Source: a virus. From it: 64,000 nt of DNA. This document shows, in pieces, positions 1 to 64,000 of the stretch. The position numbers were made by a program, and so were the translations under genes. The stretch lies in IMG/VR virus record IMGVR_UViG_3300043399_000633, positions 1 to 64,000 of that record. One strand, given 5' to 3'. The notes under the pieces were generated by a model. That model was not told where the DNA came from. It did no database searches and saw nothing but the letters and a program-made list of their open reading frames with translations. Within the stretch, counting starts at the first letter, position 1. Every line of letters begins with the position of its first letter.

Positions 1-2
1 CA

Positions 3-608
3 CTAAAAGCAAAATTTGTTGCTGAAAGTGCAAAAAAAGTAAGCGGCGCTGTTGCTAATCATCTAAGGGGTGAGTTATCACAACTTAAAGAAGATATTCA
101 AGCAGCACGTGAAAATAATTTTGGACGCAAAATTTTTGAAAGTTTTGCAAGCGAATTTTCTGTTACACATCTTAACGAGAAAGCAGAAACACGCAAGTTA
201 ATATCACAGCTACAAGAAAAAGATCAACAGTTAGCAGAAGCTAAACAAATTTTGGATAATGCTAAAAGATTAGTTGAAAGTAAAGACCGCGAGGTCCGAA
301 TCATTAAAGAGTCTAACCTACGTGAAAAGACAATGGCAGAATTGCTAGCTCCATTGAATGAGGAAAAGGCTAATGTGATGAAAAATTTACTAGAAAGCGT
401 ACAGACTCCAAAGCTAAAGTCTGCTTTCGACAAGTATTTACCAGCAGTTCTTAATACAGGTTCTGAAAAGAAAGTTGCTGCAAAGCAATCATTATCAGAA
501 TCAAAAATGATTAGTGAAATTACTGGTGATAAAGCTGCCAAGAAACAAACTGAAGTAGAAGAAGGTAATGATAACCTTATCGACTTTAAGCGTTTGGCAG
601 GGCTATAA
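3..608 (+). CDS. Prohead core/scaffolding protein (5'-truncated by window edge)
   Basis: Frame open from position 3 to TAA at 606-608; charged coiled-coil sequence; ends in RLAGL; immediately upstream of the major capsid gene, as in T4 gp22-gp23. Confidence 0.7.
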   Translation, partial: LKAKFVAESAKKVSGAVANHLRGELSQLKEDIQAARENNFGRKIFESFASEFSVTHLNEKAETRKLISQLQEKDQQLAEAKQILDNAKRLVESKDREVRIIKESNLREKTMAELLAPLNEEKANVMKNLLESVQTPKLKSAFDKYLPAVLNTGSEKKVAAKQSLSESKMISEITGDKAAKKQTEVEEGNDNLIDFKRLAGL

Positions 609-633
609 ACGACATATATAGGAGAAAGATAAA

Positions 634-1830
634 ATGTCAAAAGTTCTATTAGAAAGCCGTTGGGACGAGACCAAAGAGGCCCTGTTAGAAGGCTTAAAGG
701 GCACTCGCCGCTCAACAATGGGTGTTATTCTAGAAAACACCAAAAAAGCTCTGTTGAAGGAATCTTCAGCAGGCACAACTACAGCAGGTAACATTGCTAC
801 ACTTAACCGTGTTATTCTTCCAGTTATCCGTCGTGTAATGCCAACAGTTATTGCTAACGAGTTGGTAGGCGTTCAGCCAATGACAGGTCCAGTTGGTCAG
901 ATTCACACATTACGTGTTCGTTATGCTCAGTCATTGACAGACAACAGTGCCGCACAGACAAGCGTAACAGCAGGTGAAGAAGCACTAAGTCCGTTCAAGA
1001 TTGCACAGGCATACTCACGTGTACCTCAGAATACCGGATCAACCAACTTCTATACTGCTAATGATACTGCAGCTCTTGAAGGCAACGGTGGTAAGCAAAT
1101 TAGCGTACAGATTCTACGTCAAGCTGTTGAAGCTAAGTCACGTAAGTTACAAGCACGTTGGACATTCGAAGCTGCTCAAGACGCACAAAGTCAGCATGGC
1201 ATTGACGTCGAAGCAGAAATCATGGCCGCTTTAGCACAAGAAATTACTGCTGAAATCGACCAAGAAATTCTATTGTCTCTACGTACTCTAGCAAGCACAG
1301 AGTTCACATACAACCAAGCAACTGTTTCCGGTACTGCTACATATGTTGGTGATGAACATGCTGCTCTAGCAGTTCTAATCAACCGTGTTGCTAACTTGAT
1401 TGCTCAACGCACTCGCCGTGGTGCAGGTAACTGGGCAGTTGTTTCAAGCGCAGCGTTGACAGTACTACAAAGTGCTACAACTTCTGCATTTGCACGTACA
1501 ACAGAAGGTACATTTGAAGCTCCAACAAATACTAAGTTTGTTGGTACATTGAACGGTGCAATGCGCGTGTTCGTTGACTCTTATGCTCCTGACACAACAC
1601 CTGTGTTAGTTGGTTATAAGGGTTCTAGCGAAACTGACGCAGCAGCATTCTATTGCCCATACATTCCATTGATGAGCAGTGGTGTTGTTCTAGATCCATC
1701 AACATTCGAACCAGTCGTATCGTTCATGACACGTTATGGCTACATCGAATTAACAAACACAGCATCATCATTCGGTAATGCTGCTGACTATGTTGGTGAG
1801 ATTGCCGTACAGAACCTCACCTTCCAGTGA
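634..1830 (+). CDS. gp23: Major capsid protein, T4 gp23-like
   Basis: Motifs GVQPMTGPVGQI, KSRKLQARWTFEAAQD, AEIDQEI, YCPYIPL, FMTRYG; RBS AGGAG upstream. Confidence 0.93.
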   Translation: MSKVLLESRWDETKEALLEGLKGTRRSTMGVILENTKKALLKESSAGTTTAGNIATLNRVILPVIRRVMPTVIANELVGVQPMTGPVGQIHTLRVRYAQSLTDNSAAQTSVTAGEEALSPFKIAQAYSRVPQNTGSTNFYTANDTAALEGNGGKQISVQILRQAVEAKSRKLQARWTFEAAQDAQSQHGIDVEAEIMAALAQEITAEIDQEILLSLRTLASTEFTYNQATVSGTATYVGDEHAALAVLINRVANLIAQRTRRGAGNWAVVSSAALTVLQSATTSAFARTTEGTFEAPTNTKFVGTLNGAMRVFVDSYAPDTTPVLVGYKGSSETDAAAFYCPYIPLMSSGVVLDPSTFEPVVSFMTRYGYIELTNTASSFGNAADYVGEIAVQNLTFQ

Positions 1831-1869
1831 AATTCAGTACATTTTAATATCTTTACAGATATTAACAAC

Positions 1870-1899
1870 ACAAAAGGGGCACTTAAGTGCCCCTTTTGT
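1870..1899 (+). terminator. Intrinsic, probably bidirectional, terminator after capsid gene
   Basis: ACAAAAGGGGCAC-TTAA-GTGCCCCTTTTGT perfect hairpin with A and T tracts. Confidence 0.85.
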
Positions 1900-2016
1900 T
1901 GGGTATGTTTTTAGTTTGAGCAGTCAACACGAAAAGATATCCTTAGTGCTTTTTTCCTTAAATCTATTTGATTGGTTTAGATAAATATATTATTGAGATA
2001 CATTCTAGGATAAAAT

Positions 2017-5000
2017 ATGGCATCTGAACCATTCAATTCTGCGGGTGGCTTTAGTGTAGGCATACCAGCTAACACTGTTATCGACGCAAACGGCAATGTC
2101 GTTACAAACGTAATGATACCTAACGGCAACGTAGTTGCTAATAACATATCTACTAACAATTTTGTTGTAACAGATAATGTTAATTTAGGTGACATTTTAA
2201 ATGTTACAATTTATGGTGGTGATAATGGCTATTTCTTGCAGACAGACGGAACAGGCAATTTAACTTGGGCCGCCGGCGGCAATGGTGGTGGTGGCAATGG
2301 AACACCCGGCGGATCGAATACTCAAGTACAGTTTAACGATGCAGGTGAGTTTGGTGGATTTGCCGGCTTTACTTTTGATAAAACAACTGGCAATTTAAAT
2401 GTACCTGGAAATGTTATTACCAATGGATTAGTGACATTTGATGCCACCGTAACAGGAGATTTGATAGCAAATACAATTACGTCTAGTGGTAATGTATATG
2501 CAGAATATTTCTATGGTGATGGTAGTAATTTAACAAACATATCAGGTATATCTGGTAGCTCTGGTAAATCAGGTTATAGTGGTCCTTCAGGATGGTCAGG
2601 TTTTTCAGGTCTATCTGGATTAAGTGGTCTATCTGGATTAAGTGGTTATTCTGGTTCAGGTATATCAGGATTTACAGGTATAAGTGGCACTTCAGGCATA
2701 TCAGGTTTTTCAGGATTGTCAGGTTTTTCAGGCAGATCGGGATTGTCGGGTTGGTCTGGCGCTAGTGGTTTAACAGGTGTATCGGGTAAATCAGGATTTA
2801 GTGGATTAGGATTAAGCGGGTTTTCAGGTGCATCTGGATTTAGTGGGTTTTCAGGTAAAGGTATTCAACTTGCAGGAAGCGTATTTGATTATACATTTCT
2901 TCCAAATGGACAACCACAAGGAGTGGTATTTATCATACTAAATGCAGGTGGAGGATACAATGCAGGTGACGGTGCAGTAAGTAACGGTAACAATACATGG
3001 TCTAACATAGGACCATTACAAGGACCTTCTGGCTTTAGTGGAACAAGTGGCTTTAGTGGTGAATCAGGTATCAGTGGCTTTACAGGTGAATCAGGTATCA
3101 GTGGGTTTAGTGGTACATCGGGTATATCGGGTGAATCTGGTATATCAGGTTTCAGTGGCACTTCAGGTATATCAGGTATAAGTGGTATAAGTGGATTCAC
3201 AGGAGTCAGTGGTTGGTCTGGTGTTTCGGGAACCAGTGGCATTTCAGGTACCAGCGGTACATCAGGTATTACAGGCGTAAGTGGCTGGTCTGGTATTTCG
3301 GGAATTAGTGGTACGTCGGGTGTTTCTGGTATATCTGGTATATCAGGATGGTCTGGTACTAGCGGCATTTCAGGTGTTAGCGGATTCACAGGAGTCAGTG
3401 GTTGGAGTGGTGTTTCGGGAACTAGTGGTACTTCTGGTACTTCAGGCACTAGTGGAACTTCAGGCACTAGTGGAACTTCAGGTTGGAGTGGTATTAGCGG
3501 TTGGAGTGGTACATCGGGTGCATCGGGAACTACAGGTGTAAGTGGATTTACTGGCATAAGTGGTTGGTCTGGTACCAGCGGTACATCAGGGGCAAGTGGA
3601 TTCAGTGGTACATCAGGGGCAAGTGGATTCAGCGGTGCATCAGGTACCTCAGGATTTAGTGGTATTAGTGGCACTACTGGTATTTCTGGTACGTCCGGTT
3701 GGTCTGGTACATCTGGTTGGTCTGGTACGTCCGGTTGGTCTGGTACATCTGGTTGGTCTGGTACCAGCGGTATATCAGGAGTAAGTGGATTCAGTGGAAC
3801 ATCAGGTACTACAGGTGTAAGTGGATTTAGTGGATCAGGTGTAAGTGGATTCAGTGGAACATCAGGTACTACAGGTGTAAGTGGATTCAGTGGAACATCA
3901 GGTACTACAGGTGTAAGTGGATTTACAGGTGTAAGTGGATTTAGCGGAACATCAGGTGTAAGTGGATTCAGCGGTGCCAGTGGTATAGCAGGTGTCTCAT
4001 CAACTATATTTGAATATTTTGCTGATACGACTGCTACTTCAGGTGATCCTGGTAATGGAGATATATTATGGAATAATGCGACACAAACCAGTGCCACAGC
4101 AATTAATGTAAGTATGATTACCAACGATGGTATTGATATTGACATTTACTTAGCATTATTAGACAAAACAGAAGTCATTACATTACAAGATAAGATTCAG
4201 AGTAATAATTTTCAACGTTGGGAAATCAATGGAACCCCTACAAATCAGACAGGATATTGGATTTTTCCTGTAACGCTATTATCTTCAGGTGGCACTGGAA
4301 CTACTGGATTTACTAATGGAACTGAATTGATTCTTGCTCTAGTGCAAGGCGTAAGCGGAGCGTCAGGTATTAGTGGCACATCAGGTATTAGTGGCTTCAG
4401 TGGTAGATCGGGTTGGAGTGGTACGTCCGGATTCACTGGTATAAGTGGATTCAGTGGCACTACTGGTACAACAGGTGTAAGTGGATTTAGTGGTACTACA
4501 GGTGTAAGTGGATTTAGTGGTACTACAGGTGTAAGTGGATTTAGTGGTACTACAGGTGTAAGTGGATTTAGTGGTACTACAGGTGTAAGTGGATTTAGTG
4601 GCACTACTGGTATAAGTGGATTTAGTGGCACAAGCGGTACAACAGGTGTAAGTGGATTCAGTGGTGCAAGTGGTACTACTGGCGTAAGTGGATTCAGTGG
4701 TACATCAGGTATTTCAGGAACATCAGGTGTAAGTGGATTCAGTGGTACATCAGGTATTTCAGGAACATCAGGTATTTCAGGAACATCAGGTATTTCAGGA
4801 ACATCAGGTTGGAGTGGATTCAGTGGTACATCAGGTATTTCAGGAACATCAGGTATTTCAGGAACATCAGGAACCACAGGTATAAGTGGTTGGAGTGGTA
4901 CAAGTGGTGTATCGGGATGGAGTGGTGTATCAGGATGGAGTGGTGTATCGGGTATTTCAGGAACATCAGGTACTACTGGTATAAGCGGTTGGAGTGGCAC

Positions 5001-8000
5001 ATCTGGTACATCAGGTATTTCAGGAACATCAGGAACCACAGGTATAAGTGGTTGGAGTGGTACATCGGGTGCATCGGGAACTACAGGTGTAAGCGGGTTT
5101 AGTGGCACAAGTGGTACTACTGGCTTAAGTGGATTCACTGGTGTAAGTGGATTCACTGGTGTAAGTGGCATATCCGGAACTACTGGTATAAGCGGATTCA
5201 GTGGCACTACTGGTATAAGTGGTACATCAGGCACTACTGGTGTAAGTGGATTCAGTGGCACTACTGGTATAAGCGGATTTAGTGGCTCTGGTATAAGCGG
5301 ATTCAGCGGCGCCAGTGGTACATCAGGTACTAGTGGTTTTTCAGGAAAATCTATTAATATTGCAGGCAGCGTAGCATCATATACTTTGTTACCCAATGGT
5401 ACACCAGCTGGCACCGTTTATATCGTTCAAACTTCCGGTGGAGGATATAATGCAGGTGATGGTGCATTGAGCAATGGCGATAATACATGGACTAATATAG
5501 GACCATTGCAAGGACCTTCAGGATTTAGTGGTGTTAGTGGGTCAGGTATTAGTGGATTTAGTGGATTTAGTGGATCAGGCATTAGTGGATTTAGTGGAAC
5601 TACTGGTGTAAGCGGTACATCAGGTACATCAGGTATAAGTGGATTTAGTGGAACTAGTGGTACAACAGGTGTAAGTGGATTTAGCGGAACTAGTGGTACA
5701 ACAGGTATGAGTGGCTTTAGTGGAACATCAGGAATTTCTGGAGCTACAGGTGTAAGTGGATATAGTGGTACAACAGGTGTAAGTGGATTTAGTGGTACAA
5801 GCGGTACATCAGGATGGAGTGGCACCAGTGGTACTACTGGTGTTTCTGGTGTAAGTGGCTGGTCTGGAACTAGTGGTGCAAGTGGCACTACAGGTGTCAG
5901 TGGATTTAGTGGAACATCAGGAATTTCAGGAGCTACAGGTGTAAGTGGTTGGTCGGGTGTTTCAGGTATAAGTGGCACATCAGGTACTAGTGGTTGGTCG
6001 GGTGTTTCAGGTATAAGTGGCACATCAGGTACTAGTGGTTGGTCGGGTGTTTCAGGTATAAGTGGCTTCAGTGGTACAAGTGGTATTACTGGTGTAAGCG
6101 GATTCAGTGGTACTACAGGTGTAAGCGGATTCAGTGGTACAAGTGGTACATCAGGTATTTCAGGTATAAGTGGCTTCAGTGGTACAAGTGGTATTACTGG
6201 TGTAAGTGGCTTTAGCGGCACATCAGGTATTTCTGGAACTACTGGTGTAAGCGGATTCAGTGGTACTACAGGTGTAAGCGGTTGGAGCGGTGTAAGTGGA
6301 ATTTCTGGTTCTAGTGGTTTTTCGGGAACATCAGGATGGTCTGGTGTTAGTGGCCAATCAGGAGTAAGTGGATTTAGTGGCCAATCAGGCGTAAGTGGAT
6401 TTAGTGGTCAATCAGGTATATCAGGTACAAGCGGTACATCAGGTATTTCTGGAACTACTGGTGTAAGTGGATTCAGTGGTGCAAGCGGTACTACAGGCGT
6501 AAGCGGCTGGAGTGGAACTAGTGGTGCTTCAGGAATATCAGGTACGTCTGGATTCACAGGTGTGAGTGGTTGGAGCGGTGTGAGTGGTACATCAGGCGTA
6601 AGCGGTGCATCAGGCACTAGCGGTTGGTCAGGCACTAGCGGTGCATCAGGCACTAGCGGTTGGTCAGGCATTAGCGGTGCATCAGGCACTAGCGGTATCT
6701 CGGGTATAAGTGGTGTAAGTGGATTTAGTGGCACTACTGGTGTTTCTGGTACTACAGGTATTAGTGGATTTAGTGGTACATCAGGAATATCAGGGTATAG
6801 TGGCACTACTGGAGTCAGTGGCTTCAGTGGTACTTCAGGATGGTCAGGCACCACTGGTGTAAGTGGTTTTAGTGGTGCAAGTGGTATAACAGGTGTAAGT
6901 GGATTTAGCGGTGCTTCAGGCACTACAGGCGTAAGTGGTTGGAGTGGTGTAAGTGGTTGGAGTGGTGTAAGTGGTACGTCAGGAGCAAGCGGTACAACTG
7001 GTGTAAGTGGCTGGTCTGGAACTAGTGGTGCTTCAGGTACAACTGGTGTAAGTGGCTGGTCTGGAACTAGTGGTGCTTCAGGTACAACTGGTGTAAGTGG
7101 CTGGTCTGGTGTTTCGGGAACTAGCGGTATTAGCGGAACTTCAGGTACCACTGGTGTAAGTGGCTGGTCTGGAACTAGCGGTGCTTCAGGTACCACTGGT
7201 GTAAGTGGCTGGTCTGGAACTAGTGGTGCTTCAGGTACCACTGGTGTAAGTGGTTTTAGTGGTGCAAGTGGTACAACAGGTGTAAGTGGATTTAGCGGCG
7301 CCTCAGGTACTACTGGTGTAAGTGGATTTAGTGGTGCATCAGGTACCTCAGGATTTAGTGGCTTCAGTGGATCAGGTGTAAGTGGCTTCAGTGGTACATC
7401 GGGTGTAAGTGGTACGTCAGGAGCTAGCGGTACAACTGGTGTAAGTGGCTGGTCTGGAACTAGTGGTGCTTCAGGTACAACTGGTGTAAGTGGCTGGTCT
7501 GGAACTAGCGGTGCTTCAGGTACCACTGGTGTAAGTGGTTTTAGTGGTACATCAGGTATTTCTGGAACTACTGGTTTAAGTGGATTCAGCGGAACATCAG
7601 GTACTACAGGTGTAAGTGGATTCAGCGGAACATCAGGTACTACAGGTGTAAGTGGATTCAGTGGCACAAGTGGTACTACAGGTGTAAGTGGATTTAGTGG
7701 AAGATCAGGATGGAGTGGTACTTCAGGATTTTCAGGTGCCAGTGGTATAGCAGGTGTCTCATCAACTATATTTGAATATTTTGCTGATACGACTGCTACT
7801 TCAGGTGATCCTGGTAATGGAGATATATTATGGAATAATGCGACACAAACCAGTGCCACACAACTAAATGTTAGTTCTACTACTAATGATGGTATAAACA
7901 TTAACATATATCTTGCATTATTACAACAAACAGAAATTATTACTTTGCAAGACAAAGCACAGAGTAATAATTTTCAACGTTGGGAAATCAATGGAACCCC

Positions 8001-10536
8001 TACAAATCAAACAACCTATTGGACTATTCCTATAACATTAACGTCTTCAGGTGGCGCTGGAACTACTGGATTTACTAATGGAACTGAATTGATTCTTGCT
8101 CTAGTGCAAGGCGTAAGCGGAGCGTCAGGTATTAGTGGCACATCAGGTATTAGTGGCACATCAGGTATTAGTGGCTTCAGTGGTAGATCGGGTTGGAGTG
8201 GTACGTCCGGATTTACTGGTATAAGTGGATTCAGTGGCACTACTGGTGTAAGTGGATTTAGTGGTACAAGTGGTACCACTGGTATAAGTGGATTCAGTGG
8301 CACAAGTGGTACAACAGGTGTAAGTGGATTCAGTGGTACTACTGGTGTAAGTGGATTCAGTGGCATTAGTGGTACAACAGGTGTCAGTGGATTCAGTGGC
8401 ATTAGTGGTACAACAGGTGTCAGTGGATTCAGTGGCACAAGTGGTACAACAGGTGTAAGCGGCTTTAGTGGTACATCAGGTATTTCTGGAACTACTGGCG
8501 TAAGTGGATTTAGTGGCACAAGTGGTACAACAGGTGTAAGTGGATTCAGTGGTAGATCAGGATGGAGTGGCTTTAGTGGCTTTAGTGGTATTAGCGGATT
8601 TAGTGGTACAACAGGTATAAGTGGATTTAGTGGCACAAGTGGTACAACAGGTGTAAGTGGCTTTAGTGGTGCCTCAGGTACTACAGGTATATCAGGTGTA
8701 TCAGGTTGGTCTGGCATAAGCGGGATATCAGGCGTATCAGGTTGGAGCGGAACAACAGGTGTCTCAGGCACATCAGGCGTATCAGGTTGGAGTGGAATAT
8801 CAGGCGTATCAGGTTGGAGCGGAACAACAGGTGTCTCAGGCACATCAGGCGTATCAGGTTGGAGCGGAACAACAGGTGTCTCAGGCACATCAGGTGTATC
8901 AGGTTGGAGTGGTACTTCAGGCACATCAGGTGTATCAGGTTGGAGTGGTACTTCAGGCACATCAGGTGTATCAGGTTGGAGTGGTACTTCAGGATTTAGC
9001 GGTTCAGGAGTAAGTGGTTGGAGTGGTGCTTCAGGTACAACTGGTATAAGTGGATTCAGTGGTACATCAGGTACTACAGGTGTCTCAGGTTGGAGTGGTG
9101 CTTCAGGTACAACTGGTATAAGTGGATTCAGTGGTACATCAGGTACTACAGGTGTCTCAGGTTGGAGTGGTGCTTCAGGTACAACTGGTATAAGTGGATT
9201 CAGTGGTAGATCAGGATGGAGTGGTACTAGTGGCTTTAGCGGTACAAGTGGTACAACAGGTGTAAGTGGATTCAGTGGTACATCAGGTACTACAGGTGTC
9301 TCAGGTTGGAGTGGTACGAGTGGTATTTCTGGAACTACTGGTATAAGTGGATTCAGTGGTACATCAGGTACTACAGGTGTAAGCGGCTTCAGTGGTACGA
9401 GTGGTATTTCTGGAACTACTGGTGTAAGTGGATTTAGTGGTACAAGTGGTACTACTGGTATAAGCGGCTGGAGTGGTGCAACAGGAATCTCTGGCACTTC
9501 GGGTACATCAGGGTTTACTGGTGTAAGCGGCTGGAGTGGTACTTCTGGTATTTCAGGTACATCAGGAACTACTGGTGTAAGTGGCTGGAGCGGCACATCA
9601 GGAACTACTGGTGTAAGTGGTTGGTCAGGTGCATCGGGTACTACTGGAGTGAGTGGTATATCAGGATGGAGTGGTACTAGTGGCTTTAGCGGTACAAGTG
9701 GTACAACAGGTGTAAGCGGCTTTAGTGGTACATCAGGTATTTCTGGAACTACTGGCGTAAGTGGATTCAGTGGCACAAGTGGTACAACTGGTATAAGTGG
9801 ATTCAGTGGTACATCAGGTACTACAGGTGTCTCAGGTTGGAGTGGTGCTTCAGGTACAACTGGTATAAGTGGATTCAGTGGTACATCAGGTATTTCTGGA
9901 ACTACTGGCGTAAGTGGATTTAGTGGCACAAGTGGTACAACAGGTGTAAGTGGATTCAGTGGTAGATCAGGATGGAGTGGCTTTAGTGGCTTTAGTGGTA
10001 TTAGCGGATTTAGTGGTACAACAGGTATAAGTGGATTTAGTGGTACATCTGGACAAGCAGGACCAAGTACAGTAATTAATGCAACAGATGATAATAGTAC
10101 TGCTACATTGTATCCAGTTATGGTCGGCGCCGCAGGTTCGGCGCAGACTCCTAAAGTAGATGCATCGACAACTCCGTTGGTATATAACGCTTCAACAGGT
10201 ACGTTGCAAGTTCCGGGTTATTTAGATACAGGTGTAACTGATTCTATAACTGCTGCCGGCACCGTACAAGGCAATGCTACAGTATTAACCACAGAAATTA
10301 ATAATGTTACAACTGTTGCAGCAGGAACAGGAGTTATATTACCACTTGCAATTGGAGGTTTGCGTGTTACTGTACGAAACGGAGGAGCAAATACACTCAA
10401 CGTTTATCCAAATACATCGGATCAAATTAATGCTGCAGCAGTTAACGTCGCTTATTCATTGGTGGTTGGTGGTTGTGTAGAGTTCATTGCAATGAATGCT
10501 ACAAATTGGTATACATTGAACGCAACTTATGTCTAA
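2017..10536 (+). CDS. Giant collagen-like (Gly-X-Ser/Thr)n virion fibre protein, 2839 aa
   Basis: Gly at every third residue over most of the length; N-terminal [11 protein letters not shown] fibre motif; interspersed globular domains; GATAAATA late-type promoter at 1980-1987. Confidence 0.8.
2545..10050 (+). repeat. 9-nt-period tandem repeat (e.g. GGT-NNN-AGT/TCA) encoding G-X-S/T triplets
   Basis: Directly visible; interrupted by four non-repetitive domains. Confidence 0.95.
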
Positions 10537-10583
10537 AATTTAATGCCCGATTACTATAATCATAAGTAGTATGAGGGCATTAA

Positions 10584-11339
10584 ATGAAATACAGTATCAT
10601 TATTCCTACCTACAACAATTGCGAAAAATTTTTAAAACCCTGTATTGAAGCGTTATTGAGATATTCACACCTTGATGACATTGAATTAGTATTAAGCGCC
10701 AACGGTTGTATCGATAATACACGCGATTTTTTGGATAAATTGCGTGAAAGTTTTGATTATTTAGGTAAAAATGAACACCTAAAGATAGTTTGGCATGATG
10801 AAGCATTGGGATACGCTAGAGCTACAAACGCAGGTATACGTATAGCATCTTGTGATAAATTGGTAATGCTTAACAATGATGCCATATTGTTACCACAGCA
10901 TCGCGGCGATTGGCTAAAATTACTACATAGAGGTTTTGATGAAAATCCTAACTGTGGCATTACTTGTTCATTGAAAAAGTATTCCCCCATTACTAAAATG
11001 AACTTTGGTGTTTTCTTCTGTGTTATGATAGATAGAAAAGTAATAGATAAAGTGGGATTATTGGATGAACGATATGAAAAAGGCGGCAATGAAGATATAG
11101 ATTTTTGTGCTGCTGCACAACTATTAGGTTACGAAATTGTTCAACCCGTACCATTAGTTTGGAGTGAAGAAGCACAAATACATGTGGGAACGTTTCCTCT
11201 TTGGCATCAAGGTGAAGGAACAGTACACAATCCTGAATTAGTTAGTGATTGGGAAAAAACATTTCGTAGAAATGAATTAAAACTAGCACTCAAATATAAT
11301 AATATGGAATGGTACGAAAAATATAAGCACACAGCATAA
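10584..11339 (+). CDS. GT2 family glycosyltransferase
   Basis: SIIIPTYN start, LNND (DxD-like) motif, ED motif in GGNEDID. Confidence 0.88.
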   Translation: MKYSIIIPTYNNCEKFLKPCIEALLRYSHLDDIELVLSANGCIDNTRDFLDKLRESFDYLGKNEHLKIVWHDEALGYARATNAGIRIASCDKLVMLNNDAILLPQHRGDWLKLLHRGFDENPNCGITCSLKKYSPITKMNFGVFFCVMIDRKVIDKVGLLDERYEKGGNEDIDFCAAAQLLGYEIVQPVPLVWSEEAQIHVGTFPLWHQGEGTVHNPELVSDWEKTFRRNELKLALKYNNMEWYEKYKHTA

Positions 11340-11348
11340 AGGTAAAGA

Positions 11349-13475
11349 ATGAAATATAGCGTAATAATACCAACTTACAATCATTGTGATGATTTGTTAA
11401 AACCGTGTATAGAATCTATCTACAAATATAGCAATGTTACTGATATTGAACTTATCATCAGTGCAAATGGTTGCGTAGACAACACAAGAGCATACCTAGA
11501 TTCATTAAAAGAAAAATATGACTTGTTAGGGATATCAAAAAATCTTAAAATAGTTTGGAATGATGATCCACTTGGATATTCACGGGCATGTAACGCCGGT
11601 ATCAAAGTTGCATCATGTCCGTTGATTGTGTTACTAAACAACGACACCGTATTACTAGAACAATCAAAAAATCGATGGCTAGAACAACTAGCAGGCCCTT
11701 TTAACTCAAATGAAAAGTGTGGTATATCGTGTTTGATTAAGAGTTTTTCAGACCCAGCAGGGCATGATTTTGCTATTTTCTTCTGTGTCATGATTCATCG
11801 AAAAGTTTTTGATAAGATAGGATTGTTAAGTTTAGATTATGGCGCCGGCGGAGGAGAAGATACTGAATTTAGTATTGAGTGTGAACGCGCAGGATTTGAA
11901 GTATGTGAATGTGTAGGTAAAGTTTGGAACGCTGAATTAGGAATGTATTGTGGTGATTTTCCTATATATCATAAAGGAGAAGGAACAGTACATGATAAAA
12001 ACTTAGTTCCTGAATGGGATAACATTTTTATTGAGAACTCAAAAACGCTAGCCAGAAAATATAATGTGAATTGGTTAGTAAAAAATGGATTTACCGAGAA
12101 GGATATATCTTATTTAAAAAAGCAACATGAAGGTTTTTATAAGGAAATCGTAGAAGAAAATTACTATGAGTTTACTAAAGAAACTATTGAAAACAAAATA
12201 GTCGTAGACATCGGAGCAAATGTAGGAGTAGCATCATTGTATGCGGCTTCTTTAGGTGCCAAACGAGTTATAAGTATAGAGCCAACAAAATCTATCTACA
12301 ATAAATTAGTCAATAATATATTGATGTCAAAATATTCGAACATTATTCCATTGCAACGAGCAGTAAGCAATGTAACGGGAAATACAGTAAAAATAAGTCA
12401 CAATGAAAATGATGGCGCTAATGGGATACATAATGTTAAATCTGAGTATGAAGAAGTAAAGACTATTAATCTTGCTGATATCTTAAAATTGACTGGTAAT
12501 TCTGAAGTAATATTAAAACTAGACTGTGAAGGTGCAGAGTTTGACATTCTCATGAATGCAACTAGTGAAGATTTAAAAATGGTCAGTACCATTGCATTAG
12601 AAGTTCATTCAAATTTACACCCTGTTTATAAAGATAGACAACTATTAGAAGATAAACTACGCAGTTTAGGCTTTAACCCTACTAACATTCAACCTATGTA
12701 TTACTGGGAATTTGATAATGAAGGACGACTCATCAACCAAACTGAATTGCCTTTTTCTAAACAGCGTTGGGTGAAATCAGTTGTTACTGAAAAAATTAAC
12801 CTAGATTTTTTAAAGGAACAAGATCCTGCAATGCACAGGGAAGTTATAGAAGCTAATCAATATCATTTATCCAAAGAAAAGGTCAAAGATAGAATTGTTG
12901 TTGATATTGGAGCAAACATAGGTGCATTTTCATTGTATGCAGCTATGTTAGGAGCAAAAAAAGTAATAGCAGTAGAACCAATAAGTGCATCTTATAATAC
13001 GTTCTTGAAAAATATACATAGATTGGGATTAAAGAACATCACTACCTACAAAAATATCGTAGCAGAAAAGGGCAATCAATTTTTACCAGTCAGTTTGAAT
13101 TCTAATGCAGGTGCCAATAGTATGTACAATGTATCAAATAATTACGAAGTGGTAGAGACTACTACTTTTGCTAACATTATGAATCAAATTGAAGGTAATA
13201 ATATATTGTTGAAGCTGGATTGTGAAGGCGGTGAATATGATGTGATAATGAATTCATTCCCTGAAGATTTTATTAGAATAAATGAAATCATGATGGAAAT
13301 ACATACAGACTTACATCCTAAATACAAAGGTAAACAGATTATTGAAGAAAAACTAAAGGAATATGGGTTTGAATTGGTAGACAACACTCAAATTTATTAT
13401 TGGGATTATGATTCTAATGGTAATGCCATAAATCATCGTGAAGCTCCCTTCGTTAATCAACATTGGAAAAAATGA
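11349..13475 (+). CDS. GT2 glycosyltransferase fused to two FkbM-family methyltransferase domains
   Basis: N-terminal SVIIPTYN/LNND; two copies of DIGAN(V/I)G and KLDCEG(A/G)E. Confidence 0.88.
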   Translation: MKYSVIIPTYNHCDDLLKPCIESIYKYSNVTDIELIISANGCVDNTRAYLDSLKEKYDLLGISKNLKIVWNDDPLGYSRACNAGIKVASCPLIVLLNNDTVLLEQSKNRWLEQLAGPFNSNEKCGISCLIKSFSDPAGHDFAIFFCVMIHRKVFDKIGLLSLDYGAGGGEDTEFSIECERAGFEVCECVGKVWNAELGMYCGDFPIYHKGEGTVHDKNLVPEWDNIFIENSKTLARKYNVNWLVKNGFTEKDISYLKKQHEGFYKEIVEENYYEFTKETIENKIVVDIGANVGVASLYAASLGAKRVISIEPTKSIYNKLVNNILMSKYSNIIPLQRAVSNVTGNTVKISHNENDGANGIHNVKSEYEEVKTINLADILKLTGNSEVILKLDCEGAEFDILMNATSEDLKMVSTIALEVHSNLHPVYKDRQLLEDKLRSLGFNPTNIQPMYYWEFDNEGRLINQTELPFSKQRWVKSVVTEKINLDFLKEQDPAMHREVIEANQYHLSKEKVKDRIVVDIGANIGAFSLYAAMLGAKKVIAVEPISASYNTFLKNIHRLGLKNITTYKNIVAEKGNQFLPVSLNSNAGANSMYNVSNNYEVVETTTFANIMNQIEGNNILLKLDCEGGEYDVIMNSFPEDFIRINEIMMEIHTDLHPKYKGKQIIEEKLKEYGFELVDNTQIYYWDYDSNGNAINHREAPFVNQHWKK

Positions 13476-14452
13476 AGAAAGAAATACTTTGCTCAATATC
13501 TACAAGAGGTAGGTACGATACCACATTGCCAATGGCAATATCATCAGTAATTACACAAACAAAAAGACCAGATTATTTGATTATTCAGGATGATAACGAT
13601 CCTCCCAGAGATGTGCGTGAAATGCAACATTATACTTACTTGATGCAAATATTAAGTGAGTCTGGTGTAGCATGGGAGTGGTTGTACGCTGAGAAAAAAG
13701 GACAGCATTATAATCATCAACGTGCTAATCATATGGGATATAAGTGGGTTTGGAGATTAGACGACGATACTATTCCTGAATGTAATGTTCTAGAAAATTT
13801 ATACAGACATGCTACGGAAACAGATAATGTAGGAGCTGTAGGTGGTTCGGTACTTACACCACCTAGTATGCCTGAAATCACAGACGTAACAGGAAAGATC
13901 GAAAACATCTATAAAGAAGCCAATATGCAGTGGGGAAGAATATCTGAAAAGAAACAAGTAGACCATTTGCATTGTTCTTTCCTTTATAGGGCCGGCGTAG
14001 CTGATTATTGTTTGAGCCTTTCTAGAATAGCACATAGAGAAGAAACGCTCTTTACATATGAGTTAGTGAAGAAAGGTTACAAAAACTATGTTATTCCCAA
14101 TACTATCACATGGCACTTAAAAAATAAAGAAGGTGGGATACGTGATGGTATCCGTGAAATGTTTGAGCATGACGAACAAATATTTCAAAATATAATGCAA
14201 TTTAAAGATCAAACAATTGTTATACTAGACTGTGGTATGGGCGATCATATCGTATTCAAAAAAGTATTGCCATACATAAAGAATCCAGTGCTTTTTACGT
14301 GCTATCCTGAAATTATCCCTGGTCGTAGTATTGCAGAAGCACAGGCATTATTTGGAGATATACACAACTATAACGTATATGCACACATGGATCGGTGGAA
14401 TTGGAAAGGCTCACTTGAAGATGCCTTTAGAAAATTTTATAATGTAGTATGA
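13472..14452 (+). CDS. GT2-like glycosyltransferase with C-terminal GT9-like N-domain fragment
   Basis: QDDND, RLDDD and HREET motifs; C-terminal ILDCGMGDHI; ATG overlaps the upstream TGA. Confidence 0.7.
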   Translation: MKKEILCSISTRGRYDTTLPMAISSVITQTKRPDYLIIQDDNDPPRDVREMQHYTYLMQILSESGVAWEWLYAEKKGQHYNHQRANHMGYKWVWRLDDDTIPECNVLENLYRHATETDNVGAVGGSVLTPPSMPEITDVTGKIENIYKEANMQWGRISEKKQVDHLHCSFLYRAGVADYCLSLSRIAHREETLFTYELVKKGYKNYVIPNTITWHLKNKEGGIRDGIREMFEHDEQIFQNIMQFKDQTIVILDCGMGDHIVFKKVLPYIKNPVLFTCYPEIIPGRSIAEAQALFGDIHNYNVYAHMDRWNWKGSLEDAFRKFYNVV

Positions 14453-14940
14453 TTAAATTAAATTTAGGTAGTGGTGGAGATTACATCGATGGGTTTGTAA
14501 ATATAGACCTATATGCTGAACGTGCTGATGAAAGATTTGACATTGCAAAATTACCTTATTCTAATAATTCGATTGATGAGATTAGAGCATATCATGTCAT
14601 AGAGCATTTTAATTATTTACATGCACATGATGTGTTAAAAGAATGGCATAGGGTATTAAAGCCTGGATCTAAAATTAAAATCGAAACTCCTGACTTTTTG
14701 GAATCATGTAAAGAATTCATCAAAGCAGACCAGGATGGTCGTTGGAATTTGTATGGGCATTTCTTCTCAACAGCCTGGGTCAACGAAGGACTAATTCATA
14801 AATTTTTGTATACAGAATACGAGTTACGAAAAACCATGACATGGGCAGGATTTCAAAATATTATAAGATGTGAACCCAATTCAGGATATGTAACTCCAAA
14901 TACTAAAAACATATTTTTAAATTTAGAAGCGACAAAATGA
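14449..14940 (+). CDS. Class I SAM-dependent methyltransferase (type 11-like)
   Basis: LNLGSG, HVIEH, WHRVLKPG motifs. Confidence 0.85.
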   Translation: MIKLNLGSGGDYIDGFVNIDLYAERADERFDIAKLPYSNNSIDEIRAYHVIEHFNYLHAHDVLKEWHRVLKPGSKIKIETPDFLESCKEFIKADQDGRWNLYGHFFSTAWVNEGLIHKFLYTEYELRKTMTWAGFQNIIRCEPNSGYVTPNTKNIFLNLEATK

Positions 14941-15392
14941 TTATTATTTCACCCTATGCTAAGTTCATGCGTAATGGACAGAAACATCCTAAAAATTATC
15001 CTTTTTGGCAAGAAGTTATAAATCACATTGCTGAGCCCATTGTTCAAGTGGGAGTAGAAGGTGAACTACCATTAGTCAGCGATTTTAGAAAAAATTTACC
15101 CTTAAGTGAATTAGCTGAGTTAGTCAAATCATGTAACACTTGGATAAGCTGTGATAGTTTTTTTCAACATTTCTGTTGGGATTTAGGAAAGCCGGGCATT
15201 GTTATTTTTTCGCAATCAGATCCTAACATTTTTGGTCACCCCGAAAACGTAAATTTGCTCAAAGATAGAAAATATTTGCGTGAGAAACAATTTTGGATAT
15301 GGGAACAAGCAGAATATAACGAAGAATCGTTTGTACATCCTCAAGTTATACTACATTCTTTAGCTGTGAGATTTAACGTAGAACTAAAATAA
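14937..15392 (+). CDS. GT9 (ADP-heptose transferase)-like C-terminal domain protein
   Basis: KNYPFW, LSELAELVK, ISCDSFFQH, GKPGIVIF pattern typical of the GT9 C-terminal Rossmann domain. Confidence 0.65.
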   Translation: MIIISPYAKFMRNGQKHPKNYPFWQEVINHIAEPIVQVGVEGELPLVSDFRKNLPLSELAELVKSCNTWISCDSFFQHFCWDLGKPGIVIFSQSDPNIFGHPENVNLLKDRKYLREKQFWIWEQAEYNEESFVHPQVILHSLAVRFNVELK

Positions 15393-15838
15393 TGCACAAC
15401 ATCTTTCAAAACTCATATGATGTTATATTAAAAAATTGGTATAATCTACGACAATCACTAGAATCTAAAGACATAGCTACTAAATGTATTGAAGTAGACA
15501 AATGGTGGCAACAAGCACCAATGGTAAATCATTACCTGCATACTGACTTTGTAGTTGAATGGCCCAATCCATGGGAACTTATATACGAGAATCACTATTG
15601 CCATATCGCACGTGGTTTGGGTATGTTTTACACATTGCATTTGTTGGGAATACAGGATGTTGAATTTGCTCAAGCAACCGATTATAATAATGAAGAAGTT
15701 GCATTGGTTATGGTCGAAAACGCAAAATATATACTTAATTACTGGCCGTGCACGGTAGTAAATAACAATCTACAAGATTTTAAAATTGTCAAGCGTATTG
15801 ACACAATACCACTCATCATAAAAATAGGTCTAAAATGA
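15392..15838 (+). CDS. Hypothetical phage protein
   Basis: Translationally coupled ORF; WPNPWELI...C motif; function unknown. Confidence 0.6.
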   Translation: MHNIFQNSYDVILKNWYNLRQSLESKDIATKCIEVDKWWQQAPMVNHYLHTDFVVEWPNPWELIYENHYCHIARGLGMFYTLHLLGIQDVEFAQATDYNNEEVALVMVENAKYILNYWPCTVVNNNLQDFKIVKRIDTIPLIIKIGLK

Positions 15839-18150
15839 AAATATATGTAACGAAAAGATCAGGACAAAAAGAAATACTCACACTAGAAAAATGGCAAGCA
15901 CAGATAGCAAAAATATGCAGGGGCATAGCAGATGTAAGCCAATCCATGATAGAAATTAAAGCCCAACCACATTTTTACGATGGTATCACTACTAAAGAAA
16001 TTGACGAAATCACACTTAGGGCGATTGTTGATTTAATCGATGTAGAAGCTAATCCTGATTTAGGTCATACGAATTACCAATTTGTAGCAGGCAAACAAAG
16101 ACTTTCTATGCTGCGGAAAGATGTGTATGGTGATTATACTCCTCCTAGATTGTACGAAATTGTCAAGAAAAATATTAGTGTAGGTCTTTATACAGAAGAT
16201 TTGCTCAAGTGGTACACTGAAGAAGAATGGGACAAGATGGATACATTTATCGACCATTCTAAAGATGAGGCTTATAGCTATGCTGCCATTGAGCAATTGA
16301 TAGAAAAATATCTTGTGCGTAACCGCAGCACAAAAGAAATTTATGAGACTCCGCAAGTACGATATATGGTTGCGGCCGCCACAGTATTTCACAAAGAAGA
16401 ACCCCTTTCTGCTAGAATGCGTTACATAAAGGAATATTACAATGCCGCATCCGATGGTCTTTTTACTCTCGCTACTCCTGTCCTCGCTGGTCTTGGTACT
16501 CCCACCAAGCAGTTTTCATCTTGTGTCCTTATACGTAGTGATGACGATCTTGATAGTATATTTGCTAGTGGCGAAATGATGGCAAAATATGCCAGCAAAC
16601 GCGCTGGCATTGGACTTGAAGTTGGGCGTCTACGTCCATTAGGAAGTCCTATTCGCGGCGGTGAAATCATGCACACCGGCTTGATTCCTTTTTTAAAGAA
16701 GTGGTTCGGTGATTTACGCAGTTGCTCACAAGGGGGAATTCGAAATGCTAGTGCTACTGTATTTTATCCAATTTGGCATCATCAGTTTGACGATCTTATC
16801 GTTCTTAAGAACAATCAAGGAACAGAGGAAACCCGAGTCCGTCATATGGATTATGGGGTTGTGCTTTCCAGTTTTTTCTGGCGAAGATTCAAAAACAAAG
16901 AAAACATAACGTTTTTTGATCCTAACGAAGTGCCTGACCTATATGAGGCATTCTACAAGGATACGAAACTTTTTGAAGAATTGTATGTAAAGTATGAGAA
17001 AGCTTCAGGACTGCGCAAAAAGACTATGAGTGCTGAAGAAGTATTTAAAGGCGGTATACTAAAAGAAAGAACAGACACTGGTAGAATCTATCTAGTATTC
17101 ATTGATAATGTGATGAATCAGGGTCCGTTTGATCCTGAGTTCCATACCATTTATCAAAGTAATCTTTGCTTAGAAATTTTGTTGCCTACTAAACCGTTTA
17201 AGAGATTAGATGATCTCACCGGGCGTATAGCTCTTTGCACACTCGGTAGCATGAATTGGGGGTTATTCCGTAATCCGGAAGATATGCGCCGTGCATGCCG
17301 TATACTACATCGCAGCCTTAATAATATTCTTGATTATCAAGATTTCCTAAGCATACAGAGTAAGTTGTCAAATGATGAGATTCGTCCACTGGGAATTGGT
17401 GTCACAAATCTTGCATACTGGCATGCTAAACGTGGACTTAAGTATGGTGAGAAAGACGCACTACAAGAAGTTAAATCTTGGATAGAACATCAGATGTACT
17501 ATCTAACAGAAGCAAGCGTGGAACTTGCTAAAGAACGAGGCAAATGCTTGGATAGCGATAAAACTTGGTATGGTCGTGGCATCTTTCCTTGGGAACGCCG
17601 TGCTAAAGGTGTCAATGAATTGGCAGACTTTAATCCTGAATTAGATTGGGAAACACTCAGACAAGAAATGAAGCAGTATGGTGTTAGAAATGCTACAAAC
17701 GGTGCTATTGCACCTGTAGAATCTAGTTCAGTGGTTATCAATTCTACTAATGGTATTGAAATGCCAATGTCATTGATTTCTACAAAGGAAAGTAAAGCAG
17801 GAAGCTTTACTCAAGTAGTTCCTGAGTATCAAAAATTAAAGAACAAATATCAACTAATGTGGGATCAAAAAGATTGTACGCCGTATCTAAAAACAGCGGC
17901 AGTACTGCAAGCATATATTGATCAATCTATCAGTACAAACACATTCTACAATCCTGCTCATTTCTCAGAAAGAAAAGTACCCACAACAACCATAGTTAAA
18001 AACTTAATGCAGGCACAGATATGGGGAATCAAAACCTTCTATTACAGCCTCATCAACAAACAGGGATCAAAAGCTACCGAACAAGTAGACGTACCACAAC
18101 AAGTTGTAGTAGAAGAATTAGAAGATGATTGCGAAGCTTGCAAACTATAA
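15835..18150 (+). CDS. nrdA: Ribonucleoside-diphosphate reductase class Ia, alpha subunit
   Basis: N-terminal ATP cone (VTKRSG), TPVLAG, QFSSC, SNLCLE, C-terminal CEAC. Confidence 0.96.
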   Translation: MKIYVTKRSGQKEILTLEKWQAQIAKICRGIADVSQSMIEIKAQPHFYDGITTKEIDEITLRAIVDLIDVEANPDLGHTNYQFVAGKQRLSMLRKDVYGDYTPPRLYEIVKKNISVGLYTEDLLKWYTEEEWDKMDTFIDHSKDEAYSYAAIEQLIEKYLVRNRSTKEIYETPQVRYMVAAATVFHKEEPLSARMRYIKEYYNAASDGLFTLATPVLAGLGTPTKQFSSCVLIRSDDDLDSIFASGEMMAKYASKRAGIGLEVGRLRPLGSPIRGGEIMHTGLIPFLKKWFGDLRSCSQGGIRNASATVFYPIWHHQFDDLIVLKNNQGTEETRVRHMDYGVVLSSFFWRRFKNKENITFFDPNEVPDLYEAFYKDTKLFEELYVKYEKASGLRKKTMSAEEVFKGGILKERTDTGRIYLVFIDNVMNQGPFDPEFHTIYQSNLCLEILLPTKPFKRLDDLTGRIALCTLGSMNWGLFRNPEDMRRACRILHRSLNNILDYQDFLSIQSKLSNDEIRPLGIGVTNLAYWHAKRGLKYGEKDALQEVKSWIEHQMYYLTEASVELAKERGKCLDSDKTWYGRGIFPWERRAKGVNELADFNPELDWETLRQEMKQYGVRNATNGAIAPVESSSVVINSTNGIEMPMSLISTKESKAGSFTQVVPEYQKLKNKYQLMWDQKDCTPYLKTAAVLQAYIDQSISTNTFYNPAHFSERKVPTTTIVKNLMQAQIWGIKTFYYSLINKQGSKATEQVDVPQQVVVEELEDDCEACKL

Positions 18151-18162
18151 CGAGATAAAGAA

Positions 18163-19272
18163 ATGAGTAACCAACAATATAATTTAAAAACTAAAACAGA
18201 TTACCTATCCAGAAAGATGTTTTTGGACCCTGACGGTCCTGTAACCATTCAACGTTTTGAAGAAGTAAAATATAAAAAGATTGCTGATTTTGAACAAACT
18301 GCTAGGGGTTTCTTTTGGGTCCCTGAAGAAATCAGTTTAACGAAAGATGCACAAGATTTTAAAGATGCTAGTGATACTGTAAAACATATTTTTACTAGTA
18401 ATCTATTGCGTCAAACCGCATTGGATAGCTTGCAAGGTCGTGGTCCAAGTCAAATTTTTACTCCAGTTATTAGCTTACCAGAACTAGAAGCACTAGTATA
18501 TAATTGGACATTCTTTGAGACTAATATTCATAGTCGGTCGTACAGTCATATCATTCGTAATATCTATAATGTTCCTAAAGAAGTGTTCAATACTATTCAT
18601 GACACTAAGGAAATTGTTGAGATGGCAAGTAGTGTTGGTAAGTACTACGATAACTTACACAGATTAAACTGTATCAAAGAAATAGATGATGACCCAAATA
18701 ACTGCCCAGAAGAATCGCACGTCAAAGCTATATGGCTAGCATTGAACGCAAGTTATGCATTAGAAGCATTTCGTTTCATGGTATCATTTGCTACAAGTTT
18801 AGCAATGGTTGAAAACAAAATCTTTATCGGCAACGGCAACATCATCAGTCTAATTCTACAAGATGAGTTGTTACATAAAGGTTGGACTGCATTCTTGATC
18901 AATCAAGTAGTAAAGGAAGATCCACGCTTTGCAAAAATTGCATTAGAATGTCATGATGAAGTATTGCAGATTTACAAAGACGTTATCCGTGAGGAAAAAG
19001 AGTGGGCAGACTATTTGTTTAAGTATGGCCCTGTTATCGGACTTAATGCAAACATTCTAAAAGATTTCGTAGATTATACAGCAGTAGGTGCATTGAAAGA
19101 TATTGGAATTAAATATTGGAATCCTGCGCCTAAAACAACTCCTATACCATGGTTCAATAAACATAGCGATACAAGTAAGAAACAAACGGCATTGCAAGAA
19201 AACGAATCTACTAATTATGTTATCGGAGTAATGAGCGACAGTATAGATTACGAACAACTACCAGCAATTTAA
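18163..19272 (+). CDS. nrdB: Ribonucleoside-diphosphate reductase class Ia, beta subunit
   Basis: FWVPEEI, ETNIHSRSY, LEAFRF, DELLH, ALQENESTNY. Confidence 0.96.
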   Translation: MSNQQYNLKTKTDYLSRKMFLDPDGPVTIQRFEEVKYKKIADFEQTARGFFWVPEEISLTKDAQDFKDASDTVKHIFTSNLLRQTALDSLQGRGPSQIFTPVISLPELEALVYNWTFFETNIHSRSYSHIIRNIYNVPKEVFNTIHDTKEIVEMASSVGKYYDNLHRLNCIKEIDDDPNNCPEESHVKAIWLALNASYALEAFRFMVSFATSLAMVENKIFIGNGNIISLILQDELLHKGWTAFLINQVVKEDPRFAKIALECHDEVLQIYKDVIREEKEWADYLFKYGPVIGLNANILKDFVDYTAVGALKDIGIKYWNPAPKTTPIPWFNKHSDTSKKQTALQENESTNYVIGVMSDSIDYEQLPAI

Positions 19273-19281
19273 GGAGAAAAT

Positions 19282-19512
19282 ATGAAAGCTATAATTTGGA
19301 GTAAGTATCATTGCACATTTTGTGATCAAGCAAAAAAGTTGCTTGAACAAAACCAAATTCCATACGAAGAAAAAAAAATCGGAGATGGATACACAAAAGA
19401 AGAATTATTAGAAGCAGTACCTAACGCACGTACTGTTCCGCAAATCTTTTTGGACGACAAACTAATCGGTGGTTATACCGAACTTAAACAATTTTTATCA
19501 AAGGCAGCATAA
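19282..19512 (+). CDS. Glutaredoxin
   Basis: CTFC active site, TVPQIF, IGGY. Confidence 0.92.
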   Translation: MKAIIWSKYHCTFCDQAKKLLEQNQIPYEEKKIGDGYTKEELLEAVPNARTVPQIFLDDKLIGGYTELKQFLSKAA

Positions 19513-19808
19513 TGACATTAGAAATAGGCAAAGTATTCACATTCAAGATGAACAGTGGAGAAGAATTAATAGCAAAAATCGTTGATGTAGGTACGGAAAT
19601 TACCGTTACCGATCCCGTTAGTATCGCTCCGGGCCCACAAGGTATGGGGTTGGTCCCTAGTATGTTTACCGCAGAAACTGGTAAAAACGTGATGATAAAT
19701 ACTAATAGTATTTCTATGTACGCAGAAACTGAAGACAATGTAAAGATGAAATATCTTGAAGCTACAACAGGAATAAAAGTACCTAGTAAGAAAATAGTAT
19801 TGGGGTAA
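19512..19808 (+). CDS. Small Sm-like fold phage protein
   Basis: K(M)NSGEELIA start motif typical of T4-like Sm-fold hypotheticals. Confidence 0.55.
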   Translation: MTLEIGKVFTFKMNSGEELIAKIVDVGTEITVTDPVSIAPGPQGMGLVPSMFTAETGKNVMINTNSISMYAETEDNVKMKYLEATTGIKVPSKKIVLG

Positions 19809-19811
19809 TGA

Positions 19812-20108
19812 ATGCCAGCGGTTGCAAGACAAGGGGATAGTTTCAGCACAGGACACGGTTGTACCGGTGAATCGTTTCTTGCCGGTTCATCTAGTGATGT
19901 CTTTGTAGATGGAATAGGGATTGAACGTCAGGGTGATCCCTGTGTTGAGCATACTATTAAAAGTGGAAGAAGATGTTCACCACATGTTGTTACTATATCA
20001 AGTGGTAGCGGATCAGTATTTGTCAATGGTAGACCCATCGCTAGAGTAGGTGATTCAATAGATGCAGGTTCAATAACAAGCGGATCATCAACTGTATTTG
20101 CAGGATAA
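19812..20108 (+). CDS. PAAR-repeat tail spike tip protein
   Basis: Three PAAR-like repeats (PAVARQGD, IERQGD, PIARVGD) with GS..VF motifs. Confidence 0.9.
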   Translation: MPAVARQGDSFSTGHGCTGESFLAGSSSDVFVDGIGIERQGDPCVEHTIKSGRRCSPHVVTISSGSGSVFVNGRPIARVGDSIDAGSITSGSSTVFAG

Positions 20109-20116
20109 CAGATATT

Positions 20117-21430
20117 GTGACAACACCAAAACAAACACCGTTAGGTATTAATGTACAAGGTTCTCTATTGCAGAACTTAGGAATAAACATTAATCCTATC
20201 AATCAAGCTTATATTGGCGTTAGTAAAATTAACACCACGTATACCTTTGGTTCAGTTGTTAATAATACTTGTTTAAAGTTATTGACTTACGCTATCAATG
20301 ATGCATATGTTAGGGGTTTGGTAACCAAAACACCCGCAGGATCTAGCATTTATGATGCTCTAATATCTATCGGAGAGGGTTACTGTCCTGCATTAGGAAA
20401 TTCTAAACCCCCTACATATGAGGCAGTAGATCCCAGTGGTCAATGGACAGGTGCCGGAACGCCAGCCACAACAGGGTATGCTAATGATGTTAATCCTGAT
20501 TACCCTAACAATGACCAAGGTCAAGGGCAAGAAGCAAGTTGGTTGCCGTACAATACAACTAATCCAAACAGTGCAGTTACACAATGGGGATTTTTAAGAA
20601 ATTATGCGTTGCAAGCTTGGAATGAATTTAACTATAACGGATCTAGCCCTAATAGTTCGTCCGTAAGTTATAAAGATTTTCTCAGTTCATTCTTAGCTGC
20701 TAAAGGATTTATAGATAACACAAATGTTTCAATTCATGCTATGTCTAATAGTGAAACCTTTTTAAAGGGAACATATAGCAACATGAATGACTTGACTAGT
20801 GCAGATGTAACTGGAGTAAATTTAGCAACATCTGAATTTGGACAAGATTGTGTTATAGCAGGTAAAGTTATTGACTTAACTAAATTAGATAAATTTGGAT
20901 TGCCTTCTGTATTATTGCAAACAATTAAAAAGTATAATGCTATTTCACAGTCATTGACTCTGGCATTACTTTCAGCCGGATTAAGTCCAGATGAAGTAGA
21001 AAGTATTGCGAACAACACTGCTCCTTATATATCTAAACAACAAGAACAACAAATATATGGTGCATTTTTAGTTGTAGTAGGAACTGATTTACAAGATATT
21101 CTAGTGCCATTGAATTGCAAAACCAAAGGACTAACTTCGTTAGCAGACTTGTTAAACGTACAAAAATTATTTCCTAATAGTTTTAGGTCACTGACTGTTC
21201 CTGTTTATAATGTTACACAAGGTCCTACAAATAGTAAAACTTATTATCCTATATATGAAAACAATGGTTTAAGTCCTAGATTAAAAAGCCCTACAATTGC
21301 CAATCAGATTGGAGAGGTAATTATACCAGGTGTCCCGCCTGTTATCGAAACTACTACAATTTTAACAGTAGAAAATACATCATCATATTTAGATGATAGT
21401 AGCAATCCTGTAAATGGGCAAGGAATTTAA
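20117..21430 (+). CDS. Hypothetical protein, probably virion/baseplate structural
   Basis: 437 aa, GTG start, follows PAAR; N/T/G/S-rich. Confidence 0.55.
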   Translation: MTTPKQTPLGINVQGSLLQNLGININPINQAYIGVSKINTTYTFGSVVNNTCLKLLTYAINDAYVRGLVTKTPAGSSIYDALISIGEGYCPALGNSKPPTYEAVDPSGQWTGAGTPATTGYANDVNPDYPNNDQGQGQEASWLPYNTTNPNSAVTQWGFLRNYALQAWNEFNYNGSSPNSSSVSYKDFLSSFLAAKGFIDNTNVSIHAMSNSETFLKGTYSNMNDLTSADVTGVNLATSEFGQDCVIAGKVIDLTKLDKFGLPSVLLQTIKKYNAISQSLTLALLSAGLSPDEVESIANNTAPYISKQQEQQIYGAFLVVVGTDLQDILVPLNCKTKGLTSLADLLNVQKLFPNSFRSLTVPVYNVTQGPTNSKTYYPIYENNGLSPRLKSPTIANQIGEVIIPGVPPVIETTTILTVENTSSYLDDSSNPVNGQGI

Positions 21431-21432
21431 TA

Positions 21433-23286
21433 ATGGCAGATCAACCAAACTTTCAAATTCCTCCGGTGGGTTTTGGATCATATTTACAAAACATTTTACC
21501 TGAAGATGTTGCAATTGCAGCCGGAGCGTTTTCATCGTCCATGCAGCAAATAAGGAACATTCAAAATGTAAATTTTGAAGAATTCGCACAAGTGGTGTCT
21601 TCTATTGAAGCTACTACTAAAAATCTGGATATGATAAACGGTACTGATGTACCTACTGATATTACATTGGCAAATGCAGGAAAAAATATATTAGCCTTAG
21701 GTAGTGGACCAAACGGTACATATACTGCTAGCGATTTGTTTGGGTGTATGTCGGGCTTGCCTTATAGTTGGAAAGAGTTACAAACTAATATTCAAACGTT
21801 GCAAACTACTAAATTGTCCAATGTATACAATCAACTTTATTTGGCAACAACATGGGAAGCCGCAACTGTTTCAGTACAATATACAACAAATCCAGGACCT
21901 ACTTATACAATCACAGGAATAACAATTACTAATTCGGGTGGGGGTTATGGTCGTGGCGGTGCTGTAGCACCTATTATAACTATATCAGGTGGTTCAGGAG
22001 CTACAGCAATTTGTACTATAGGAATAGATGACACCAATGTAGGATCAAATGGTAACGGTACATTCGGTAGATTAACATCTGTAACATTAACCTCAGCAGG
22101 TATAACTACTGGAACTATACCCACAGCAACTATTGAATGTCCGCCCATAGCATCATTACCGATTGCTATTGATGGGAGCATATCTACTAGTGGAATAAAC
22201 ACAGTAAGTGGAACTGCAGGCTGGCCCGGAATGAACACTGTTGTTAGTGATTACATAGCACAAGCGAATGCAGAAATACAAAATATAGTATCTACTAAAC
22301 CTGCACAGGTTAAAATATGCAATACTGTATATAATACTGCTGGTAGACAATTGATGATAGAACAACGTGCAAGATATAATGCTTTAGCACCTGTTCCTCC
22401 TGAACTAGATACCTATATCAATCAATATTTAGGCACTGTAATTACTTTTACAGATGCATTAGGTACCTTAGCAAAAAATACATACCCACATATGTATGCA
22501 CAAACATTAGAAGCTATAGCAGATTTGTCTACTACTGGTGGGCAGAGTATAGTGGGCTTAATGCGTCAGGAAAGAAATGCAGAAAGATTAAGGGAAATAG
22601 GTATAGAGTTAGATACTGGGATACCTGGAAATATTGGTGAAAATACATGTCCAGTTTTAATATCAAATAATACTATACCCACAGCAGAAGTAGGTATAGA
22701 TGTAACTGGTATCAATGGAAACCCCGAAGATCCAATAACAACATATACAATTCCTTCTATGTTATTACAACGAACAGATGAATTGATAGCACCAAACCCA
22801 TATGGTTATTACGATCCAAACACGAACGAATATATAAGAGTAAGTAATACAACCAATATCGAACAAATTCCACCAATTCAAGGTATTTTAAACGTTGAAA
22901 ATACCGTAATAAACAATACAAATTTACTAGGACCCTATGACAATGGAACAGGGCCTGCTATTCCATTGTCATTAATTTCATCAACTAACGTCGCAGAATT
23001 ACAATCTGGGGTGACGGACACTTCAATAGGTGGAAGTGCATCGATACAAACTCAACCTATTGCTGTCGTTATAGCAGGAGCGAGAATTCCCACAGGTCAA
23101 GGCATTCCTTTGGATGTGGGTAAACCAGAATTTTTGGGTAGCCTAGCCGGGTCGTTTGCTACTAATATAATACCTTGCACATTAAATTCTTCATATACAT
23201 CTTCTGTTCTATTACCGAATCAGTTGTCAGTACAAGAAGCAATTGATGAAGTGATTAAATGTAATTGCACCTGCTGGACAGATTAA
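21433..23286 (+). CDS. Hypothetical protein, probably virion structural
   Basis: 617 aa with ITITNSGGGY beta-repeat typical of phage structural proteins; C-terminal CNCTCW. Confidence 0.55.
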   Translation: MADQPNFQIPPVGFGSYLQNILPEDVAIAAGAFSSSMQQIRNIQNVNFEEFAQVVSSIEATTKNLDMINGTDVPTDITLANAGKNILALGSGPNGTYTASDLFGCMSGLPYSWKELQTNIQTLQTTKLSNVYNQLYLATTWEAATVSVQYTTNPGPTYTITGITITNSGGGYGRGGAVAPIITISGGSGATAICTIGIDDTNVGSNGNGTFGRLTSVTLTSAGITTGTIPTATIECPPIASLPIAIDGSISTSGINTVSGTAGWPGMNTVVSDYIAQANAEIQNIVSTKPAQVKICNTVYNTAGRQLMIEQRARYNALAPVPPELDTYINQYLGTVITFTDALGTLAKNTYPHMYAQTLEAIADLSTTGGQSIVGLMRQERNAERLREIGIELDTGIPGNIGENTCPVLISNNTIPTAEVGIDVTGINGNPEDPITTYTIPSMLLQRTDELIAPNPYGYYDPNTNEYIRVSNTTNIEQIPPIQGILNVENTVINNTNLLGPYDNGTGPAIPLSLISSTNVAELQSGVTDTSIGGSASIQTQPIAVVIAGARIPTGQGIPLDVGKPEFLGSLAGSFATNIIPCTLNSSYTSSVLLPNQLSVQEAIDEVIKCNCTCWTD

Positions 23287-23387
23287 TAATCCGTTTTTCT
23301 TGAGTATTATTACCTAACGTAGTATACTTGGTAACGTTAGTTATTTGCCTAATTTTGGGTAATGTTAATTTTGAAAGGAAGTTGAAA

Positions 23388-23945
23388 ATGGAAACAACTA
23401 TAAAAACATTTAATAAACTTTTGGGTTTATTTGCAATCTATATGTTGGTTACTTTTGTAACGTCATATAAGATAAATGGAAACTTCAATGCTGAAACTTT
23501 TGATTTGACCAAATCTGCAAAATCATATGTATCAGCAAAAACAGTGGATAAAACACTAGAATGCTTGGCAATCAATATCTACAAAGAAGCTGGAAATGAA
23601 AGTTTTGAAGGTAAAGTAGCTGTAGCTCAAGTAACATTAAATAGGGTAGATCATCCGCAATTTCCAAAAGAAGTATGCGGTGTAGTATATCAAAAAAATG
23701 TATTCATGGAAAAAGTCGTATGTCAATTTAGTTGGTATTGTGATGCAATCCATAGAACTAGACCAGTTAATAAAGAAGTATATGCAGAAAGTTATGCAGT
23801 TGCTAAGAAAGTTCTTCTCGAGGGATTTAGATTAGATTCACTTAATGATGCTCTGTATTATCATGCAGATTATGTAAATCCTAGATGGCCCTATGAAAGA
23901 GTGGCTAAAGTAGGGCGACATATTTTTTACAGGAGCAAAACATGA
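23388..23945 (+). CDS. Cell wall hydrolase, SleB/Hydrolase_2 family
   Basis: CLAINIYKEA, VAQVTLNRV, CQFSW, YYHADYV, GRHIFY; start placed at ATG after AAGGAA. Confidence 0.9.
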   Translation: METTIKTFNKLLGLFAIYMLVTFVTSYKINGNFNAETFDLTKSAKSYVSAKTVDKTLECLAINIYKEAGNESFEGKVAVAQVTLNRVDHPQFPKEVCGVVYQKNVFMEKVVCQFSWYCDAIHRTRPVNKEVYAESYAVAKKVLLEGFRLDSLNDALYYHADYVNPRWPYERVAKVGRHIFYRSKT

Positions 23946-24253
23946 ACTATATGGATAAAATACTAGAATTAGTAAAAGATTTTTTCTACAACAAACTTGG
24001 AAAAATGTCATCTGAAACGTTAGGCTGGTTGGCAAATATTTCATTACACTGTGCAACCATACCTTCATTTTTCGCATTGATGACTGGAATTACAGATAAG
24101 CCACCGGCAGTTGACTTAGTTTTAATGATTTGGGCAACTCTTGGCTTGTTGTTTTTTAAAGCAGTTTTGATAAAAGACTTGTTGAATATCGTGACGATTG
24201 GGGTAGGCTTTATCGTACAAGCAGCAGTAATGGCTTTGATATTTTTCAAGTAA
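23942..24253 (+). CDS. Small three-TM membrane protein
   Basis: Three hydrophobic stretches; coupled to the hydrolase gene. Confidence 0.6.
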   Translation: MNYMDKILELVKDFFYNKLGKMSSETLGWLANISLHCATIPSFFALMTGITDKPPAVDLVLMIWATLGLLFFKAVLIKDLLNIVTIGVGFIVQAAVMALIFFK

Positions 24254-24289
24254 CAACTGTTATAGTAAATACTCTACTTAAGGAAATTT

Positions 24290-25390
24290 ATGAGTTACCT
24301 ATTTACGAGTGAAAGTGTCAGCGAAGGTCATCCCGACAAAATAGCTGATGCAATTAGTGATGCAATATTAGATTTACTAATGGTTAGTGAAGATTCATCA
24401 TTAAGGTGTGCATGTGAAACTCTTGTTACCACAAATAAAGTTATCATAGCAGGTGAATATAAGGGTTTCTTACATGAACTTCAAGTAGATAGTACGGTAA
24501 GAAAAGTCGTAAAGTTGTTGGGATATGAACAAGATGGGTTTGATTGGAGAAAACTTCAAGTATTAAATTTCATGCATGGCCAAAGTGCTGATATAGCACT
24601 CGGCTCTGATACGTTTGGTGCCGGAGATCAGGGATTGATGTTTGGTTATGCTTGTAACGAAACATCAGCTTACATGCCCAGTGCTATATATTGGTCACAT
24701 CGAATCGTAGAAAAATTGGCTGAATTGCGCAAGAACAAAGTCATGACCTGTTTAGGTCCAGATGCAAAAAGCCAAGTAACATTCGAATATGACGAAAACA
24801 ATAAGCCAATTAGAATTGCCAAAGTAGTTTGCTCTACACAACACACAGAAGATACTGAAATTAATTCATTGCGTAAGGCAGTGGAAGAAGTTATTCGTGC
24901 AATTTTACCCAGGGAATATTTAGATAATGGCACTGAGTTTTTTATTAATCCTACTGGCCGTTTTGTTATCGGTGGCCCTGATGGTGATACGGGTCTCACA
25001 GGTCGTAAGATTATTGTTGATACTTATGGTGGGTATAGCCCTCATGGGGGCGGGGCTTTCAGCGGGAAAGATCCCACAAAGGTGGACCGTAGTGCTGCAT
25101 ACATGATGCGTTACATTGCTAAAAACATTGTAGCTAGTGGTAAAGCAGATTGGGCAACGTGTCAAATTAGTTATGCCATTGGTTTAAAAGACCCTATGAG
25201 TTTCTATATAGAAACGGCTGATACTGCAAAAGCGAGACAATTAACCAAATGGGTACAAGACAACGTTGACCTAACACCTAAAGGCATCATTGATAAATTT
25301 AAACTATTCAGACCAATTTATAGTAAGACTACAAATTATGGTCATTTTGGTAAACCTGACCTCCCTTGGGAAGAAGTAAATTTATTCTAA
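24290..25390 (+). CDS. metK: S-adenosylmethionine synthetase
   Basis: FTSESVSEGHPDK, GAGDQG, GGGAFSGKD signatures. Confidence 0.97.
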   Translation: MSYLFTSESVSEGHPDKIADAISDAILDLLMVSEDSSLRCACETLVTTNKVIIAGEYKGFLHELQVDSTVRKVVKLLGYEQDGFDWRKLQVLNFMHGQSADIALGSDTFGAGDQGLMFGYACNETSAYMPSAIYWSHRIVEKLAELRKNKVMTCLGPDAKSQVTFEYDENNKPIRIAKVVCSTQHTEDTEINSLRKAVEEVIRAILPREYLDNGTEFFINPTGRFVIGGPDGDTGLTGRKIIVDTYGGYSPHGGGAFSGKDPTKVDRSAAYMMRYIAKNIVASGKADWATCQISYAIGLKDPMSFYIETADTAKARQLTKWVQDNVDLTPKGIIDKFKLFRPIYSKTTNYGHFGKPDLPWEEVNLF

Positions 25391-25878
25391 TGGATGAAGA
25401 AAAAAGCAATCTTGCGAAAGGTCGAGATAGCTTTGATGCTACGGTGGGCGATAGCCTTATCCAATTTTTTAATAGAAACGTGACCTCTTACCCTACGGAA
25501 GCAGGGGGGCCAAAGTTTGATCTTGTTCCTGTTACCAAACAAAAGGATATAATGGTCAATGTTGCACGTTTACATGCGCAACAATAATATGATAGAATAA
25601 TGCAGTTAGTTGAAGTGTTACAAAAACAGGCTCAACAAATAAAACGTAGGCTTGATTTGACAGATATGGTCAATAAAGCTAAATATGAGTTTCAAACATA
25701 CCATGGTCAATTTTATTGGCTAGTATATGATCATAGGAAGAATTATTCTAGATTAACACTAACTGGACCTAAAGATTGGTGTACTGGTAAACCCGAAGAA
25801 TATGAATATTTGTGTCGCATAAAATGGTTAGGTGATTATACGTGGTTAGAAGTTGACGATAATGGGAATGCAATATGA
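25390..25878 (+). pseudogene. DUF2452-like gene interrupted by an in-frame TAA at 25585-25587
   Basis: The two ORF-track segments are in one frame and read ...LHAQQ*YDRIMQLVEVLQKQA...; family call is from memory of the YPTE.G.PKF motif. Confidence 0.6.
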
Positions 25879-26390
25879 TATCTAAAAGTCCAAAACGTGG
25901 AACCTTTCAACAAGAAAGGTCTGAAAGAAGTTTAAATGATCCTAGTATACCATTAGAAGAACGACAACATTTATTAGACCTGATTAACCTATATGGAGAA
26001 TTACAACAACAATCCGCTGCCAGAGAATTAGATCCAAACTGGCAAAAAGATAACATGGAATATGACTTGCGTACTACTTCTTGGATATTAGAAAAAGTAC
26101 GAACAAGTGATACGTATGCACAAAACCTGTATGCTGCTATGTGTAATAACGACTTCATTAAAAATGATGTAATTCCTATTTTAAAAGAACAAAAATGGAG
26201 CTGTTCTTGGAGATATGCAGGTGGAATAATCGCTGACATGAGGCAAGAAGGTGATTATATTGATTGGTATTGTTCTGGAATCGGAGGTAAGTCAGATTAT
26301 ATGTCTGAAGGTATAGTTACCGAAGAAATCAGAGCTGACCTATTTAAATTAGGTTGGATTGTAGTTGATGATGACAATATAGGTGTATAA
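25875..26390 (+). CDS. Hypothetical phage protein
   Basis: YAQNLYAAMCNN, WSCSWRYAGG, YIDWYCSG motifs; coupled ORF. Confidence 0.65.
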   Translation: MISKSPKRGTFQQERSERSLNDPSIPLEERQHLLDLINLYGELQQQSAARELDPNWQKDNMEYDLRTTSWILEKVRTSDTYAQNLYAAMCNNDFIKNDVIPILKEQKWSCSWRYAGGIIADMRQEGDYIDWYCSGIGGKSDYMSEGIVTEEIRADLFKLGWIVVDDDNIGV

Positions 26391-26457
26391 GTCTCACTAG
26401 CATAAATAACTATATTAAAGTAACTAAAAATACTAAACAAAGTATCAGGAAAATACA

Positions 26458-26838
26458 ATGGCCTATTCAGATAAAGTATTGGATCACTATAATAATCCCC
26501 GCAATGTAGGTTCATATAAAAAAACTGATGAAGATGTTGGGGTAGGTCTTGTAGGAGCCCCTGCATGTGGGGATGTCCTTCAGTTAAGTATTAAAGTAAA
26601 TAAAGAAACGGGGTTGATAGAAGATGCTAGATTTAAAACGTATGGGTGCGGGTCGGCGATTGCTGCATCAAGTCTTGTCACAGAATGGGTTAAAGGGAAA
26701 TCGCTCGATGAAGCCGCAACAATCCGAAATACTGAAATCGCACAAGAACTCGCACTTCCCCCAGTCAAAATCCACTGCTCAATTTTAGCAGAAGATGCAA
26801 TCAAAGCTGCCATTGATGATTACCGAAAAAAACATTAA
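26458..26838 (+). CDS. iscU: Fe-S cluster scaffold IscU
   Basis: YSDKVLDHYNNPRNVG, APACGD, YGCGSAIA, LPPVKIHCS. Confidence 0.96.
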   Translation: MAYSDKVLDHYNNPRNVGSYKKTDEDVGVGLVGAPACGDVLQLSIKVNKETGLIEDARFKTYGCGSAIAASSLVTEWVKGKSLDEAATIRNTEIAQELALPPVKIHCSILAEDAIKAAIDDYRKKH

Positions 26839-26980
26839 AAGCCCCTGCATAAATTTATGCAGATTAGATGAATTTAATGTTTGTATAGGGTGTAAAAGGC
26901 ATCTTGATGAGATTGCTGAATGGTCAAGAATGGGATATGAGGAAAAATTAAAAATAGTTCAACGTACACAAAATGCCTAA
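26816..26980 (+). CDS. DUF1289-like small Cys-rich protein
   Basis: SPCINLC...CIGCKRHLDEIAEW. Confidence 0.75.
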   Translation: MITEKNIKSPCINLCRLDEFNVCIGCKRHLDEIAEWSRMGYEEKLKIVQRTQNA

Positions 26981-27443
26981 AGCCTATATCTTAATCGGAG
27001 TTCCCGGATCAGGAAAATCTACATGGATAGCAAAAGCACCTGTAGATTGGAACAACACAGTAGTTGCAAGCACAGACAACTATGTTGAACAAGAAGCCAA
27101 AAAACAGGGAAAAACCTATAGCGAAGTCTTTAATGATGTAATGCCAGCAGCAGTAAATCATATGGCTACGACCGTGGTTAATGCAGTTAAAAACAAGCAA
27201 AATATAATTTGGGATCAAACCAGTACAACCAGACACACACGTGCCAAAAAAATTAGAATGCTACCTACTGATTATGAAATCATTGCCGTAGTATTCCCTA
27301 CTCCAGATCAGAAAGAATTATCTAGGAGACTTGCTGGTCGTCCCGGCAAAACAATACCGCCGGATGTTATCAAGTCAATGATCAATAGGTGGGAAGAACC
27401 CACTGAAGATGAGGGATTCGACAAAATTATATACGTAAAATAA
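26973..27443 (+). CDS. P-loop kinase (AAA_33 / polynucleotide-kinase-like)
   Basis: Walker A GVPGSGKST, WDQT, EEPTEDEGF. Confidence 0.85.
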   Translation: MPKAYILIGVPGSGKSTWIAKAPVDWNNTVVASTDNYVEQEAKKQGKTYSEVFNDVMPAAVNHMATTVVNAVKNKQNIIWDQTSTTRHTRAKKIRMLPTDYEIIAVVFPTPDQKELSRRLAGRPGKTIPPDVIKSMINRWEEPTEDEGFDKIIYVK

Positions 27444-27444
27444 T

Positions 27445-27747
27445 ATGGATCACGAAGAACTTAAAAGAAAAAACTCTACACGCCGTCACCGAGACGAAGT
27501 TGCAGTAAAAAAACAAGTACGCATTGCTAAAGAACATAATATGTCGGAGCCTGGCAAATTTTTAGAAAACGCACATCGTTATCATAAGCGACATGCAATG
27601 GATTGTGGAAATCCTCAATGTTATCTGTGTGGCAATCCTAGAAAAACGCATAAAGATAAATTGACACTGCAAGAAAAAAGATTGTTTCAGGACGCCGATG
27701 CTACGAACGATAAGCATAGTAATGGATTGCCTCCTGCTGAAGAATGA
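27445..27747 (+). CDS. Hypothetical basic protein with CxxxxCxxC
   Basis: CGNPQCYLCGNPR motif. Confidence 0.6.
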   Translation: MDHEELKRKNSTRRHRDEVAVKKQVRIAKEHNMSEPGKFLENAHRYHKRHAMDCGNPQCYLCGNPRKTHKDKLTLQEKRLFQDADATNDKHSNGLPPAEE

Positions 27748-28646
27748 AAGTTTTACTTTTAGGTAGCGCTGGCTATATAGGCTCGTTGTTTTCAAAAAAA
27801 ACAAAGTTCTCAATTCAAAACGTAGATTTGTGTTTATTTAAAAAACCAATTGACTCCGATATAACGATAGAAAACTATAATAATGTAGATATCAGTGAAG
27901 CTGATGTAATTATTTGTTTAGCCGGACATAGTAGTGTGCAAATGTGTGAACATAGTCCTAGCCGTTCATGGACGAACAACGTTCAATATTTTAGAAATTT
28001 ATGTGAACGTTTACTGAAACATCAAAAATTAATATACGCATCTAGTGCCAGTGTCTATGGCAAAACACTATCTATATCTACTGAAGATAGCGATATTAAC
28101 TTCAATGTATTAAATCATTACGATCTTCAAAAAATTACCATTGACTTGATAGCCAATAAATATATCGCTGAAGGAAAAAACATCATAGGATTAAGATTTG
28201 GCACGGTAAATGGGGCTAGCCCAAATACCAGAAGTGATCTAATGATAAATTCTATGGTGAAGTCTGCTATAGATACGGGATGTTTAAATGTAAAAAACTC
28301 AAGTATTCGCAGGGCAATTTTAGGAATTAACGATGCTTGCCGAGCGATAGAGTTACTAGTAGAAGAAAAGGTTGAATCAGGGCAATACAATTTAGCTTCT
28401 TTTAACAGTAATGTCGGTGATATAGCTAATGCAGTATCAGAGATTACGAAAGCAGATGTTATCAAACACCAAGATGATCTAATAGCATACGACTTTGAAT
28501 TGAGTACACAAAAATTTATTAATGCTACTGGATTCACATTTAAAGATAATTTAGAAACATTGGTTCAGGGATTACGAGAATATAGTTCGGTAATAAATTT
28601 TGATGTGAGAGATAATGATAGATACTTTGAACATTACATGTCTTGA
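27744..28646 (+). CDS. NAD-dependent epimerase/dehydratase (extended SDR)
   Basis: GSAGYIG, YASSASVYG, YDLQK, RFGTVNG. Confidence 0.88.
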   Translation: MKVLLLGSAGYIGSLFSKKTKFSIQNVDLCLFKKPIDSDITIENYNNVDISEADVIICLAGHSSVQMCEHSPSRSWTNNVQYFRNLCERLLKHQKLIYASSASVYGKTLSISTEDSDINFNVLNHYDLQKITIDLIANKYIAEGKNIIGLRFGTVNGASPNTRSDLMINSMVKSAIDTGCLNVKNSSIRRAILGINDACRAIELLVEEKVESGQYNLASFNSNVGDIANAVSEITKADVIKHQDDLIAYDFELSTQKFINATGFTFKDNLETLVQGLREYSSVINFDVRDNDRYFEHYMS

Positions 28647-29823
28647 TAAATGTCTTTGTTGTCAAAGTGATAATCTCACGACCGTATTAGACTTGCAAAC
28701 ACAACCTTTAGCTAATTCATATCTTGGTGATAGCTATGAAAAAGAATTTAACTATCCATTGGCATTAAACTACTGCAACAATTGCGGTCATTTGCAATTA
28801 ACACATGCAGTAAATCCTGACCTTCTTTTTAAAAATTACCTATATGTAAGTGGTACTACGCAAACATTGCGTGACTATTTCAATAAGTTTGTCAAAACAA
28901 TAAGTATGTATCTACCTAAGTCTGAACCATATCATGTATTAGATATAGCATGTAATGACGGTTCACAATTGGATGCATTTAAAAAATACGGCCACTATAC
29001 ATATGGCATAGATCCTGCAGAAAATCTATATCACTTGAGTAGTAAAAATCATACAGTAGTATGTGATTACTTTAATCAACAGTCGATAGAAAAAATAGGT
29101 GTACCAAACTTTGATGTCATCATAGCTCAAAACGTTTTTGCACATAACTCTTATCCTGAAGAATTTTTAAATGTTTGCAGGTCTAAACTCAGTATTAATG
29201 GTAGGTTATTTGTACAAACTAGTCAAGCAGATATGGTAAAGTACGGTCAATTCGATACGATATACCATGAACATATTTCATTCTTTAATGTACATTCAAT
29301 GTATCATTTAGCAAAGCGTACAGGAATGTATTTAGAGGATGTATTTAAAACAGACATTCATGGTACTAGTTATGTCTTTGTGCTAACGTCTGATTGCAAA
29401 TATGACAATTCTGATTTATTGTTAAAGAATGAACCTAAACAAACATTCCAAGACGTACAACTTTTTGCTGAAAAGGCAATATTAACTGTTAATAGTCTAA
29501 AAGAAGAATTGAAAAACTACGAAGATTGTTATATTGTAGGGTATGGCGCCGCAGCAAAAGGAAACACATTACTTAATTTTGGTAACATCAATTTGGATTA
29601 CATCGTAGATGATAATCCATTAAAACACGGTATGTATACTCCTGGTAGAAAAATAAAAATCGTGTCTTTAGATACTATGCTTGAATTAGCCGGTAATCGT
29701 GAGATAGTATGGGTTCCATTGTCATGGAACTTCTTTGATGAAATACTAAACCGTGTGAAAAACAAATACGATAAGCCTACAACTTTTATCAAGTATTTTC
29801 CTAAATTAGAAATTATAAAATGA
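28615..29823 (+). CDS. NDP-hexose C-methyltransferase family protein
   Basis: N-terminal Zn site (CLCC...CNNC), QPLANSY, DIACNDG, YHEH, GYGAAAKG. Confidence 0.88.
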   Translation: MIDTLNITCLDKCLCCQSDNLTTVLDLQTQPLANSYLGDSYEKEFNYPLALNYCNNCGHLQLTHAVNPDLLFKNYLYVSGTTQTLRDYFNKFVKTISMYLPKSEPYHVLDIACNDGSQLDAFKKYGHYTYGIDPAENLYHLSSKNHTVVCDYFNQQSIEKIGVPNFDVIIAQNVFAHNSYPEEFLNVCRSKLSINGRLFVQTSQADMVKYGQFDTIYHEHISFFNVHSMYHLAKRTGMYLEDVFKTDIHGTSYVFVLTSDCKYDNSDLLLKNEPKQTFQDVQLFAEKAILTVNSLKEELKNYEDCYIVGYGAAAKGNTLLNFGNINLDYIVDDNPLKHGMYTPGRKIKIVSLDTMLELAGNREIVWVPLSWNFFDEILNRVKNKYDKPTTFIKYFPKLEIIK

Positions 29824-30569
29824 AAACTGTCATCACGCATTTTTATAACGAAGAACACTTATTACCCTGGTGGCTTGAATACCATAAGAAAATTTTTGAT
29901 TTTGGTGTATTGATAAACTATCAAAGCACAGACCGTTCTGTAGAATTATGTAAAGAAATATGTCCACATTGGCAGGTTGTTTCTTCGATGCACACATATT
30001 TTGATGCTGAAAATTGTGACAACGAAGTAACCTTTTATGAAAATCAATTATCAGGTTGGAGAATCGCATTAACTACAACAGAGTTCTTAGTGGGCAATGT
30101 TAATAAATTGTGCAACAACAACCCTGCACATCAACAACATATTATACCGGGCATAAGATTTACTAAATGGGATCCATTAGGTTCACTTGATAGAAATAAA
30201 CAATTATGGGAACAAGTTACTACTGGGATATCGTATTATGATAATTACATTGCACATCAAGGTAGAAGCTTGCATAATTACACTGGATTGAAGTATCCCA
30301 CTGGTCGTCACTTTGGACCATACACCACAGAAGAAGCTTTAATATTTCATTACGCACATGCAATTGTTGGTAAAGAAATGATACAACGGAGACTACAGTT
30401 TCAATATAAAATTAGTGACAGGGATAAAGAACGTGGTATAGGAAATCATCATTATGTAAATAAAAATGGACTCACGTTTAATGGACTCTATGAAATGCAT
30501 ACACATTTTATATCACAAGGTCAAACTGATTGTTCCGTTTTTATTGAAAAAATGTTCGGGAAACAATAA
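29820..30569 (+). CDS. Glycosyltransferase family 2-like protein
   Basis: HFYNEEHLLPWWLEYH, STDRSVE. Confidence 0.7.
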   Translation: MKTVITHFYNEEHLLPWWLEYHKKIFDFGVLINYQSTDRSVELCKEICPHWQVVSSMHTYFDAENCDNEVTFYENQLSGWRIALTTTEFLVGNVNKLCNNNPAHQQHIIPGIRFTKWDPLGSLDRNKQLWEQVTTGISYYDNYIAHQGRSLHNYTGLKYPTGRHFGPYTTEEALIFHYAHAIVGKEMIQRRLQFQYKISDRDKERGIGNHHYVNKNGLTFNGLYEMHTHFISQGQTDCSVFIEKMFGKQ

Positions 30570-30579
30570 AATGCATCAT

Positions 30580-30654
30580 GCGCTTGTAGTTTAGTGGCAG
30601 AATCAGGGTCTCTAAAGCCCACAGGCATGGGTTCGAATCCCATCGAGCGCACCA
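30580..30654 (+). tRNA. Amber suppressor tRNA, anticodon CTA
   Basis: Acceptor GCGCTTG/CGAGCGC + ACCA; D-loop AGTGG; anticodon loop CT-CTA-AA (30610-30616) on a GGGT/GCCC stem; T arm ATGGG-TTCGAAT-CCCAT. Confidence 0.88.
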
Positions 30655-30682
30655 ATCATAAATACATTTTTAGGAGAAAATA

Positions 30683-31246
30683 ATGTCGTAGATTGAATAT
30701 GCTTGTAAAGATATAGTCTTCCACTTCAACAAGAAGCATTTAGAAGACGAGACCATTCCCATGTGGGTTTTAAAATTTCATGGTGAAACGTATTATGTGA
30801 ATCATGTGGAATGCAATATTCCCTGGTCTACCAAAGAGACACCCGATAATTCACATACTAAAGGCAGTATCAAAGTCAAAGACTGTTTATTACAGATTGA
30901 CGAGAACAACGAAGCCAAAATACTACCCATTACTATCATAGATAAAGCACGAATCCATAATGCCAAGAAAGGTATTACACGTATAGTTATTAGCGAGAAG
31001 AACTTTGGTGGAAATAAACTACGCAATATTTTACAAGAGCGCAATATTAAACATGGACCAATCAAAAGCATAGGTGGAGCCTGCACAACAACTTTTTACG
31101 TAACTGATATATACAACCAATCTGATGTCGTATATCTTGCATTGATGCTGAGTGATACAGATTTTAGAAAACTCATGCCCAATGAAGGATACTATAAAAT
31201 GTATGATGATCCTAAATACAGTGCTGATATCGATTTGGATATATGA
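30683..31246 (+). CDS. Hypothetical protein with in-frame TAG at codon 3 (probable read-through; the ORF track starts at 30761)
   Basis: AGGAG RBS at 30672-30676, then ATG TCG TAG ATT GAA TAT... continuing in frame into the 30761 ORF, whose ATG has no clear RBS. Confidence 0.7.
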
Positions 31247-31314
31247 TGACGATTAAATGCAGATAAAATCCTTAAAATAATCATATAAATAAATTTTTAA
31301 GGAGATTAGCCACA

Positions 31315-31608
31315 ATGAAAAAAATAATAGTGGCGTTCCTATCCTGCTTATATGGCACTATAGCTAACGCACAAACAGATTTTGTAACAATACCTAAACA
31401 GGTTACATGTGGGCCGTTACAACATATTATCTCGGCACTAATGTCTTCTGATATCAATGAAAAACCTGTTTTAGTAGGCAAAGACGATAATGAAAAAAGT
31501 GACTATGCAATTTTTCTTAATGCGGAAACTAAGACATTCACCATTGTTCAAATAATTAAAGCAACAGGTTGTATATTAGGATCTGGGAAAATCATTCCAA
31601 CAATGTAA
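31315..31608 (+). CDS. Small secreted hypothetical protein
   Basis: MKK-hydrophobic-ANA signal peptide; TATAAATA at 31284-31291 and AGGAG upstream. Confidence 0.65.
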   Translation: MKKIIVAFLSCLYGTIANAQTDFVTIPKQVTCGPLQHIISALMSSDINEKPVLVGKDDNEKSDYAIFLNAETKTFTIVQIIKATGCILGSGKIIPTM

Positions 31609-31611
31609 CAT

Positions 31612-31629
31612 TTGTCATCATTTTGTCAT
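31612..31629 (+). promoter_or_regulatory. Pho box upstream of pstS
   Basis: TTGTCAT-CATT-TTGTCAT, 11-bp periodic direct repeat matching the PhoB consensus CTGTCAT. Confidence 0.75.
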
Positions 31630-31677
31630 ATTAAAATGCAATAATAAGTTTAAATATTCATATACAAAGGAGAAAGT

Positions 31678-32691
31678 ATGAAAAAATTTATTATTGGTTT
31701 ATTTACACTATTTGCGTTAACTTCATTGAATGCAGCAGACATCACCGGCGCCGGTGCAACATTTCCTTATCCAGTTTATGCCAAATGGGCAGAACTGTAT
31801 AAAAAAGAAACAGGCGTAGGTCTTAACTACCAAAGCATTGGGAGTTCCGGTGGAATACGCCAAATCAATGCAAGAACTGTTGTATTTGGTGCAACTGATG
31901 CACCAGTAAAAGGTGAAGACCTAGATAAAAACGGGCAAGTACAATTTCCGGCTATTATTGGTGGAACTGTTCCTATCATCAATTTAGAAGGCTTTAGGCC
32001 AGGTGAATTACGTATTACAGGTCCAGTACTTGCAGAAGTTTTTATGGGAACGATAACTCGTTGGAATGATCCGAAACTGGTTGCACTCAATCCGGGAAAA
32101 AGACTTCCTAATCAAAATATCACTGTGGTTCATCGAGCAGATGGTAGCGGTACTACATTCAACTGGACTGATTATTTAACAGTAGTTAGTCCAGAATGGG
32201 CTCAGCGAGTAGGACGCGGCCCAGCAGTCAAATGGCCTGCAGCAAGTTCAGTGGGTGGTAAAGGTAACGAAGGTGTTGCAGCTATTGTTGAAAGAATTAA
32301 AGGTAGCATAGGATATGTTGAATATGCTTATGTAAAGAAAAATAATCTAGTGTTCATGCAGTTACAGAATAAAAACGGCAGATATGTAAACCCCGACGAT
32401 GTTACCTTTGCTGCTGCAGCAGCAGGTGCAGACTGGTTTAGTGTACCCGGTATGGGACTAAGTATAGTAGATCAACGCGGTGATAACGTATGGCCTATAA
32501 CTACAGCTAGTTTTATCATCATGTACAAGAATCCAGAAAACAAAGTAGCTAGTCAAGAAGTCTTAAAGTTTTTTGATTGGGCATTTAAGAATGGTAAAAA
32601 AGCAGCAGTAGAATTAGATTATGTACCATTACCTGATAGTTTAGTACAACAGATTCGACAGCGTGTTTGGACTCAAATAAATAACAAGTAA
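31678..32691 (+). CDS. pstS: Phosphate ABC transporter substrate-binding protein
   Basis: Signal peptide; GAGATFPYP, YQSIGSSGG, HRADGSGTT, GYVEYAY. Confidence 0.96.
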   Translation: MKKFIIGLFTLFALTSLNAADITGAGATFPYPVYAKWAELYKKETGVGLNYQSIGSSGGIRQINARTVVFGATDAPVKGEDLDKNGQVQFPAIIGGTVPIINLEGFRPGELRITGPVLAEVFMGTITRWNDPKLVALNPGKRLPNQNITVVHRADGSGTTFNWTDYLTVVSPEWAQRVGRGPAVKWPAASSVGGKGNEGVAAIVERIKGSIGYVEYAYVKKNNLVFMQLQNKNGRYVNPDDVTFAAAAAGADWFSVPGMGLSIVDQRGDNVWPITTASFIIMYKNPENKVASQEVLKFFDWAFKNGKKAAVELDYVPLPDSLVQQIRQRVWTQINNK

Positions 32692-32733
32692 ATCGCCTAC
32701 AAAGATAGAGTAGGGCTGGAATTCGTAACCAGC

Positions 32734-32757
32734 AAGGGTCACATGACCCTTTTTTCT
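32734..32757 (+). terminator. Intrinsic terminator after pstS
   Basis: AAGGGTC-ACAT-GACCCTT followed by T tract. Confidence 0.7.
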
Positions 32758-32867
32758 TTTATTATAGGCGATTTTAAGCTAATATAAATAGCTATGAAGC
32801 AGGGTGCTTCAACCAACACTCTTTAAATGTTAGGTACTTAGAGTGTGTACCGTAAAAGGAGATAAAA

Positions 32868-33695
32868 GTGATGTATCAAAACAAGCTGGTGGCCAGCCTA
32901 AAAGCCAATGGTAAAATCCTTCGTGAATTCAAGGATACTGTTTACTGCCCATTCGGAGCAGAATACTCAATCTTACTCAAGAACCTAAATACAGTTCGTG
33001 CAGTTGTCAATGTTTACATTGATGGTGAAGATATGTTGCCAGGAGGTCTTGTTCTAAACGCAGGACAAGAAGTTGACCTAGAGCGTTCGATTAAAAACGG
33101 TAACTTGATGGAGGGTAATCGTTTTAAGTTCATTGAGCGTACTAGTGCAATCGAACAATTCCGTGGTGTCAAACTAGAAGATGGTTTGATTCGTATAGAA
33201 TTTCAATTTGAAATGCCTAAGATAACAACATATATCAACGATACTTGGCAAAACAAAGAATGGATGCCAGGTCATTGGCGTGATAAACCATATTATGTAG
33301 GTGGAATATTGCGTAGTGTTGACTATAGTGCAGGGGAAAATACTAGAATCTCTGCAACTTCTGCAATGAATTCTACACTACAACTCATGAATCTTAGTGC
33401 TAAGGCAGAAGTTCATGATGGAATGGCTACTATGGATTGGTGTGCGAATGAAACTGGTATTACTGTACCGGGTAGCAAAAGTGAGCAGAAGTTCCAAACA
33501 ACTACGATCAGTGCTTTAGATCCACAAAAGTATAGTATAATTCTTAAGCTACTAGGTGAAACACCAAATAATGAACCGATACGCACACCAATCACCACTA
33601 AATATAAACCTAAGTGCGTAACATGTGGTAAACAAAATAAAGCTAATGCTAAATTTTGTACTGAGTGCGGCACTGCACTAGAAATATTTGCGTAA
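32868..33695 (+). CDS. Hypothetical protein with C-terminal zinc ribbon
   Basis: CVTCG...CTECG; TATAAATA at 32783-32790 and AGGAG upstream. Confidence 0.7.
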   Translation: MMYQNKLVASLKANGKILREFKDTVYCPFGAEYSILLKNLNTVRAVVNVYIDGEDMLPGGLVLNAGQEVDLERSIKNGNLMEGNRFKFIERTSAIEQFRGVKLEDGLIRIEFQFEMPKITTYINDTWQNKEWMPGHWRDKPYYVGGILRSVDYSAGENTRISATSAMNSTLQLMNLSAKAEVHDGMATMDWCANETGITVPGSKSEQKFQTTTISALDPQKYSIILKLLGETPNNEPIRTPITTKYKPKCVTCGKQNKANAKFCTECGTALEIFA

Positions 33696-33750
33696 AGATA
33701 CACAAAGTAAATAATAGATCATTATATACACACAGAAAAGGAGCTTATAA

Positions 33751-34317
33751 ATGAAAACAGTTGGTAATAAATTAGAAGCATTTGTCGTAACAGGCGTCAA
33801 TCCCGGTAGCGATCAATTCTTTGACATTACGGAAAAGAGTTTTGAAGGTAAGTGGAAAGTAATTGTCTTTTACCCAAAAGATTTTACTTTCGTATGTCCA
33901 ACCGAAATTGTTGCATATGACAAGTTGTTCCAAGACTTTGCAGATCGTGATGCAGTACTGTTAACTGGTAGTACAGATAATGAATTCTGCAAGTTGGCTT
34001 GGCAAAGTGCTCATCCTGATTTAAAGAAGATTAGGCATATTCAATTTGCCGATACACAACGTGGTCATTGGAAAGGCGATACATTTGTAAACTTGAGCTT
34101 GTCAGAAAATTTAGGTATTTTCAGTCCCAAACACGGTGCGGTACTTCGTGCAACATTCATTGTTGATCCAGACAATGTGATTCAACATGTTACTGTTAAT
34201 AACCTAGATGTTGGTCGTAGCCCAGAAGAAACATTGCGTGTTCTAGATGCTCTACAAACTGGGGAACTTTGTCCTTGCAGCCGTCCCGTTGGCGGAGACA
34301 CTTTGAGAACCGCATAA
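33751..34317 (+). CDS. ahpC: Peroxiredoxin AhpC
   Basis: FYPKDFTFVCPTEI, GRSPEETLRVLDALQTGELCPC. Confidence 0.95.
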   Translation: MKTVGNKLEAFVVTGVNPGSDQFFDITEKSFEGKWKVIVFYPKDFTFVCPTEIVAYDKLFQDFADRDAVLLTGSTDNEFCKLAWQSAHPDLKKIRHIQFADTQRGHWKGDTFVNLSLSENLGIFSPKHGAVLRATFIVDPDNVIQHVTVNNLDVGRSPEETLRVLDALQTGELCPCSRPVGGDTLRTA

Positions 34318-34325
34318 AATAGTAA

Positions 34326-34964
34326 ATGGCACATTTAATAGCAAATTTGCCACCTATACATTCTTTTGTTCGTCGTGAATTTTTGTATGATTTTACTAAA
34401 GGTCATAACGAATATGAACCTTGTGTTTGGGTAAGTATCAAAAGTTTACGTGGTCAGGCATTTAGAATAGAGGCATATTTGCCGCAGTACGGCGCGTTAT
34501 ATGATAAATTGCCGTTGAACGCTTTTGTTAGTAGAAACAACAATCTAAATCCAGAAAATTTTCTGGATTTAGATGTATTACAAATCTGGGATTGTTTTAG
34601 TTATGATTTCACAATCATACAAAAAGCATTTCTTAGGAACTTGAGTTGCAAATTTTACGCAAAGGATAAAAATTTTTACATGGGAAATTATTTGTTTACG
34701 GTAGATCACTGCGCCCCGGATTTAAATATAATCGATACTAGCTACGCTGAGTGGCCCGAAGATCATAAAAGTTTCAATTTTATCGAACTAGACAACGGAC
34801 AATATGCAGCACAGCCAAACAATCGTTGTATATTTTTAGATGCCTCGAGTAATCCAACAGAATTAAAATTTCCCGATTTTAAGGTATGTACAAAAAAGTA
34901 TGTCGTAGAGACTAATCCTAAATGGGCGCTCGGAGATACTGATACAGTCATGTACACTAAGTAA
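34326..34964 (+). CDS. Hypothetical phage protein
   Basis: 212 aa ORF; QIWDCFSY and GQYAAQPNNR motifs; function unknown. Confidence 0.65.
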   Translation: MAHLIANLPPIHSFVRREFLYDFTKGHNEYEPCVWVSIKSLRGQAFRIEAYLPQYGALYDKLPLNAFVSRNNNLNPENFLDLDVLQIWDCFSYDFTIIQKAFLRNLSCKFYAKDKNFYMGNYLFTVDHCAPDLNIIDTSYAEWPEDHKSFNFIELDNGQYAAQPNNRCIFLDASSNPTELKFPDFKVCTKKYVVETNPKWALGDTDTVMYTK

Positions 34965-34990
34965 CACATTATAAAATTTAAGGTAATAAA

Positions 34991-35605
34991 ATGCTTGAAA
35001 CAATTGGCGAGCTTTTTCAAGAAGCATATAAACGAAATTGGATTACTGCTAGAGATGGCAATGCTAGTATCCGCTGGCATGACCGTGATCATTTCTATGT
35101 AACACCAAGCGGCGTTCGCAAACAGATGTTACAACCGGAAATGTTCAAAAAAATGAGTTTAGATGGGCTTACCAGTATGTCATATACTGAAATTAGCTCT
35201 AATCTAAGGCCTAGTGGTGAATTACCCATGCACATGGCACTTCAGAGCAAGATTGATACTGAGGTTAGAGTTGTATTGCACTTTCATCCTACGTATACTG
35301 TGGCTGCTATGTATGCTGGAATTCAGCTTCCTGATCTATTAAAAGAGTTTCCAGAACTAAGCCGGTATACAACAGTGGCACCTAATGTTCCATTGATCCC
35401 GCCGATTACTAAAGAGTTGGCCGATGCTTGTGTTAAAAATATTGGCTATCATCCAGTAACTGGTAAAGTCAAATACAACATTGTTGGTATGGATAGGCAT
35501 GGAGTAGTAGCGGTTGACACTAGTCCGTGGAGAGCATTTGAACATATTGAACGATTAGAACATATTTGCAAAATAGTTTTAACTAGTGGAAAAGTAAATG
35601 TCTAA
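34991..35605 (+). CDS. Class II aldolase/adducin family protein
   Basis: GNASIR, TPSG, PSGELPMH, HFHP, HG metal ligands. Confidence 0.88.
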   Translation: MLETIGELFQEAYKRNWITARDGNASIRWHDRDHFYVTPSGVRKQMLQPEMFKKMSLDGLTSMSYTEISSNLRPSGELPMHMALQSKIDTEVRVVLHFHPTYTVAAMYAGIQLPDLLKEFPELSRYTTVAPNVPLIPPITKELADACVKNIGYHPVTGKVKYNIVGMDRHGVVAVDTSPWRAFEHIERLEHICKIVLTSGKVNV

Positions 35606-35990
35606 AATTTTTGTCAACGGTACGTTCGATGTATTACATGTAGGTCACATTTATTTGTTAAACTTTGCAAAGAGTTTAGGAAAACACTTGACAGTAGCAA
35701 TTGACTCTGATGAACGTGTTACTAGATTGAAGGGGGCAAACAGGCCTATCAATAACGTGTATGAACGTAGCGTCATGCTACAAAATTTAAAGGCTGTAGA
35801 TGACGTTAAAGTTTTTGACACAGATGAAGATTTAATTGATATCATAAAAACCTGTGATATAATGGTCAAAGGTGGAGATTATAGTAACCTACCTATTATA
35901 GGTAATGAACATATTGAAGTGATTTTGTTCGAAAGAATACATGGATATTCCAGCACACAAAAGATTCAAGATATTATTAATCGGGGATAA
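35598..35990 (+). CDS. Heptose-1-phosphate adenylyltransferase (HldE/RfaE domain II-like)
   Basis: NGTFDVLHVGH, LKGANRPIN, VKGGDY, YSST. Confidence 0.88.
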   Translation: MSKIFVNGTFDVLHVGHIYLLNFAKSLGKHLTVAIDSDERVTRLKGANRPINNVYERSVMLQNLKAVDDVKVFDTDEDLIDIIKTCDIMVKGGDYSNLPIIGNEHIEVILFERIHGYSSTQKIQDIINRG

Positions 35991-36708
35991 TTGTAAGGAT
36001 ACATATGTTTACGGAAACGTAAACCGTTTAAGTCCAGAAGCTCCTGTTCCGATATTTCAACCTAATTCAGAAATTGTGTTAGAGGGTATGGCTGGAAATG
36101 TCCGTAAGAACCTCGAAGCACTGCATTGTGAAGTAAGGTTTTATCACAGTGAAATTAGTGAAAAGAAAAGGTTAATCGACCAGCGCAGCAAACAGCATCT
36201 AATTAGAATAGACAATGATGCTAAATGTACTCCGATATTGGGTGCATTCATTGAAACTGCAGAGTTGAATACATATCAAGCAGTGGTTGTCAGTGATTAT
36301 AATAAAGGTACGGTACCTACATCTCTTATTGAATGGCTGCGAAAAGAGTACAACGGTCCTATCTTTATAGATACTAAAAAAACAGACTTACAACGATTTA
36401 ACGGATGTTATATCAAAATTAATCAACTAGAAAGAAGTTTAGCAAAAACGTTACCTGATGATGAATGGTTGATAGTTACTAAAGGTGAAAAGGGCGCAGA
36501 ATATTTAGGATATACCATTGCACCTGACGTAAGTGACGATGTTATTGATGTTTGTGGAGCCGGAGATACATTTCTAGCAGCATTAGTTTACAGGTATTTA
36601 GACACTAAAGACATTCGTAAATCTATTATTTTTGCTAATAAAGCAGCAGGCATTACAGTACAACACGTAGGAGTATATGCTCCTAAACTAGAGGAATTAA
36701 TACCATGA
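35941..36708 (+). CDS. Heptose-7-phosphate kinase (HldE/RfaE domain I-like, PfkB family)
   Basis: RLSPEAPVP, SDYNKG, DVCGAGDTF. Confidence 0.88.
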   Translation: MDIPAHKRFKILLIGDNCKDTYVYGNVNRLSPEAPVPIFQPNSEIVLEGMAGNVRKNLEALHCEVRFYHSEISEKKRLIDQRSKQHLIRIDNDAKCTPILGAFIETAELNTYQAVVVSDYNKGTVPTSLIEWLRKEYNGPIFIDTKKTDLQRFNGCYIKINQLERSLAKTLPDDEWLIVTKGEKGAEYLGYTIAPDVSDDVIDVCGAGDTFLAALVYRYLDTKDIRKSIIFANKAAGITVQHVGVYAPKLEELIP

Positions 36709-37064
36709 GTAGATTAGAAGGTTATGTAGAAAAAGGCTGGGGTCATGAATTTATATTTGCAACTAATGACAAATATTGCGGAAAGATTCTCAAGTTCAAC
36801 AAAGACGCAAAGTTCAGTATGCATTTTCATGCAGAAAAAGACGAGACATGGTTTGTACTACATGGTAAATTTATTGTCAAATACATAGACACTAATACAG
36901 CTACTGAACACCAACAAGAATTAAATCCAAATGATGTATGGAGAAATTTACCATTGTTCCCACACCAAGTTATTTGTTTAGAAGAAGGTGTTATAATTGA
37001 AGTATCTACACCGGATAGTGTAGAAGATAATTATAGGATAGCAAAAGGGGACAGTCAAAAATGA
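36705..37064 (+). CDS. Cupin (sugar isomerase-like)
   Basis: KGWGHE, SMHFHAEKDET, EVST. Confidence 0.75.
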   Translation: MSRLEGYVEKGWGHEFIFATNDKYCGKILKFNKDAKFSMHFHAEKDETWFVLHGKFIVKYIDTNTATEHQQELNPNDVWRNLPLFPHQVICLEEGVIIEVSTPDSVEDNYRIAKGDSQK

Positions 37065-37357
37065 GTGTTTATATGGTTGATATAGATAACACTATTTGTA
37101 TTAGTAAAGGTAGTGATTATGCTAACAGTGAACCAATAACCAATCGGATTAAACAAGTCAATGAATTATATGATGCAGGGCATAAAATAATATATTGGAC
37201 AGCCAGAGGTGGTAACAGTGGTATAGATTGGACTGATACAACTCATAATCAATTAGCAGCTTGGGGCTGCAAATATAATGAAATACGCATGGGCAAACCT
37301 GTGTATGATATTTGGATTGATGATAAAGCTATTAATTCTGACGATTTTTTTAAATGA
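37061..37357 (+). CDS. Small HAD-family phosphatase-like protein
   Basis: DIDNT, WTARG, GKP, IDDK. Confidence 0.8.
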   Translation: MSVYMVDIDNTICISKGSDYANSEPITNRIKQVNELYDAGHKIIYWTARGGNSGIDWTDTTHNQLAAWGCKYNEIRMGKPVYDIWIDDKAINSDDFFK

Positions 37358-38145
37358 AAATTTTACTTACAGGTCACAGGGGTTTTATTGGGTCAAACAT
37401 GCTAAAGACTTTAGCAGGCCACGATGTAACTACATTTGAATGGGGAGACACATTGCCTAATGTTAGTGGGCACGATTGGGTAATTCATATGGGAGCAAAT
37501 AGTTCTACAGTTGAACGCAACATCGAAAAAATTATGATGCAAAATGTTGACTTCAGTGTATGGTTACTTAAACAATGCATAGAAAATGGTATCGATTTTC
37601 AATATTCTAGCAGTGCTAGCGTATATGGACTACGTAAAAATAACTTCAAGGAAGACGCACCAGTAGATCCTAGAAATCCATATGCATGGACTAAGTATCT
37701 ATTTGAGCGGCACGTTAACAATATAACACCCAAAGCATTAAAAGGAATACGTGTACAGGGTTTTAGATATTTCAACGTATATGGACCTAATGAAGATCAT
37801 AAGCAAGATCAAGCAAGTCCATATCATAAGTTTACCAAGCAATTTCGTGAAACAGGTAAAATAAAACTATTTGAAAACAGCGACAAGTATTACAGAGATT
37901 TTGTACCCGTCGAGCAAGTATGTCAGACACATATTGATTTTTTTGATGTAAGAGAATCCGGTGTATGGAATGTCGGTACAGGAACCCCTAAAAGCTTTTT
38001 AGATGTTGCATTAAGCATAGCACCTGCAGACTGCATTGAGTACATTCCCATGCCTGATATATTACGCGATAACTATCAAGAATACACATGTGCAGACATG
38101 ACAAAAACACTAGAGAGTCTTAGAAACAAAGGAGAAAAATTATGA
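37354..38145 (+). CDS. hldD: ADP-L-glycero-D-manno-heptose 6-epimerase-like
   Basis: TGHRGFIGS, HMGANSST, SSSASVYG, RYFNVYGPNEDHK, RDFV. Confidence 0.82.
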   Translation: MKILLTGHRGFIGSNMLKTLAGHDVTTFEWGDTLPNVSGHDWVIHMGANSSTVERNIEKIMMQNVDFSVWLLKQCIENGIDFQYSSSASVYGLRKNNFKEDAPVDPRNPYAWTKYLFERHVNNITPKALKGIRVQGFRYFNVYGPNEDHKQDQASPYHKFTKQFRETGKIKLFENSDKYYRDFVPVEQVCQTHIDFFDVRESGVWNVGTGTPKSFLDVALSIAPADCIEYIPMPDILRDNYQEYTCADMTKTLESLRNKGEKL

Positions 38146-38699
38146 CAACGGTAACAAGTATGCCACCTGTAACAATAGGTGGCAATTGGCTAGAGCAGGT
38201 TAAGGCAAGTATTCCTGATCATGCTAAAGATATTAAGCTTAACTTAGATGCAGTTATTAATCGCAGTGGCCTAGATCCGGTAGATACACATGCTATTGCA
38301 TATGCGTCTGCAATTGCTGCGGGCAATGGTGGTTTGGCATTTGAAATCGAACACAATGGTCCACTATTTACTGCTGAAAAAGAACGCGAAGCAGCTAAAA
38401 CAGCAGCAGCACTTATGGGTATGAATAATATATACTATCCATTTGTAGAAATGACACAAGATCCAGACTTAAAAGGACTACCACCCGGACTGCGTATGAA
38501 TGCATATGCTACACACGGTGGAGTTTCAAAAAAGAAATTTGAAATGTATGCACTAGCTGCAAGTATTGTCGGTAAATGTCATTTCTGTGTTAAGAACCAC
38601 TACGATGTTCTTAAGAAGGAAGGCATGACTGTGCAAGAATTACAGATGGTTGGTAAAATTGCTAGCGTTATTAATGCAGTCGGTAAAATTGCCATATAA
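38142..38699 (+). CDS. ahpD: Alkyl hydroperoxide reductase AhpD
   Basis: IPDHAKDIKLNL, MGMNNIYY, GKCHFCVKNH. Confidence 0.93.
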   Translation: MTTVTSMPPVTIGGNWLEQVKASIPDHAKDIKLNLDAVINRSGLDPVDTHAIAYASAIAAGNGGLAFEIEHNGPLFTAEKEREAAKTAAALMGMNNIYYPFVEMTQDPDLKGLPPGLRMNAYATHGGVSKKKFEMYALAASIVGKCHFCVKNHYDVLKKEGMTVQELQMVGKIASVINAVGKIAI

Positions 38700-39314
38700 A
38701 TGAATACTCAATACGCCGTGCAATTGCCCATTGTAATACAATGGATGAATGCATTACGAAAAATTCCTGCTGCTGATAGAGAAAGAGCACTAGAAGGATT
38801 TTGGGACACACAACTAACTAGTAAGTGTTGGATAATCAATACTATTCTAGAGCATAACTTAAACGCTAAGTGTGTTTATGTGTTTGGTGGCTGGACCGGC
38901 GTATTGAGTAGTTTACTTTTATCTAACGAAAATTTAAAAGTAGATAAAGCATATAGCATTGATATTGATCCGTGGTGCAGACCTATAGCTAAAAATATGT
39001 GTGATAATAATATAAGATTTGCTGCTGTAACTGCTGACATGGGAACATATAAATACTCCACTAATCCTACATTAGTTATAAATACGAGTACTGAACATGT
39101 TAGTCAAGAAGTTTATGACCAGTGGTATGACAATATACCCGATTCTACTACAGTATTGATACAAGGTAACAATTTCTTTTCATGCCCCGAGCATGTTCGT
39201 TGTACAAACTCACTTGATGAATTTTTGAAAATAAATAAAGCATTCGATGTAGTGTATGCAGGCTCATTGGTTAATCCGCAGTACACTAGATATATGTCAA
39301 TATTTAAAAAGTAA
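38700..39314 (+). CDS. Class I SAM-dependent methyltransferase-like protein
   Basis: VFGGWTG motif I-like, SIDIDP, INTSTEH. Confidence 0.7.
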   Translation: MNTQYAVQLPIVIQWMNALRKIPAADRERALEGFWDTQLTSKCWIINTILEHNLNAKCVYVFGGWTGVLSSLLLSNENLKVDKAYSIDIDPWCRPIAKNMCDNNIRFAAVTADMGTYKYSTNPTLVINTSTEHVSQEVYDQWYDNIPDSTTVLIQGNNFFSCPEHVRCTNSLDEFLKINKAFDVVYAGSLVNPQYTRYMSIFKK

Positions 39315-39316
39315 CT

Positions 39317-40165
39317 ATGACGGTGTGGAGTTTTTGTCCCGATCAAATTAAAGATACACTATCCAAAGTAATTCAAAAAAATAAAGGTGACTATGACGAT
39401 TTAATCGCATATCGCAATAATTGGATTGATTGGATACATAACTTTAGTGGGTGTGAGAATAAAAAACAGTGGGCTGTATGCAATGGTATTCATGATGCGC
39501 TTATCAATCAAGTAAGCTATAAACATAAATCTGTTAACAAGTTTTATGCATTCATCACTGACTATAGATTTTATCACGCGATATTACGACCCTATAATCA
39601 TCAATTAATACTTCCACAACACATTAACAAAATTGAACCTAATAGTTATGTGTTGGTGAGTCAACCCAATCATGAGGGTAAAATTACAGACTGGTTTCCA
39701 CTACTAGTAGAACATTGCAAAAAGGTAAATACGTCTATATTTTTAGATTGCGCTTTTTATGGAACCACCTTTGACACACTCGACACTAGTGATTATATTT
39801 TTGATTCAGTAGCATTTAGTCTCAGTAAGAATTTTTTACTAGGTGGATTGAGGGCAGGAATTGTGTTTAGTGATAGTCTAGCTGAAACGCTTACGATACC
39901 TATTAGTACTCATTTTACTTATAACTATTTTAATAGTCAGGCTGTGCTTTCAGCAAATGCTATTTTACCTAAATATAAATCATCCTATATTACTGAATTT
40001 GCTAAACCTAGACAATTACAATATTGCGCACAGAACAACTTAAAACCAGCAGACATCTGGATGTGGGCTTTTGATTGTAATGGTCGTAAAATATGTATTA
40101 CTGAACATATCAAACAAGAAATTCAACTAGATTTAAACAATAGGTACCCGATCCTTATCGACTGA
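39317..40165 (+). CDS. PLP-dependent aminotransferase-like protein
   Basis: SQPN, LDCAF, SLSKNF...GLRAG (PLP lysine motif). Confidence 0.7.
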   Translation: MTVWSFCPDQIKDTLSKVIQKNKGDYDDLIAYRNNWIDWIHNFSGCENKKQWAVCNGIHDALINQVSYKHKSVNKFYAFITDYRFYHAILRPYNHQLILPQHINKIEPNSYVLVSQPNHEGKITDWFPLLVEHCKKVNTSIFLDCAFYGTTFDTLDTSDYIFDSVAFSLSKNFLLGGLRAGIVFSDSLAETLTIPISTHFTYNYFNSQAVLSANAILPKYKSSYITEFAKPRQLQYCAQNNLKPADIWMWAFDCNGRKICITEHIKQEIQLDLNNRYPILID

Positions 40166-40633
40166 TCCCATTAAATGTAGTCGATGTTCGTCAGAGCAAT
40201 TCATAAAAGTGTGTTGTTTAGTAGTGTCAACATAATACACAAGACCTTTAGGTAAATGTTGTATGGTTCCGGCACGAAACACAAAATAACATTCAGGATT
40301 GGTGATTATTGGTATGTGTATTCTAGGAGTAGAATCTCTATGCATACTATAACAAGACCACGGTGATACCATCATTAAACGAGTTCTTTTTAATTGAAAT
40401 TTATCAATAAGGTTTTCAACGATAGTTCCGGTAAAAAATTCATTTAATATATTGAATTCTAAGTCAGATCCATAACCTTTGCCCAGCCCACTAGTGTTTT
40501 TATCGTCACCCAACTTGTATTGAATACTTACTTGTTTACCTTTACCGTAATCTACCCATATTAATTCATCTTTAACTGACTCATAATATTTTAGTAACGT
40601 ATCAACTTCTATTCTATCAATTATTTTGATCAT
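40133..40633 (-). CDS. 2OG-Fe(II)/Asp-beta-hydroxylase-like oxygenase
   Basis: MHRD...RIHIPI...HTFMN...RLHL. Confidence 0.8.
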   Translation of the reverse strand: MIKIIDRIEVDTLLKYYESVKDELIWVDYGKGKQVSIQYKLGDDKNTSGLGKGYGSDLEFNILNEFFTGTIVENLIDKFQLKRTRLMMVSPWSCYSMHRDSTPRIHIPIITNPECYFVFRAGTIQHLPKGLVYYVDTTKQHTFMNCSDEHRLHLMGSVDKDRVPIV

Positions 40634-41255
40634 TTTTGTCTATCCTAAATCGTAAAGAAATACCTGTCTTTTCACCAGTGAAATTGGAGGTTGCATGTAA
40701 TTTTCTACAATCAAATACTATGATGCTTCCGATTTCAAATGGGTATGCGTTTCCATTCAATCCAAACAATGTATGTTCTGGATATTGCGGCAAGTAACTA
40801 CGTAGCTCTGGGTCTATCTGTTTGCCGGTTAATTTTTTTACTGGATACTCATAAGGGCATCCTTTTACTCCTATGTTTATTTCGAAACTTTGAACACGAT
40901 ATTGCATACACCACGTTGTGCTATCAAGATGCCACTCTTGATCAAACACAATTAAATATGGCAAAGATTGTGTATACTCTAAAGGTATAACAACATTTAT
41001 TTCATTTTTTAAATGTGGTTTGTAGTCTGTATGAGGTAAGTAAGGAATCGAATGTTTGTAAAAATTTCCAGTGCAATAGGTAATGTTATAATCAAATAGA
41101 CTCTGAACATAAGGAACTAACATTTTTAAACATTCGTTAGGTCCTGCTTTGTTCATTGTAACAGTGTCATATTTTTCTTTATTTTTATACTCGATAAGGC
41201 ATTGTTGTATGACATCATTTGGTATAAAATTATGTTTTTGAAAGCTGGGTATCAT
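40617..41255 (-). CDS. 2OG-Fe(II) oxygenase-like protein
   Basis: PHTD...LHATS...K.GIS. Confidence 0.7.
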   Translation of the reverse strand: MIPSFQKHNFIPNDVIQQCLIEYKNKEKYDTVTMNKAGPNECLKMLVPYVQSLFDYNITYCTGNFYKHSIPYLPHTDYKPHLKNEINVVIPLEYTQSLPYLIVFDQEWHLDSTTWCMQYRVQSFEINIGVKGCPYEYPVKKLTGKQIDPELRSYLPQYPEHTLFGLNGNAYPFEIGSIIVFDCRKLHATSNFTGEKTGISLRFRIDKNDQNN

Positions 41256-41286
41256 AAATATTATTTATACACTAAACTTTACTCTA

Positions 41287-42303
41287 ATGAAATGTATCTG
41301 GATTGAAAATAGAATAAGTATCGAAACTGATGGGTACACAAGACCATGTTGTTTAGAAACCGATAATCTTGCACGTATCGACAAGATAGATAATGGAATT
41401 CTGCATAGCTTCAACCACTCAAAATTATTATCGCTAAGAGAAAATTTAAAAGATGGTTATGGACCACTAACTAAACGTTATTGCCATAGATGTGAAGATT
41501 TAGAAACAAAAGGACAACCTAGTCTAAGAACAATAAGCGGCAATGCAGAAGGTCCGAGAAAACTCAAATATATACAGTTTAAGTTAAGCAATCAATGTCA
41601 GTTGGCTTGTGTTCATTGTGCCAGTGGCCGTAGCAGCACATGGGCAAAACTTAATGGTGAATCGCCCCATGTTAAGAAGGCATTTCAAATTACCGATGCC
41701 TTCATTGATGAACTGAAAATGCTGTTACCTGATATCGAAACATTGAAATTTTCGGGTGGCGAACCTTTTCTTCAACCTGAACATTGGAAACTCTTAGAAG
41801 TATTAAAATCAGAGAATCGTAGTCATTGCAAGTTAGAGTACATAACTAACGGGATTAGTCCAATACGACCTGATCTTTGGGAAGGATGGAAATCAATAGA
41901 TTGTTCTATAAGTGCAGATGGATTTGAGGATACGTATGAATGGTTTAGACGAGGTAGTAGTTGGTCAGAGTTACTAAGTAATATTAAAATCATTGAGCAA
42001 TACAGTAATGTGTCTATAAATTTTGCAGTCACACCCTACACTGTTAGCGACTATTTACAGTCTAAAGAATTTTGGTCTGATAAGTATCACTTTAGTGAAT
42101 TCCCTGTCGTCTATCCGGCATATTGCAGTATGCTCAAATTCCCAACAGAATATATACAACAGTTAGATAGGTATACTGAAATTCCATTCACTAGTGGATG
42201 CAGTCCAACAGGTGATATAAATATTTTTCGAAATTGGGCTAACAAAATTGATACAATGTGGAATACTGTTGGAAAAGCAAAACAATTATTTTGGTGGATG
42301 TAG
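41287..42303 (+). CDS. Radical SAM protein with N-terminal SPASM/twitch-like domain
   Basis: RPCC, CQLACVHC, GGEPF; ends in TAG followed directly by TAA. Confidence 0.88.
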   Translation: MKCIWIENRISIETDGYTRPCCLETDNLARIDKIDNGILHSFNHSKLLSLRENLKDGYGPLTKRYCHRCEDLETKGQPSLRTISGNAEGPRKLKYIQFKLSNQCQLACVHCASGRSSTWAKLNGESPHVKKAFQITDAFIDELKMLLPDIETLKFSGGEPFLQPEHWKLLEVLKSENRSHCKLEYITNGISPIRPDLWEGWKSIDCSISADGFEDTYEWFRRGSSWSELLSNIKIIEQYSNVSINFAVTPYTVSDYLQSKEFWSDKYHFSEFPVVYPAYCSMLKFPTEYIQQLDRYTEIPFTSGCSPTGDINIFRNWANKIDTMWNTVGKAKQLFWWM

Positions 42304-42310
42304 TAAAAAC

Positions 42311-43513
42311 ATGAATGAAACCTTTTGCATATTGCCCTGGTTACATCTCTATGTACACACCGATGGTAATGTTTTTCCTTGCTGTACTAGTTGGGCAGGA
42401 AAAGATTCAGCAGTATTGGGTAGTATAAAATCAGAATCATTAGAACACATATTCAATACAGATAAAATAAAGCAGTTAAGGTTAGATATGTTATCTAACA
42501 AACACCGCAATGATGTATGCTTTAAGTGCTATACTCAAGAAAAACATGGTTATAATAGTCCTAGAATCGCACATAATCAACGTTTTCAGCATCTAACGAA
42601 AAATTTAATTAGTAGTACAGCAACTAATGGAGAAGTTTCTCCTAACATAAAATCTATTGATATTAGACTTACCAATACATGCAACTTAAAATGCAGAAAG
42701 TGTAATCCACAATTGAGTTCAGCTATCGAGGCTGAGCAAAAAAATAAAACCATATTAATACAAGATGAAACATCTATCGAGATTTTAGAAGAACAATATC
42801 CTAACATAGAACACATATACTTTGCCGGCGGGGAACCTAGTCTAATGAAATATCAGTATGATATTTTAGTAAAATTAATAGATTTGGGCAGAGCCCACGA
42901 AGTATCTCTTGATTATAATATCAATGGAACAAACTTAAAATACAAATCTCTTGACCTATTGTCACTTTGGTCTAAATTTAAAAGAGTTAATGTACTAGTA
43001 AGTATTGATGGGATAGACGAACATGCAGAATACATTAGACATGGGTTCAAGTGGCAATTGATATTAAAAAATATTCATAAGTTAATGGAATATCAAAAAA
43101 CATCTAACAATTTTCATTTGGGATATTTTTGTACAGTTGATATACTAAATGTACACCATATCATTGATCTAACAGAGTACTTCAAAAATACTGGATTAAT
43201 TACAGATGACATCAATATGTCATACCATATTTTGATGTTGCCTAGATATTACAACATAGATATATTACCGGCAAAAATTAAACTAGATTTGGTTACCAAA
43301 ATAAATACCTATGTTGATACTAACAAAACAACTAACAATTTAAGTTTTTTTGAAACACTAAAATTGCAGCTCATGAAAAATCATGACAAAGATTTTAGTA
43401 ATGAACTTAAAGAGTTCAAAAAAGTCACTATGAATTTAGACAGGATAAGAGGTGAGAATTTTTGCAATACGTTCCCGTATTATAAAGAGATGTGGGATAA
43501 TATTACCATTTAA
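42311..43513 (+). CDS. Radical SAM protein with N-terminal twitch domain
   Basis: FCILPW, PCC, CNLKCRKC, GGEP, SIDG. Confidence 0.9.
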   Translation: MNETFCILPWLHLYVHTDGNVFPCCTSWAGKDSAVLGSIKSESLEHIFNTDKIKQLRLDMLSNKHRNDVCFKCYTQEKHGYNSPRIAHNQRFQHLTKNLISSTATNGEVSPNIKSIDIRLTNTCNLKCRKCNPQLSSAIEAEQKNKTILIQDETSIEILEEQYPNIEHIYFAGGEPSLMKYQYDILVKLIDLGRAHEVSLDYNINGTNLKYKSLDLLSLWSKFKRVNVLVSIDGIDEHAEYIRHGFKWQLILKNIHKLMEYQKTSNNFHLGYFCTVDILNVHHIIDLTEYFKNTGLITDDINMSYHILMLPRYYNIDILPAKIKLDLVTKINTYVDTNKTTNNLSFFETLKLQLMKNHDKDFSNELKEFKKVTMNLDRIRGENFCNTFPYYKEMWDNITI

Positions 43514-43525
43514 TGTATATACCAA

Positions 43526-44092
43526 ATGAAATTTGCTTATTTAAACCTTCCTAAGTTACCAGAAGAATATGTTCAGTTGTGTCTAGACAAAGTACCATTG
43601 GCCTGGTCTGATCCAAAATTGATAGAACTAAACAAAAAAGAAGGTATAAGTCATAGCATATCATATCTACCCAGTGAAGTAATAGTTTGGTTGATGCGCA
43701 ACATTGTTCCTCTTATTGATCCCGTAAATGAACATCCTGAACTAAGATCAAAAATGATGTTACATATCAATGAATACATAGAGCATGAAGAAGGCAACGG
43801 TGTGCACCCTATGCATTTGGATTATGGTAGAAAATACGCATTTAACTATGTACTAACTCCAGGCGCAGATATATTACCTACTACGACATGGTACGAAAAC
43901 GATAAGAAAACGATTATAGAACAACATCAAATTGAAGCAAAACGTTGGCATATTATCGCAGTTAATCCAGTATGGCATGGGGTAAAGGGGCAAGAAAAAG
44001 ACAAATTGAGAACAATAGTTAGTTTATGTTATGATCCTATAGATTTAAATACGTTCGACATACGACAACATTTTGGACATTTAATTCAATGA
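43526..44092 (+). CDS. 2OG-Fe(II)/cupin oxygenase-like protein
   Basis: MHLD...AFNYV...WHGV...R. Confidence 0.7.
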   Translation: MKFAYLNLPKLPEEYVQLCLDKVPLAWSDPKLIELNKKEGISHSISYLPSEVIVWLMRNIVPLIDPVNEHPELRSKMMLHINEYIEHEEGNGVHPMHLDYGRKYAFNYVLTPGADILPTTTWYENDKKTIIEQHQIEAKRWHIIAVNPVWHGVKGQEKDKLRTIVSLCYDPIDLNTFDIRQHFGHLIQ

Positions 44093-44604
44093 GATACTAC
44101 AAATTGAATACAGTTTCAACTGTAAGTAATCTGTTACTAGAGTACACTATCCATTCTAAAGAATGGGAAAACAAAAACAGTTTTGATCTTATCACAGTGC
44201 CCTACGAGTTGATTAAAACTGATATTACTCTAGACTACTTTTATCGTATATTAAAGGCATATCCAGTAATACTTAGGATGGAGCCATATAGTTTCTATAG
44301 GTTTCATATTGACGAAAAGCGTAAATGTGCAATAAACATGTTACTAGATGGATTTGACAGTCACTGTTATTTTGCCGATCCCACAGACTCTGAAGATGTG
44401 TTCAACAATGTTGAAGAATTAGTATATGAGCCTAATACGTATTACTTATTGAACACTACAAAGAAACATGCAGTGATGAATCGTAGTAAAACGAGATACA
44501 TGTTTAGTATGGGTACTACTGCCCTCGATCATTCAATAGTTATGAATTTTTATGAAAAACTTCACTCTGCTTTAATTGACACCCAATCGAAATCCCAATC
44601 GTAA
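44089..44604 (+). CDS. 2OG-Fe(II)/cupin oxygenase-like protein
   Basis: FHID...AINML...HAVMN...R. Confidence 0.7.
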   Translation: MRYYKLNTVSTVSNLLLEYTIHSKEWENKNSFDLITVPYELIKTDITLDYFYRILKAYPVILRMEPYSFYRFHIDEKRKCAINMLLDGFDSHCYFADPTDSEDVFNNVEELVYEPNTYYLLNTTKKHAVMNRSKTRYMFSMGTTALDHSIVMNFYEKLHSALIDTQSKSQS

Positions 44605-45164
44605 AATTTTTCATAGATTCCCCATTGTTTCGTATGCTGTATAATTATAGGGAAATCAATTTCTAACAAACCGTTATAAAACAAATGATGCGGTTGTCTG
44701 GTAGAAATGCGATCATACATTTCACCCAATCTTCTACGTTTAAATACTTGAATTAGATTTTTGTTGTAGTCATTGAATGACAACATCATCAATTTCATTT
44801 GATTTTGTATAGCCCAACGTTTACATGAAGGTAGTAAACTTTCTCTGAGAATGGACAAATGTCTATACTTTTCGTCAGTCCATGTTCTCACTCCTCCTAT
44901 TGCTACATAGTTATTAAACTCACTCCTATACACTCCACCGCATGCTATAATTTTTGAATCTTCGAATAAGATTTGGTATTCACCGTTGATTCCATTAAAA
45001 CGATCAGTTTTTTCTAGTATATACGGCAATGTGTGCTTTTCTTTTGGCCAGTCATCGTTCCACATATTTTGATATGATAATCTATTAGACGATATTTCCT
45101 TAAGGTACTTGAAAAAAGTTACTCTTTCGGGCTCTGACAATAAATGATACGTTTTAAATTCCAT
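44562..45164 (-). CDS. GNAT-like protein
   Basis: IIACGG, RTWTDEKYRHLSI resembles GNAT motif A. Confidence 0.55.
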   Translation of the reverse strand: MEFKTYHLLSEPERVTFFKYLKEISSNRLSYQNMWNDDWPKEKHTLPYILEKTDRFNGINGEYQILFEDSKIIACGGVYRSEFNNYVAIGGVRTWTDEKYRHLSILRESLLPSCKRWAIQNQMKLMMLSFNDYNKNLIQVFKRRRLGEMYDRISTRQPHHLFYNGLLEIDFPIIIQHTKQWGIYEKFYDWDFDWVSIKAE

Positions 45165-45685
45165 TATGAAATGTCGGTATTGAACAACTTATTCTTAGAA
45201 TGTAAATCCATTAGTTCAGTGTATGTATGTGTTTTTATCCCTATACTTAACATGATTCTATGTGAATTAGTAGTTTTATTCATTACTGAGTGAGGTTCAG
45301 ACACATTTAGAATAGTAAATTGATTTTTTACGTAGTTAACTACATGCTGGTTGAATTTTTTTTCTCGAAGATTTATTTCATATACTGACGTTATAAAGTT
45401 TTCATTTGGCTCAACCATTAACATGTTTAAAGCCACTATCCTAAAAGTATCTTTATGAGTAGGATATTGTGACTTGGGGAAATTTTTTAAGAATCCGGCA
45501 TCCGATATCGGGACGTTGATAAATTTGGTAAAAAAACTTTTCAGAAAGGGACTTACGTCGCAACGAAATACCGGTGGCACTGCAGGGCTCCAATAGTAAT
45601 TTTTTTCTACTTGCGATTCTAAGTACAGTTGATCCAATATTTTTTCAGGTTGGATTCCGGTATTGTAAAACAAATTGGAAGTCAT
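45164..45685 (-). CDS. 2OG-Fe(II)/cupin oxygenase-like protein
   Basis: THKD...ALNML...HSVMN...RIMLS. Confidence 0.7.
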   Translation of the reverse strand: MTSNLFYNTGIQPEKILDQLYLESQVEKNYYWSPAVPPVFRCDVSPFLKSFFTKFINVPISDAGFLKNFPKSQYPTHKDTFRIVALNMLMVEPNENFITSVYEINLREKKFNQHVVNYVKNQFTILNVSEPHSVMNKTTNSHRIMLSIGIKTHTYTELMDLHSKNKLFNTDIS

Positions 45686-45689
45686 CTTT

Positions 45690-45701
45690 TATTTATAAAT
45701 A
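45690..45701. promoter_or_regulatory. Palindromic back-to-back T4-type late promoter
   Basis: TATTTATAAATA contains TATAAATA on both strands, between divergent genes. Confidence 0.7.
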
Positions 45702-45705
45702 CATA

Positions 45706-46257
45706 ATGATTTACTATCAAAAATTAGATATTGAAAATTTTGAAGTAATAATAGATGAAATTTTGAGATTTGCTGCTCCTAAGATTCCTCTGACTCAGAG
45801 GTATTTGGATGCAAATCCATTAGATATTTATAGATACACACCAAAATTATTTTGTTTTCTTCGTGAAAATTTTCACAAATTTCCTATACTATTTAGGTTC
45901 TATAATAGCCCTCCGTATTACCAAATGCCACCTCATATTGACAATCATCCGGAAGCTGAGAATAAAATTGGGTTTAACATTCCATTGCTAGGTACAAAAG
46001 ACACCACGATGAATTACTATTCAACCCCGGATGACAATTTAAGACTCACGTATACAGGATTTGCTAACATGCCAGCGCAAACGTTGAAAGACTATAGTAA
46101 ACTAACCCTTTTAGCTAGCTTTGAACTTGATAAACCTACATTAGTCAGAACAGATATAATTCATGACATCGTTAATCAAAAAGATTCAAACAGACTGATT
46201 TTGGGTATGAAATGTTTAGGCACTACCTTCGAAGAAGTATATAAATTTAAATCATGA
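45706..46257 (+). CDS. 2OG-Fe(II)/cupin oxygenase-like protein
   Basis: PHID...GFNIP...HDIVN...R; start moved to ATG 45706. Confidence 0.7.
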   Translation: MIYYQKLDIENFEVIIDEILRFAAPKIPLTQRYLDANPLDIYRYTPKLFCFLRENFHKFPILFRFYNSPPYYQMPPHIDNHPEAENKIGFNIPLLGTKDTTMNYYSTPDDNLRLTYTGFANMPAQTLKDYSKLTLLASFELDKPTLVRTDIIHDIVNQKDSNRLILGMKCLGTTFEEVYKFKS

Positions 46258-47018
46258 ATAACTATTTTTCAGCCACTCCAAAGTCTTTATTTATCCTACA
46301 ACTAGTTTCGATGATGATACTAGTATTAGGAACTCCCCATGTAGATTTAAATTGGGTATACGTTATTTTATCTGTCATATTTTTTTATTTATACAGTATC
46401 ATAGGCGTAAGTATGATGTTACACCGATATTATAGTCACAAAAGTTTTAATCTCAATTTTTATCTTAAATGGGTATTGACTATTTTTGCATTACTGGCGA
46501 GCCGTGGAAGTCCATTGGGTTGGGTATATATACATAGAATTCACCACGCTACTAGTGATACTGAAAAAGATCCACATAGCCCACATTGTGACAATTTCAG
46601 GTTTATAGGGTTCAGCCCAAATTATGACGATACCAAAAAAATAAACTATTTTATCGTCAAAGACCTATTAACACCTGCGCACATAAACATTGACAAATAT
46701 TACATGTTAATCATAATTGGATTCTTGCTAATGTTGGGTTTGATAAACTACAATCTAGTAGTTTACATATGGGCATTGCCTGTGCTTATGGTTAGCATAA
46801 GTCAAACAGCATTTAATTATTTTGCACACATGCACGGTTATAGAAATTTTGAGACCAGAGATCGTAGTACAAACAATGTTTACTTGTGGCCATTTATACT
46901 AGGTGATGCCTGGCATAATAATCATCATGCTCATGCAGAAAAATTGTCTACTAAAGTAAAACCATATGAACTAGATCCATTGGCTAGTATAATTACTTGG
47001 TTCAAGCTTGATAAATAA
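46254..47018 (+). CDS. Membrane fatty-acid desaturase (delta-9-like)
   Basis: His boxes HRYYSH, HRIHH, HNNHH; DPHSP. Confidence 0.92.
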   Translation: MNNYFSATPKSLFILQLVSMMILVLGTPHVDLNWVYVILSVIFFYLYSIIGVSMMLHRYYSHKSFNLNFYLKWVLTIFALLASRGSPLGWVYIHRIHHATSDTEKDPHSPHCDNFRFIGFSPNYDDTKKINYFIVKDLLTPAHINIDKYYMLIIIGFLLMLGLINYNLVVYIWALPVLMVSISQTAFNYFAHMHGYRNFETRDRSTNNVYLWPFILGDAWHNNHHAHAEKLSTKVKPYELDPLASIITWFKLDK

Positions 47019-47022
47019 CATC

Positions 47023-47796
47023 ATGATAAAATATATGGCCAGCAGCACAAAAGGTGCACAACTGTTTCAAATTACTGCATTAGTGGGTACCCTTATAGCG
47101 ATTGCATTATATGGGCTATCGATTCAGTCTATATTGCTAATACTATTGGGTTACTTCCTATACGGTTGTCTGGGAATAGTAATAACATTTCATCGATACT
47201 TAACTCACAGAAGTTATGAAACTCATCCATGGCTAATAAAGATTTTTAGCCTATTGGGTTGTTTTTCGGTTACCGGTAGTCCATTAGCTTGGGTAGCGAT
47301 ACATATCAATCATCATTTAAAGAGTGACAAACCCGATGATCCGCATAGCCCATTATACAAGGGTTGGAAAATTTTCACACTTGATTATGTCACACAAGTA
47401 GATAAAGATACTAAATGGCGAATGCGTGGACTAGTAACTGACAAGTATCAACAGTTTTTGCACCGTTATTACTTTCTACTAAACCTGTTGTATAGTTTAA
47501 TGTTGTTTTTGATAGGTGGATTTTATCTTATGGTTTTCCTACACTGGGCTCCTGCTATAGTTACTGCGTTAATGAGCAACGTTGTAAACTATGTAGGGCA
47601 TAAACCAAATTGGATCGGTGGATTCAGAACTTACAATTTACAAGATCAAAGCTCCAACAACTGGATATGGGCGATTCCTAGTTGGGGCGAGTCATGGCAC
47701 AACAATCATCATAGATATCCTAAACGTTCATTTTTTGGAGAAAAATGGTATCAATTAGATATATCTGGTCTAATAATCAAACTTATTAAACAGTAA
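47023..47796 (+). CDS. Membrane fatty-acid desaturase (delta-9-like)
   Basis: His boxes HRYLTH, HINHH, HNNHH; DPHSP. Confidence 0.92.
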   Translation: MIKYMASSTKGAQLFQITALVGTLIAIALYGLSIQSILLILLGYFLYGCLGIVITFHRYLTHRSYETHPWLIKIFSLLGCFSVTGSPLAWVAIHINHHLKSDKPDDPHSPLYKGWKIFTLDYVTQVDKDTKWRMRGLVTDKYQQFLHRYYFLLNLLYSLMLFLIGGFYLMVFLHWAPAIVTALMSNVVNYVGHKPNWIGGFRTYNLQDQSSNNWIWAIPSWGESWHNNHHRYPKRSFFGEKWYQLDISGLIIKLIKQ

Positions 47797-47820
47797 TACT
47801 GTAAAACAAAACTCAATTCT

Positions 47821-48636
47821 ATGTTTTTAGCTCATAAAAATTCCATTGGACAAAATTCTTATCATGTGTTGAATCAATATGATAAGAAAAAAGTCCTTGT
47901 CAAATCAGAAAACTTTTCTCTAGTATCAAACATATGTCCACACCAACAAAGTTTACTATCTGTAAAAAATGGAACAGGTAATCGAGTGTGTCCTTACCAT
48001 AATTGGTCATTCACTATAGGTGGAAGTCCTATTACTAGCGGAAGAACTGGGTACTATTGTCAAAACAATACTGCATTAAAAACAGAACAAGTTTATGAAT
48101 GGAATAGTTTATTGTTTTCCACCGACGTCGATTTTAAATGTGACCACGATTTTAGTAAATTGATATTGATGGAACATAGGATCGACAGTGTAAAAGCAGA
48201 TTATAGAAACATTATGGACTTGTTTCTAGATGTAGATCATATTCCTACTGTACACGCAGGTGTTTATGATATGATAGGTATAACTGATACTAACGTGAAT
48301 TGGCAATTCTATCATAACGGTAGTATTCAAACTGTAGCCCAAGGCGCGTCTTGGATTGCATTGTATCCAAATACTATGATTGAATGGCAAAAGGGTTCAC
48401 TTTTTGTTACCGTTGCATTACCGATTGACAATAATTTGTCAAAAGTTTGTGTCTATAAATATATGGATTACACCTATTCCACATTGTGGAATATAAACGA
48501 AAAAGTCTGGGAAACTGCTTGGGCTCAAGACAAAGCACAAGCCGAATTGATAACTAAGTTTTCAGAAAACTTAAGCAACTTAGAGCCCCAAAAAATACAC
48601 TACAGAGATTTTTTACGATCACATGGAACTAATTAA
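47821..48636 (+). CDS. Rieske oxygenase, ring-hydroxylating alpha-subunit-like
   Basis: CPH...CPYH Rieske ligands; DVDHIPTVH mononuclear Fe site. Confidence 0.85.
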   Translation: MFLAHKNSIGQNSYHVLNQYDKKKVLVKSENFSLVSNICPHQQSLLSVKNGTGNRVCPYHNWSFTIGGSPITSGRTGYYCQNNTALKTEQVYEWNSLLFSTDVDFKCDHDFSKLILMEHRIDSVKADYRNIMDLFLDVDHIPTVHAGVYDMIGITDTNVNWQFYHNGSIQTVAQGASWIALYPNTMIEWQKGSLFVTVALPIDNNLSKVCVYKYMDYTYSTLWNINEKVWETAWAQDKAQAELITKFSENLSNLEPQKIHYRDFLRSHGTN

Positions 48637-49531
48637 AGATAACTATTTATATGGTACTGGGCACGGTGATACGTGGCATGTAAATATTGATCCACCAAAA
48701 AGACAAGTAAAAACCTATTTTGAAGAAACGCTAGAAGCAGTTGAATATGTATATGCTAATAAAACTGGAAAATTTCAAGTACTTTACAGTGGTGGTATAG
48801 ATAGTCAGTATGTCTGTGAAGTTTTGCTGCATTTGGGTATAGTGTTTGATCCTGTAATTATTGAATTGAAAAACTCAAATGGTGAGGTACTTAATATGCA
48901 TGATATAAAATATGCATATGAGTTTTGCCAATCTAAAAATTTAACCCCGACAATTTATGATTTTGATTTTACTAAATTTTTGGATAGCGGAAAAAATGTT
49001 GAAATCGCTGAATCCGTGACATGTTGTTCATTTGCATTACCTGCAACTATGTATGTTGCTAGTCAATTAGACGGATTTACTTTGTTAGGAAATGATCCTC
49101 CCTACATGAGATTAGAACCAAACAATGTTTGGGTTTTAGAAGAATTAGAGTACATTCATAGTCTATTAAGATTTTATAAAAAATATAAAGTTAACGGATG
49201 TCCGTTTTTACTATCATATACCCCCGAAATGATGTTATCGTTTCTGATGGACCCCAGTATTGTTGCATTGGGTACTGGTAAGATGCCAGGCAAGAAAGGC
49301 ACAAACTCTACGAAGGCACAAGTTTTTAACAATGGCTCTAATTTTAATATACCTTCGTATGATTTTGTATCTAAAACACGTGTTAAACAAACCGGGTATG
49401 AACAAATCTATCATTCAGAATTGCGCGAACATCCTAATATGAAAATATTTGAGGAGTTCAAAACTAAATGGAACGGAGAATATCTAGAACCATATGTTGA
49501 TGTAGTGAAACGTTTATCGGTAAACCAATGA
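48623..49531 (+). CDS. PP-loop (adenine nucleotide alpha-hydrolase-like) protein
   Basis: YSGGIDS. Confidence 0.7.
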   Translation: MELIKDNYLYGTGHGDTWHVNIDPPKRQVKTYFEETLEAVEYVYANKTGKFQVLYSGGIDSQYVCEVLLHLGIVFDPVIIELKNSNGEVLNMHDIKYAYEFCQSKNLTPTIYDFDFTKFLDSGKNVEIAESVTCCSFALPATMYVASQLDGFTLLGNDPPYMRLEPNNVWVLEELEYIHSLLRFYKKYKVNGCPFLLSYTPEMMLSFLMDPSIVALGTGKMPGKKGTNSTKAQVFNNGSNFNIPSYDFVSKTRVKQTGYEQIYHSELREHPNMKIFEEFKTKWNGEYLEPYVDVVKRLSVNQ

Positions 49532-49965
49532 ATCATTTAGAAATCTTAGACACATACAAAAATTATCAATACGTGTACATGGACAATTGCGAAGAATTGT
49601 CTAAAGAATATGACAGAATGTATGGTATCATTAAAGCTAGTGGTCATGCATTGGCTTCAGACGCATGGCCACTAGATGGTGGAATCTTATTGAAAAATGA
49701 CAACGAAGTCATTGCCGGCGCATTCTTTAACTTATCTAAAAGTCGTGGATCACTATTAATACATATTATCTTTGTTGAAGAACAACATAGAAAACAAGGT
49801 ATATACATTAAAATGCATTCTTTGATAGACCAAATTGGTAAAAAATTGGATCGTTCATCTATCTATTCATATATACACGCAGATAATGAAGTTATGCAAA
49901 ACCATATCATTACAAAAGTAGGATACAAAACAGTTATGCAATTGGTAAAAAGAGAAATCAAATGA
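49528..49965 (+). CDS. GNAT family acetyltransferase
   Basis: IFVEEQHRKQGI motif A; HADN. Confidence 0.75.
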   Translation: MNHLEILDTYKNYQYVYMDNCEELSKEYDRMYGIIKASGHALASDAWPLDGGILLKNDNEVIAGAFFNLSKSRGSLLIHIIFVEEQHRKQGIYIKMHSLIDQIGKKLDRSSIYSYIHADNEVMQNHIITKVGYKTVMQLVKREIK

Positions 49966-50474
49966 CTGATGAACTATTTTATAAAATAGAGCAAGATGTA
50001 ATTTTCTTAGACAAAGTGCGAGAATTTGCATCTACTGCTGAGTGGAAATGGGTACCATTCATGCATATCTCTCCCAACTTTCAAAAAACTTTGGGATTAG
50101 AATTGACCAAGCAAGATTCTTTATTAAGCAAATTGCAAAACAAATTTAACAGTACATTGCGTTTATATATGTTTCCTAGCATGACAGTATATAATTGGCA
50201 CAGAGATGCTGAAATGGGATGCTCATTAAATCTAGTTATGGAAGACTATGACTCACATACCTTGTTTAACCCAAGCGACAACAAAGAAATTATAGATAAT
50301 GTGATTGAATTAAAATATGAAAAAAACAAATGGCATTTATTCAACTCGCAGATTTTACATACTGTTTTGAATTTGGGATCTAATAATAGAATATTATTGA
50401 CTGTTACGTTCCCCAAACAAGTTAAATATCAAGAAGTACTTGAATATCTTAAAATAGAAGGATTAGTACCATGA
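49962..50474 (+). CDS. 2OG-Fe(II)/cupin oxygenase-like protein
   Basis: WHRD...SLNLV...HTVLN...R. Confidence 0.7.
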   Translation: MTDELFYKIEQDVIFLDKVREFASTAEWKWVPFMHISPNFQKTLGLELTKQDSLLSKLQNKFNSTLRLYMFPSMTVYNWHRDAEMGCSLNLVMEDYDSHTLFNPSDNKEIIDNVIELKYEKNKWHLFNSQILHTVLNLGSNNRILLTVTFPKQVKYQEVLEYLKIEGLVP

Positions 50475-51697
50475 ATACTAAATTAGGTTATTACAAAGTA
50501 GGTCACCATGTATTCTACAACAAGCTACAAGCTATATTGTACGCCAATCCTAGTAAAGCAGACATCACCTGGCATTTTAACAATGAAATATTCGACAGTT
50601 ATGATTGGACTAATGAACCTCCTATGTCTTTAGACATTATTTACGCAGAACGTGCTAAACAGATAAGAGAACAGTTTGACTACCTTATAATTATGGCTAG
50701 CGGCGGCGCGGATAGTACTAATGTCATCTACAGTTTTTTAAACAATAATATTATTGTTGATGAAATTATTGCAGCCGCGCCAATGAGCGGTTTAAAAAAT
50801 TGGCATATTGATCTATCCGACAAGTCTGCAAATAATACTGTTACAGAAACACTAGTAACGCAGCTTCCTTTAATGGATAAAATATCCAAAACACATCCCG
50901 GCATAAAATTAACACTGCATGATTATTTTGATGACATTCTTAAGATGAAAACTGATGAATGGATTTATGAATCATCTGCACATTGGATTCATTTTTCAGG
51001 ATCAACACGACATTCACTAGATAAGTTTTCACATATTAAAGATATGGCTGAGGCAGGTAAAAGGATAGGTGTTATATATGGAATAGACAAGCCCATTATA
51101 TGCAGAGCAGAATCAGGTAACTTGTATACGGTAGTAATGGATCCGGTTGTCAACGTAGTGACACCGCATTTTAAAGATAGATACCCCAATGTCGAATCTG
51201 TGTTGTTTTATTATTCTCCCGACATGCCAGAACTGATGATCAAACAGGCTCATGAAGTATGCAGGTGGATATATCGACCTGAAAACTCCTACGCCAAATC
51301 TGTGTTATGGGATAAATCAAAATCATTCGAATTCAATACTAATATCGAGAGAGGAAGTAACTGGCAACGTGCTATAATTCCTTGTATTTACCCTTCTATC
51401 AGAAGTCAACACGGTGTTTGGCAAGCAGCAAAACAGGGATTAGGATTTAGAGGTGGGTTTCAATTAGATCAATGGATATTAAAATTATATGGACAGGAAA
51501 AATTTGTACAAATGGTTGAAAGCGACTTGAAACTGTTTATTAAAAAAATAGATATGAAATATATAATTAGCGACAACAAAGCGGACGGATTTATTCGCTT
51601 TTACCACTATTGGAAAATTGGTCATGAGCGTGAATTTTATCCCACATCGATAGACGATATAAATATCAACTATGCTAACTTTAAGGAAAAGATATGA
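50471..51697 (+). CDS. PP-loop ATPase-like protein
   Basis: RAKQIREQFDYL..ASGGADS, GIDKP, FYYSPDMP. Confidence 0.72.
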   Translation: MNTKLGYYKVGHHVFYNKLQAILYANPSKADITWHFNNEIFDSYDWTNEPPMSLDIIYAERAKQIREQFDYLIIMASGGADSTNVIYSFLNNNIIVDEIIAAAPMSGLKNWHIDLSDKSANNTVTETLVTQLPLMDKISKTHPGIKLTLHDYFDDILKMKTDEWIYESSAHWIHFSGSTRHSLDKFSHIKDMAEAGKRIGVIYGIDKPIICRAESGNLYTVVMDPVVNVVTPHFKDRYPNVESVLFYYSPDMPELMIKQAHEVCRWIYRPENSYAKSVLWDKSKSFEFNTNIERGSNWQRAIIPCIYPSIRSQHGVWQAAKQGLGFRGGFQLDQWILKLYGQEKFVQMVESDLKLFIKKIDMKYIISDNKADGFIRFYHYWKIGHEREFYPTSIDDININYANFKEKI

Positions 51698-52587
51698 AAA
51701 AAATATTGGCACTAATGGCTTTGATGATAGGATCTATTGCTAATGCAGGAATAACTGTTCCAGTATACTGGCCGTTTGCGGCCGGCAGCTCGCAAGCAAA
51801 CATGGTTAGATCAATGATCGATAACGCAAATACACAGCAAAATAAATATCAGTTTATATTTGTACACAAACCCGGTGCAGGAGGCTCAGTAGCAGCTAAC
51901 TCTGTTTTGGAATCAAAAGATTTAGCTATTCTAGCGTCTACCAGTAGTTTCTATATTAGACCAATGTTGTTTAAAGAAAGTCACAACATAGATGATTTTA
52001 ATATGGTTTCTTTAGTTTGTACTGCTCAACCGTTGGCTATATACTCTAAGAAGATTAGTCGCCTTTCAGATGTTCAGGGCAGAGAAATTTCGTTAGGTGT
52101 CATTCCCGGCTCTATCACTACATTAGTTACGAGAGCAATCAAACGAGAGAATCCAGACATTAGAATATTAGAGGTGCCATACAAAGGAACACCAGAAGCT
52201 ACAAGTGACATGTTGGGAGGACATATCGACGGAAGTGTTGATTTTATTGGTACTTCAGTGACTGCACGATTTAGTAATGATATTAAAGTTTTAGGCATTA
52301 CGGGTAGAAGAAACATAAACAATTATCCTACCTTTCAGTCATTAAAAGTTAATGGACTAGAAAATATTACGAATGACTATTTTTATTTTGTTAGTAAATC
52401 AATAGATAGGTCAACTAGACAGGAATTAAATAGAATTTTAAACAATGCTTACACTGAAAGAACAAAGTTTTTATGTGAAGATGATTTCGGGGAACTAGTT
52501 AAATCCCCGTTCAATCAAATAGACATCATACATCAGGCTAATAAGTCCCGTTGGGAAAAGTTAACAGATGGGTTCAATAAAGAGTAA
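51694..52587 (+). CDS. Bug/TctC-family periplasmic solute-binding protein
   Basis: Signal peptide; PFAAG, KPGAGG, VPYKG...DMLGGHID. Confidence 0.82.
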   Translation: MKKILALMALMIGSIANAGITVPVYWPFAAGSSQANMVRSMIDNANTQQNKYQFIFVHKPGAGGSVAANSVLESKDLAILASTSSFYIRPMLFKESHNIDDFNMVSLVCTAQPLAIYSKKISRLSDVQGREISLGVIPGSITTLVTRAIKRENPDIRILEVPYKGTPEATSDMLGGHIDGSVDFIGTSVTARFSNDIKVLGITGRRNINNYPTFQSLKVNGLENITNDYFYFVSKSIDRSTRQELNRILNNAYTERTKFLCEDDFGELVKSPFNQIDIIHQANKSRWEKLTDGFNKE

Positions 52588-52620
52588 TAAATACTACAAT
52601 AACCTAGAGGAGTAAAGAAA

Positions 52621-52905
52621 ATGCCAATAGAAATAACATTAGTTTTTATTAGACCTTCTGCGGCAGTGCCGTGGTTTCATGAAACATGGCCCCCTTCGCA
52701 TGCAGAGTACATTAAAACTCATTATAAAGATACTGGAAAATTTGAAGGGTCAAGTGAACAAATCGGCGAAACAACACTAATTAACACTTTTCGTTTTGCT
52801 AGTCCGGAAGCTATGGAAGAATTCATCAGTGATCCTTATTTAGTATCGATGAAAGAAGCTAGAGATATCTATAACCGTACTAATAATATAGAACTATTGG
52901 GGTAA
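52621..52905 (+). CDS. Small hypothetical protein (possible dimeric alpha/beta-barrel)
   Basis: Own ATAAATA motif and strong GAGGAG RBS; F(A)SPEA motif. Confidence 0.6.
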   Translation: MPIEITLVFIRPSAAVPWFHETWPPSHAEYIKTHYKDTGKFEGSSEQIGETTLINTFRFASPEAMEEFISDPYLVSMKEARDIYNRTNNIELLG

Positions 52906-52927
52906 TATGGACGTCATTTTGAGTTGA

Positions 52928-54556
52928 TTAAATACTACTATATAGTTCCGTATTGACAAATTCTAAATTTTTTTTAGTCCACTCATATACCGAAATTAAT
53001 CTATTTGATTCTAACATACCTATACTACTAAACTTTTGATAGTATAAGTAACTACAATCGATTAAGTTTTGTACTTTATGTTTATTTTTAAATAGATTTC
53101 TTTCAGTGTTGTATGTGACCTGGTATGAATTTCTACTGTTGTAGATGTAAAATAATATCATTCCTTCATACCATTCACGTTCATTCATTGAATATGTGCT
53201 CACTACAGCTTTGGGTATTACCCAATTTTTTTGAATTTGATTATTAAATGCTTCTCCATGTCCTACGATTTCTATTTTTTTAATTACTAATTTAAATTTG
53301 TCAATATAAGACTGATTTGCGGCAGGGGTATTAGGTAAAATTTCAAATGGCAAATGGTGAGCAAACATGTCCAACGTACCTGCTTCTGCCATATTATTCT
53401 CTAAATTTTTCAATGTTTGTCCTGGTAACCCCCAAATAAAAGTAAGTCTATTGGTATATTTTATGTGTGAAATATTCCCATACTTGTTTTTAATATTAAT
53501 AATTAACTGTTTGTGGTCTGGCCACGGTACCTCTGGTCTGTTGATATTTTCGAGTACAGTTTTATCTAAATCTTGAAGATCAAATTTATATCCTTTAGTG
53601 ACTTCGGCTTCTATCATCTTATCAAGTAAATAGAATACTTTTTGCTTATTCAATTTACTCCACTGGGGATTGAAAATCTCAGGACCTTTATTGTTATTAT
53701 TTATTTTTTTCTCGCACCAATACTCTATGATGTGTTCGTCTTGAGGCGTTAATCCAACGTTTGGATTAGTCCAATACACAAAAGATAAATTCCATTCAAA
53801 AAAAAGGTCTATTTCTTTTCTCCATAATGGTTCTAATTCATCCTTACCCCATATTCTTACTTTGTTGTGTAACCCGGAACTCCAATCACAAAAACTACAT
53901 GCATATGGGCATCCTTTTGTCGTTTCCCAAACTATTAGTAATTTGTGATCAATATTATCTACGGGAAAATAGGTTTTAAAATACTCTTTAATATCTTCCA
54001 AAAAAGAGAAAATTTCATTCTTATATTCAATATAAGGACTCTTACTAAGTGTTTTTTTATTAACGAACACCTCATGAGGGTAAACTGTTGTACTATCAGC
54101 CGCATTTATAAGTTTTACATCATGCCCGGCTAAAAAATCTAGTATTTTAGTAAATGCATCTTCACCGTCACCGTATACGGCAAAATCTATGTAATAGTTA
54201 TCTACAAAAAAACTTGAATTTTTATGAGCATCTATCTCGGGTCCTCCCACAATGATTATTAAATTCTCAAATAGTGACTTTAACTGTTTTGCTAGACTAA
54301 AGAAAAATTCACGATTCCATACATAAACACTAAATGCTAAAATGTCAATTTTTTCTTTGATAATCAGATCAGTTAGTATTTTTAAATTGTCTTCAATATG
54401 ATTCAGTAAAAACAATGGAGAAGTCCAAATATATTGATTTTTAGATAACCCCGTTGTTTGATGATTTATTTTCAAAAACCAATGTATTGGTGACACATAA
54501 TACTGAAGCGTCGCCGGACATGAGCTTGTAATTGTTTTTATTTTTTTCATGATCAA
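52928..54556 (-). CDS. B12-binding-domain radical SAM protein
   Basis: FSVYVWN, VGGPE, GDGE, KGCPYACSFCDW, WGLPG. Confidence 0.88.
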   Translation of the reverse strand: MIMKKIKTITSSCPATLQYYVSPIHWFLKINHQTTGLSKNQYIWTSPLFLLNHIEDNLKILTDLIIKEKIDILAFSVYVWNREFFFSLAKQLKSLFENLIIIVGGPEIDAHKNSSFFVDNYYIDFAVYGDGEDAFTKILDFLAGHDVKLINAADSTTVYPHEVFVNKKTLSKSPYIEYKNEIFSFLEDIKEYFKTYFPVDNIDHKLLIVWETTKGCPYACSFCDWSSGLHNKVRIWGKDELEPLWRKEIDLFFEWNLSFVYWTNPNVGLTPQDEHIIEYWCEKKINNNNKGPEIFNPQWSKLNKQKVFYLLDKMIEAEVTKGYKFDLQDLDKTVLENINRPEVPWPDHKQLIINIKNKYGNISHIKYTNRLTFIWGLPGQTLKNLENNMAEAGTLDMFAHHLPFEILPNTPAANQSYIDKFKLVIKKIEIVGHGEAFNNQIQKNWVIPKAVVSTYSMNEREWYEGMILFYIYNSRNSYQVTYNTERNLFKNKHKVQNLIDCSYLYYQKFSSIGMLESNRLISVYEWTKKNLEFVNTELYSSI

Positions 54557-55149
54557 GTAAGCAAGTGTGGGTATTTTTTAACGAAGTCATGAAAAGTCAA
54601 ATTAAAGAAAGAAAGAGTAAAGATTATTCGTGTATTTTCAATATTTTCAATGCTGTGTGCCTGCCTAACACTCAAAGCATACCATTTATTGATTTCTAAA
54701 TGATACTCTTTGTCTACTGTCAAATCTTCATATTTAAATACATTTCCTGTACCTGGCCCGGATTTAAAATCTCCATGTGTAGTGTACATTACAGTTTTAA
54801 CATCTTTCCCTCCATCTTTGATATAAAAATTCAATGCAAAAATCCTTACCCGATCTGCATGCGGAGGCCAACATGCATATTGAAATTCTTCTTCTCTTAT
54901 GTTTTTAATTACACCGACTGCTGCTTTGAAATCCTCTTCGAAGAAATTTTCAAATTCTTTCTTTGCTAAGTAATTTAACTCCATGTCATCTTCAACAAAT
55001 TTTCTAGAAACACTGTTTTTTTTGTAATCTTGTATTTTGTCATGCATTGCCTTTAACTCTAACTCTAATGGAGCAGAGTTAGCGATTCGGTACGCTGCAT
55101 TTATAATATCCTCTGAGGGCATTGGAATATTTTTTAATTCTATAATCAT
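54553..55149 (-). CDS. 2OG-Fe(II)/cupin oxygenase-like protein
   Basis: PHAD...ALNFY...HSIEN...R. Confidence 0.7.
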   Translation of the reverse strand: MIIELKNIPMPSEDIINAAYRIANSAPLELELKAMHDKIQDYKKNSVSRKFVEDDMELNYLAKKEFENFFEEDFKAAVGVIKNIREEEFQYACWPPHADRVRIFALNFYIKDGGKDVKTVMYTTHGDFKSGPGTGNVFKYEDLTVDKEYHLEINKWYALSVRQAHSIENIENTRIIFTLSFFNLTFHDFVKKYPHLLT

Positions 55150-55157
55150 GTCAATAT

Positions 55158-56360
55158 TTATGTCATCGGGATAGGCTTACTATGCATTTCTATAAATTTT
55201 AATGGTTTGCCGGTCGAATCGTAGTTAATAAATTTGGGGTTAATGCCATGGATCATCTCCATTACCTGTCCATAATGAAAATCTCTTTCTTTTTGTGATA
55301 CCAGTGGGCTTTTGAAAAACCAATTACTATGCTCTTGGAAAAAATATCCTGATGGTTTTTCAGCTTGGAAAATAAATTCTGACCATTGTTCGTATAATAT
55401 TTTTTTAAAGAATATGTCATGGACGAGAAAAGCATCTGCTCCGCTAGGAGTTTTGACCGTAATTTTGTCATAAAAATCACATTTAATTTCTCGATTACAT
55501 ATAGGTTCCATTATCCTTTTTAAAATAAAACACTGCTTTTGCCACAATTCCGGCATGTCTACTGTATAATAAAAATGCTCTGTTTTTGGCTTAAATCCAG
55601 CAAAAGCAGCACTGTTGTAATTTCCCCAAACAGTAGTGACGTCATCAAAATATACATAGAATTTTTTATTACCTGGATAAAAAGCCATCCTTGGTTTATC
55701 ACACCCTGTTAATAATGCGGTACTACCTTTATCATTATATTTTCTCAGTAGTTCTCCTATCAAGTTGTGACCTGCCAAGCTGGGGGATGCTCCTAGTCCT
55801 GAAACCGGAAGTGTATGTAATTTGTTTTGCAGAATTAAATCAATAGCATGGGTAGTGTGATCTAAACATGATATTTTAATTTTTGGAAATTTGTTGGCAA
55901 TTTCTTTAAGTTTAGGTTCGGCGGCCTCGCTGTATTCAAATATCAAATTAGATGCTTTTCTATTAGTTCTATCAAAATAAGGTTTTAATTTTTCTATGGC
56001 CTGTATGGGATAGGTCGTTACAATCTCATCAATGTGAATACCATTGTCTAAAAAACTATCTATAACATTGTTACTATCAGCTCCGCCGCTGTACGCAACG
56101 ACAATGAAATCATACTTACTTCTTAACTGCTCTGCTCTATCTTTATACAATGTTTTTAGTGATAGCGGGCTTTCATTTTTCCAATTTAAAGAAGAATAAA
56201 AAGAGTCAAAATAATGGTATTTGACTTCTATACTATTACAAGAAGATGCATATCGCAAACATTCAGCTTTATCGAAAAAGTAGTGGTTATTGGAGCTCCA
56301 ATAACCACTACTAGTTTGTAAAGCAATATTTTCTGCTTCGAAAACGTTCGTCAGCATCAT
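55158..56360 (-). CDS. PP-loop ATPase-like protein (paralogue of 50471-51697)
   Basis: RAEQLRSKYDF..YSGGADS, GCDKP, FYYTVDMP. Confidence 0.72.
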   Translation of the reverse strand: MMLTNVFEAENIALQTSSGYWSSNNHYFFDKAECLRYASSCNSIEVKYHYFDSFYSSLNWKNESPLSLKTLYKDRAEQLRSKYDFIVVAYSGGADSNNVIDSFLDNGIHIDEIVTTYPIQAIEKLKPYFDRTNRKASNLIFEYSEAAEPKLKEIANKFPKIKISCLDHTTHAIDLILQNKLHTLPVSGLGASPSLAGHNLIGELLRKYNDKGSTALLTGCDKPRMAFYPGNKKFYVYFDDVTTVWGNYNSAAFAGFKPKTEHFYYTVDMPELWQKQCFILKRIMEPICNREIKCDFYDKITVKTPSGADAFLVHDIFFKKILYEQWSEFIFQAEKPSGYFFQEHSNWFFKSPLVSQKERDFHYGQVMEMIHGINPKFINYDSTGKPLKFIEMHSKPIPMT

Positions 56361-57193
56361 AGACCGTATTTTTTCATTGTTTCGACATACAATTCCAAAG
56401 CCTCTTCTTTTTCTTTTCCTTGCAATTGAACTGGACCAGCACCCATGGCTTTTAGTTCTTCAGTCCAACCTGAATGTTTAATTGCAGTTTCTAAGCAACT
56501 AATTGCTTTTTGTTTTTGTTCCGGTGTTGCATTTTTGTGTATAAATGCTCCATTGAAACTTACGCTTTGTAATTTTACATTTCCTCTTACGTAAGGTTTG
56601 TTAAATTCAACTCTAAACAGTTCTTTGATTTCTTTAAATTGATTTAACCAATTTAAACCACTAGTGGCACTAATAAAATATACATCTAAATCTCCATTCA
56701 TGATTAAAGGTAATGCTTTAGCATCACCTCCAGTGGGAATAATTTGTATGTTAGGGTTTTGTTCTTTTAATTGAAGGGCCATGATATGATGTGAAGTTCC
56801 TAATCCCGGAATTCCTATATTAATTTTTTGTGTTAATAACGCATCCCAGTCTATAGCCTCCTTCTTTGCTAATGCAAGAACAGGCGCAGCTATCAAAATC
56901 TTATATAGTTCAATCGGTGGATTTTTTACTGGGCTTTTGTTACCAAATAAAACAGGTGAGCCCAAATATATCATGTTAGGAAAATCTCCTATAAAATTGA
57001 CAGCAGGCACTGACATTCCTCCTGGTCTATAGAATACTTGAAATTCAGAATTATATTTTTGTAATAATCTTGCATATCTATCAGATGTGCCTCCGGGAGG
57101 GAAATCTATAACGACACCGCATCCATGTGTTTGTTGTGCATGACTGCTCATAGTTGCCCATAACAATACAAAAATTGCTAAAATTTTCTTCAT
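56357..57193 (-). CDS. Bug/TctC-family periplasmic solute-binding protein
   Basis: Signal peptide; FPPGGTSDRYAR, GLGTSHH. Confidence 0.75.
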   Translation of the reverse strand: MKKILAIFVLLWATMSSHAQQTHGCGVVIDFPPGGTSDRYARLLQKYNSEFQVFYRPGGMSVPAVNFIGDFPNMIYLGSPVLFGNKSPVKNPPIELYKILIAAPVLALAKKEAIDWDALLTQKINIGIPGLGTSHHIMALQLKEQNPNIQIIPTGGDAKALPLIMNGDLDVYFISATSGLNWLNQFKEIKELFRVEFNKPYVRGNVKLQSVSFNGAFIHKNATPEQKQKAISCLETAIKHSGWTEELKAMGAGPVQLQGKEKEEALELYVETMKKYGL

Positions 57194-57330
57194 AAAAACT
57201 TCCTTTAAAACTTTATTTATTTGGTACCAACAGTTGAATTAAAAAAAACGGGTAAACAAAAAGTTGACAAATATCGAAAACAATGCTATTGTTTCAACGT
57301 AATTTTTTACCAGGACTAAATAAAGATACT

Positions 57331-57471
57331 ATGAATAACTTTACTTGTAACAATATACTAAAACATGAAGGATTATGGTTTATTGCAGCCATGACAACCT
57401 TTGCGCCGGTATATCCTACAAGTATCCGTGGCTCAGAGGATAACCAAAGAGGTAGCCCGGGGACTAGGTAA
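57331..57471 (+). CDS. Putative 46-aa leader peptide upstream of the RNA-gene region
   Basis: Short ORF directly followed by a strong terminator; no obvious RBS. Confidence 0.35.
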   Translation: MNNFTCNNILKHEGLWFIAAMTTFAPVYPTSIRGSEDNQRGSPGTR

Positions 57472-57496
57472 AGTCTAACATAGAAAAGATTTATCT

Positions 57497-57531
57497 AACC
57501 CCTGGGAAACTAAAAAGTCCCAGGGGTTTTT
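57497..57531 (+). terminator. Intrinsic terminator
   Basis: AACCCCTGGGA...TCCCAGGGGTT followed by T tract. Confidence 0.85.
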
Positions 57532-57539
57532 AGTTTGTG

Positions 57540-57737
57540 TTGACAATAAATGGAGAATAGACTAGAATATGGAAAGTTGACAGTCACACTTAAGTGTGAA
57601 TGGCAAAAAGGTAAAAAGAAAAATTTGACAATAAATGGAGAACAGAATAGAATATGGATCGTTGACAGATACAAATTCGAATCTGTTCAAAAAGATAGAA
57701 AAAAACTCTTGACAAAAAATGGAGAAAAGATTAGAAT
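57540..57737 (+). promoter_or_regulatory. Three tandem sigma70-type promoters, ~85-bp repeat unit
   Basis: TTGACA at 57540, 57625 and 57709, each with a 17-bp spacer containing AAATGGAGAA and then TAGAAT. Confidence 0.85.
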
Positions 57738-58011
57738 ACAAAACTTACAAATTTACAGATTGGTCCAAGCATCTATATCTAACGGAACAGCAACGCAAGC
57801 AATTGATCGCTGAGAAGTTAGAAAGAGCAAGGATTCAATATCTCGCTACGCAAAGGTCACCTCATAAAGTGGCTCAGTAGCAAAGTGTGAATGGGAAACG
57901 TGGTCCCGAGGCGCACTTAAAACATGTCTCAAACGGGCGGACTGTAGGATGAAGCCTCTTGTGTGAGGTGAAAAATTACAGGCTAGGGTATAACCCTAGC
58001 ATAGCGTAGAA

Positions 58012-58098
58012 ATACGCTATTCTATAGTGTACTGAACGAACAATGCCCCATGCTTTTGGCGCATGGATCGGCCCTCAGTGTACTATAGAATAGTGTAT
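58012..58098 (+). ncRNA. Long-stem structured RNA cassette
   Basis: 24-bp closing stem with G-U pairs enclosing a CCATGC/GCATGG hairpin. Confidence 0.55.
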
Positions 58099-58100
58099 AT

Positions 58101-58175
58101 AGGGGGTTCGCCAAGTGGTAAGGCATCTGATTTTGATTCAGACATTCGGTGGTTCGATCCCATCACCCTCTGCCA
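58101..58175 (+). tRNA. tRNA-Gln(TTG)
   Basis: Cloverleaf; TCTGA-TT TTG AT-TCAGA; GCCA end. Confidence 0.9.
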
Positions 58176-58317
58176 ATCTAATATATTCTAGCACTTAGAG
58201 AATGACTGCACGGGACTGTGGAGCAAAGCAGGAACCCGGCGGCAATAATTGGGTGGTAGCTTGAACCCTACTTCTTGATTCTCATTCTGGTTCACTGAGT
58301 GCTAGAATATATTAGAT
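58176..58317 (+). ncRNA. Long-stem structured RNA cassette
   Basis: ATCTAATATATTCTAGCACTTAG / CTGAGTGCTAGAATATATTAGAT closing stem around ~95 nt of cargo. Confidence 0.55.
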
Positions 58318-58321
58318 ACAA

Positions 58322-58396
58322 GCCTGGTTAGCTCAGCGGTAGAGCAGCGTCTTGATAAGGCGTTGGTCGGTGGTTCGACCCCACCACTAGGCACCA
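58322..58396 (+). tRNA. tRNA-Ile(GAT)
   Basis: Cloverleaf; GCGTC-TT GAT AA-GGCGT; ACCA end. Confidence 0.92.
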
Positions 58397-58404
58397 CAAA
58401 TTAT

Positions 58405-58481
58405 GGGCCATTAGTTCAGTTGGTAGAACGCCTGCCTTGCAAGTAGGATGTCGTGGGTTCGATTCCCACATGTGTCCACCA
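58405..58481 (+). tRNA. tRNA-Ala(TGC)
   Basis: Cloverleaf; CCTGC-CT TGC AA-GTAGG; G3-U70; one bulged nucleotide in the acceptor stem. Confidence 0.88.
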
Positions 58482-58490
58482 AAAACAAAC

Positions 58491-58530
58491 TGGGATTATT
58501 GTCAGTCAGGTCAGACGGCTCAGTTCGAAG
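58491..58530 (+). pseudogene. 5' fragment of a tRNA truncated at the anticodon loop
   Basis: TGGGATT + D-arm GTC-AGTCAGGTCA-GAC + CTCAG TTCGAA; no 3' half; HNH cassette follows. Confidence 0.4.
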
Positions 58531-58580
58531 TAACCGTTCAACATTCTTCGTTTGTGATAAATACATCAAGGAGAATAAGT

Positions 58581-59045
58581 ATGTTACTTCAATCATCTAA
58601 AATCAAGTGCAGGCACTGTGAGAAATTAATTTTTCCGCATAGTGTCACCAGGCACGATGCGGTGTGTCATCTTCACCCGGACAATATAAGACTATGTAAG
58701 ATATGTAACGAGCCAATTTTTAATTGGCGAGAATCAAAGGGAACATGTTCACATGCATGTGCTAATAAGCTGTTCAGAACAGGTGAAAATCATGGGAATT
58801 GGAAACCAGAACGGTATCAAACTACTTGTTTTGAACACCATGAAAGAAAATGTGTAGTATGTGGGGAAGATAAAGTAGTTGCGGTCCATCATCTAGACCA
58901 TAGCAAGAAAAATAATCACCCTTCAAACCTGATTCCAATGTGCCCGACGCATCACCAATATTGGCATAGTAAGTATAGAACATTAATTGAGGATAAGGTT
59001 CTATCTTACATAGAATCTTGGAAGAAAAAGAATAACTCTCTATAG
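58581..59045 (+). CDS. HNH homing endonuclease
   Basis: CVVCG...VHHLD...NNHPSNLIPMCPTHH..WH; GATAAATA and AGGAG upstream; stop lies inside tRNA-Pro. Confidence 0.85.
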   Translation: MLLQSSKIKCRHCEKLIFPHSVTRHDAVCHLHPDNIRLCKICNEPIFNWRESKGTCSHACANKLFRTGENHGNWKPERYQTTCFEHHERKCVVCGEDKVVAVHHLDHSKKNNHPSNLIPMCPTHHQYWHSKYRTLIEDKVLSYIESWKKKNNSL

Positions 59046-59111
59046 CGTAACCAGGTAGCGTTCCTGATTTGGGGTCAGGAGGTCGGGGTTCGAATCCTCG
59101 TAGGGAGACCA
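59036..59111 (+). tRNA. tRNA-Pro(TGG)
   Basis: CTCTCTA/TAGGGAG acceptor; CCTGA-TT TGG GG-TCAGG; ACCA end. Confidence 0.9.
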
Positions 59112-59117
59112 AACATT

Positions 59118-59212
59118 GGAAAGTAATGCAGGCATATTGGTGTGCCGACTAGTTTCGAAAGCTAGGTTCCCATGTGACATGGGATGGGGTTCGATTCCTC
59201 TGCTTTCCGCCA
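59118..59212 (+). tRNA. tRNA-Ser(CGA) with 8/4 acceptor/T-stem fold
   Basis: GGAAAGTA/TGCTTTCC 8 bp; 4-bp T stem; 6-bp D stem; long variable arm; G73. Confidence 0.8.
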
Positions 59213-59216
59213 GTTT

Positions 59217-59278
59217 TAGGATGCTAACAGCAAATTTTAACATCAAACTGCTAATTTGAAACGTTAAAACGCATCCTG
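59217..59278 (+). ncRNA. Rod-shaped RNA presenting an anticodon-like loop (GCT)
   Basis: TAGGATGC/GCATCCTG, TTTTAAC/GTTAAAA, TCAAA-CTGCTAA-TTTGA. Confidence 0.5.
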
Positions 59279-59290
59279 TGATATATCTGT

Positions 59291-59367
59291 TGGGGTGACA
59301 TACGACGGGAAGTATACTGGGCTTTGAACTCAGGTCTTAGTCGGTTCGAATCCGACCACCCTTGCCA
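59291..59367 (+). tRNA. tRNA-Gln(TTG), second divergent copy
   Basis: CTGGG-CT TTG AA-CTCAG; GTCGG-TTCGAAT-CCGAC; GCCA end. Confidence 0.85.
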
Positions 59368-59404
59368 AATTTTTTGTCAGCATAGTTTGTCACTAAATAG
59401 TGAT

Positions 59405-60229
59405 ATGAATATTTCCTATGCTGATAATGGATGGACTGTGTTCATCAACGATGATCTAACCACATTGTCTAACGACGAAATAAAGCAAGTTGCTAAATTC
59501 GTTGTTACAAATATGGTTGTTGTGTTCAAAAAACAAAACCTTACTCCAGAACAGGAATTAAAATTCTGTAGAGTGATAGGCAATCACCAGTACTACCCTG
59601 CTTCGTATGAACGAGGAAAGCATATCAGATTGAATGACGGTATACTTAGGGTGACTGGTAAAAAAAATGAATATGGCGAACCTGGACTTTTTGGCCATAC
59701 TTCTGCACTTGATTGGCATGCCAATCAACCTAGTAACAAAGAACGTAAGCCATTGATTTGGTTGTACGGTGCAGAAGGGACTAAGGGTTCAAGAACAAGC
59801 TGGCTCAACAATATTGCTAGCTATCAGGATTTGCCCACTGATCTCAAAAATGAAATTGATAGTCTACAAGTTTTTTGTGGATACGCAAAAGGCAAGTATT
59901 CTAATAGTTCTTATTTTGTAGAACATGTCAATGAGTCTAATCCCATTGATCTTGTTCAAACAAACAAAGAAGGTAAGAAGGGATTGTTTTTTCCATTCTT
60001 ACAAATATTCGGCTTTAAAGATAAAGACGAACAGTATTTCAACAAAATAATGCAACAATTGATCGATCATGTCGTTCAAGAAAAGTACATGTATCATCAT
60101 GATTGGGATGACGGAGATGTTGTCATTTCAGAACAAATATTAAGCATCCACAAACGTTGGGCTTTTGATGATATGGAAAATCGTGTGTTGCATAGAATTG
60201 CGTTTGACTATTCAAACGTATACAAATAA
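59405..60229 (+). CDS. TauD/TfdA-family dioxygenase-like protein
   Basis: VVFKKQNLTPEQ, WHAN, WDDGDVVISE...HKR...RVLHR; start moved to ATG 59405. Confidence 0.8.
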   Translation: MNISYADNGWTVFINDDLTTLSNDEIKQVAKFVVTNMVVVFKKQNLTPEQELKFCRVIGNHQYYPASYERGKHIRLNDGILRVTGKKNEYGEPGLFGHTSALDWHANQPSNKERKPLIWLYGAEGTKGSRTSWLNNIASYQDLPTDLKNEIDSLQVFCGYAKGKYSNSSYFVEHVNESNPIDLVQTNKEGKKGLFFPFLQIFGFKDKDEQYFNKIMQQLIDHVVQEKYMYHHDWDDGDVVISEQILSIHKRWAFDDMENRVLHRIAFDYSNVYK

Positions 60230-60234
60230 TCATT

Positions 60235-60309
60235 GCTCGGTTCGTCTATCGGTTAGGACGCTGGCCTTTCACGCCGGAAAGAGGGGTTCGACTCCCCTAC
60301 CGAGTACCA
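60235..60309 (+). tRNA. tRNA-Glu(TTC)
   Basis: CTGGC-CT TTC AC-GCCGG; canonical T arm; ACCA end. Confidence 0.92.
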
Positions 60310-60318
60310 AACAATTTT

Positions 60319-60394
60319 GCCGCTTTAGCTGATGTGGTCATAGCAACGGTTTGAAGCATCGTGGAACTAGGTTCGATCCCTAGAGGCGGCACCA
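60319..60394 (+). tRNA. tRNA-Phe(GAA)
   Basis: ACGGT-TT GAA GC-ATCGT; GCCGCTT/AGGCGGC acceptor. Confidence 0.85.
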
Positions 60395-60400
60395 AACATT

Positions 60401-60476
60401 GCCCGCGAAGTATTAGCTGGTGGTATGCCGCCTTCGTAACGCGGAGGATTCAGTTCGAGGCTGAACGCGGGCACCA
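60401..60476 (+). tRNA. tRNA-Thr(CGT)
   Basis: GCCCGCG/CGCGGGC acceptor; loop TT CGT AA; C-C mismatch at the stem base. Confidence 0.75.
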
Positions 60477-60478
60477 AT

Positions 60479-60567
60479 AGTGAGATGCCAGAGTTGGTCT
60501 ATTGGCACTGATTGGAAATCAGTTGGTCGGAAACGGCACAAGGGTTCGAATCCCTTTCTCACTGCCA
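60479..60567 (+). tRNA. tRNA-Ser(GGA)
   Basis: ACTGA-TT GGA AA-TCAGT; long variable arm; GCCA end. Confidence 0.9.
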
Positions 60568-60570
60568 AAT

Positions 60571-60638
60571 TTGACAACAAATGCACTTGGTGATATACTA
60601 TGTGCATACGCTGAGAAATCAGCGACGATCTTTAAAAA
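60571..60638 (+). promoter_or_regulatory. Sigma70 promoter with boxB/boxA-like leader
   Basis: TTGACA-17-TATACT, then CGCTGA-GAAA-TCAGCG hairpin and GATCTTTAAAAA. Confidence 0.7.
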
Positions 60639-60640
60639 GT

Positions 60641-60825
60641 TGTGTTCTTAAGGCTGATGACGGCAATCGTCAGAAGGCTTTAATCCAACCCCGAGCAGAG
60701 TAGCTTTGCCGAGCGAAGTGTTAGGGAGTCTCTATCATTTAGCGGATAGGATACCGGCTCATCGAGCGGGTCACGGTGGGTTCGAATCCCCCTAGAGTTT
60801 ATTGGACGTCAGCCTTAAGAACATA
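60641..60825 (+). ncRNA. 185-nt structured RNA with 19-bp closing stem and embedded tRNA-like domain
   Basis: TGTGTTCTTAAGGCTGATG/CGTCAGCCTTAAGAACATA; internal AGCGGATAG D-like loop and GGTTCGAATCC T-loop. Confidence 0.6.
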
Positions 60826-60831
60826 TAGTAT

Positions 60832-60906
60832 ACACCGTGAGGCAGCTGGAGTGGCCGATAGTCCTTCAAACTATTGAGATGGGATCAAAACCCATACGGT
60901 GTACCA
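60832..60906 (+). tRNA. Atypical tRNA-Glu(TTC)
   Basis: ACACCGT/ACGGTGT acceptor; ATAGT-CC TTC AA-ACTAT (C33); T loop ATCAAAA. Confidence 0.7.
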
Positions 60907-60913
60907 ATCACAT

Positions 60914-60989
60914 GCCGTAGAGTCCACCTGGGGGTGATACTTCACTGTCTATGAAGCAGCGGCGGGTTCGATTCCCGTCTACGGCGCCA
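60914..60989 (+). tRNA. tRNA-Asp(GTC)
   Basis: CTTCA-CT GTC TA-TGAAG; GCCGTAG/CTACGGC acceptor; GCCA end. Confidence 0.85.
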
Positions 60990-61061
60990 AAATTGAGAAC
61001 TTCAATGAACACGAGGAGTTTAATTCATGAAGCGTCCTTCATGGTCTCATTCAATTTCTAT

Positions 61062-61140
61062 TCCGCGGAATCCGAGCGTGGTGCACGGACTTGACTGTTA
61101 ATCAATGACTAGCTGGGATCGTCACCCAGACGCGGAGCCA
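61062..61140 (+). tRNA. tRNA-Asn(GTT)
   Basis: TTGA-CT GTT AA-TCAA; TCCGCG/CGCGGA acceptor; atypical T loop ATCGTCA. Confidence 0.8.
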
Positions 61141-61184
61141 AACATTAAGACTTTAAATAATCATACTTAAAGTCTGACTAATGG

Positions 61185-61252
61185 TTGACAATAATTCGTG
61201 CAGGTGCTACAATACATGCATGAGTTGAGAAATCAACTAGTTCTTTATACAA
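61185..61252 (+). promoter_or_regulatory. Sigma70 promoter with boxB/boxA-like leader
   Basis: TTGACA-17-TACAAT, then AGTTGA-GAAA-TCAACT hairpin and GTTCTTTATACAA. Confidence 0.7.
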
Positions 61253-61319
61253 TTTAACGGTTTCAAGGTATTACGTTAAAGAGACACTGGGTTTTCACTA
61301 GTGTTCGTTGACGTAACGT

Positions 61320-61424
61320 GATACCATATTTCAACGCATTAGTGGAGGTTTGCTCAGTAATAGCAACCTTTAAATGAGATGGCTCTGATCTTATCACGCC
61401 AATAGTGTGTTGAAATATGGTATC
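61320..61424 (+). ncRNA. Conserved-stem RNA cassette A
   Basis: GATACCATATTTCAACGCATT ... AGTGTGTTGAAATATGGTATC. Confidence 0.65.
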
Positions 61425-61425
61425 G

Positions 61426-61509
61426 GGAGGTTTGGCAGAGCGGTCGATTGCGCCTGACTGTAAATCAGGTCTTAACAGCACGGTGGTTCGAATCCATCAG
61501 CCTCCACCA
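61426..61509 (+). tRNA. tRNA-Tyr(GTA)
   Basis: CCTGA-CT GTA AA-TCAGG; variable arm; ACCA end. Confidence 0.92.
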
Positions 61510-61515
61510 ATTATC

Positions 61516-61614
61516 GGGCACGTAAGCATCTAGCGGAAGATGCTACTCGCTGTGTTGCCATGAATACAGCAAATAAGGAGGAGAGTGCAGGTTCGAGTCC
61601 TGTCGTGTCCACCA
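61516..61614 (+). ncRNA. tRNA-like RNA with alanine identity and enlarged D and anticodon arms
   Basis: GGGCACG/CGTGTCC-ACCA (G3-U70, A73); canonical T arm; no 7-nt anticodon loop. Confidence 0.65.
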
Positions 61615-61620
61615 AAACAA

Positions 61621-61698
61621 TCCTTGAGTTTGACTGGTCTGCGCGCGGCTTGTTAATAGTTGGGAATGTCACTTTCGACAGTGACCTCAAGGGCCCCA
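61621..61698 (+). ncRNA. Degenerate tRNA-like RNA
   Basis: TCCTTGAG/CTCAAGGG stem; GTCACT-TTCGAC-AGTGAC T-like arm; ends CCA. Confidence 0.4.
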
Positions 61699-61704
61699 AG
61701 TTAT

Positions 61705-61820
61705 GGAGATAGAAACTGACAGATTGAATTAAGTCCTCGTGGAGGCGGATACTGGTTCAATGGTCAGCGGATAACGTGGACGGCGTATGGGTCATGCCTA
61801 TACGCAGGCGGTCTCCACCA
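61705..61820 (+). ncRNA. CCA-terminated structured RNA
   Basis: GGAGAT/GTCTCC-ACCA acceptor-like end; internal CTGAC/GTCAG and GCGTATGGG/CCTATACGC stems. Confidence 0.5.
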
Positions 61821-61825
61821 AGATA

Positions 61826-61902
61826 TAGGCTTTAGAGTGATTGGAAATCCTATCTCTTTCATGAGGAGATGTTGCGAGGTTTGAATCCTCGATAGCCCAC
61901 AC
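61826..61902 (+). pseudogene. Degenerate tRNA with CAT anticodon
   Basis: ATCTC..TTCATGA..GAGAT arm; CGAGG-TTTGAAT-CCTCG; imperfect acceptor and no clean CCA. Confidence 0.45.
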
Positions 61903-61988
61903 AAGTATCCCACACACATCGAATGGTGCGGTAAGGAATCAAGAGATTCTGTCGTGGGAAGTCTAGCAAAAAGCCGTGACGGCTAGAC

Positions 61989-62065
61989 ACCATAGTTCAG
62001 CACATTTTGAAGAAACCCGAGGTCTTCTACGACGGGACGGGGCTCTTAGTGTGCTGAACTATGGT
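61989..62065 (+). ncRNA. Conserved-stem RNA cassette B
   Basis: ACCATAGTTCAGCACATT ... AGTGTGCTGAACTATGGT. Confidence 0.65.
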
Positions 62066-62111
62066 AAAGGAGTAATTAACCTCAACCATACTCGGAAGTC
62101 ATGACTCCGAG

Positions 62112-62240
62112 GACCCGTGGTAGTTTAATGGCAAAATGAGAGAGATGATGGGTTCGTGACCCATCCGTCCTTAGTCGGGGCGTAGGTTAAGTGTAAACCG
62201 CAGACAGATGAGGGTTTCGAAACCCCTCCCACAATGGGTT
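62112..62240 (+). ncRNA. Double-elbow tRNA-like RNA (two D/T arm sets, no anticodon arm)
   Basis: D1 GTTTAATGGCAAAAT, T1 GATGGG-TTCGTGA-CCCATC, CGTCC/GGGCG stem, D2 GGTTAAGTGTAAACC, T2 GAGGG-TTTCGAAAC-CCCTC, closed by ACCC-GTGG/CCAC-AAT-GGGT. Confidence 0.55.
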
Positions 62241-62320
62241 AATATTCAAATTGCTAAAGTAAAATGCTAAAAACCTCAAGTAAATGATAAATAGTTACAC
62301 AACTACTATAGCATTTTACT

Positions 62321-63025
62321 ATGAATTACAAGAACATTTACCATACTCTGATTACTAGAGGCAAAGAAAGAAAGATTGAATCTGAATATAAGGAAATACA
62401 CCATATTATTCCTCGTTGTTTGGGTGGATCAGATGAGATAGAGAATCTGGTCGAACTAACTCCAGAAGAACATTATGTTGCCCATCAACTCTTGATAAAA
62501 ATCTATCCAGATAATCATTCTTTAATTTACGCAGCAAGGATGATGATTGTCAATCGTCCATCAAATAAATTGTATGGCTGGCTTAGAAGAAAATACGCCG
62601 AAGCGGTGTCAATAAATCAAACTGCCGAAGGGAATTCTCAACACGGAACTAAATGGATAACAAATTTACAGGGCGAACAAAAGAAAATAGAAAAAAGTTT
62701 GGTAATTCCCGAAGGATGGGTTGCAGGTAGAAAAAAATTGAGCACTTGTAAATATTGTAACGCATCGTATCTAAAAATTACTAATACAATATTTTGTTCA
62801 GTGATTTGTAAATCATCTTATACTCAGGAAATATTGAGTACTCGGATGAGTAGTAATAACCCAATGAAGGACCCATCTGTTGCTAAAAAGCAAGCAGATA
62901 AGGTAAGAGGTAAGAAAAAGAGCCCACACAAGAGAAAACGAACAGAGGATCACAATCAAAAATTATCGGTTGCGTCGAAGTTGGTCTGGGAAAAAAGAAA
63001 ACAATCTAAAGTGGCGGTAGACTAA
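62321..63025 (+). CDS. HNH homing endonuclease (T4 Mob-like)
   Basis: EIHHIIPRCLGGSDEIENLVELTPEEHYVAHQLL; GATAAATA upstream. Confidence 0.88.
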   Translation: MNYKNIYHTLITRGKERKIESEYKEIHHIIPRCLGGSDEIENLVELTPEEHYVAHQLLIKIYPDNHSLIYAARMMIVNRPSNKLYGWLRRKYAEAVSINQTAEGNSQHGTKWITNLQGEQKKIEKSLVIPEGWVAGRKKLSTCKYCNASYLKITNTIFCSVICKSSYTQEILSTRMSSNNPMKDPSVAKKQADKVRGKKKSPHKRKRTEDHNQKLSVASKLVWEKRKQSKVAVD

Positions 63026-63077
63026 TTGGATAAGTCGCGGCGAAATGGTGGTTTCGAAGTCCACCCCACAATGGGTT
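63011..63077 (+). repeat. Diverged duplicate of the 3' half of the 62112-62240 RNA
   Basis: Shares GTAG..., GGTTTCGAA and CCCACAATGGGTTA, with compensatory stem changes. Confidence 0.65.
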
Positions 63078-63179
63078 ATTATATTTCAGCGCATTAGCAC
63101 TGGCTGCTACCACAGTCAGACGTATTGGTAGATATGCTGGGCAACAACGCCGCCCGGGTAGTGTGCTGAAATATGGTAA
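63076..63179 (+). ncRNA. Conserved-stem RNA cassette C
   Basis: TTATTATATTTCAGCGCATT ... AGTGTGCTGAAATATGGTAA. Confidence 0.65.
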
Positions 63180-63277
63180 GCCTTAATCCAACTGAGGAAC
63201 AAAAGATCGTCAGAGTCGCGTCTGGTAAAGATCAAGTAGTTCCAATTAGGTGACTCAAGGCTGGTTCCCGGCGGGGA

Positions 63278-63414
63278 GCCATATTGAAGCACATTTCTTG
63301 GCTAGTAGCGGAAAGAATACTTAATCGGGTCAACGAGCCTTTACTCCTCCCGAAGAACGGTATCGTAAAGATATAAGGACCGTCTATGTATTGTGAAGTG
63401 TGTTTCAATATGGT
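63278..63414 (+). ncRNA. Conserved-stem RNA cassette D
   Basis: GCCATATTGAAGCACATTT ... AAGTGTGTTTCAATATGGT. Confidence 0.65.
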
Positions 63415-63522
63415 ATGAGAGCCTCTTCAACGACCAGAGTGTCTATTATTGTTGTGGAGATAAAATAGTAGACCGATCTAGATTGGGCAGTGTCCACTAC
63501 TCATAATTTGCTCATACCATTT

Positions 63523-63611
63523 ACCATATTAAAACACATTAGCCTACCTCCACCGAGAGGTAGTTAAAGATAATGACAAGCAACAGCCAGTGTGTTTCAT
63601 CGAGACATGGT
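63523..63611 (+). ncRNA. Conserved-stem RNA cassette E (3' arm partly degenerate)
   Basis: ACCATATTAAAACACATT ... AGTGTGTTTCATCGAGACATGGT. Confidence 0.5.
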
Positions 63612-63700
63612 CTTACTCAAGGATCGCGGTGTTGGGAAGAACGGGAATACATAACCGTCTGTAAGCAATCCTGCACATTGAGAGGGGGTGGAATTCCCCC

Positions 63701-63858
63701 ACCATATTAAAACACATTAGCCTACCCAAGGGCTTGTAGACAGTGGTTGGAAGGATCTACACAAGTGCTATCGCAAGAGGCAGGAACCATCCAGGTGGTG
63801 CTGGACCCTGCGGGGGCTTCGAAATCCTCAGATAAGCCGTAGTGTGTTTTAATATGAT
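63701..63858 (+). ncRNA. Conserved-stem RNA cassette F
   Basis: ACCATATTAAAACACATT ... AGTGTGTTTTAATATGAT; first 26 nt identical to cassette E. Confidence 0.65.
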
Positions 63859-63962
63859 AAGGATACATATGTTGTATGATATTTGATGGAACACCATGCT
63901 TTCTCATGTCATATAGCAAAAGTGGCAGGTTTGTAGCGTACCTGTTGTATAAAAACGCTATG

Positions 63963-64000
63963 ATCATATTGAAACACATTGATCCTAACGATTGTTTAGG
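63963..64000 (+). ncRNA. Conserved-stem RNA cassette G (5' arm only; runs off the window)
   Basis: ATCATATTGAAACACATT matches the 5' arm consensus. Confidence 0.5.

What the first reader, a model, noticed from the sequence alone, without database searches (positions are those of the whole stretch)
30580..31246. Amber-suppressor tRNA placed directly upstream of a gene with TAG at codon 3
Seen: a complete tRNA with anticodon CTA (30612-30614) lies ~27 kb from the main tRNA cluster. It is followed by CATAAATA (late-promoter-like), an AGGAG RBS and ATG-TCG-TAG-ATT-GAA-TAT..., which continues in frame for 23 codons into the 30761 ORF. The 30761 ATG lacks a good RBS. Inference: a self-contained suppression switch in which the protein is made only when the phage tRNA is expressed and charged. 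This would be a local, gene-specific use of stop read-through rather than genome-wide recoding.
Basis: partly seen in the sequence, partly recalled or inferred. Interest (0 to 1): 0.85.

Follow-up and report, generated by a model that had tools for sequence, protein, structure and literature searches.

The report
Phage gene gated by amber tRNA
A large freshwater phage that otherwise uses the normal genetic code keeps a UAG stop as the third codon of one conserved gene, 29 bases after its own UAG-reading tRNA; 132 distinct related loci keep the same stop, so the protein is very probably made only when that tRNA overrides it.

Summary
A canonical tRNA with anticodon CUA lies at 30580-30654. It is followed by AGGAG, then ATG-TCG-TAG (30683-30691), then 23 in-frame codons that run into the ORF called from 30761.

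In 155 distinct related loci, 132 keep an in-frame TAG 1-9 codons after an ATG, and 80% of those have a tRNA(CUA) within 3 kb. The 23 codons are conserved and form core beta-strand 1 of a confidently predicted fold, so the gene starts at 30683. The 97-kb contig shows no general TAG recoding. Re-initiation after the stop is excluded as a general mechanism, because the next codon can be Asn, Lys, Pro or Val.

Two results qualify simpler readings:
- Database proteins with "Q" at the gate are TAG=Q gene-calling artefacts, so the inserted residue is unknown.
- Members of the family without the TAG still sit beside a tRNA(CUA) (13 of 18), so the protein itself seems tied to the suppressor tRNA.

The protein has no Pfam, PHROG or PDB relative. 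Four literature searches found no description. This scan has already reported the same pairing on at least eight other genomes. Read-through itself has not been shown experimentally.

The parts
30544..30572 (+). sigma-70-like promoter match (TTGAAA-17-TAAAAT) ending 7 nt before the tRNA 5' end
   Evidence: Consensus scan, 10 of 12 matches. This is a consensus match only; the number of such sites in the region is no higher than in shuffles.
30580..30654 (+). amber-suppressor tRNA, anticodon CUA (30612-30614), class I, encoded CCA, G1-C72/C2-G71/G3-C70/C4-G69, A73
   Evidence: ARAGORN. Rfam RF00005 59.2 bits. In an alignment of 23 related tRNA(CUA) genes, 17 of 19 cloverleaf pairs show compensatory changes.
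30657..30664 (+). CATAAATA, a 7-of-8 match to the T4-type late promoter TATAAATA
   Evidence: Read from the sequence. The exact motif occurs at this spot in some relatives (L009, L011). TATAAATA is not enriched in the window. Function not shown.
30672..30676 (+). AGGAG ribosome-binding site, 6 nt before the ATG
   Evidence: Read from the sequence. A purine-rich RBS stands before the leader ATG in the related loci.
30683..30688 (+). two-codon leader ATG-TCG (Met-Ser)
   Evidence: Read from the sequence. Leaders in relatives are variable and 1-9 codons long after the ATG: MA, MS, MK, MTQ, MSQQ, MTDLNPIAI.
30689..30691 (+). in-frame TAG (codon 3), the gate
   Evidence: Present in 132 of 155 distinct loci of the family. 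No variant in four public runs. The following base is A in 128 of 132 loci.
30683..31246 (+). full gene: 187 codons including the TAG, then TGA
   Evidence: Homologues cover 95-100% of the 184 residues that follow the TAG. AlphaFold2 mean pLDDT 92.7.
30692..30931 (+). N-domain (about 80 aa, all-beta, motifs FHFNK, PxW, YYVxH, STKETPDN, TKG); strand 1 is encoded by 30695-30727, upstream of the internal Met
   Evidence: AlphaFold2 on the N-domain alone gives pLDDT 95.0. No solved-structure match: best VIA-align Z 3.5, Foldseek E above 0.6. The domain also occurs alone in about 85-aa phage proteins.
30971..31186 (+). C-domain, ferredoxin-like beta-alpha-beta-beta-alpha-beta fold
   Evidence: VIA-align Z 6-7 to ACT and RRM-type domains over residues 94-165. 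This is only a common arrangement.
30761..30763 (+). internal ATG used by standard gene callers (161-aa ORF)
   Evidence: ORF list. Starting here would remove strand 1 and helix 1 of the N-domain.

Best explanation
This is a suppressor-tRNA-gated gene. Ribosomes start at ATG 30683, behind an AGGAG site, and meet UAG at codon 3. If the phage's tRNA(CUA), encoded 29 nt upstream and charged by a host synthetase, is present, it decodes the UAG, and a 187-residue two-domain protein is made. If it is not, release factor 1 ends translation after a dipeptide. The gate sits in a short variable leader just before the first beta-strand, so any inserted amino acid should be tolerated and an aborted attempt costs almost nothing. 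The rest of the phage uses the standard code and largely avoids TAG as a stop. Because TAG-less relatives of the protein also sit next to a tRNA(CUA), I infer that the protein works with or on the suppressor tRNA or UAG decoding. The TAG would then couple its dose to suppressor activity, in the way the in-frame UGA of prfB couples RF2 synthesis to RF2 activity. Shown here: the anatomy, the conservation, the linkage and the fold. Inferred: charging, read-through, and the protein's role.
For: 1. The tRNA is canonical and under structural selection.
2. The TAG is conserved. Of 155 distinct loci (54-98% protein identity, from IMG/VR, metagenomes, MAGs and the cultured Rhizobium phage RHph_I1_18), 132 have an in-frame TAG 1-9 codons after an ATG.
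3. A tRNA(CUA) lies within the +/-3 kb locus in 105 of those 132. In the full-length family, 21 of 62 upstream distances are 100 nt or less. ARAGORN misses further copies that a regular expression or a covariance model finds.
4. The codons between the TAG and the internal Met are conserved and form beta-strand 1 of a model with pLDDT 92.7 to 95.
5. The codon after the TAG is ATT, ATC or ATA, but also AAT, AAC, AAG, CCC, GTC, GTT or GTA, which are not start codons. In RHph_I1_18 it is AAC.
6. There is no general recoding. The contig is densely coded under table 11. This is the only gene with a long coding stretch (23 codons) between an upstream in-frame TAG and its first start codon. Few real genes end in TAG, and one of them ends TAG-TAA.
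7. The TAG is invariant in contigs of four independent studies.
8. The linkage does not depend on the TAG: 13 of 18 TAG-less loci still have a tRNA(CUA) nearby, and two of them have two copies.
Against: There is no experimental evidence for read-through or for aminoacylation of the tRNA, and the inserted residue is unknown. About 20% of TAG-bearing loci show no tRNA(CUA) within 3 kb; it may lie elsewhere, since most of these contigs are fragments. Three loci have an ATG after the TAG (L049, L090 and one N-domain-only locus) and could bypass the gate. The internal ATG 30761 could in principle give a truncated product. The protein's function is unknown, so the proposed tie to UAG decoding rests on gene linkage alone.
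Confidence: 0.78

Rival explanations
1. The ATG-NNN-TAG unit is a mini-ORF. Ribosomes terminate at the TAG and re-initiate at the adjacent ATT (Ile) codon, and the tRNA(CUA) is unrelated to the gene.
For: The codon after the TAG is ATT, ATC or ATA in 124 of 132 loci, and NCBI table 11 lists these as rare start codons. In L049 it is ATG.
Against: Other loci have AAT, AAC, AAG, CCC, GTC, GTT or GTA after the TAG. The Ile belongs to conserved strand 1, which explains its conservation without a start role. This model does not explain why a rare tRNA(CUA) sits beside the gene in 80% of loci. Leaders of up to 9 codons put the RBS too far from the ATT for direct initiation.
Confidence: 0.05
2. The real product is the 161-aa protein from the internal ATG 30761. 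The upstream frame is a decaying remnant and the TAG is an inactivating mutation.
For: Standard gene callers choose this start here and on long contigs (P0002, P0017, P0027, P0034).
Against: The 23 upstream codons are conserved at protein level across all relatives. They encode a core beta-strand. The TAG itself is fixed in 132 distinct loci and in four independent runs. No strong RBS precedes 30761.
Confidence: 0.04
3. The gate is real, but the tRNA's main job lies elsewhere, for example extending TAG-terminated host or phage proteins, or serving other gated genes such as Pth2-like genes. This gene is then only one client with no special relation to the tRNA.
For: In L218 a weakly PTH2-like ORF with an M-S-TAG start lies just upstream of a TAG-less member of this family. 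The held contig is only 27% of the genome by CheckV, so other clients may exist.
Against: In this contig the tRNA sits 29 nt from this gene and 27 kb from the tRNA island. TAG-less family members keep the tRNA next door, which points to a specific tie. No other gated gene was seen in 97 kb.
Confidence: 0.13

Closest known systems
Stop-codon-recoded phages with phage-encoded suppressor tRNAs (TAG read as Gln, 'code 15': crAss-like, Lak and others; PMC9523058, PMC7886860, PMC10879173)
   Same: A phage-encoded tRNA(CUA) lets ribosomes read in-frame TAG in phage genes while the host uses the standard code. The idea that this times or licenses expression is also shared.
   Different: In those phages tens to hundreds of genes, often whole late blocks, carry many TAGs. 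Here a single TAG in a single gene, always within the first few codons, is conserved, and the rest of the genome uses and terminates with the standard code.
prfB (RF2) autoregulation through an early in-frame UGA (from established knowledge; recoding review PMC5009743)
   Same: An in-frame stop early in a gene makes the gene's output depend on how that stop codon is decoded.
   Different: In prfB the stop is bypassed by a +1 frameshift, and the sensed factor is the gene's own product. Here the frame continues through the stop and a dedicated tRNA is encoded alongside. Whether the product feeds back on decoding is unknown.
Programmed stop-codon read-through in viruses (Q-beta A1 protein, MuLV gag-pol; from established knowledge)
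   Same: A conserved in-frame stop is read through to make the functional protein.
   Different: Those cases use near-cognate host tRNAs, occur at the end of a complete protein to add an extension, run at a few percent, and often need mRNA context or structure. Here the stop is at codon 3, there is a cognate phage tRNA, and no significant local RNA structure (z -0.47).
Synthetic amber-suppressor gene switches (PMC7969014, PMC6412442)
   Same: The logic is the same: a target gene with an early TAG is expressed only when a suppressor tRNA is supplied.
   Different: Those switches are engineered. This one is natural, old and widespread in large environmental phages.

Membership tests
Canonical elongator tRNA (Rfam RF00005) | Cloverleaf with a conserved T-loop and D-loop, scoring above the family's gathering threshold | tested here: met
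   59.2 bits against a gathering score of 29. 17 of 19 pairs covary across 23 relatives.
Amber suppressor tRNA | Anticodon CUA in a 7-nt loop with U33 and a purine at position 37 | tested here: met
   The loop reads C-U-CUA-A-A. Suppression activity itself cannot be tested with these tools.
tRNA-Pyl (ARAGORN's label) | Atypical architecture: 3-nt variable loop, very small D-loop without GG, no canonical T-loop (from established knowledge); a partner PylRS | tested here: not met
   The tRNA has a 5-nt variable loop, a D-loop with GG and a GGTTCGAAT T-loop. ARAGORN assigns the label from the anticodon alone. PylRS was not searched for.
Genome-wide TAG recoding (code 15) | Many genes interrupted by in-frame TAG, with coding density restored only when TAG is read as sense | tested here: not met
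   The genome is densely coded under table 11. Only this gene has a long coding stretch behind an in-frame TAG.
Termination-reinitiation / start-stop mini-ORF | A usable start codon at or next to the stop | tested here: not met
   The next codon is AAT, AAC, AAG, CCC, GTC, GTT or GTA in eight distinct loci; RHph_I1_18 reads AAC.
Structure-stimulated read-through | A stable conserved RNA structure just after the stop | tested here: inconclusive
   Folding of 30655-30770 gives -18.4 kcal/mol, z -0.47 against shuffles. Covariation downstream of the stop was not examined.
Any curated protein family (Pfam, PHROGs) or solved structure | A significant profile or sequence match | tested here: not met
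   No Pfam hit at E 0.1 or better. No PHROG hit. No PDB sequence hit better than E 0.17.
ACT/RRM-type ferredoxin-like fold (C-domain) | A beta-alpha-beta-beta-alpha-beta sandwich with a clear structural match | tested here: inconclusive
   Z 6-7, rmsd 2-3 A over about 65-80 residues, matching many unrelated ACT and RRM domains. This is a common arrangement.

The most novel reading that the evidence does not exclude
The roughly 80-residue N-domain family is a dedicated partner of phage amber-suppressor tRNAs. It may bind or modify the tRNA, or antagonise RF1. The early UAG then forms a feedback loop that sets the level of UAG read-through in infected cells. If so, it would be a natural, portable controller of stop-codon decoding with a new protein fold.
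Probability: 0.3. Interest if true: 0.9.

Novelty: new variant of a known kind. Interest (0 to 1): 0.8.

Why it matters
Many large phages that use the standard code carry 'orphan' suppressor tRNAs with no known target. This finding gives such a tRNA a concrete, conserved client: one gene locked by one early UAG. It is a natural counterpart of the amber-suppressor switches built in synthetic biology, and it is directly testable with a reporter and the cultured Rhizobium phage RHph_I1_18.

It also has practical consequences for annotation. Standard annotation truncates or misses this gene: RHph_I1_18 has no annotation at all at the site. Code-15 gene calling on short contigs writes a false Gln at the gate.

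If the protein acts on the tRNA or on termination, it would be a new regulator of stop-codon decoding with a fold that has no solved relative.

Tried and rejected
- Inserted residue from database proteins: sequences starting MSQIE or MAQIE suggested that the TAG aligns with a conserved Gln. Rejected: five such proteins are letter-for-letter TAG-to-Q translations of loci whose DNA reads TAG.
- Identity of the tRNA by similarity: no close paralogue was found among 125 other phage tRNAs (best scores 17-33 of about 75, mixed isotypes). None of the contig's 41 other tRNAs shares its GCGC acceptor stem with A73. The charged amino acid stays open. Lys or Gln are guesses from E. coli suppressor work recalled from memory.
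- DNA search of the phage collection with 29800-31700: no match.
P0135 as a query found no viral loci.
- The exact pattern GCGC...TCTAA...GCGCACCA found nothing in three records. The covariance model R1 then found the tRNA in L024's record.
- N-domain fold: no convincing match. About ten of the 50 weak rows (Z 2.3-3.3) are ADP-ribosyltransferase toxins, which is noise level and only a lead. BFVD gave only uncharacterised phage proteins and DUF2061. The ESM Atlas gave nothing usable.
- No PTH2, RF-1, GlxRS or class II Lys/Asp synthetase family was found in the held 97 kb, which is 27% of the genome. This says nothing about the rest of the genome.
- TATAAATA as a late promoter: not enriched in the window (13 seen, 10 expected).
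- RNA evidence: one 240-nt contig from an RNA library spans 30597-30836. It comes from a relative, and DNA carry-over cannot be excluded, so transcription is not shown.
- Complex prediction was not used, because no protein-protein binding is claimed.

Full report
**Observation**

ARAGORN finds 12 tRNAs in the window. One, at 30580-30654 (+), has anticodon CTA at 30612-30614. The other eleven begin at 58101. On the whole 96,886-base contig it is the only CTA tRNA among 42.

Rfam's general tRNA model scores it 59.2 bits, E 5e-12. It has a normal D-loop with GG, a 5-nt variable loop, a GGTTCGAAT T-loop and an encoded CCA. ARAGORN's 'Pyl' label therefore reflects the anticodon only.

Downstream the sequence reads as follows:
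- CATAAATA at 30657-30664
- AGGAG at 30672-30676
- ATG at 30683, TCG at 30686, TAG at 30689-30691
- 23 sense codons (30692-30760), in frame with ATG 30761 and the stop at 31244-31246

**Is the upstream frame part of the gene?**

A search with the 184 residues that follow the TAG found 1,508 relatives. Most are 185-200 aa long and cover 95-100% of the query, including the IEYACKDIVFHFNKKH segment.

An AlphaFold2 model built on 61 homologues has a mean pLDDT of 92.7. Residues 2-12, which are encoded upstream of the internal Met, form the first beta-strand of the N-domain. The N-domain modelled alone reaches pLDDT 95.0. A start at 30761 would remove a core strand and a helix. The gene therefore begins at ATG 30683 and contains the TAG.

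**Conservation of the TAG**

I fetched DNA for relatives from IMG/VR, metagenomes and GTDB MAGs, and for the cultured Rhizobium phage RHph_I1_18. After removing duplicates there are 155 distinct loci:

| Class | Distinct loci | With tRNA(CUA) in the +/-3 kb locus |
|---|---|---|
| In-frame TAG, 1-9 codons after an ATG that has an RBS | 132 | 105 (80%) |
| TAG followed by a possible alternative ATG | 3 | 1 |
| No in-frame TAG | 18 | 13 (72%) |
| Cut by the contig end | 2 | 0 |

- In the full-length family, all 97 distinct loci recovered with the window-like queries carry the TAG (118 loci before removing duplicates). It almost always sits exactly nine codons before FHFNK.
- Leaders vary (MA, MS, MK, ML, MTQ, MSM, MSQQ, MTQK, MTDLNPIAI), but the stop is always TAG.
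- In contigs of four public runs from four studies, no variant is reported at 30689-30691, while many nearby third-codon positions vary.
- RHph_I1_18 reads M-S-E-F-M-TAG-N-E-S-C-R-E-V-I-F-H-F-N-K. The stretch is not annotated in GenBank, and the record's 'tRNA-Pyl(cta)' lies 13 nt downstream.

**A caution on the inserted residue**

Sixty of the 120 best database proteins begin M-x(1-4)-Q-I-E, which looks like a conserved Gln at the gate. Five of them are letter-for-letter TAG-to-Q translations of loci whose DNA reads TAG. All proteins of this form that I checked sit on short contigs, whereas proteins on long contigs are called from internal starts. The Q therefore comes from gene calling with code 15 and is not evidence about the inserted residue.

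TAG-less relatives place their initiator Met at this position (M-V-E-L, M-L-E-I, M-I-E-K). The site is therefore the unconstrained N-terminus, and any amino acid should do.

**Linkage to the tRNA**

- In the full-length family, 62 of 97 distinct loci have an ARAGORN tRNA(CUA) upstream on the same strand, 23-2,613 nt away. In 21 of them the distance is 100 nt or less.
- ARAGORN misses several copies with unusual D or T arms. A regular expression or the covariance model R1 finds them in L001, L022, L024, L028, L029/L030, L050, L059, L085, L099, L103 and L124.
- An alignment of 23 of these tRNAs supports the cloverleaf, with compensatory changes at 17 of 19 pairs.
- The tRNAs next to full-length genes nearly all share G1-C72, C2-G71, G3-C70, a fourth Y-G pair, and A73 (L024 reads GCAC).

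**Not genome-wide recoding**

- Under table 11 the window is densely coded.
- Among 139 ORF-based genes of the contig, this is the only one with a long coding stretch (23 codons) between an in-frame TAG and the first start codon. A pattern search for RBS-ATG-(1-9 codons)-TAG followed by a long ORF finds no other convincing case on the contig.
- Real genes rarely end in TAG, and one of them ends TAG-TAA.

**Rivals**

- Re-initiation at the codon after the stop fails as a general mechanism. That codon is ATT, ATC or ATA in 124 loci, but AAT, AAC, AAG, CCC, GTC, GTT or GTA in eight others, and AAC in the cultured phage. The Ile is simply the first residue of strand 1.
- A pseudogene or internal-start reading fails on the conservation and on the fold.
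- No significant RNA structure surrounds the stop (z -0.47), so read-through does not look structure-driven.
- The base after the TAG is A in 128 of 132 loci. From memory of E. coli work this is a favourable context for amber suppression, but Ile and Asn codons would give the same result.

- The N-domain occurs alone as proteins of about 85 aa in many other large phages.
- Most of these also carry an early TAG (MK-TAG-ITEKK, MK-TAG-INKKC, MTTL-TAG-NCKEAV, ML-TAG-VNDC, MLA-TAG-PVNAK). Their tRNA(CUA) lies 229-1,873 nt downstream, or upstream.
- Of the 18 distinct loci with no in-frame TAG, 13 still have a tRNA(CUA) within the locus. L038 and L161 have two each. L189, a full-length member that starts M-V-E-L, has one 115 nt upstream.
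- The tRNAs beside N-domain-only genes have different acceptor stems, so the link is to the CUA anticodon and not to one tRNA lineage.
- In L218 a TAG-less family member follows a weakly PTH2-like ORF that itself starts M-S-TAG.

Together this suggests that the protein belongs to a suppressor-tRNA module and acts with or on the tRNA or on UAG decoding. That step is inference from linkage.

**What the protein is**

It has no Pfam, PHROG or PDB-sequence relative.
- The N-domain is an all-beta domain with no solved-structure match: best Z 3.5, Foldseek E above 0.6. BFVD returns only uncharacterised phage proteins.
- The C-domain has a common ferredoxin-like arrangement, with Z 6-7 to ACT and RRM domains.

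**Context**

- The contig is 27% of the genome by CheckV, so the phage is a jumbo phage of roughly 350 kb.
- Its ribonucleotide reductase is closest (56-60% identity) to those of large Xanthomonas, Ralstonia and Stenotrophomonas myoviruses.
- The runs that hold the stretch are labelled mainly freshwater or lake metagenomes.
- Neighbouring genes are sugar-modification enzymes and PstS.
- A sigma-70-like match ends 7 nt before the tRNA, and no terminator-like site lies between the tRNA and the gene. Co-transcription is therefore possible but not shown.

**Prior knowledge**

Four full-text searches found code-15 phages, synthetic amber switches and jumbo-phage suppressor tRNAs whose targets were only guessed at (for example Atu_ph07, PMC6102473), but no description of this module. 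Atu_ph07's own homologue has a 100-aa N-terminal extension and no TAG, and that phage carries only an opal suppressor.

This scan has already reported the same family and pairing on at least eight other genomes, as well as related Pth2/HD modules. My counts agree with those notes.

**Verdict**

This is a natural, conserved, gene-specific amber gate with its own tRNA, in a phage that uses the standard code. Read-through, the charged amino acid and the protein's role remain to be shown.

Noticed in passing
L028:2193-2997: A NUMOD3 homing-endonuclease-like ORF is inserted between the tRNA(CUA) and the family gene. It begins with a duplicated copy of the gated start (ATG-TCx-TAG-ATT-GAA-TAT-GCT-TGT), so the endonuclease may itself be amber-gated.
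   Followed up: partly
L218:2343-2624: A weakly PTH2-like ORF (Pfam E 0.0014, below the cut-off) with an M-S-TAG start lies about 380 nt upstream of a TAG-less member of the family. A second kind of amber-gated gene therefore sits in the same neighbourhood.
   Followed up: partly
L032:2977-3314 (Rhizobium phage RHph_I1_18, MN988519.1 about 10911-11250): The N-domain gene with its in-frame TAG is not annotated in the GenBank record. It ends 13 nt before the annotated tRNA-Pyl(cta).
   Followed up: yes
window 41287-42303: This gene ends with tandem stops TAG-TAA, and few real genes on the contig end in TAG. This fits a genome that tolerates an amber suppressor.
   Followed up: partly
G000 70856-70932 and 74149-74225 (beyond the window): Two 77-nt tRNAs are called Leu(caa) and Leu(tag) but lack the long variable arm expected of bacterial tRNA-Leu.
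   Followed up: no
window 30544-30572: A sigma-70-like TTGAAA-17-TAAAAT match ends 7 nt before the tRNA 5' end. The tRNA may therefore be made almost leaderless and co-transcribed with the gated gene.
   Followed up: no
window 31284-31291 and 32783-32790: Exact TATAAATA motifs stand about 20-80 nt before the starts of the small secreted ORF (31315) and the zinc-ribbon ORF (32868). They are possible T4-type late promoters, although the motif is not enriched overall.
   Followed up: partly
L042:2864-2957: A 94-nt tRNA-like gene with an unclear anticodon loop (ARAGORN 'tRNA-???') lies directly upstream of a TAG-less N-domain gene. It may be an intron-containing or otherwise odd suppressor.
   Followed up: no

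What the first reader, a model, noticed from the sequence alone, without database searches (positions are those of the whole stretch)
61320..64000. Array of RNA cassettes: conserved, covarying closing stem around unrelated structured cargos
Seen: at least seven elements (61320-61424, 61989-62065, 63076-63179, 63278-63414, 63523-63611, 63701-63858, 63963-end) begin with ~ACCATA-N6-C(A/G)CATT. The complete ones end with ~AGTGTG-N6'-TATGGT; cassette E's 3' arm is degenerate and G is truncated. The central 6 bp vary but stay paired (TTTCAA/TTGAAA, GTTCAG/CTGAAC, TTTCAG/CTGAAA, TTGAAG/TTTCAA, TTAAAA/TTTTAA), and G-U pairs occur on the + strand, which points to selection on an RNA helix. The enclosed ~40-120 nt cargos differ in sequence and are themselves folded. 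This is not a CRISPR array, since the repeats are inverted arms, and it is not a tRNA. Inference: a modular phage small-RNA system in which a shared stem acts as a processing signal (RNase III-like) or protein-binding handle that releases or presents different RNAs, e.g. decoys against host defence. More diverged long-stem cassettes at 58012-58098, 58176-58317 and 60641-60825 may belong to the same class.
Basis: partly seen in the sequence, partly recalled or inferred. Interest (0 to 1): 0.9.

Follow-up and report, generated by a model that had tools for sequence, protein, structure and literature searches.

The report
Constant-stem RNA cassettes in phage tRNA array
An uncultured freshwater giant phage, like over a hundred other phage contigs, places between its tRNA genes small RNA modules with a nearly constant 19-base-pair stem that starts on the CCA end of the RNA upstream and encloses a different folded RNA in each copy; the family appears undescribed and its purpose is unknown.

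Summary
All seven elements are at the stated coordinates, and the record continues past the window with more copies (G completes at 64038; H, I, J, M, N follow). The helix is 19 bp. It is 95% paired across 72 different cassettes, and 10 of 19 pairs show compensatory changes (0/500 shuffles). G-U outnumbers A-C 91:15 on the tRNA strand. The family is absent from Rfam. It occurs in more than 120 IMG/VR contigs from very different phages, always co-oriented with tRNAs.

New here:
- 55% of copies start exactly on N73-CCA of a tRNA (half of them tRNA-Lys), and 26% end on G1 of the next tRNA.
- One syntenic slot, tRNA-Lys(UUU)-cassette-tRNA-Met, holds 17 unrelated interiors in 21 phages.
- Interiors fall into about 150 families with their own covariation.
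- The same kind of hairpin forms the intervening segment of phage two-piece tmRNA genes, which must be excised.

Best reading (about 0.5): these are co-transcribed modules cut out by tRNA-processing enzymes plus a duplex cut, probably by host RNase III. This would free stem-clamped small RNAs that phages exchange like cassettes. No RNA ends or enzyme data exist. This scan reported the same family before in at least eight other genomes.

The parts
61185..61213 (+). sigma-70-type promoter match (TTGACA-17-TACAAT, 11/12) heading the transcription unit that holds cassette A
   Evidence: All nine matches of 11/12 or better in the array are on the + strand. Consensus match only.
61319..61425 (+). 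cassette A: 23-bp closing stem with a 61-nt two-hairpin interior. tRNA-Tyr starts at 61426.
   Evidence: 54.5 bits. The same interior occurs with compensated arms in L093 and in an RNA-library contig with other flanks.
61988..62066 (+). cassette B: 18-bp stem and 41-nt interior. It is preceded by a 7-bp hairpin followed by ACCA.
   Evidence: 55.5 bits
63076..63180 (+). cassette C: 21-bp stem whose outer box is AUUAUA (two U-G pairs in place of C-G), with a three-hairpin interior
   Evidence: 43.2 bits
63277..63415 (+). cassette D: 20-bp stem and 97-nt interior
   Evidence: 49.1 bits; covered by RNA-library contigs
63522..63612 (+). cassette E: variant with 5 + 9 bp around an asymmetric internal loop in the 3' arm
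   Evidence: 25.3 bits; the same form occurs in L093
63700..63859 (+). cassette F: 17-bp stem, 120-nt interior with a T-loop-like hairpin. It is preceded by a GGGGG/CCCCC hairpin followed by ACCA.
   Evidence: 48.4 bits. An RNA-library contig matches exactly 63699-63857 with unrelated flanks.
63962..64000 (+). cassette G, 5' part. It completes at 64039 in the record (19-bp stem, 38-nt interior). Further copies lie beyond the window: H 64146-64219, I 64310-64401, J 66934-67041, M 70928-71020, N 73109-73194, and a cargo-less hairpin at 74087-74130.
58012..58098 (+). diverged long-stem module (24 bp, 3 G-U), ending 2 nt before tRNA-Gln
   Evidence: not detected by model R1
58176..58317 (+). diverged long-stem module (23 bp). 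It starts on the base after the CCA of tRNA-Gln and ends 4 nt before tRNA-Ile. Its inner box GCACUUAG/CUGAGUGC resembles the family's.
   Evidence: not detected by R1
60641..60825 (+). diverged long-stem module (19 bp) with a 147-nt interior that includes a T-arm-like hairpin. It lies downstream of a promoter match at 60571-60599.
   Evidence: not detected by R1

Best explanation
The elements belong to a widespread, apparently undescribed family of RNA modules that phages carry inside their tRNA arrays. They are transcribed with the tRNAs from host-type promoters.

Each module is a 19-bp helix. Its first bases are the discriminator and CCA of the RNA upstream, often tRNA-Lys. Its last bases often are, or abut, G1 of the next tRNA. 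The helix has a nearly constant outer box (ACCAUA/UAUGGU), a variable covarying middle with a frequent A-C mismatch, and a nearly constant inner box (A-A/G-CACAUU / AGUGUG-Y-U) that contains an invariant U-A, U-G step. It encloses a structured interior of 25-160 nt, of which there are about 150 different families.

Proposed mechanism (inferred, not shown):
1. RNase P cuts at the 3' boundary where a tRNA follows.
2. A duplex-specific endonuclease, most likely host RNase III guided by the inner box, cuts in the weak middle of the helix.
3. Exonucleases trim the short trailer back to CCA.
4. The result is a mature upstream tRNA and a stem-clamped, nuclease-resistant small RNA.

The constant arms also serve as homology for recombination, so interiors are exchanged between phages like cassettes. 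What the interiors do is unknown.
For: Shown here:
- Helix and covariation.
- G-U 91 against A-C 15 on the tRNA strand, outside the two fixed odd pairs.
- Co-orientation with tRNAs, 2186 against 34 within 3 kb.
- 106 of 193 cassettes start on the CCA of a called tRNA, and 50 of 193 end on or at G1 of the next. On the second cassette set, 122 of 236 abut an upstream tRNA and 57 of 236 a downstream one.
- In this record: A abuts tRNA-Tyr; tRNA-Lys(UUU), cassette J and tRNA-Met overlap end to end; L and M start on the CCA of tRNA-Leu genes.
- All nine best sigma-70-type promoter matches in the array are on the + strand.
- Cassette sequences occur in freshwater metatranscriptome assemblies.
- Five of six permuted tmRNA genes in the fetched loci and genomes have, as intervening segment, a long stem-closed hairpin running from ACCA to G1 of the coding piece. 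One of them is hit by the cassette model.
- Interiors form about 156 clusters with compensatory pairs of their own. Cargo-less hairpins are rare, 2 of about 240.
- The tRNA-Lys/tRNA-Met slot holds 17 interior families in 21 phages.
- Homology to relatives stops at the cassette ends.

From the literature:
- The intervening segment is absent from mature two-piece tmRNA and is removed by tRNA-processing enzymes (PMC11915505).
- E. coli RNase III needs about 11 bp, and its optimal distal box is a U-A then a U-G pair (PMC1540722).
Against: - There is no end-mapping and no enzyme assay; assembled contigs cannot show RNA ends.
- The four pairs that would correspond to the RNase III proximal box (A-U, C-G, A-U, A-U) do not match the E. 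coli optimum (G-C, A-U/U-A, A-U, A-U/U-A). The strand polarity of the distal-box match could not be checked, because the paper's figures are not held.
- Such strict sequence conservation is more than RNase III is known to need, and it spans phages that share only 12 proteins. This could instead point to a dedicated, unidentified binding protein.
- No phage RNase III occurs in 30 cassette-bearing records, 4 of them complete or nearly so, so a host enzyme must be assumed and the hosts are unknown.
- 43% of cassettes have neither flank on a called tRNA.
Confidence: 0.5

Rival explanations
1. The helix is an uncut protein-binding handle. The constant stem recruits one host or phage protein and presents the variable interior, as Y RNAs do with Ro60. 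The module acts as an intact ribonucleoprotein after tRNA-type end trimming.
For: - Sequence conservation goes beyond what structure needs. There are two constant boxes half a turn or more apart, an invariant U-G, and a recurrent A-C mismatch. This is typical of protein recognition.
- The design is modular, with a constant handle and a variable module.
- About 10% of interior families carry T-loop hairpins, as YrlA does.
Against: - There is no Rfam Y RNA or YrlA match on any cassette at E<=1.
- No TROVE protein is found in this record.
- The DUF2828/DUF7788 protein next to the array is present in only 7 of 30 cassette-bearing records and in none of the 4 complete ones.
- No candidate RNA-binding protein is shared by three complete genomes.
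- In tmRNA genes the same hairpin must be removed (PMC11915505).
Confidence: 0.2
2. The hairpin is punctuation only. It exists to make or protect the 3' end of the RNA upstream and the 5' end of the next. The interior is tolerated filler that drifts and is replaced freely.
For: - Unrelated interiors sit at one syntenic slot.
- A cargo-less copy sits directly after the GOLLD RNA.
- The tmRNA intervening segments have no known role of their own (PMC11915505).
- Any compact fold that brings the arms together would show compensatory changes.
Against: - Cargo-less copies are rare, 2 of about 240, and the shortest usual interior is 25-29 nt.
- The same interior families recur in unrelated contexts and with different arms.
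- Interiors are conserved in sequence as well as in pairing.
- Several cassettes stand in tandem without tRNAs between them (63076-64401).
Confidence: 0.17
3. It is a DNA-level element. The inverted arms are ends of a small mobile element or recombination sites folded as single-stranded DNA (attC-like or MITE-like) that target the 3' end of tRNA genes.
For: - The layout is inverted repeats, with two boxes and a spacer on each arm and a variable centre of 30-160 nt, as in integron attC sites (own knowledge).
- Interiors are swapped at fixed sites.
- Homology breakpoints lie at the arms.
- G-T is also the most stable DNA mismatch.
Against: - There are no target-site duplications.
- Copies of one 'element' do not share the interior.
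- Orientation with the tRNAs is strict.
- The boundaries coincide with RNA processing sites (CCA and G1).
- The interiors have RNA-type covariation.
- No integrase or transposase is shared by the complete genomes.
- The cassettes are present in RNA libraries.
Confidence: 0.08

Closest known systems
Intervening segment of circularly permuted (two-piece) tmRNA genes (Rfam RF01850, RF04321; Keiler et al. 2000; PMC11915505)
   Same: Both are hairpins that begin at the encoded CCA of a tRNA-like 3' end and stop at G1 of the following tRNA-like 5' end. The intervening segment is absent from the mature RNA. In phage loci L011, L088, L099 and genome G003 its stem carries the same kind of inner box, and L011's is hit by the cassette model.
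   Different: There, both flanks belong to one molecule, there is one copy per genome, and no role is known for the excised piece. Here the hairpin stands between separate RNAs, comes in up to 13 or more copies per phage, and encloses about 150 conserved interior families.
RNase III processing stalks: stems bracketing 16S/23S rRNA in rRNA operons, and phage T7 early sites such as R1.1 (PMC1540722)
   Same: Both are long helices formed by sequences flanking an RNA inside a polycistronic stable-RNA or phage transcript. The length is near two turns, there is a mismatch in the helix, and there is a U-A/U-G step like the distal box.
   Different: Cleavage is not shown here. The proximal-box positions differ from the E. 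coli optimum. Sequence is far more conserved than among known RNase III sites. The helix is anchored on a tRNA CCA end.
Phage T4 stable RNAs species 1 and 2 (rnaC, rnaD) in the T4 tRNA cluster (own knowledge, not checked here)
   Same: Both are small stable RNAs of unknown function, encoded among phage tRNA genes and matured with them.
   Different: T4 has two, without a shared constant stem or exchangeable interiors. No sequence comparison was made.
Y RNAs / YrlA (Rfam RF02553; PMC4201824)
   Same: Both have 5' and 3' ends paired into a conserved stem with a variable, sometimes tRNA-like, module. Both occur in phages near tRNAs.
   Different: No model match, no Ro-type bulged helix, and no co-occurring Ro60.
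tRNA-punctuated RNA release: MHV68 tRNA-miRNA transcripts and engineered polycistronic tRNA-gRNA arrays (own knowledge)
   Same: Hairpin RNAs flanked by tRNAs would be freed by tRNA-processing enzymes.
   Different: Those are eukaryotic or engineered systems that use RNase Z on tRNAs without CCA. Here the CCA is encoded and paired into the stem.
Integron attC sites (own knowledge)
   Same: Both have two conserved boxes per arm, a spacer with unpaired bases, a variable central structure of similar size, and an array organisation with exchangeable units.
   Different: attC acts as folded single-stranded DNA with an integrase. No integrase is found here, and the boundaries fit RNA processing sites.

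Membership tests
Any Rfam family (release 15) | Covariance-model match at or near the gathering score | tested here: not met
   No hit on any cassette at E<=1 in this record, nor at E<=0.01 in six other loci. The tRNAs, GOLLD, tmRNA and a group I intron were found by the same searches.
Y RNA / YrlA | Match to RF02553/RF00019 and a co-occurring Ro60 (TROVE) protein | tested here: not met
   Weak YrlA hits fall on tRNAs only. There is no TROVE match in the record, which is only 27% complete. The DUF2828/DUF7788 protein is absent from all 4 complete cassette-bearing genomes.
RNase III substrate (E. coli rules, PMC1540722) | Helix of at least about 11 bp between the cut and the helix end, about 20 bp overall | tested here: met
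   The helix is 19 bp, from N73 to position 17.
RNase III substrate (E. coli rules, PMC1540722) | Distal box U-A then U-G; proximal box G-C, A-U/U-A, A-U, A-U/U-A | tested here: inconclusive
   Positions 16 and 15 are U-A and U-G in 99% and 96% of cassettes. The polarity relative to the published substrate could not be verified. The would-be proximal box reads A-U, C-G, A-U, A-U, which is only a partial fit.
RNase III substrate | Staggered cleavage in the helix by RNase III | not testable with these tools
   Only assembled contigs of RNA libraries were available.
Intervening segment of permuted tmRNA genes | Lies between the encoded CCA of the acceptor piece and G1 of the coding piece of one tmRNA | tested here: not met
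   The window's cassettes lie between separate RNAs, and no tmRNA is found in this record. The phage tmRNA intervening segments in L011, L088, L099, L048 and G003 are the same kind of hairpin, so this is a likeness of form and probably of processing, not membership.
MITE / DNA transposon | Terminal inverted repeats with target-site duplication; copies share the internal sequence; either orientation | tested here: not met
   No direct repeats flank the arms. Interiors are unrelated between copies. Orientation follows the tRNAs, 2186 to 34.
CRISPR array | Direct repeats separated by unique spacers | tested here: not met
   The repeated units are inverted arms of one helix.
Retron ncRNA | a1/a2 inverted repeats with a conserved branching G after a1 and an adjacent reverse transcriptase | tested here: inconclusive
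   The base after the 5' arm is not conserved. No reverse-transcriptase search was run. The ORFs in the array are HNH endonucleases, a TauD-type dioxygenase, a hydrolase and a methyltransferase.

The most novel reading that the evidence does not exclude
The constant arms are at once a processing signal and a recombination handle. Together they would form an RNA-cassette exchange system: very different freshwater phages draw on a common pool of more than 150 small structured RNAs and install them at fixed slots in their tRNA arrays. The preferred slot is behind tRNA-Lys, tRNA-Glu and tRNA-Gln, which are the tRNAs that anticodon nucleases attack. The interiors would then be fast-turning-over decoys or inhibitors aimed at host tRNA-directed defences or RNA enzymes.
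Probability: 0.2. Interest if true: 0.9.

Novelty: new variant of a known kind. Interest (0 to 1): 0.72.

Why it matters
Phage tRNA arrays are usually read as codon-usage or anti-defence tRNA supplies. This family shows that they also carry a large, exchangeable repertoire of small structured RNAs on a common scaffold. That repertoire is a new pool of phage non-coding RNAs of unknown function, about 150 families in 120 loci.

If the stem is a defined processing signal, it explains how CCA ends are freed in densely packed phage arrays and in phage two-piece tmRNAs. It would also give a natural, portable 'tRNA-hairpin-tRNA' expression scaffold.

The association with tRNA-Lys/Glu/Gln makes a link to tRNA-targeting immunity testable.

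Tried and rejected
- Megablast of 61200-64000 against 50,697 GenBank phage records found no match.
- Rfam at the gathering threshold and at E<=1 found nothing on the cassettes.
- Phage-encoded RNase III (PF14622): none in this record or in 30 cassette-bearing records.
- TROVE/Ro60: none in this record.
- The 471-aa DUF2828/DUF7788 protein as a partner: it is absent from the complete genomes.
- Proteome comparison of three complete cassette-bearing genomes: only 12 shared proteins (Clp protease, rubrerythrin, ferritin, wall hydrolase, SbcC-like, 5'-3' exonuclease, PhoH, lysozyme and two unknowns), none an evident RNA endonuclease.
- The alternative register, with the 3' arm of one cassette pairing with the 5' arm of the next, is possible for near-identical neighbours but is contradicted by the central covariation.
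- Solo arms: their number is close to chance for the relaxed pattern.
- Laying RNA-library contigs shows presence only and no ends. Stretches without cover, such as the HNH ORF, say nothing about expression.
- Retron-like reading: there is no conserved G after the 5' arm.
- Promoter reading of the A/T-rich arm: it does not fit the consensus.
- Literature searches found no description of the family. This covers open-access papers only.
- The bacterial-genome scan gave 5 hits. Four lie in three short MAG contigs that are themselves dense tRNA arrays, again with tRNA-Lys directly upstream. The fifth has no tRNA nearby and is probably chance.
Full report
**Setting.** The window is the first 64 kb of a 96,886-bp IMG/VR virus record that CheckV rates 27% complete, so it comes from a giant phage. 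Sequencing runs holding the sequence are freshwater and lake metagenomes. From 58.1 to 75.4 kb the record is one tRNA array: at least 41 tRNA genes, all on the + strand. The array also holds four HNH endonuclease ORFs, a TauD-type dioxygenase, a hydrolase and a methyltransferase, and a GOLLD RNA at 73620-74084 (226 bits). The nine best sigma-70-type promoter matches in the array (11-12 of 12) are all on the + strand. One lies at 61185-61213, just upstream of cassette A. The finding lies inside this array.

**The observation.** Reading on in the record completes G (63963-64038) and adds H (64146-64219), I (64310-64401), J (66934-67041), M (70928-71020) and N (73109-73194). K (64488-64601) and L (69745-69954) are more distant. 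A blind scan of both strands of the whole record for stems of 13 bp or more places all stems of 17 bp or more with few G-U pairs in the tRNA region. These stems are longer on the + strand because of G-U pairs.

**Spread.** In 596 Gb of bacterial and archaeal genomes it hit five stretches. Four of these lie in three short MAG contigs that are dense tRNA arrays with tRNA-Lys directly upstream. The carriers include complete or near-complete genomes of 100, 160, 162 and 400 kb. Three of these were fetched whole, and they share only 12 of 222 proteins at E<1e-4. The module therefore crosses phage lineages.

**The helix.** In 176 distinct cassettes the pairing runs from the base before CCA (N73; A-U or G-U in 81%) to position 17, which makes 19 bp. 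Pairing falls to background one position further on either side. Positions that the search pattern left free covary:

| Position | Pair counts |
|---|---|
| 6 | A-U 82, U-A 75, G-C 10 |
| 10 | A-U 127, G-U 29, G-C 17 |
| 17 | all four Watson-Crick pairs plus G-U |

On an alignment of 72 cassettes, one per interior family, 95.4% of cells pair and 10 of 19 pairs change on both sides. No shuffle out of 500 reaches the observed values, and slid controls pair at 29-51%.

Two odd pairs are fixtures. One is U-G at position 15 (96%), next to U-A at position 16. The other is position 7, which is A-C in 43% and G-C in 30%. Outside these two positions, G-U outnumbers A-C by 91 to 15 on the tRNA strand. 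The covariance model scores the + strand 5-18 bits higher in every copy. The helix is therefore selected on the + strand, which is the transcribed one.

**Link to tRNA ends.** tRNAs within 3 kb of cassettes lie on the cassette's strand 2186 times and on the other strand 34 times.
- In 106 of 193 cassettes the first three bases of the outer box are the CCA of a tRNA called by ARAGORN.
- In 50 of 193 the next tRNA starts on the GG of the 3' arm or on the next base.
- In this record A ends one base before tRNA-Tyr. J shares ACCA with tRNA-Lys(UUU) and GG with the following tRNA-Met. L and M start on the CCA of tRNA-Leu genes.
- Cassettes B, F and H are preceded not by tRNAs but by short hairpins followed by ACCA.
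- The upstream tRNA is strongly biased: Lys 61, Glu 16, Leu 13 and Gln 12 of 122, although Lys makes up only 6% of the tRNAs in these loci. The downstream tRNA is Met in 28 of 57. Shared descent inflates these counts, but the tRNA-Lys genes concerned average only 81% identity.

**The interiors.** 205 distinct interiors fall into about 156 clusters. None matches Rfam. Families recur in different contigs with different arms and different neighbours. For example, this window's A and G interiors occur in L093 and L091. In L093 the A interior has arms that differ from ours by a compensated pair.

Two families tested by alignment folding show compensatory changes inside the interior, 7 pairs in one family. 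T-loop hairpins are the most enriched motif, found in 10-15 of 152 families against 0.5 expected. Cargo-less hairpins are rare. One was found among 236 cassettes in the loci. Another, at 74087-74130, sits three bases after the GOLLD RNA.

At the syntenic slot between tRNA-Lys(UUU) and tRNA-Met(CAU), 21 phages carry 17 different interior families on near-identical arms. RNA-library contigs from relatives match cassettes A and F from arm to arm and then diverge. Interiors are therefore exchanged as units, with the arms as boundaries. That this happens by recombination between the arms is an inference.

**How it may work.** A lead from an earlier report of this scan was tested here. Six permuted (two-piece) tmRNA genes lie in the fetched loci and genomes. 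In five of them the intervening segment is a long stem-closed hairpin that begins at the ACCA of the acceptor piece and ends at G1 of the coding piece. Four carry inner boxes such as CACAUU/AGUGUG or CAUAUU/AGUAUG, and the one in L011 is hit by the cassette model at E=1.7e-4.

[quoted passage not shown] A free CCA end is needed for charging. The cells these phages infect therefore have an activity that removes exactly such a hairpin from a CCA end.

By analogy, the cassettes would be excised in three steps:
1. RNase P cuts at G1 of a following tRNA (established enzyme specificity; inferred here).
2. A cut is made within or at the base of the helix.
3. The trailer is trimmed back to CCA.

For the helix cut, host RNase III is the simplest candidate.
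- The helix is 19 bp.
- The constant inner block of eight to nine pairs has the size of the distal, middle and proximal box set that suffices to specify an E. coli RNase III site.
- It ends in U-A then U-G, which is the optimal distal box (PMC1540722).
- The cut would then fall near the weak position 7.

The fit is partial. The proximal-box pairs differ from the optimum, and the polarity could not be checked. No phage RNase III exists in 30 carriers, and no shared phage protein looks like a dedicated enzyme. The product would be a small RNA clamped by 9-10 bp or more, hence resistant to exonucleases.

**What is not known.** No RNA ends, no cleavage, no partner and no function of any interior have been established. 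Only assembled contigs of RNA libraries could be laid. They show that cassette sequences are present in metatranscriptomes, nothing more.

**Rivals.** Three rival readings remain:
- an uncut protein-binding handle of the Y RNA kind;
- pure punctuation with filler interiors;
- a DNA-level element.

Evidence for and against each is given in the Rival explanations section. The DNA reading is the weakest, because the boundaries coincide with RNA processing sites, the orientation is strict and the interiors covary as RNA.

**Comparison and novelty.** The closest known things are the intervening segment of two-piece tmRNA genes and RNase III processing stalks. The cassettes resemble both in form and probably in processing, but are members of neither. 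They stand between separate RNAs, come in many copies, have a near-constant sequence anchored on CCA, and carry a large set of conserved, exchangeable interiors. Four searches of the open-access library found no description. This scan has reported the same family in at least eight other genomes, with similar conclusions. I rate it a new variant of a known kind (stem-flanked RNAs processed out of stable-RNA transcripts), with interest 0.72.

Noticed in passing
record 73620-74084 (beyond the window; L001 16620-17084) and 74087-74130: A GOLLD RNA (Rfam RF02032, 226 bits) with an embedded tRNA-Ile. It is followed three bases later by a cargo-less copy of the cassette hairpin (18-bp stem, 4-nt loop, with the A-C mismatch).
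   Followed up: partly
window 62140-62985 (HNH ORF 62321-63025): RNA-library contigs from relatives join 62128 to 63015/63043 and skip about 890-915 bases. The HNH endonuclease gene is therefore an insertion absent from relatives. It interrupts a structured, tRNA-like RNA and is flanked by the repeated CCCACAAUGGGUUA.
   Followed up: partly
window 61510-61613: A tRNA-like element with a 7-bp acceptor stem, a T arm and ACCA, but an oversized middle. ARAGORN does not call it. One RNA-library contig of a relative skips exactly 61510-61613.
   Followed up: no
window 60571-60625, 61185-61240; record 64403-64455, 73028-73080: Strong sigma-70-type promoter matches (TTGACA-17-TATACT/TACAAT) on the + strand. 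Each is followed within about 10-15 nt by a small hairpin with a GAAA loop (for example GCUGA-GAAA-UCAGC), reminiscent of boxB-type antitermination hairpins.
   Followed up: no
all loci: Half of all tRNA-Lys genes in the cassette-bearing loci are directly followed by a cassette. tRNA-Glu, tRNA-Gln and tRNA-Leu come next. These are largely the tRNAs that known anticodon nucleases target.
   Followed up: partly
L011 13937-14332; L088, L099, L113, L048; G003 6176-6544: Phage-encoded permuted (two-piece) tmRNA genes, of beta-proteobacterial type in L011. This hints at betaproteobacterial hosts for some carriers. Their intervening segments are cassette-like hairpins, except in L113, where the segment is long.
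   Followed up: yes
record 76159-77574 (L128 1159-2574): A 471-aa protein with DUF7788 and DUF2828 domains lies just after the tRNA array. It is 56-74% identical in 7 of 30 other cassette-bearing records. Another first-stage note links it to a second RNA family with an ACAGCAA handle (for example window 59217-59278).
   Followed up: partly
window 63180-63277, 63415-63522, 63612-63700, 63859-63962; record 64039-64146, 64219-64311: The roughly 100-nt spacers between tandem cassettes are themselves folded. Several end in a short hairpin followed by ACCA, and the E-F spacer is conserved in L093. They may be further CCA-ended small RNAs.
   Followed up: partly
window 30580-30654: A tRNA with anticodon CUA (amber suppressor type; ARAGORN calls it tRNA-Pyl) lies 27 kb away from the main array.
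   Followed up: no
window 59324-60229: A TauD/TfdA-family dioxygenase gene (Pfam E=1e-25) sits in the middle of the tRNA array.
   Followed up: no

What the first reader, a model, noticed from the sequence alone, without database searches (positions are those of the whole stretch)
62112..63077. Double-elbow tRNA mimic targeted by an HNH gene, with its 3' half duplicated
Seen: the order D1-T1-closed stem-D2-T2 within one closing helix and no anticodon arms; the T-stem-D core resembles the permuted tRNA domain of YrlA-type Y RNAs. After the HNH gene, 63011-63077 repeats the 3' half with compensatory changes (GGTT/AACC to GACT/AGTC; GAGGG/CCCTC to GGTGG/CCACC) and identical CCCACAATGGGTTA. The HNH stop codon lies within this copy. 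Inference: the two alleles provide internal covariation support, and homing into the locus while preserving an intact copy implies the RNA matters.
Basis: partly seen in the sequence, partly recalled or inferred. Interest (0 to 1): 0.7.

Follow-up and report, generated by a model that had tools for sequence, protein, structure and literature searches.

The report
Two-bodied anticodon-less phage tRNA mimic
A lake jumbo phage encodes a conserved small RNA built as a tRNA frame with a second, back-to-front tRNA body where the codon-reading arm should be. It cannot decode, probably works by imitating tRNA, and the neighbouring HNH gene is a separate selfish insertion.

Summary
Window 62112-62240 holds a closing helix, D1, T1, a closed stem (M), D2 and T2, with no anticodon arm. 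63013-63077 repeats the 3' half, and the HNH stop codon (63023-63025) lies in its D arm.

The RNA is real. I found 32 distinct full-length homologues in uncultured freshwater phage contigs, always in tRNA/ncRNA islands. 97% of pair cells are paired, 21 of 39 pairs show double compensatory changes, and 0 of 500 shuffles match this.

A tertiary (Levitt-type) covariation links D2 to the base before T1 (G-C 16, A-U 13). So the fold is a tRNA frame (P1+D1+T2) enclosing a permuted, YrlA-like tRNA body (T1+M+D2). One natural variant has a plain hairpin in place of the inner body.

Two upstream hairpins with self-complementary loops belong to the unit. Rfam has no such family.

The HNH gene is MobE-type. 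A second phage carries the same gene and the same junction but no intact RNA in its 53-kb fragment, so "homing preserves the RNA" is not supported.

Function is untested. A non-decoding tRNA-body decoy or scaffold is my best inference. This scan has noted the same two-bodied design on other phage DNA before.

The parts
62060..62090 (+). Hairpin P(-1), with 9-nt loop AGUAAUUAA (62071-62079) holding the self-complementary core UAAUUA. Its outer pairs overlap the 3' arm of the preceding long-stem cassette.
   Evidence: RNAfold predicts a hairpin here in every homologue examined, on different stem sequences. Within the RNA island of the 96.9-kb record, the loop motif occurs only here.
62091..62111 (+). 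Hairpin P0 (6-bp stem, loop AGUCAUGAC with palindrome GUCAUGAC). It abuts P1 directly.
   Evidence: 3 of its 6 pairs show double compensatory changes and 100% of cells are paired. Homologues carry other palindromes in this loop: UAAUUA, GUAAUUAC, UAGCUA.
62112..62120 (+). P1 5' strand GACCCGUGG (acceptor-like closing helix). It is followed by UA at 62121-62122, in the place of tRNA U8 and A9.
   Evidence: Pairs with 62229-62240 as 5 + 4 bp around an AAU bulge. The sequence is almost invariant in 32 homologues.
62123..62137 (+). D1 arm (GUUU / AAUGGCA / AAAU).
   Evidence: 2 of 4 pairs show double changes. Loop A14, A15 and GG are conserved.
62138..62146 (+). Linker L1 (GAGAGAGAU), purine-rich. 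Its last base is the '48' partner of D2 loop base '15'.
   Evidence: D2-15 against the last L1 base: G-C 16, A-U 13, U-A 1, A-A 1.
62147..62165 (+). T1 arm (6-bp stem, loop UUCGUGA; family consensus UUCGAAU).
   Evidence: 3 of 5 pairs show double changes. D1 to T1 gives sub-threshold tRNA hits in homologues.
62166..62182 (+). M, the closed acceptor-like stem of the inner body. It is followed by UA at 62183-62184.
   Evidence: All 5 pairs show double changes. In most homologues M has 7 bp, so T1 + M make 12 bp, as in a tRNA minihelix.
62185..62199 (+). D2 arm (GGUU / AAGUGUA / AACC).
   Evidence: 3 of 4 pairs show double changes.
62200..62209 (+). Linker L2 (GCAGACAGAU). Its last U is the '48' partner of D1 A15.
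   Evidence: A-U in 30 of 31 parsed members; the exception is a parsing artefact.
62210..62228 (+). T2 arm (GAGGG / UUUCGAAAC / CCCUC). The 9-nt loop variant is conserved.
   Evidence: 4 of 5 pairs show double changes: GAGGG, GGUGG, GGCAG, UGAGG, UCUAG.
62229..62240 (+). P1 3' strand CCAC-AAU-GGGUU. No CCA is encoded after it.
62299..63025 (+). MobE-type free-standing HNH homing-endonuclease gene (ORF 62321-63025, 234 aa) plus a 22-nt leader, shared with contig G001.
   Evidence: Pfam HNH 25.2 bits against a cut-off of 21.4. phrog_655 'homing endonuclease' 166 bits. The T4-like homologue sits between nrdA pieces. 97% nt identity to G001, with the left edge at about 62299.
63013..63077 (+). Orphan 3' half of a second allele: M 3' strand GGCGG, UA, D2', L2', T2' and the P1 3' strand. 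It lies directly before the next cassette arm, as the 3' end of intact alleles does.
   Evidence: 72% identical to copy 1; closest to alleles in other phages (L013 86%, L009 85%). CM score 41 bits, partial. Junction shown.

Best explanation
Window 62060-62240 (+) encodes one member of an undescribed family of about 180-nt phage non-coding RNAs. Shown: the core is a tRNA-shaped frame, made of an acceptor-like helix P1, arm D1 and arm T2. [quoted passage not shown] The two bodies are joined only by two purine-rich 9-10-nt linkers, so there is no anticodon and no encoded CCA. Two hairpins with self-complementary loops precede the core. Inferred: the RNA is cut out of the long transcript of the tRNA/ncRNA island. 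It acts as a tRNA-body mimic, offering two elbows and a 12-bp minihelix to proteins that recognise tRNA shape. The most likely role is an uncleavable decoy or competitive inhibitor, or a scaffold, for tRNA-directed host or phage enzymes. The HNH gene is an unrelated MobE-type selfish element. Its insertion broke a second allele at the loop of stem M, and 63013-63077 is the leftover 3' half.
For: Family: 32 distinct full-length homologues from IMG/VR and JGI metagenomes, scoring 128-167 bits with model R1. One copy was found in each contig searched in full. They always lie among tRNAs. GOLLD, a permuted tmRNA and a cobalamin riboswitch lie nearby in some contigs. Fold: the RNAalifold consensus gives P0, P1, D1, T1, M, D2 and T2. 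97.2% of cells are paired, 21 of 39 pairs have double changes, 0 of 500 shuffles reach this, and slid controls give at most 55%. About 49 G-U cells fit only the + strand. Topology: D2 loop base 15 covaries with the base before T1 (G-C 16, A-U 13, U-A 1, A-A 1). The cis combinations do not covary. A natural variant (L276/L290) keeps P(-1), P0, P1, D1 and T2 but has a 6-bp hairpin in place of T1-M-D2. Sub-threshold Rfam hits fall as expected: YrlA on T1-M-D2 and tRNA on D1..T1. Expression hint: contigs from two lake metatranscriptome runs of one study cover 62040-62136, and one joins 62128 to 63043, which fits an HNH-free relative. Decoy idea: the authors of PMC7790460 propose that the YrlA tRNA-like domain, which the anticodon nuclease does not cut, may inhibit that nuclease competitively. 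HNH.
Against: No function has been tested. The RNA-library evidence consists of contigs from relatives; DNA carry-over is not excluded and no RNA ends are known. One phage fragment (G001, about 15% of its genome) has only the broken allele, so the RNA may be dispensable there. One lineage lacks the inner body. In the window copy, the two loops of the inner elbow depart from consensus: T1 UUCGUGA lacks A58, and D2 AAGUGUA lacks GG. P1 has 9 bp with a bulge rather than a 7-bp acceptor, so tRNA enzymes that measure the acceptor may not accept it. The near-invariant P1 sequence suggests one specific, still unknown partner rather than general mimicry.
Confidence: 0.5

Rival explanations
1. It is a Y RNA. 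The near-invariant bulged closing helix P1 binds the phage's own Ro60-like protein, and the tRNA-like bodies are the effector module, as in Rsr-YrlA particles.
For: The same RNA island ends with a 471-aa DUF2828+DUF7788 protein (G000 76159-77574; phrog_850 'RNA-binding protein'). In its model the top 13 Foldseek matches are all Ro60/TROVE structures (E 3.7e-7, TM about 0.5). The gene is present in 5 of 22 RNA-bearing contigs, 6-16 kb from the RNA. T1-M-D2 gives sub-threshold YrlA hits. A single-elbow YrlA-like paralogue exists in the same genome.
Against: No such gene lies in the 191-kb or 70-kb contigs that carry the RNA mid-contig, nor in a 72-kb contig rated 69% complete. P1 lacks the GNCGAAN0-1G motif of YrlA (motif from PMC4201824; sequence). 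It also lacks the ACAGCAA handle of the island's other Y-like RNAs. The protein model is of low confidence (pLDDT 59).
Confidence: 0.15
2. It is a self-assembling RNA. The two hairpin loops with self-complementary cores form loop-loop (kissing) contacts between copies, giving dimers, chains or rings that display many tRNA elbows.
For: Both loops hold 6-8-nt palindromes in most members. Four different palindromes occupy homologous positions: UAAUUA/GUAAUUAC, GUCAUGAC, UGAUCA and UAGCUA. The loops are not complementary to each other. Within the island these motifs occur only next to this RNA. Small and large phage-associated RNAs that multimerise through kissing loops are known: manA, GOLLD, ROOL.
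Against: Exceptions exist: the L005 group has only GAUC, L282 has an inserted A, and L012 has AAUUGA. Palindromes could instead be DNA-level protein sites. No oligomer has been observed. This reading does not exclude the decoy reading.
Confidence: 0.15
3. It is a processing punctuation mark. The tRNA-like bodies only recruit RNase P or RNase Z to cut the polycistronic island transcript and release the flanking cassettes.
For: It lies between two long-stem cassettes in nearly all contigs. P0 ends in U and P1 starts with G, the preferred -1/+1 pair for RNase P (background knowledge). T1+M form a 12-bp minihelix. M. smegmatis YrlA is cut by RNase P at the equivalent site (PMC4201824).
Against: Ordinary tRNAs in the island would already serve this role. 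The near-invariant P1, L1 and L2 sequences, the two elbows and the palindromic loops are far more than a cleavage signal needs.
Confidence: 0.1
4. One reading: the HNH element homes specifically into this RNA gene and brings or keeps a replacement 3' half so that an intact RNA survives, as integrating elements do at tRNA genes.
For: The HNH ORF ends inside the D arm of a 3' half in both genomes that carry it, at the same junction. The break falls at the loop of stem M. MobE relatives are known to split genes (Aeh1 nrdA, from memory).
Against: G001 has the HNH gene and the 3' half but no 5' half and no intact copy in its 53-kb fragment. In the window the intact RNA lies wholly upstream of the insertion and owes nothing to the orphan half. 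The two halves are only 72% identical. 78 other relatives of the HNH gene are not next to this RNA.
Confidence: 0.12
5. It is decaying DNA: two tandem tRNA pseudogenes that lost their anticodon arms, with no function as an RNA.
For: The tandem D-T, D-T order resembles a tRNA dimer. The YrlA authors warn that dimeric tRNAs can mimic the T-stem-D order (PMC4201824).
Against: There are 32 members with compensatory changes in every arm, a covarying tertiary pair, and invariant linkers and closing helix. Indels are confined to the M loop.
Confidence: 0.02

Closest known systems
YrlA (Y RNA-like A, Rfam RF02553; Chen et al. 2014, PMC4201824)
   Same: The inner module has the same order: T arm, closed acceptor-like stem, then D arm. 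The 15-48 (Levitt) pair covaries, and T stem plus closed stem make a minihelix of about 12 bp. It occurs in phages, and sometimes in an island that also encodes a Ro60-like protein.
   Different: Here the permuted body is not held by a Ro60-binding stem. It sits inside a second, normally ordered tRNA frame (P1, D1, T2). There is no GNCGAA motif. Rfam scores are at most 32.9 bits against a gathering score of 69, and the window copy gives none. The Ro60-like gene is absent from several large contigs. Two palindromic-loop hairpins are attached.
Canonical tRNA (Rfam RF00005)
   Same: U8/A9-like UA, 4-bp D stems with A14 and GG loops, 5-bp T stems with UUCGAAU loops, and the T stem continuous with the closing helix.
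   Different: There is no anticodon arm and no encoded CCA, although neighbouring tRNA genes encode CCA. The closing helix has 9 bp and an AAU bulge. There are two D arms and two T arms. ARAGORN and Rfam do not call it.
MobE-type free-standing HNH homing endonucleases of T4-like phages (T4 mobE; Aeh1 mobE, which splits nrdA)
   Same: phrog_655 and Pfam HNH match. It is a small free-standing ORF between or inside conserved genes and is polymorphic among related phages. The T4-like homologue lies between nrdA pieces.
   Different: Here the interrupted gene is an RNA gene, and the ORF borrows its last five codons and its stop codon from it. Cleavage specificity is unknown.
Two-bodied, anticodon-less tRNA mimics noted earlier by this scan in other phages (e1-5322502, e1-6050838, e1-5643330, e1-5847739)
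   Same: The design is the same: a tRNA frame with a permuted tRNA body in place of the anticodon loop.
   Different: Those notes describe a shared anticodon stem, and in some cases aminoacylation identity elements or CCA. This family has only purine-rich linkers, a bulged 9-bp closing helix without CCA, and two palindromic-loop hairpins. No sequence similarity to them was tested.

Membership tests
tRNA (RF00005) | Anticodon arm with a 7-nt loop | tested here: not met
   D arms are joined to T arms by 9-10-nt purine-rich linkers, which cannot pair with each other. ARAGORN finds nothing.
tRNA (RF00005) | 7-bp acceptor stem with discriminator and CCA end | tested here: not met
   P1 is 5+4 bp with an AAU bulge and is followed by GCC, ACU, AUU and similar. 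Neighbouring tRNA genes, such as the tRNA-Tyr gene, encode CCA.
tRNA (RF00005) | D and T arms with the conserved elbow bases | tested here: met
   A14, GG and UUCGA are conserved in both sets in most members. Partial tRNA hits of 25-35.5 bits fall on D1..T1 in homologues. The window copy's inner elbow deviates.
tRNA (RF00005) | Rfam gathering score (29 bits) for the whole element | tested here: not met
   No hit at E<=10 in the window. Only one homologue (L004) has a partial match above 29 bits.
YrlA (RF02553) | Order T arm, closed acceptor-like stem, D arm | tested here: met
   T1-M-D2 is present in 32 members.
YrlA (RF02553) | Covarying 15-48 Levitt pair within the permuted body | tested here: met
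   G-C 16, A-U 13, U-A 1, A-A 1.
YrlA (RF02553) | Rfam gathering score (69 bits) | tested here: not met
   Best scores are 32.9, 28.9, 27.3 and 24.6 bits in homologues; none in the window.
YrlA (RF02553) | GNCGAAN0-1G Ro60-binding motif on the 5' strand of the terminal stem | tested here: not met
   The P1 5' strand is GACCCGUGG in nearly all members. The motif is as given in PMC4201824.
YrlA (RF02553) | Encoded next to a Ro60/TROVE gene | tested here: inconclusive
   A Ro60-like gene lies 6-16 kb away in 5 of 22 contigs. It is absent from three large contigs. All records are fragments.
MobE-type HNH homing endonuclease | HNH catalytic motif and family profile | tested here: met
   PF01844 25.2 bits, above the 21.4 cut-off. 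phrog_655 3.2e-48.
MobE-type HNH homing endonuclease | Free-standing gene, present in some and absent from other related genomes at the same locus | tested here: met
   Two genomes carry it and 32 alleles lack it.
MobE-type HNH homing endonuclease | Cleaves the HNH-free allele near the insertion site | not testable with these tools
   This needs the purified enzyme and allele DNA.
Kissing-loop (DIS-like) dimerisation hairpin | Self-complementary 6-nt or longer core within a loop of about 9 nt | tested here: met
   UAAUUA, GUCAUGAC, UGAUCA and UAGCUA occur in most members, with a few exceptions.
Kissing-loop (DIS-like) dimerisation hairpin | Dimer formation | not testable with these tools
   This needs native gels, SEC-MALS or cryo-EM.

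The most novel reading that the evidence does not exclude
The RNA is a self-assembling tRNA decoy. Its two palindromic kissing loops join copies into dimers, chains or rings, and the assembly displays arrays of uncleavable tRNA elbows. These would soak up a tRNA-directed host defence nuclease or a processing enzyme during infection. That would make it a small relative, in principle, of the multimeric GOLLD, ROOL and manA RNAs found in the same kind of phage islands.
Probability: 0.1. Interest if true: 0.85.

Novelty: new variant of a known kind. Interest (0 to 1): 0.68.

Why it matters
tRNA mimicry by small RNAs is known from tmRNA, YrlA and a few bacterial motifs. A tRNA frame that carries a second, permuted tRNA body, with the domain pairing fixed by tertiary covariation, appears in neither Rfam 15 nor any paper I could search. 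Large phages invest many kilobases in tRNA/ncRNA islands whose non-tRNA members are unexplained. This family is small (about 130-190 nt), has a clear testable fold, a natural one-body variant as a control, and candidate oligomerisation loops. That makes it a practical entry point for asking what non-decoding tRNA look-alikes do in the contest between phages and tRNA-targeting host defences. The MobE-type insertion adds an example of a homing-endonuclease gene that breaks an RNA gene and borrows its stop codon from it.

Tried and rejected
- Rfam at E<=10 on 61000-64000 found nothing on the element.
- blastn against 50,697 cultured-phage records found only the HNH gene, nothing, or short T-arm matches.
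- My pattern was mis-spaced by one base and gave only chance hits.
- The patterns returned many coding-sequence chance hits, which I sorted out by eye and with the model.
None of the 80 loci returned matched the model. This is a weak test, not proof of absence from cells.
- The supplement of the 10,006-csRNA catalogue (PMC10690425) is not held, so I could not check whether the family is listed there without a name.
- The three newly solved bacterial tRNA mimics (skipping-rope, DUF2693-FD, salivarius-1) are single L-shapes with other connectivity and did not match.
- The Ro60-like protein has no sequence-level match in the PDB. Its model is of low confidence, so the Ro60 fold match is only moderate evidence.
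- RNA-run depth: there was no cover over the HNH gene in the two RNA runs. They hold relatives, not this phage, so this says nothing about HNH expression.
- I looked for a remnant of the 5' half upstream of the HNH gene in G001 and found only a doubtful GTTCG...CATC resemblance, which I rejected.
- I considered that L1 and L2 form a shared anticodon stem. They are not Watson-Crick complementary. A short non-canonical G-A/A-A stack remains possible but untested.
Full report
**Setting.** The window is the first 64 kb of a 96.9-kb IMG/VR virus record. CheckV rates it 27% complete, which implies a jumbo phage. From about 58 to 75.4 kb it carries an RNA island with 41 tRNA genes, several HNH genes and many unannotated structured elements. 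The finding lies inside this island.

**The observation.**
- 62112-62240 contains a closing helix (GACCCGUGG / CCAC-AAU-GGGUU), a D arm, a T arm, a closed stem, a second D arm and a second T arm. There is no anticodon arm.
- The 234-aa ORF at 62321-63025 is an HNH protein.
- 63013-63077 repeats the 3' half with compensatory changes in the D and T stems and the same 14-nt end.
- The stop codon at 63023-63025 lies in the repeated D arm.

ARAGORN and Rfam do not call the element. The folding energy of the single sequence is no better than that of shuffles (z = 0.18). Whether this is more than chance therefore had to be decided with relatives.

**Relatives.** Exact-pattern scans of IMG/VR and of JGI metagenome contigs, followed by a covariance model (R1), gave 32 distinct full-length homologues scoring 128-167 bits.
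- All come from uncultured, mostly lake or freshwater, phage contigs.
- All lie among tRNA genes. Some contigs also hold a GOLLD RNA, a permuted tmRNA or a cobalamin riboswitch nearby.
- Contigs searched in full have one copy each.
- Nothing was found in cultured phages by blastn, nor in the 80 bacterial loci that a loose pattern returned.

**Secondary structure.** On that alignment:
- 97.2% of pair cells are standard pairs, and 21 of 39 pairs have changes on both sides.
- No shuffle out of 500 reaches any of the five measures.
- Sliding the partners by 1-3 columns drops pairing to 30-55%.
- Every arm covaries: P0, D1, T1, M, D2 and T2.
- The closing helix P1 does not covary, because its sequence is almost invariant.
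- About 49 G-U cells show that the plus strand is the RNA, the same strand as the tRNAs.

**Which D loop meets which T loop.** In tRNA, D-loop base 15 pairs with base 48, the last base before the T stem (the Levitt pair). I tabulated these positions.

| Pair tested | Result |
|---|---|
| D2 base 15 with the base before T1 | G-C 16, A-U 13, U-A 1, A-A 1 |
| D1 base 15 with the base before T2 | A-U throughout |
| The cis combinations | A-C or G-U in half the members; no covariation |

The switches are scattered among otherwise similar members, so they happened several times. One member (L014) also swaps the T1-loop 54-58 pair from U-A to A-U.

So P1, D1 and T2 form one tRNA-like body. T1, M and D2 form a second, circularly permuted body that sits where the anticodon arm would be.
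- M usually has 7 bp. T1 + M therefore make the 12-bp minihelix of a tRNA, closed by a loop.
- Rfam's YrlA model hits exactly this module in four homologues at 24.6-32.9 bits, far below its threshold of 69.
- Its tRNA model hits D1..T1 at 25-35.5 bits.

A natural variant supports this reading. In L276/L290 the inner body is replaced by a plain 6-bp hairpin with a UUAU loop, while P(-1), P0, P1, D1 and T2 are kept.

**Additional parts.** Two hairpins precede P1 in every member examined: P(-1) at 62060-62090 and P0 at 62091-62111.
- Their stems differ in sequence between members.
- Their 7-9-nt loops hold self-complementary cores: UAAUUA or GUAAUUAC, GUCAUGAC, UGAUCA, UAGCUA. There are a few exceptions.
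- The two loops of one molecule are not complementary to each other.
- Within the RNA island of the 96.9-kb record, the loop motifs occur only here.
- This is the architecture of kissing-loop dimerisation hairpins. I report it as a lead, not a result.

**The HNH gene.**
- It matches phrog_655 'homing endonuclease' at 166 bits and Pfam HNH.
- Its T4-like relatives lie between pieces of nrdA, the position of mobE.
- Only one other contig, G001, has a close copy (97% nt, 98% aa).
- The near-identical block runs from about 62299 to the junction AAAGT|GGCGGTAG. The D arm then differs by compensatory changes (GACU/AGUC against GCUU/AAGC), and similarity resumes over L2, T2 and the P1 3' strand.
- In both genomes the ORF takes its last five codons and its stop (TAA here, TAG there) from the RNA gene. 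The break falls at the loop of stem M.
- G001 has no 5' half upstream and no intact copy in its 53 kb, which is about 15% of that genome.
- Two independent lake DNA runs contain contigs with G001's flanks, so this arrangement is not an assembly artefact.
- In the window the intact RNA lies wholly upstream of the insertion. The two 3' halves are 72% identical, and each is closer to alleles in other phages.
- The orphan half sits directly before the next cassette arm, where intact alleles end.
- None of 78 more distant HNH relatives lies next to this RNA.

The simplest reading is a MobE-type element that broke one allele of the RNA gene. It has since moved or recombined within islands that are full of repeated cassette arms. 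It gives no evidence that homing is arranged to spare the RNA.

**Function.** Nothing has been tested. The RNA cannot decode and has no encoded CCA. What it offers is two tRNA elbows, a closed 12-bp minihelix, a near-invariant bulged helix and two possible dimerisation loops.

My best inference is that it acts as a tRNA-body mimic that occupies or scaffolds proteins which recognise tRNA shape.
- The authors of PMC7790460 suggest that the uncleaved tRNA-like domain of YrlA could competitively inhibit an anticodon nuclease. That is the closest stated precedent.
- It fits a phage that carries 41 tRNAs of its own.

The Y-RNA reading has some support.
- The island ends with a DUF2828+DUF7788 protein.
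- Although its model is of low confidence, its top 13 Foldseek matches are all Ro60/TROVE structures.
- The gene is in 5 of 22 RNA-bearing contigs.
- Against this, the gene is missing from a 191-kb and a 70-kb contig that carry the RNA mid-contig. The RNA also lacks the YrlA Ro-binding motif.

Contigs from two lake metatranscriptome runs of one study cover the P(-1)/P0/P1 start. One joins 62128 to 63043, as an HNH-free relative would. This is a weak hint of expression in relatives, no more.

**Novelty.** I found no such RNA in Rfam 15 or in the papers I could search. The three bacterial tRNA mimics solved in 2026 are single L-shapes with other connectivity. The 2023 IMG/VR catalogue of 10,006 candidates may list it without a name; its supplement is not held. 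This scan has itself noted the same two-bodied design several times on other phage DNA. The present family differs from those notes in three ways: it lacks a shared anticodon stem, it has a bulged closing helix without CCA, and it carries the two palindromic-loop hairpins. I rate it a new variant of a known kind, namely tRNA-mimicking small RNAs.

Noticed in passing
window 61323-61423, 61988-62067, 63079-63178, 63279-63415, 63523 onward, 63701-63860, 63963 onward: An array of elements closed by one conserved 17-20-bp stem (5' CCATATTGAARCACATTA, 3' TAGTGTGYTTCAATATGG) around unrelated interiors. The same arms flank the two-bodied RNA in nearly all homologous contigs. Rfam gives no hit at E<=10.
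   Followed up: partly
window 61515-61616 and 61738-61812: Two odd tRNA-like genes with an encoded CCA end. Rfam's tRNA model does not match them. The first (GGGCACG...CGTGTCCACCA) has a 6-bp D stem and a long central insert, and gives weak tmRNA-like partial hits.
   Followed up: no
L071:2113-2229 (G000 66113-66229, beyond the window); also L068 (G001 15185-15341): A single-elbow permuted tRNA-like RNA: a closing stem, ACAGCAAC, a hairpin, T arm, closed stem, D arm, then CAAGAAAU. It gives a sub-threshold YrlA hit of 29.9 bits and looks like a true Y-RNA-like paralogue.
   Followed up: partly
L071:12159-13574 (G000 76159-77574): A 471-aa DUF2828+DUF7788 protein at the end of the RNA island. 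The best structural matches of its model are all Ro60/TROVE proteins. The family is very large in metagenomes (more than 7,700 hits at E<=1e-10).
   Followed up: partly
L290:1-165 and L276:2990-3188 (minus strand): A natural one-body variant of the family. The inner T1-M-D2 module is replaced by a 6-bp hairpin (CUCCGG-UUAU-UCGGAG), and all other parts are kept.
   Followed up: yes
L007:4804-5219; L004:4041-4439; L014:2163-2280: Homologous phage contigs carry a GOLLD RNA (179.7 bits), a permuted tmRNA (118 bits) and a cobalamin riboswitch (94 bits) within a few kb of the two-bodied RNA.
   Followed up: no
window 30580-30654: A lone tRNA with anticodon CTA (called tRNA-Pyl by ARAGORN; 59 bits with the Rfam tRNA model). 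It would be an amber suppressor and lies among protein genes, far from the island.
   Followed up: no
window 58437-59045 and 59324-60229; L071:1124-1852 and 4033-4593: Three further HNH genes and a TauD-family dioxygenase gene are interspersed in the tRNA island. The first HNH ORF overlaps both the tRNA-Ala and the tRNA-Pro gene ends.
   Followed up: no
window 62153-62159 and 62189-62195: In the window's intact copy, the two loops that should form the inner elbow both depart from the family consensus. T1 is UUCGUGA (no A58) and D2 is AAGUGUA (GUG instead of GG). This may be a paired change or the start of decay.
   Followed up: no
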